24,881 bases of DNA from Candidatus Caldarchaeales archaeon (GTDB taxonomy: Archaea > Thermoproteota > Nitrososphaeria_A > Caldarchaeales > Calditenuaceae), in contig JAVVGN010000021.1 of NCBI GenBank assembly GCA_032249095.1, positions 1-24,881 of the forward strand, in the 5' to 3' direction. Shown piece by piece: positions 1 to 24,881 of the stretch. The number at the start of each line of letters is the position of its first letter. Within the stretch, counting starts at the first letter, position 1. The notes beneath the pieces are model-generated. The model saw only the letters and a program-made list of their open reading frames with translations. It did no database searches and had not been told where the DNA came from. The position numbers were made by a program, and so were the translations under genes.

Positions 1-14885: not shown

Positions 14886-16977
14886 GAGACAGATAGAGGC
14901 GGCACTAGAGCGGCGGGAGGAGATCGAGACTAGGTGGCGGAGCCTCCTCGCGATGGCGGAGAAGTCAAGGGAGGCGATAAGGGTACTAGAGTATAGACAT
15001 CTACGCGAACTCTTTGAGGTGCGAAGCAGGTCGCTGGAGATGCTTCCCCGGCTCCTAGAAACTCTTTCAGCCTCTGTCTCTGGCGCTGGCGGCCATCTCT
15101 ATGTAGCAAAGACGGCGGAGGATGCTAGGCGCTACATAGCCGAAATAGCGGCAAGCAGGAACGTGAGGCTGGTCATAAAGTCTAAGACGATGACGGGGGA
15201 GGAGATCGGGATAAACCAGGCCTTAGAGTCATTGGGGGTAGAGGTCGTCGAGACGGATCTGGGGGAGCGTGTAGTGCAGCTTGCGGGGCACAGGCCCACC
15301 CACATTATAGCTCCCGCAGTACACCTCGGCAGGAGGGAGATAGCCTCCCTAATTAGACGGAAAGTAGGGAGCGAGGTGGAGGAGGACCCCACAAAGATAA
15401 CCAACTTCTTCAGGTCTCATCTCTGGCAGTTCTTCAAGTCAGCAGACATGGGGGTGACAGGAGCCAACATCGTCGTTGCAGAGACAGGACACGTTGTTCT
15501 TGTCACAAACGAGGGCAACGGGAGACTAGTGGCCACCATGCCGCGTATAGTAGTCTCCGTCGCAGGTGTGGAGAAGGTCGTGGAGAAGTGGGAGGACGCG
15601 GCGAGAATCCTCCGCGTTCTTCCCGCCCGAGCGATAGGCAAGCGCTCGACAAGCTACATAACGGTGCTCGGGCCGAAGGGGCCTTTTGCGTGGAGAGAGG
15701 GGAGAGAGTTTCACCTTGTCTTGATAGACAATGGGAGGATCGGCGCCCTTGAGAACGAGTGGCTGGGACAGACTCTAAGATGCATCAGATGCGCGGCCTG
15801 TCTCGATGTCTGCCCGACCTACCGGATCCTCGGCGGGGGAGTCTTCGGAGACATATACGTGGGGGCGATGGGCGTGCTGTGGACCGCCATAACAAATTCC
15901 GTCCAAAGGGCCGCGGAGATAGCGAGATACTGCGTCTCCTGCAGCCTATGCCACGATGTCTGTCCAGCACGAATAGAGATACCGCTCGCCATATCTTGGA
16001 TCAAGCACCAGGGCCGCGCCTATACCCTCCGCGAAAGAATGCTCACGATGTATGAGTCCTATGCCCTGCTCGGGTCGAGGGCGGCTCGCCTCTTCAACTG
16101 GCTGCAGGAAAACAAGTCCGCTAGGAGGCTGGTGGAGCTCGTCCTAGGCCTAGATAGGCGGAGGCTAATGCATAGATTCAGGGGCGGAGACCTGTACAGG
16201 GTGCTTGGGCCGGCATATCTCGAGAGGTCTGACGCCGACGTCGTGTATTTCCCAGATACCTACGCAGCCTACATCGACTGGAGCATCGGGGTCTTATCCG
16301 TTAGGGTGCTGGAGCGGCTGGGATACAGGGTCGCCCTCGTTAAGACGCAGGGCTCGGGGATGCCCGCCATCCAATACGGACTACACCACGTCGCCAAGAG
16401 AATAGCTGAGAAAAACGTGGCGAGACTCGCAGCCTACGCCGAACGAGGCGCATGGATCGTTTGTAGCGAGCCCACAGCGGCCTATTGCCTAGCAAATGCG
16501 TATCCAAAGCTGCTAAAGACGAGTACTGCGACGGAGGTCGCGGAATCGACCAGGGAGCTAATGTCCTTCATAGCCTCCGAGACAAAACTACCCGCTCAGG
16601 CCAAAGCTTCTAGTGGGGGGAGCCAGATCTTCTACCACTACCCTTGCCACTCCAGGCTAGTCGCGCCTAGCACGCCCTCCGCAGACCTCCTATCCTCCCT
16701 CGGGCTCGAGGTTAGGACTAGGGACTATGGCTGCTGCGGGATTGCGGGGACATGGGGGATGAGGCGGGCCCACGAGGGTTATAGCGTGAGCTCTGAGATA
16801 GGTAGACGAATCGCCCGGGAGGTTCTGAAGACAAACTGCTCTGAGGTGGCGACCGAGAGTAGCGTCTGTGCGCTGCAGCTACGACAATTCACCGGCCTCC
16901 GAGTATACCACACCGTGAGGTATCTTGCTGAGGCCCTCGGCATAGCGGATAGGGGCTGGGAGATGCTAAACTTTTAA
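14878..16977 (+). CDS. LutB-like LUD/4Fe-4S protein fused to cysteine-rich CCG domains (LutA/GlcF/HdrD-like)
   Basis: LUD domain (GVTGANIVVAETGHVVLVTNEGNGRL). Two ferredoxin-type clusters (CIRCAACLDVCP, CVSCSLCHDVCP). C-terminal CCG motifs (YHYPCH, GCCGIAGTWG). Start placed at the ATG at 14878, which overlaps the upstream gene by 8 nt. The ORF track starts at GTG 14854. Confidence 0.8.
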   Translation: MSRRQIEAALERREEIETRWRSLLAMAEKSREAIRVLEYRHLRELFEVRSRSLEMLPRLLETLSASVSGAGGHLYVAKTAEDARRYIAEIAASRNVRLVIKSKTMTGEEIGINQALESLGVEVVETDLGERVVQLAGHRPTHIIAPAVHLGRREIASLIRRKVGSEVEEDPTKITNFFRSHLWQFFKSADMGVTGANIVVAETGHVVLVTNEGNGRLVATMPRIVVSVAGVEKVVEKWEDAARILRVLPARAIGKRSTSYITVLGPKGPFAWREGREFHLVLIDNGRIGALENEWLGQTLRCIRCAACLDVCPTYRILGGGVFGDIYVGAMGVLWTAITNSVQRAAEIARYCVSCSLCHDVCPARIEIPLAISWIKHQGRAYTLRERMLTMYESYALLGSRAARLFNWLQENKSARRLVELVLGLDRRRLMHRFRGGDLYRVLGPAYLERSDADVVYFPDTYAAYIDWSIGVLSVRVLERLGYRVALVKTQGSGMPAIQYGLHHVAKRIAEKNVARLAAYAERGAWIVCSEPTAAYCLANAYPKLLKTSTATEVAESTRELMSFIASETKLPAQAKASSGGSQIFYHYPCHSRLVAPSTPSADLLSSLGLEVRTRDYGCCGIAGTWGMRRAHEGYSVSSEIGRRIAREVLKTNCSEVATESSVCALQLRQFTGLRVYHTVRYLAEALGIADRGWEMLNF

Positions 16978-17001
16978 ACGCGCCCAAACCACTCTACTGG
17001 C

Positions 17002-17571
17002 GTGAAGGAGGTCATCCTGCCTTACGAGGGTAGAGAGTTCTACGAGATCGAGGTCGCTGGGATGAGGAGGGTTCTGCCCCTCCTCAGGGTCTCGAAAGAC
17101 ACCTGGATAGCCTACTTCGACAGCCTAGGTGACCGCGAGTTCATCTCTAGGTGCGCCGCACTTCTCTCCGAGAGGCTAAAGGGGTGCGACATACTCCTCA
17201 CGTCTGAAAGCAAGGGAATCCCGCTAGTACACGAAATAGCATCAATCCTAGGTCACCAAAGATACATCGTGGCACGGAAAGAGGTGAAGCCCTTCATGAT
17301 AAACCCCATCATAACTGAGTGCAAGCCCGTGACCAGTAAGGACGTGATTAGGCTCAGCATAGACGGACGCTACAAGAAGTACATCGAGGACAAGGACGTC
17401 GGCATAGTGGACGACATAGTCAGCACGAGGGAGACGATGGCAGCCCTCGAGAGGCTCGTCAGACTTGCGGGTGGCCGCGTCTTCAAGAAGGCGGCGATAC
17501 TTCTCGAAGGAGCCGTCTTCGAGGACGTGGACTACCTAGGTATTCTCCCCATATTCAAAGGGAACGGCTAG
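17002..17571 (+). CDS. Phosphoribosyltransferase (archaeal adenine/purine PRTase-like)
   Basis: PRPP-binding motif DVGIVDDIVSTRETMAAL. N-terminal VAGMRRVLPLLRV...IAYFDSLGD is typical of archaeal Apt-like PRTases. GTG start. Confidence 0.75.
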   Translation: MKEVILPYEGREFYEIEVAGMRRVLPLLRVSKDTWIAYFDSLGDREFISRCAALLSERLKGCDILLTSESKGIPLVHEIASILGHQRYIVARKEVKPFMINPIITECKPVTSKDVIRLSIDGRYKKYIEDKDVGIVDDIVSTRETMAALERLVRLAGGRVFKKAAILLEGAVFEDVDYLGILPIFKGNG

Positions 17572-17710
17572 GGTATTCGCTGCGCAATACCATGAGAGCC
17601 CGCTTAACATATTCTCAGTATATTGTCTGAGGATATAGTAGAAGAATCTCCACACCCCTGCGGCGGTCAACGGTTATAGGCGGTGGTGAGCAAGGCATGC
17701 GTCAAGACAG

Positions 17711-18901
17711 ATGTACACCATCGCGAGGGTTTCTAGCTGGGATCTCGAGGGATGCTGGAAGTACTACTCGCGCGGGTGGGAGAGCAGCCTCCACAGACTC
17801 TGCTCACGCACTGGGTCCTTCCCGCCAGCCATGGCACACTACTATATCTCGAAGTACACCGAGCCCGGGTGGCTTGTGCTGGACCCTTTCGCTGGGAAGG
17901 GTACGGCTCCGCTCGAGGCATGCCTGAACGGGAGGATCGGTATAGGCAACGACCTGGCGCCAGAAGCGTTCGTCCTGACACACGCAAAGGTTAGGCCCGC
18001 AACGTACGGGGAGGTTGAGGATTGGGTGAGGAGGAACCGAGCATCAATAGCTATGGGAGTTGACCCAGATGCCCCGGAGGAGGTCCAGGCATTTTACCAC
18101 AGGTCGACTCTCAGACAGCTCATGGCTCTGAGAGAGCTACTGATGCGCGACGACACGCGGCTCGGAATCTTCCTCAAGGGGCTTGTCTTAGGGATTCTTC
18201 ACGGCTCGAGTAGCTGCAGCCTCTCCGTCAAATGTTCCCACTCGTTCTCAATGTCTCCAGGCTACGTCGCCCGATCCCGGAGGAGGTTAGGGCTCTCCAA
18301 GCCTCGTAGAGACGTGTCGAGATGCATTCTAGAGAGGGCTGCCAGCATACTCTTTGGGAGGCTGCCCGTGGTAGAGGGCCAGGCCTATAACTGCGACGCT
18401 CGGAGCCTACCGCTTCCTTCATCGATAGCCGACTTCATCATAACATCCCCGCCATACCTCAACATGCAGACCTACGCCTGGGACAACTGGCTGAGGCTCT
18501 GGTTCCTAGGATACGATTACAGAGAGGTGGGGCGGCGCCTCTTCCACTCCCAGTCCCTATCCAGGTTCGCCGAGTTCATGGAGCAGTCACTCCGCGAGAT
18601 GTATCGCCTGCTAAAGCGCGACAGGGCCTGCGTCATAGTGCTCGGCATAGTCAAGAAAAGGGGCGTCCTGATAGATCTCGCCGAGTTCGTAAGGCCGATA
18701 GCCGAGCGTGTCGGCTTCAACGTGAGGCGGGTCGTCTACGACAACATCCCCAAGGAGAGCAAATACCTTATGTATATAGGAGACAAGCAGGGGGTTAGCA
18801 GAGAAGCTGTGCTGGAGCTGGAGAAGGGAGAGGCGTCTGAGAGACCGGTGCATACTCCGCTAAAAACTCGGCAATTATCGGGGAGGATGGTTACTGCTTG
18901 A
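17711..18901 (+). CDS. DNA methyltransferase (N4-C/N6-A type) with the AdoMet motif ahead of the SPPY catalytic motif
   Basis: SFPPAMAHYYISKYTEPGWLVLDPFAGKGTAPLEA is the motif X/I region. About 170 aa downstream, FIITSPPYLNMQTYAWDNW...MYRLLKRDRACVIVLG is the motif IV region. Both resemble the N6_N4_Mtase domain but in permuted order. Confidence 0.75.
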   Translation: MYTIARVSSWDLEGCWKYYSRGWESSLHRLCSRTGSFPPAMAHYYISKYTEPGWLVLDPFAGKGTAPLEACLNGRIGIGNDLAPEAFVLTHAKVRPATYGEVEDWVRRNRASIAMGVDPDAPEEVQAFYHRSTLRQLMALRELLMRDDTRLGIFLKGLVLGILHGSSSCSLSVKCSHSFSMSPGYVARSRRRLGLSKPRRDVSRCILERAASILFGRLPVVEGQAYNCDARSLPLPSSIADFIITSPPYLNMQTYAWDNWLRLWFLGYDYREVGRRLFHSQSLSRFAEFMEQSLREMYRLLKRDRACVIVLGIVKKRGVLIDLAEFVRPIAERVGFNVRRVVYDNIPKESKYLMYIGDKQGVSREAVLELEKGEASERPVHTPLKTRQLSGRMVTA

Positions 18902-20025
18902 TGATTGAGAGCCACGGTGAGGTATGCAGGCTCGGATACCTCCGGCTGATCGTGGCCGCCGCGAAGTCGGAGTCTGCTCGGGACCAAGCGTCTCAGAGCT
19001 TCTTAGCGTCTATCCTCGAGGAATCTGTTAAAAAGCTGAAGGAACCGCCGGCCTCTCAGGTCGACGCTGTAGGATTGATAAGGAGCACAGTTGCGGCGCG
19101 AAACTACGTATCCCTCGCGGCAGACCTTAACTTGCTCAGCAAGAAGTCACCAACCCTCGGCGAGAACGGCATCGTCTACGCCTTTACCAGAAGTATCGCG
19201 CACAGCGAAGCCTTTCTTAGGGGCGAGGCCGAGCTGTCACTCCTAGACGTGATAACCCTGAAGCCGGTTGAGCGCCTATTCTTCTTCTGGCTCCTAGTAG
19301 TAAACGACTATCTCGTCTTACCCAGCATAATTAGATGGGTCTTGGAGACCGAGAGCTTCTCCAGGCTGGAGGCCATGAACTATGTCATGGAAGATCTTTA
19401 CCCGCAGGCCCTGCAGTCCATACTCGCGGCAGCTGGTAAGAGGGCTCAGAGCGAGCTGCTGCCAAAGCTAGAGGCGGCTCAGAGGTATAGGGAGGAAAGG
19501 CTCAAATATTCGAGGAAGGCTGAGTGGATCAGAAGCAGCCTCTACGCCAAGTATAGGCACATCGTGCCACCGAGGCTGGAGTGGCTCGTCGACCTAGGAC
19601 TGCTGAGGCGGGTCAAGAGGGGGCGCTACGACGTCTCAGACCAAGTGCTGGGTCATAAGGCCCTTTTCCTCAAAACCCTCTCCTACCCGCCCTCAAAGAT
19701 CACGGAGCAGATCTTCTCGACGCTTGCTCCCGTGATGATCCAGTACGCCGGCAAAGCCTCTAGGGAAGCTTTGAACAAGGAGCTCATAAACACGTTTAAC
19801 GCAATCTCCACATACCTCGGCGGCCCAGTAAAAATAAGGCTCCTAGAACTCGCCGTCTGCATACGACTGCTAGAGAATAACCAGGTAGCGACGCCGTCCC
19901 AAATTCGCGAAACCATAAACAAACTCTCAGTCCTTTACCCAGACAAGATATACCTAGTCCCAGGACCGGACGACAACCTGTACCTCTCCAGAATAAACCT
20001 CAGCCCAAAAGAACTAGCCCTCTAA
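18901..20025 (+). CDS. Hypothetical protein, mostly helical with a central winged-helix-like segment. Partner of the methyltransferase.
   Basis: Its ATG at 18901 shares one nucleotide with the MTase TGA (tgATG). The ORF track uses the TTG at 18898. PPRLEWLVDLGLLRRVKRGRYDVSD looks like a wHTH wing. I could not recognise a PD-(D/E)xK, HNH or GIY-YIG motif. Confidence 0.5.
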   Translation: MIESHGEVCRLGYLRLIVAAAKSESARDQASQSFLASILEESVKKLKEPPASQVDAVGLIRSTVAARNYVSLAADLNLLSKKSPTLGENGIVYAFTRSIAHSEAFLRGEAELSLLDVITLKPVERLFFFWLLVVNDYLVLPSIIRWVLETESFSRLEAMNYVMEDLYPQALQSILAAAGKRAQSELLPKLEAAQRYREERLKYSRKAEWIRSSLYAKYRHIVPPRLEWLVDLGLLRRVKRGRYDVSDQVLGHKALFLKTLSYPPSKITEQIFSTLAPVMIQYAGKASREALNKELINTFNAISTYLGGPVKIRLLELAVCIRLLENNQVATPSQIRETINKLSVLYPDKIYLVPGPDDNLYLSRINLSPKELAL

Positions 20026-20281
20026 AGGATTAACAACTATGTTATGTATTAGATTCTTCGGGCTGATACTCTATATTTTAATAGGATAGTGTTATAATAA
20101 CAGGTTTTATAGCTGAAGAATTCCTATAGTAGCCCCGCGAGTCGAAATAGGAGCCCCTAGAGGGTATTTAAAGCCTTATTCAGACACCATAGGCGCTGTA
20201 CAAGTAACCCTTAAAATTTTGCGCCAAGTCCTATACTAGTGACTAGTGTCAATGGTTGAGAAGAAGCAGATTGCTTGTATA

Positions 20282-20319
20282 TTGAGTGCAAAGTTCTCCC
20301 TTGAGTGCAGAGTTCTCCC
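20282..20319 (+). repeat. Tandem 19-nt direct repeat (2 units, 1 mismatch) in the ADH upstream region
   Basis: ttgagtgcaaagttctccc followed by ttgagtgcagagttctccc. It lies immediately downstream of a TATA-like gtatatt and ~33 nt upstream of the likely TTG start at 20352. Confidence 0.8.
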
Positions 20320-20351
20320 CTAGGCCAGGTTATACGCCGAATGAGAGGGAA

Positions 20352-21455
20352 TTGACTACTCGGAAGGCTATCAATGGAAGCAGAGTTTGGAAACACCCCA
20401 CGGCTCAGTTAAACGAGACTCCAATACCCAAGCCCGGTCATGGACGGGTGCTGATTGGTTTAAAGGCGGTAGGCATCTGCGGCTCAGACATTCATATGGT
20501 TGAGAGCGATTCAAGTGGTTGGATGCTCTATCCTGGGCTGACCAAACTTCCGGTGGTTCCTGGACATGAGCTATCGGGCCAGGTTGTGGAGGTGGGTCCA
20601 GGGGTTGAGGGCATCAGGTCTGGTGGCATGGTGGTTGTTGAGGAGATGCAATGGTGTGGAATGTGCTACGCGTGTAGGACCTCGTATTATAATCAATGTG
20701 AACACCTCGAAGAGGTTGGATTTACAATAAATGGTGGAATGGAGGAATACATGGTTACGGACACTAAGTTCGTTTGGAAAATAAATGGTTTTTTAGATGT
20801 GTTCGGTAGCGAGGAAAGAGCATTCGAGGTAGGGTCATTGGTTGAACCCATATGCGTCAGCTACAACGCAATATTCGTTAGAGCTGACAATTACAGACCA
20901 GGATGGAATGTTGTGGTGTGGGGTGCGGGTCCTATAGGGCTTGGGGCGGTTGCTCTTTTGAAGGCTGCAGGTGCTGCAAAAATCATAGTGATGGAGCCCG
21001 TGGAGAAGAGGAGAGAGATAGCAAAGTATCTTGGTGCTACACACATTTTTGATCCAATAGTGCTGAAGAAAAAAGGTGTTAGACCATTTGAAAAGGTGCT
21101 TGAGGTAACGGATGGTATGGGTGCTAACTTGCATGTAGAGGCCACAGGTGTTCCAGCAGAGGTGCTCCCTGAAATAGAGAGGTCTCTTGCAATAGTTGGC
21201 TCTGTGGTTTGGATAGGGAGAGCGGATCAAGAGGCCCCGATTTGGTTAGAGCGTTTCCAGACAAGAGCTGCCCAGCTCTTTGGTTCACAAGGCCATGCAG
21301 GGAATGCGGTATTCCCCTCTGTGATTAGGATGATAGAGAGCGGGATCCTCGATCCAGCACCAATAATAACAACTAGATACAGGTTATCAGATGTTTTGGA
21401 GGCGTTTGAGCGTGCTAAAGAAAGAAGGGAAGTCAAAGTTTTAGTAAAGCCATGA
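20352..21455 (+). CDS. Zinc-dependent medium-chain alcohol/polyol dehydrogenase (sorbitol/threonine DH-like)
   Basis: GICGSDIHM, PGHELSGQVVEVG and the Rossmann motif VVWGAGPIGLGA. Start set at TTG 20352 because the homologous N-terminus (TTRKAI...) begins there. The 20286 start would read through a 19-nt tandem repeat. Confidence 0.85.
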   Translation: MTTRKAINGSRVWKHPTAQLNETPIPKPGHGRVLIGLKAVGICGSDIHMVESDSSGWMLYPGLTKLPVVPGHELSGQVVEVGPGVEGIRSGGMVVVEEMQWCGMCYACRTSYYNQCEHLEEVGFTINGGMEEYMVTDTKFVWKINGFLDVFGSEERAFEVGSLVEPICVSYNAIFVRADNYRPGWNVVVWGAGPIGLGAVALLKAAGAAKIIVMEPVEKRREIAKYLGATHIFDPIVLKKKGVRPFEKVLEVTDGMGANLHVEATGVPAEVLPEIERSLAIVGSVVWIGRADQEAPIWLERFQTRAAQLFGSQGHAGNAVFPSVIRMIESGILDPAPIITTRYRLSDVLEAFERAKERREVKVLVKP

Positions 21456-22200
21456 AACTGTCTGCCAAAGAACCCATGTTGGACATCAGAGGGTATGGGA
21501 AGATAATAATTTTTCATCCACACGACAACGTAGCGATTGCAGCGGAAAGAATAGAAAAGGGGGAAAAGCTGGTTGTAGGGGATCTTGAAATGGTAATTAA
21601 GGAGTCTATACCTCAGTGGCACACAATTGCAATCAAGCCGATAAAAAGGAGATTATGTAATAAAATTAGGCTGTAAAATAGGAAAGGCTTCACGTAGGAT
21701 CATTATAGGAGAATGGGTCAGCACTCACAATTTGTCGAGCCACTGGTTTAGGGGGCGGGCTGTTTGGAGAGTGAGAGCAGGCTAAATGTTTTCCTACGAG
21801 ATGATCCGTTCTTTCCGCTTGGGATACGGAATAAAGTAGTCGTAATATCTGTGGCAGCATCAGCCAGCCATGCTGTTAAAAAGGATCTCAGCCGCTGCAG
21901 GTGCTCCCGGATTCATACATGCCAAGGGTACGGACGGAGAAGTAGGTATAGACGCGGAAATTACTAGGAGGACGTTAATTAACGTGGCACTAAACCCAAA
22001 TGTCTACGCGGTACTATTCGTAGGTCTAGGTGACGAAAGGTTCAACGCACAAGATCTAGGCGAGCTCGTAGAAGAAAAGAAGCCCTCTAAATGGCTCCAT
22101 ATCCACTCTTTAGGGGAATCAGGGGCCATCCAGAAAGGTTTTGAAATTGTAAGCGGTATGTTAGAAGAGGCCTCGCTACAACACAGGACGGCCATAAGTG
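21452..22200 (+). pseudogene. uxaA: Altronate/galactarate dehydratase (UxaA/GarD family), multiply frameshifted and 3'-truncated
   Basis: The homology runs through several frames:
- SAF domain FHPHDNVAIAAERIEKGEKL...IAIKPIK.
- It continues in another frame as KGDYVIKLGCKIGKASRRIIIGEWVSTHN after an A5 run (21643-21647).
- Further pieces are FFPLGIRNKVVVISV and RTLINVALNPNVYAVLFVGLGDE, in two more frames.
- Homology ends near 22200, where an antisense transposase fragment begins. Confidence 0.75.
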
Positions 22201-22501
22201 GCTTATTTATACACCTCCTAAGGGCCTTCTTGAGGAATGATAATGCGTTTAGACTGCTCCTACCATAAGACGCCTCCAGAGCCAATAATTCCTTGGAATC
22301 CACATCTACTGCAGACCATATGTATACGTAAGATTTCTTGACACGTAGTTTGGTCTCATCAACAGCTATACACCTCCCATACCTAGGCTCAGTAGCAACC
22401 CTGACCTCAGATACCTTCTTGGCGAGGTAGTGGACGACAGACTTGCTTATCGGCTCCAAACCCATGCTAAGGACCCTAGACACCTTTCCTACAGCCACCA
22501 T
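22196..22501 (-). mobile_element. Fragment of a DDE transposase gene (IS6-family-like), C-terminally truncated
   Basis: GRCIAVDETKLRVKKSYVYIWSAVDVDSKELLALEASYGRSSLNALSFLKKAL matches the first-Asp region of IS6-type transposases (vDET......yLW.AiD....eiLa..vs..R....A..FL). The remainder of ORF 22004-22501 is antisense to the uxaA remnant. Neither the DDE completion nor terminal inverted repeats were identified. Confidence 0.55.
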
Positions 22502-22779
22502 GAAACATGTAGCCCAACACTGCTAGTACCTCAACCTCCCTACTCTTTTATTATTACGAATAAAACAGCTCGAAACTAGGGCTACAACATCCATACAAAC
22601 AAGACAAATCAACAGGCCTTTAAATATAACGCCTTATTTGGACATTATCCGAGCTGCGTTTCTTACGTTGAATCGATTCTCATATCTCCAGTCGAGTCTG
22701 TTTAAACATTGCTCCCGCTCTAACGTCTGATCTGTTACTCTTATGAAAATTTAAGTAAGAAAACCAAGGAACTAGTTAG

Positions 22780-23792
22780 ATGAGTCTTTATAAAGAGCAG
22801 CTTAAGAGATACGTGATCAGAAAGATTGTCAGCTATATCATCGTTCTCTTTCTAACTATCACAGCGGTTTTCTTCATATTAAGGTTGATTCCCGGCAACC
22901 CTATTCGCGTATACGTATACATGTTGAAGTCACGATATGGTTTTGAACCTGTTGGGTACGTGACTATAAGGATGTTTGAAGAAATGTTCGGCCTTAATCA
23001 GGATATCTTCACACAACATGTGATTTTCCTTCGAAGACTTTTCTTTGAACTAAATTTGGGTCCCTCCTTCATCGCTTTTCCCACACCTGCTCAAGAATTA
23101 ATACTTCGCCACCTGCCATGGACTATAATTCTTTTATCCGTTACAACTGCTTTCTCATGGATGGTGGGTCTTTTGCTGGGCGTGCTTGTTGGATGGAAAC
23201 GTGGTACAAGGTTTGACAATGTATTCTTTACTTTATCTCTAGTATTCTCTCAGATACCATACTACATCCTTGCCGTTATACTCCTCTTACTATTCGCTTA
23301 CATCATCCCTGTCCTCCCCTCAAGAGGTGCATATGCAGCTACATTAGTGACCCTCGACATAAATTTCGTCCTTAGCGCTCTCCAACACGCGCTGTTGCCT
23401 GCTTCTTCAATAATTATTGTGTTTATGATGAACTGGCTGATTTCTACAAGATCTTTGGCAATCACTATATTAGGAGAGGATTACTTACAATATGCTTTAG
23501 CTAAAGGCTTGAGTACAAAAAGAATATTAACGCGCTATATTCTAAGGAATACACTTTTGCCTAGGCTACGGGCTTAGCTATATCTTTAGGTTTCATTCTA
23601 TCTGGAGCATTTTTAGTAGAGTGGATATTTGTTTACCCGGGTATAGGCACACTCTTTGTAAGTTCTGTAGGATTGATCGATTTTAATGTGTTGCAAGGCA
23701 TAATTATACTGACAATCTTTGCTGTTTTGACGGCTAACTTGATAATGGACTTGATTTATCCGATAATTGACCTTCGGGTTGCGCTAACATGA
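22780..23792 (+). pseudogene. oppB: Peptide/nickel-type ABC transporter permease (OppB/DppB family) with one frameshift near 23561-23566
   Basis: ORF 22780-23577 ends at ...RNTLLPRLRA*. The conserved C-terminus continues in another frame to TGA 23790-23792: ATGLAISLGFILSGAFLVEWIFVYPGIGTLFVSSVGLIDFNVLQGIIILTIFAVLTANLIMDLIYPIIDLRVALT. That stop forms an ATGA overlap with the next gene. Confidence 0.75.
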
Positions 23793-24688
23793 CCGTGCTA
23801 AGAAACGATCTTGTGAAGACCTTTACAAGTATCAAGTTTTACTTGGGTAGGTCTAAAAAACTGCAAGTAAGTGTAAGTATTATGTCATTATTAACCGGGT
23901 TATCTCTTTTAGAAACGCTAGTAAATTCGTTTAGACTGGGTGGATTGCAGTCAAGTGCCATCGGCTTCTTCCCTCGATTACTTAGCCCCTCACTCGAGCA
24001 TCCTTTAGGGACCGATCATTTTGGTCGTGATGTCCTTGCGATGCTTTTTACTGGCTTAAAGAATTCGCTCATAGTGGGTTTCTTGGTCGGGGGTGTGTCT
24101 ACCACAATAGCCGTATTTGTAGCGTTCTTCGCGGCTTACAAGGGTGGCATAATTGACAACTTCTTAAACTCACTAACCAACATTATATTAATTTTACCGG
24201 CATTGGTTATTGCGGCTGCGGCCGTTGTGTATATCCAGCGACTTGATTTACTGTATATAGCATTGGTGATATCGGCCTTCGCTTGGGCAGGTCCAGCTAG
24301 GTCGATAAGGGCACAGGTTTTATCGCTTAAGTCACGTCCGTACGTTGAACTTGCGAAAATGATAGGTGAGCGAGATTTTGAGATATTATTTTTTGAATTA
24401 TTGCCTAACGTTTTTCCATATATTCTCGTTGGTTTTGCGTATTCGGTCATTGGTGGGATCCTTGCGGAGGCTGGGTTAAGACTGATTGGGCTTGGGGCAG
24501 CCGAGATCATCACCCTCGGCTTGTTGTTGCATCTATATATGACGAGTGGCCTAATAGTGCAGGGATACTACCACTTCATAGTGGGCCCTGTCCTAATTTT
24601 GGTGTGTATTTTCGTTTCACTTAACTTGATAAACATGGGTTTGGACGAGCTTTTCAATCCTCGGCTTAGGAGGGTTACTGGAGAGTAG
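23789..24688 (+). CDS. oppC: Peptide/nickel-type ABC transporter permease (OppC/DppC family)
   Basis: HPLGTDHFGRDVLAMLF, WAGPARSIRAQVLSLKSRPYVELAKMIGE and LLPNVFPYILV are the OppC signature. Confidence 0.85.
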   Translation: MTVLRNDLVKTFTSIKFYLGRSKKLQVSVSIMSLLTGLSLLETLVNSFRLGGLQSSAIGFFPRLLSPSLEHPLGTDHFGRDVLAMLFTGLKNSLIVGFLVGGVSTTIAVFVAFFAAYKGGIIDNFLNSLTNIILILPALVIAAAAVVYIQRLDLLYIALVISAFAWAGPARSIRAQVLSLKSRPYVELAKMIGERDFEILFFELLPNVFPYILVGFAYSVIGGILAEAGLRLIGLGAAEIITLGLLLHLYMTSGLIVQGYYHFIVGPVLILVCIFVSLNLINMGLDELFNPRLRRVTGE

Positions 24689-24720
24689 GGGGGTTTGTGG
24701 GTTGTTCCGTGGAGTTTTTC

Positions 24721-24881
24721 TGGAGGTGATCCGGCCACACGTTCCCGTGCGGCCACCTTGTTACAACTTCTCCCCCCTCACCAGGCCTGGGCTCGGGCCA
24801 CCCAACTCGAGTGGCTCTCGCCCATTCCCAGCTCGGGTGGAGCGATGGGCAGTGTGTGCAAGGAGCGGGGACGTATTCACC
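24721..24881 (-). rRNA. 16S rRNA, 3'-terminal ~160 nt (gene runs off the window end)
   Basis: The reverse complement reads ggtgaatacgtccccgctccttgcacacactgcccatcgctccacccgag...gagaagttgtaacaaggtggccgcacgggaacgtgtggccggatcacctcca. This covers the 1390-1540 region (E. coli numbering): helix 44, helix 45 and the anti-SD tail. Confidence 0.9.

Follow-up and report, generated by a model that had tools for sequence, protein, structure and literature searches.

A contig-end 16S rRNA stub from a Calditenuaceae archaeon carries decoding-site letters shared across its lineage

The stretch of DNA analysed here (the window, 24,881 nucleotides) ends in the 3′ portion of a 16S rRNA gene whose decoding site departs from the expected letters at several conserved positions. 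We consider it very probable that the stub is the genuine 3′ terminus of the one functional 16S gene in a Calditenuaceae archaeon, and that its odd letters are inherited lineage states of a working ribosome. The only RNA family that cmscan finds in the window is SSU_rRNA_archaea (RF01959), at 24721-24881 on the minus strand, with 136.2 bits (E 1.9e-36) against a gathering threshold of 50 bits. The match spans model positions 1317-1478, which include helices 44 and 45 and the anti-Shine-Dalgarno end, and is truncated on its 5′ side by the contig end. Since the window is the whole of contig C21 in a 146-contig MAG (G000; 93% complete, 54% G+C), it was the assembly, not biology, that broke the gene; annotators can treat the stub without special measures, as an ordinary rRNA gene end where the assembly stops. 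It is 96% identical to the 16S of a genome of the same genus (G007). The host belongs to the Calditenuaceae, order Caldarchaeales (the former Aigarchaeota), and is not a crenarchaeote in the usual sense.

Compared with the RF01959 consensus, four conserved positions are changed (E. coli numbering, minus strand): C1400U at 24851, G1405A at 24846, C1496U at 24765 and A1408G at 24843. The 1410:1490 pair is also altered relative to the model, on both sides, to U-A. The initial annotation had named the substitutions at 1400, 1405 and 1496, with coordinates and E. coli numbering that prove right by the Rfam model consensus and by an alignment including the annotated E. coli 16S, in which the relatives' sequences place the Caldarchaeales U in the column of E. 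coli C1400; A1408G was absent from its list. U1400 replaces a near-universal C that stacks against the wobble pair of the P site (PMC7005279), in agreement with the tRNA wobble contact that had been ascribed to it. A1405 and U1496 are the 5′ and 3′ partners of a compensated helix-44 pair, and G1408 is a eukaryote-like letter in place of the Rfam archaeal consensus A.

But how far does each of these substitutions reach? We scanned the 1392-1409 block in 301 genomes spread over the phylum Thermoproteota and aligned the 16S 3′ ends of relatives separately. G1408 is found in every match listed from this sample and looks phylum-wide. U1400 is present in 35/35 16S matches inside Caldarchaeales, from four families, while outside the order it is carried by about three sampled genomes (G045 and G165 among the matches listed, plus G219, identified later). 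In a full-length alignment, it occurs in 17/17 Caldarchaeales ingroup genes and in 0/31 outgroup genes. Judging from these genomes, U1400 is fixed across the whole order and is hence not special to G000. The order shares a further change in the helix-23 loop, where A replaces the near-universal G693 in 17/17 aligned Caldarchaeales 16S genes and G is kept in 31/31 outgroup Thermoproteota genes (the region is unassembled in G000). We take 693 to be a P/E-site nucleotide that is usually treated as invariant.

In the same 301-genome scan, A1405 is confined within the order to genera g1 and g2, namely the window's genus (8 genomes) and its sister Calditenuis; outside the order it occurs in one unrelated outgroup genome. 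Every A1405 gene in the relatives' alignment (7 aligned) has U1496, and every G1405 gene has C1496, so the pair that had been flagged as worth seeking in relatives is indeed present, and is fixed in two sister genera. In a 16S tree with the 1405 and 1496 columns retained, the A-U carriers make up one side of a branch with an SH-aLRT of 86; a single change therefore suffices, and A1405-U1496 may have arisen once, in the common ancestor of the two genera. A scan of GTDB species representatives with a loose degenerate 18-mer listed at least 120 stretches, 28 of which are genuine 16S genes. U1496 accompanies A1405 in 27 of these 28 listed genes, in line with the proposal of the initial annotation that the two form a compensated, selected pair in a functional gene. 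Nine of the listed genes are from Calditenuaceae and the others are scattered over bacteria and archaea, among the matches listed Nanoarchaeia, an Asgard MAG, Ignisphaera, Saccharibacteria, Levyibacteriota, Chloroflexota, Spirochaetia, several Proteobacteria and others. As the pair recurs across unrelated taxa with both partners changed, it has the marks of a classic recurrent Watson-Crick covariation.

The variant letters of the window are shared by Ca. Calditenuis fumarioli, by Calditenuaceae archaeon JGI OTU-1 (pSL4) and by several hot-spring MAGs labelled 'Thermoproteota' or 'Nitrososphaerota'. An explicit statement of U1400 in Aigarchaeota was not found in the literature searched, which does not show it to be unreported; small additions that we did not find stated there are U1400 throughout the order (and A693 with it), the A1405-U1496 pair of the two genera and the predicted Cm1402 guide that co-varies, described below. 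As a separate observation, the same-genus MAG G002 contains a second, divergent full-length archaeal 16S with C1400, A1405, A1408 and U1496 (L017 = G002:C22:781-2261). This gene has AT-rich flanks and sits on an 85-kb contig, while the Calditenuaceae-type 16S of G002 is on C31; the extra gene is probably on a foreign contig in the bin, from a symbiont or a contaminant.

Four lines of evidence bear on whether the stub belongs to a working gene: the 16S copy number of relatives, the other rRNA stubs of G000, a leader-trailer helix and a guide RNA that fits the stub. A single 16S gene is present in each of the near-complete relatives G001 and G024. Besides the window stub, G000 has just one further 16S piece, a 5′ stub at the end of contig C98 (model 1-255), found by BLAST with the rRNA loci of relatives followed by cmscan. 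The same procedure located 23S stubs at contig ends, the 5′ end at the end of C139 and the 3′ end at the start of C57. A first round of family searches of G000 for SSU and LSU had returned nothing; these were false negatives on short contig-end stubs, all four of which were recovered by BLAST and cmscan. The second, canonical 16S that the initial annotation had weighed as a possible sign of a pseudogene was not seen in G000, where only the matching 5′ stub turned up, and the 23S whose whereabouts it had left to be found lies on C139 and C57, apart from the 16S contigs.

The 16S leader on C98 pairs at 21 of 21 positions with the window trailer at 24696-24716 (minus strand), just past the mature 3′ end, which makes up the 3′ strand of the pre-16S processing stem. 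A homologous leader-trailer helix exists in same-genus G001, where the core differs on both strands. Together, the complete pairing and this homologous helix indicate that C98 and C21 hold the two ends of one gene. In same-genus genomes, homology of the trailer reaches about 37 nt past the gene. No canonical bulge-helix-bulge motif was seen when we looked for one in the processing helix. Directly upstream of the helix, the C98 leader contains a hairpin of about 10 bp, roughly 60-95 nt upstream of the 16S 5′ end (L157); homologues in L009, L011, L012 and L019 keep the stem sequence across the genus and vary in the loop. The G000 16S is thus seen as two pieces, model 1-255 on C98 and 1317-1478 in the window, with the middle unassembled. 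The 16S genes of G003, G027, G021 and G030 (L019, L020, L021 and L018) are 2.1-3.2 kb long, which implies introns, and introns as in these relatives may be the reason why the middle of the G000 gene was not assembled.

Outside the window, at G000:C1:12481-12536 on the minus strand, lies a candidate dual-guide box C/D sRNA. It shows the marks of this class, namely C, D′, C′ and D boxes, guides of about 12 nt (here 12), a terminal stem (here GGG/CCC) and at least 9 bp of rRNA complementarity. Its D guide is complementary over 11 bp to the variant form of 16S 1398-1408, where U1400, A1405 and G1408 face A, U and C of the guide respectively, and the fifth-nucleotide rule applied to this guide points to C1402. 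In the 16S genes of G001 and G024, the D′ guide pairs with a stretch near E. coli position 940. Position 1402 is Cm in Pyrococcus abyssi (Cm1376) and in eukaryotes (yeast Cm1639) (PMC7005279, table 4), and the candidate resembles the guides for those sites in its C/D boxes and in its fifth-nucleotide target, which is here a prediction from sequence. We therefore regard C1402 as probably 2′-O-methylated by the matching sRNA. By contrast with the generic archaeal C/D sRNAs sR9 and sR2 in Rfam, to which its similarity is full-length but sub-threshold (23 bits against a cut-off of 36), the candidate is not a member of these families, and its guide is tuned to U1400, A1405 and G1408.

By exact pattern, the sRNA is kept in 39/61 genomes of the order (homologues L160-L189 and L204-L209). 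At the guide position that faces 1400, Caldarchaeales, G045 and family f16, all with U1400 in their 16S, have A, and families f27, f37 and f7 have G; of these last three, f27 has C1400 and the other two lack a 16S match in the scan. The predicted Cm1402 guide thus follows the state of 1400 in at least three lineages. The guide base facing 1405 is U in 13/13 A1405 genomes and either U or C in G1405 genomes; C is never found opposite A. Matches to the guide pattern in G018 (C4), G009 (C3, first site), G122, G112, G134 and G190 have no box architecture and were taken as chance, and a match in G067 is ambiguous.

The single-copy relatives, the matching stubs, the fully paired helix and an sRNA guide that fits the variant letters together argue that this 16S is the only copy in G000 and that it is functional. 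One could instead suppose that the real operon is elsewhere and that the stub is an rRNA pseudogene, decaying or not transcribed, or else a chimera or a binning error. This idea could draw on the stub's position at a contig end beside a lower-G+C insert and on the family searches of G000 that gave no rRNA. Yet those empty searches were false negatives, as BLAST with relatives' loci and cmscan gave the 5′ 16S and both 23S stubs; the C98 leader pairs with the window trailer without a mismatch; the trailer is homologous in same-genus genomes for about 37 nt beyond the gene; more than 12 independent assemblies have the same letters in genes that are full-length and single-copy; and the predicted Cm1402 guide fits the variant, whose changes are either compensated or lineage-fixed. 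A pseudogene or chimera is highly unlikely on this evidence. Even less probable, to the point that we hardly entertain it, is that low coverage at the contig end let sequencing or assembly errors pass for substitutions. The ends of contigs in short-read MAGs are prone to errors, but identical states recur across studies and sites (the JZ bins, the SKY bins, the pSL4 single-cell co-assembly and Ca. Calditenuis fumarioli), and the changes at 1405 and 1496 compensate each other. We reject all of these readings on account of the matching stubs, the complementary helix and the independent assemblies of relatives with the same letters, and it is these assemblies, too, that bear out the contention of the initial annotation that the changes are not random decay: the same letters would not be shared by chance.

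What, then, do the variant letters mean for the ribosome? We favor the reading that they are inherited lineage states. The 16S gene would form its own transcription and processing unit and would presumably be transcribed alone, after which leader and trailer would fold into the long helix for excision of the 16S. The mature rRNA would bear U1400, A1405-U1496 and G1408, with C1402 probably 2′-O-methylated via the matching sRNA. In the common ancestor of the two sister genera, G1405-C1496 would have been replaced once by the isosteric Watson-Crick pair A1405-U1496, which would preserve the geometry of helix 44 beside U1406-U1495, while U1400 would keep a pyrimidine at the position stacked on the wobble pair of the P site (PMC7005279). 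The sequence states and their distribution, the single copy, the processing helix and the unlinked layout are observed; beyond them, we infer that the variants are near-neutral in this background, without a new ribosome property. The neutrality of U1400 is not obvious, however, since C1400U is detrimental in E. coli, where it strongly lowers the mRNA-bound occupancy of orthogonal 30S subunits (PMC8986856), and compensation or a functional difference may exist in the lineage. A close likeness is the engineered E. coli O-30S-U1400 (PMC8986856), with the same base change at the same decoding-centre position. There, the change arose as a mutation that relieves toxicity, and mRNA engagement is almost lost; here, an entire order and a few other lineages have it as their wild type. 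The A site resembles that of eukaryotic 18S rRNA in having G1408 opposite A1493. Eukaryotes, in contrast, keep C1400 (PMC7005279, table 4) where the window has U1400, and G1408 is phylum-wide here among the matches listed and not specific to G000.

These considerations leave some room for a functional reading. One could hold that the decoding-site changes are adaptive, with U1400 (with A693) and A1405-U1496 altering P-site or A-site behaviour, for example through a different grip on the wobble pair or the mRNA or a different sensitivity to small molecules; compensation elsewhere would be needed. In favor of this speak the order-wide fixation of U1400 at a base in stacking contact with the wobble pair of the P site (PMC7005279), the strong detriment of the same change in the orthogonal E. 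coli subunits (PMC8986856), a second order-wide change at G693 and the contact of G1405 with 4,6-deoxystreptamine aminoglycosides (PMC12104382). As it lies at a second near-universal P/E-site position, A693 could point to coordinated change rather than to drift. However, when we looked in the other U1400 lineages (G045, G165 and G219) for a 16S partner that co-varies with U1400, we found none: they share none of the order's other 16S signatures, including A693, which argues that U1400 has no recurrent 16S partner. Moreover, the isosteric A1405-U1496 recurs sporadically in unrelated bacteria and archaea, as near-neutral covariation predicts, and a eukaryote-like A site via G1408 is already phylum-wide. 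We therefore think an adaptive origin distinctly unlikely. A related proposal, improbable in our view and offered as a speculation, is that the Caldarchaeales P site has been naturally re-tuned by U1400 and A693, and that this is tolerated or exploited through compensation outside the 16S rRNA. Candidates for such compensation would be tRNA wobble modifications, ribosomal proteins or initiation factors, and the re-tuning would have gone one step further with A1405-U1496 in Calditenuis and its sister genus. If this were true, the lineage would offer a natural system in which to study the purpose of the 'universal' C1400. For ribosome biology, the inheritance of these letters by a working ribosome makes a more modest point, in that a whole archaeal order has U1400 and A693 at two positions usually treated as invariant; these letters, together with the tracking guide, amount to a natural experiment on the strictness of the 'universal' decoding-centre nucleotides.

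The separation of the 16S from the 23S, which the initial annotation had proposed, is real. A cmscan of the whole window gives no LSU match, and neither a 23S nor an ITS follows in the 24.7 kb downstream of the 16S. The 23S stubs on C139 and C57 have non-rRNA flanks; upstream of the 5′ stub, C139 has 2.8 kb without rRNA, in synteny with the region upstream of the 23S in G001. The genes in G000 thus count as unlinked by the criterion of Brewer et al., more than 1.5 kb between 16S and 23S. The distance is 85 kb in same-genus G001 and 345 kb in G024, and the two genes are on separate contigs in G003, G008, G010, G020, G021 and G023. The layout is therefore not unusual for the host, as had been believed on the assumption of a crenarchaeote: the host is an aigarchaeote, and in its order unlinking is the norm and was published in 2011 (PMC3082918). 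Ca. Caldiarchaeum subterraneum has a single rRNA gene set in which 16S and 23S are not in an operon (Nunoura et al. 2011, PMC3082918), and unlinked Aigarchaeota rRNA genes, including those of SAGs, were listed again in 2022 (PMC8997704 supplement). The unlinked layout is thus already known and typical of the lineage.

Not all Caldarchaeales follow it. Families f1, f3 and f4, three of the four sampled, are unlinked, whereas family f2 is linked, with a spacer of about 150 nt (G019:C2:100241-104938 and G025:C1:167615-172317), so that unlinking or re-linking must have taken place inside the order. The window's genome resembles Ca. Caldiarchaeum subterraneum and the Aigarchaeota SAGs, members of the same order, in having a single gene set with 16S and 23S outside one operon; it differs from Ca. 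Caldiarchaeum subterraneum in that the latter has G1405-C1496, while the window's genus and Calditenuis have A1405-U1496. G024, of the same order and assembled as one contig, has U1400. Similar separations of far more than 1.5 kb with a copy number of one are known from unlinked Thermoplasmatales, DPANN and Asgard archaea (Brewer et al., bioRxiv 10.1101/705046; PMC8997704). A degenerate processing stem is described as one consequence of unlinking (PMC8997704); unlike such stems, the G000 16S retains a long, perfect leader-trailer helix of 21 bp.

The initial annotation had also suggested that the substitutions could let the organism escape PCR surveys, but this argument is weak. Of the common primers, those of the 1391R/1406R type have two internal mismatches to the clade and 1492R-type primers two or three. 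None lies within 4 nt of the primer 3′ end, and those at 1400 and 1496 are of the G-T type. V4 primers are unaffected, and V4 surveys do detect Calditenuis, which is reported from them as the dominant or most abundant archaeon in its spring (PMC12979851). Under-detection is at most a weak concern, for near-full-length amplicons.

On the plus strand, a convergent ABC-transporter permease ORF (oppC-like; 23789-24688; Pfam BPD_transp_1, E 9e-24) ends 32 nt from the 16S 3′ end, close to the gap of about 33 nt estimated before. It owes its closeness to the 16S to a 4.7-kb lower-G+C insert at about 20026-24700, outside the rRNA feature, which contains an ADH, a dehydratase fragment and two permease ORFs. 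The insert has a G+C of 0.39-0.50, against 0.55-0.58 upstream, and lies between the 16S and core genes. It is absent at the homologous place in G001, where the homologue of window 18644-20020 lies about 120 nt past the 16S 3′ end, and partly present in G007, where a permease homologue is 2.2 kb from the 16S.
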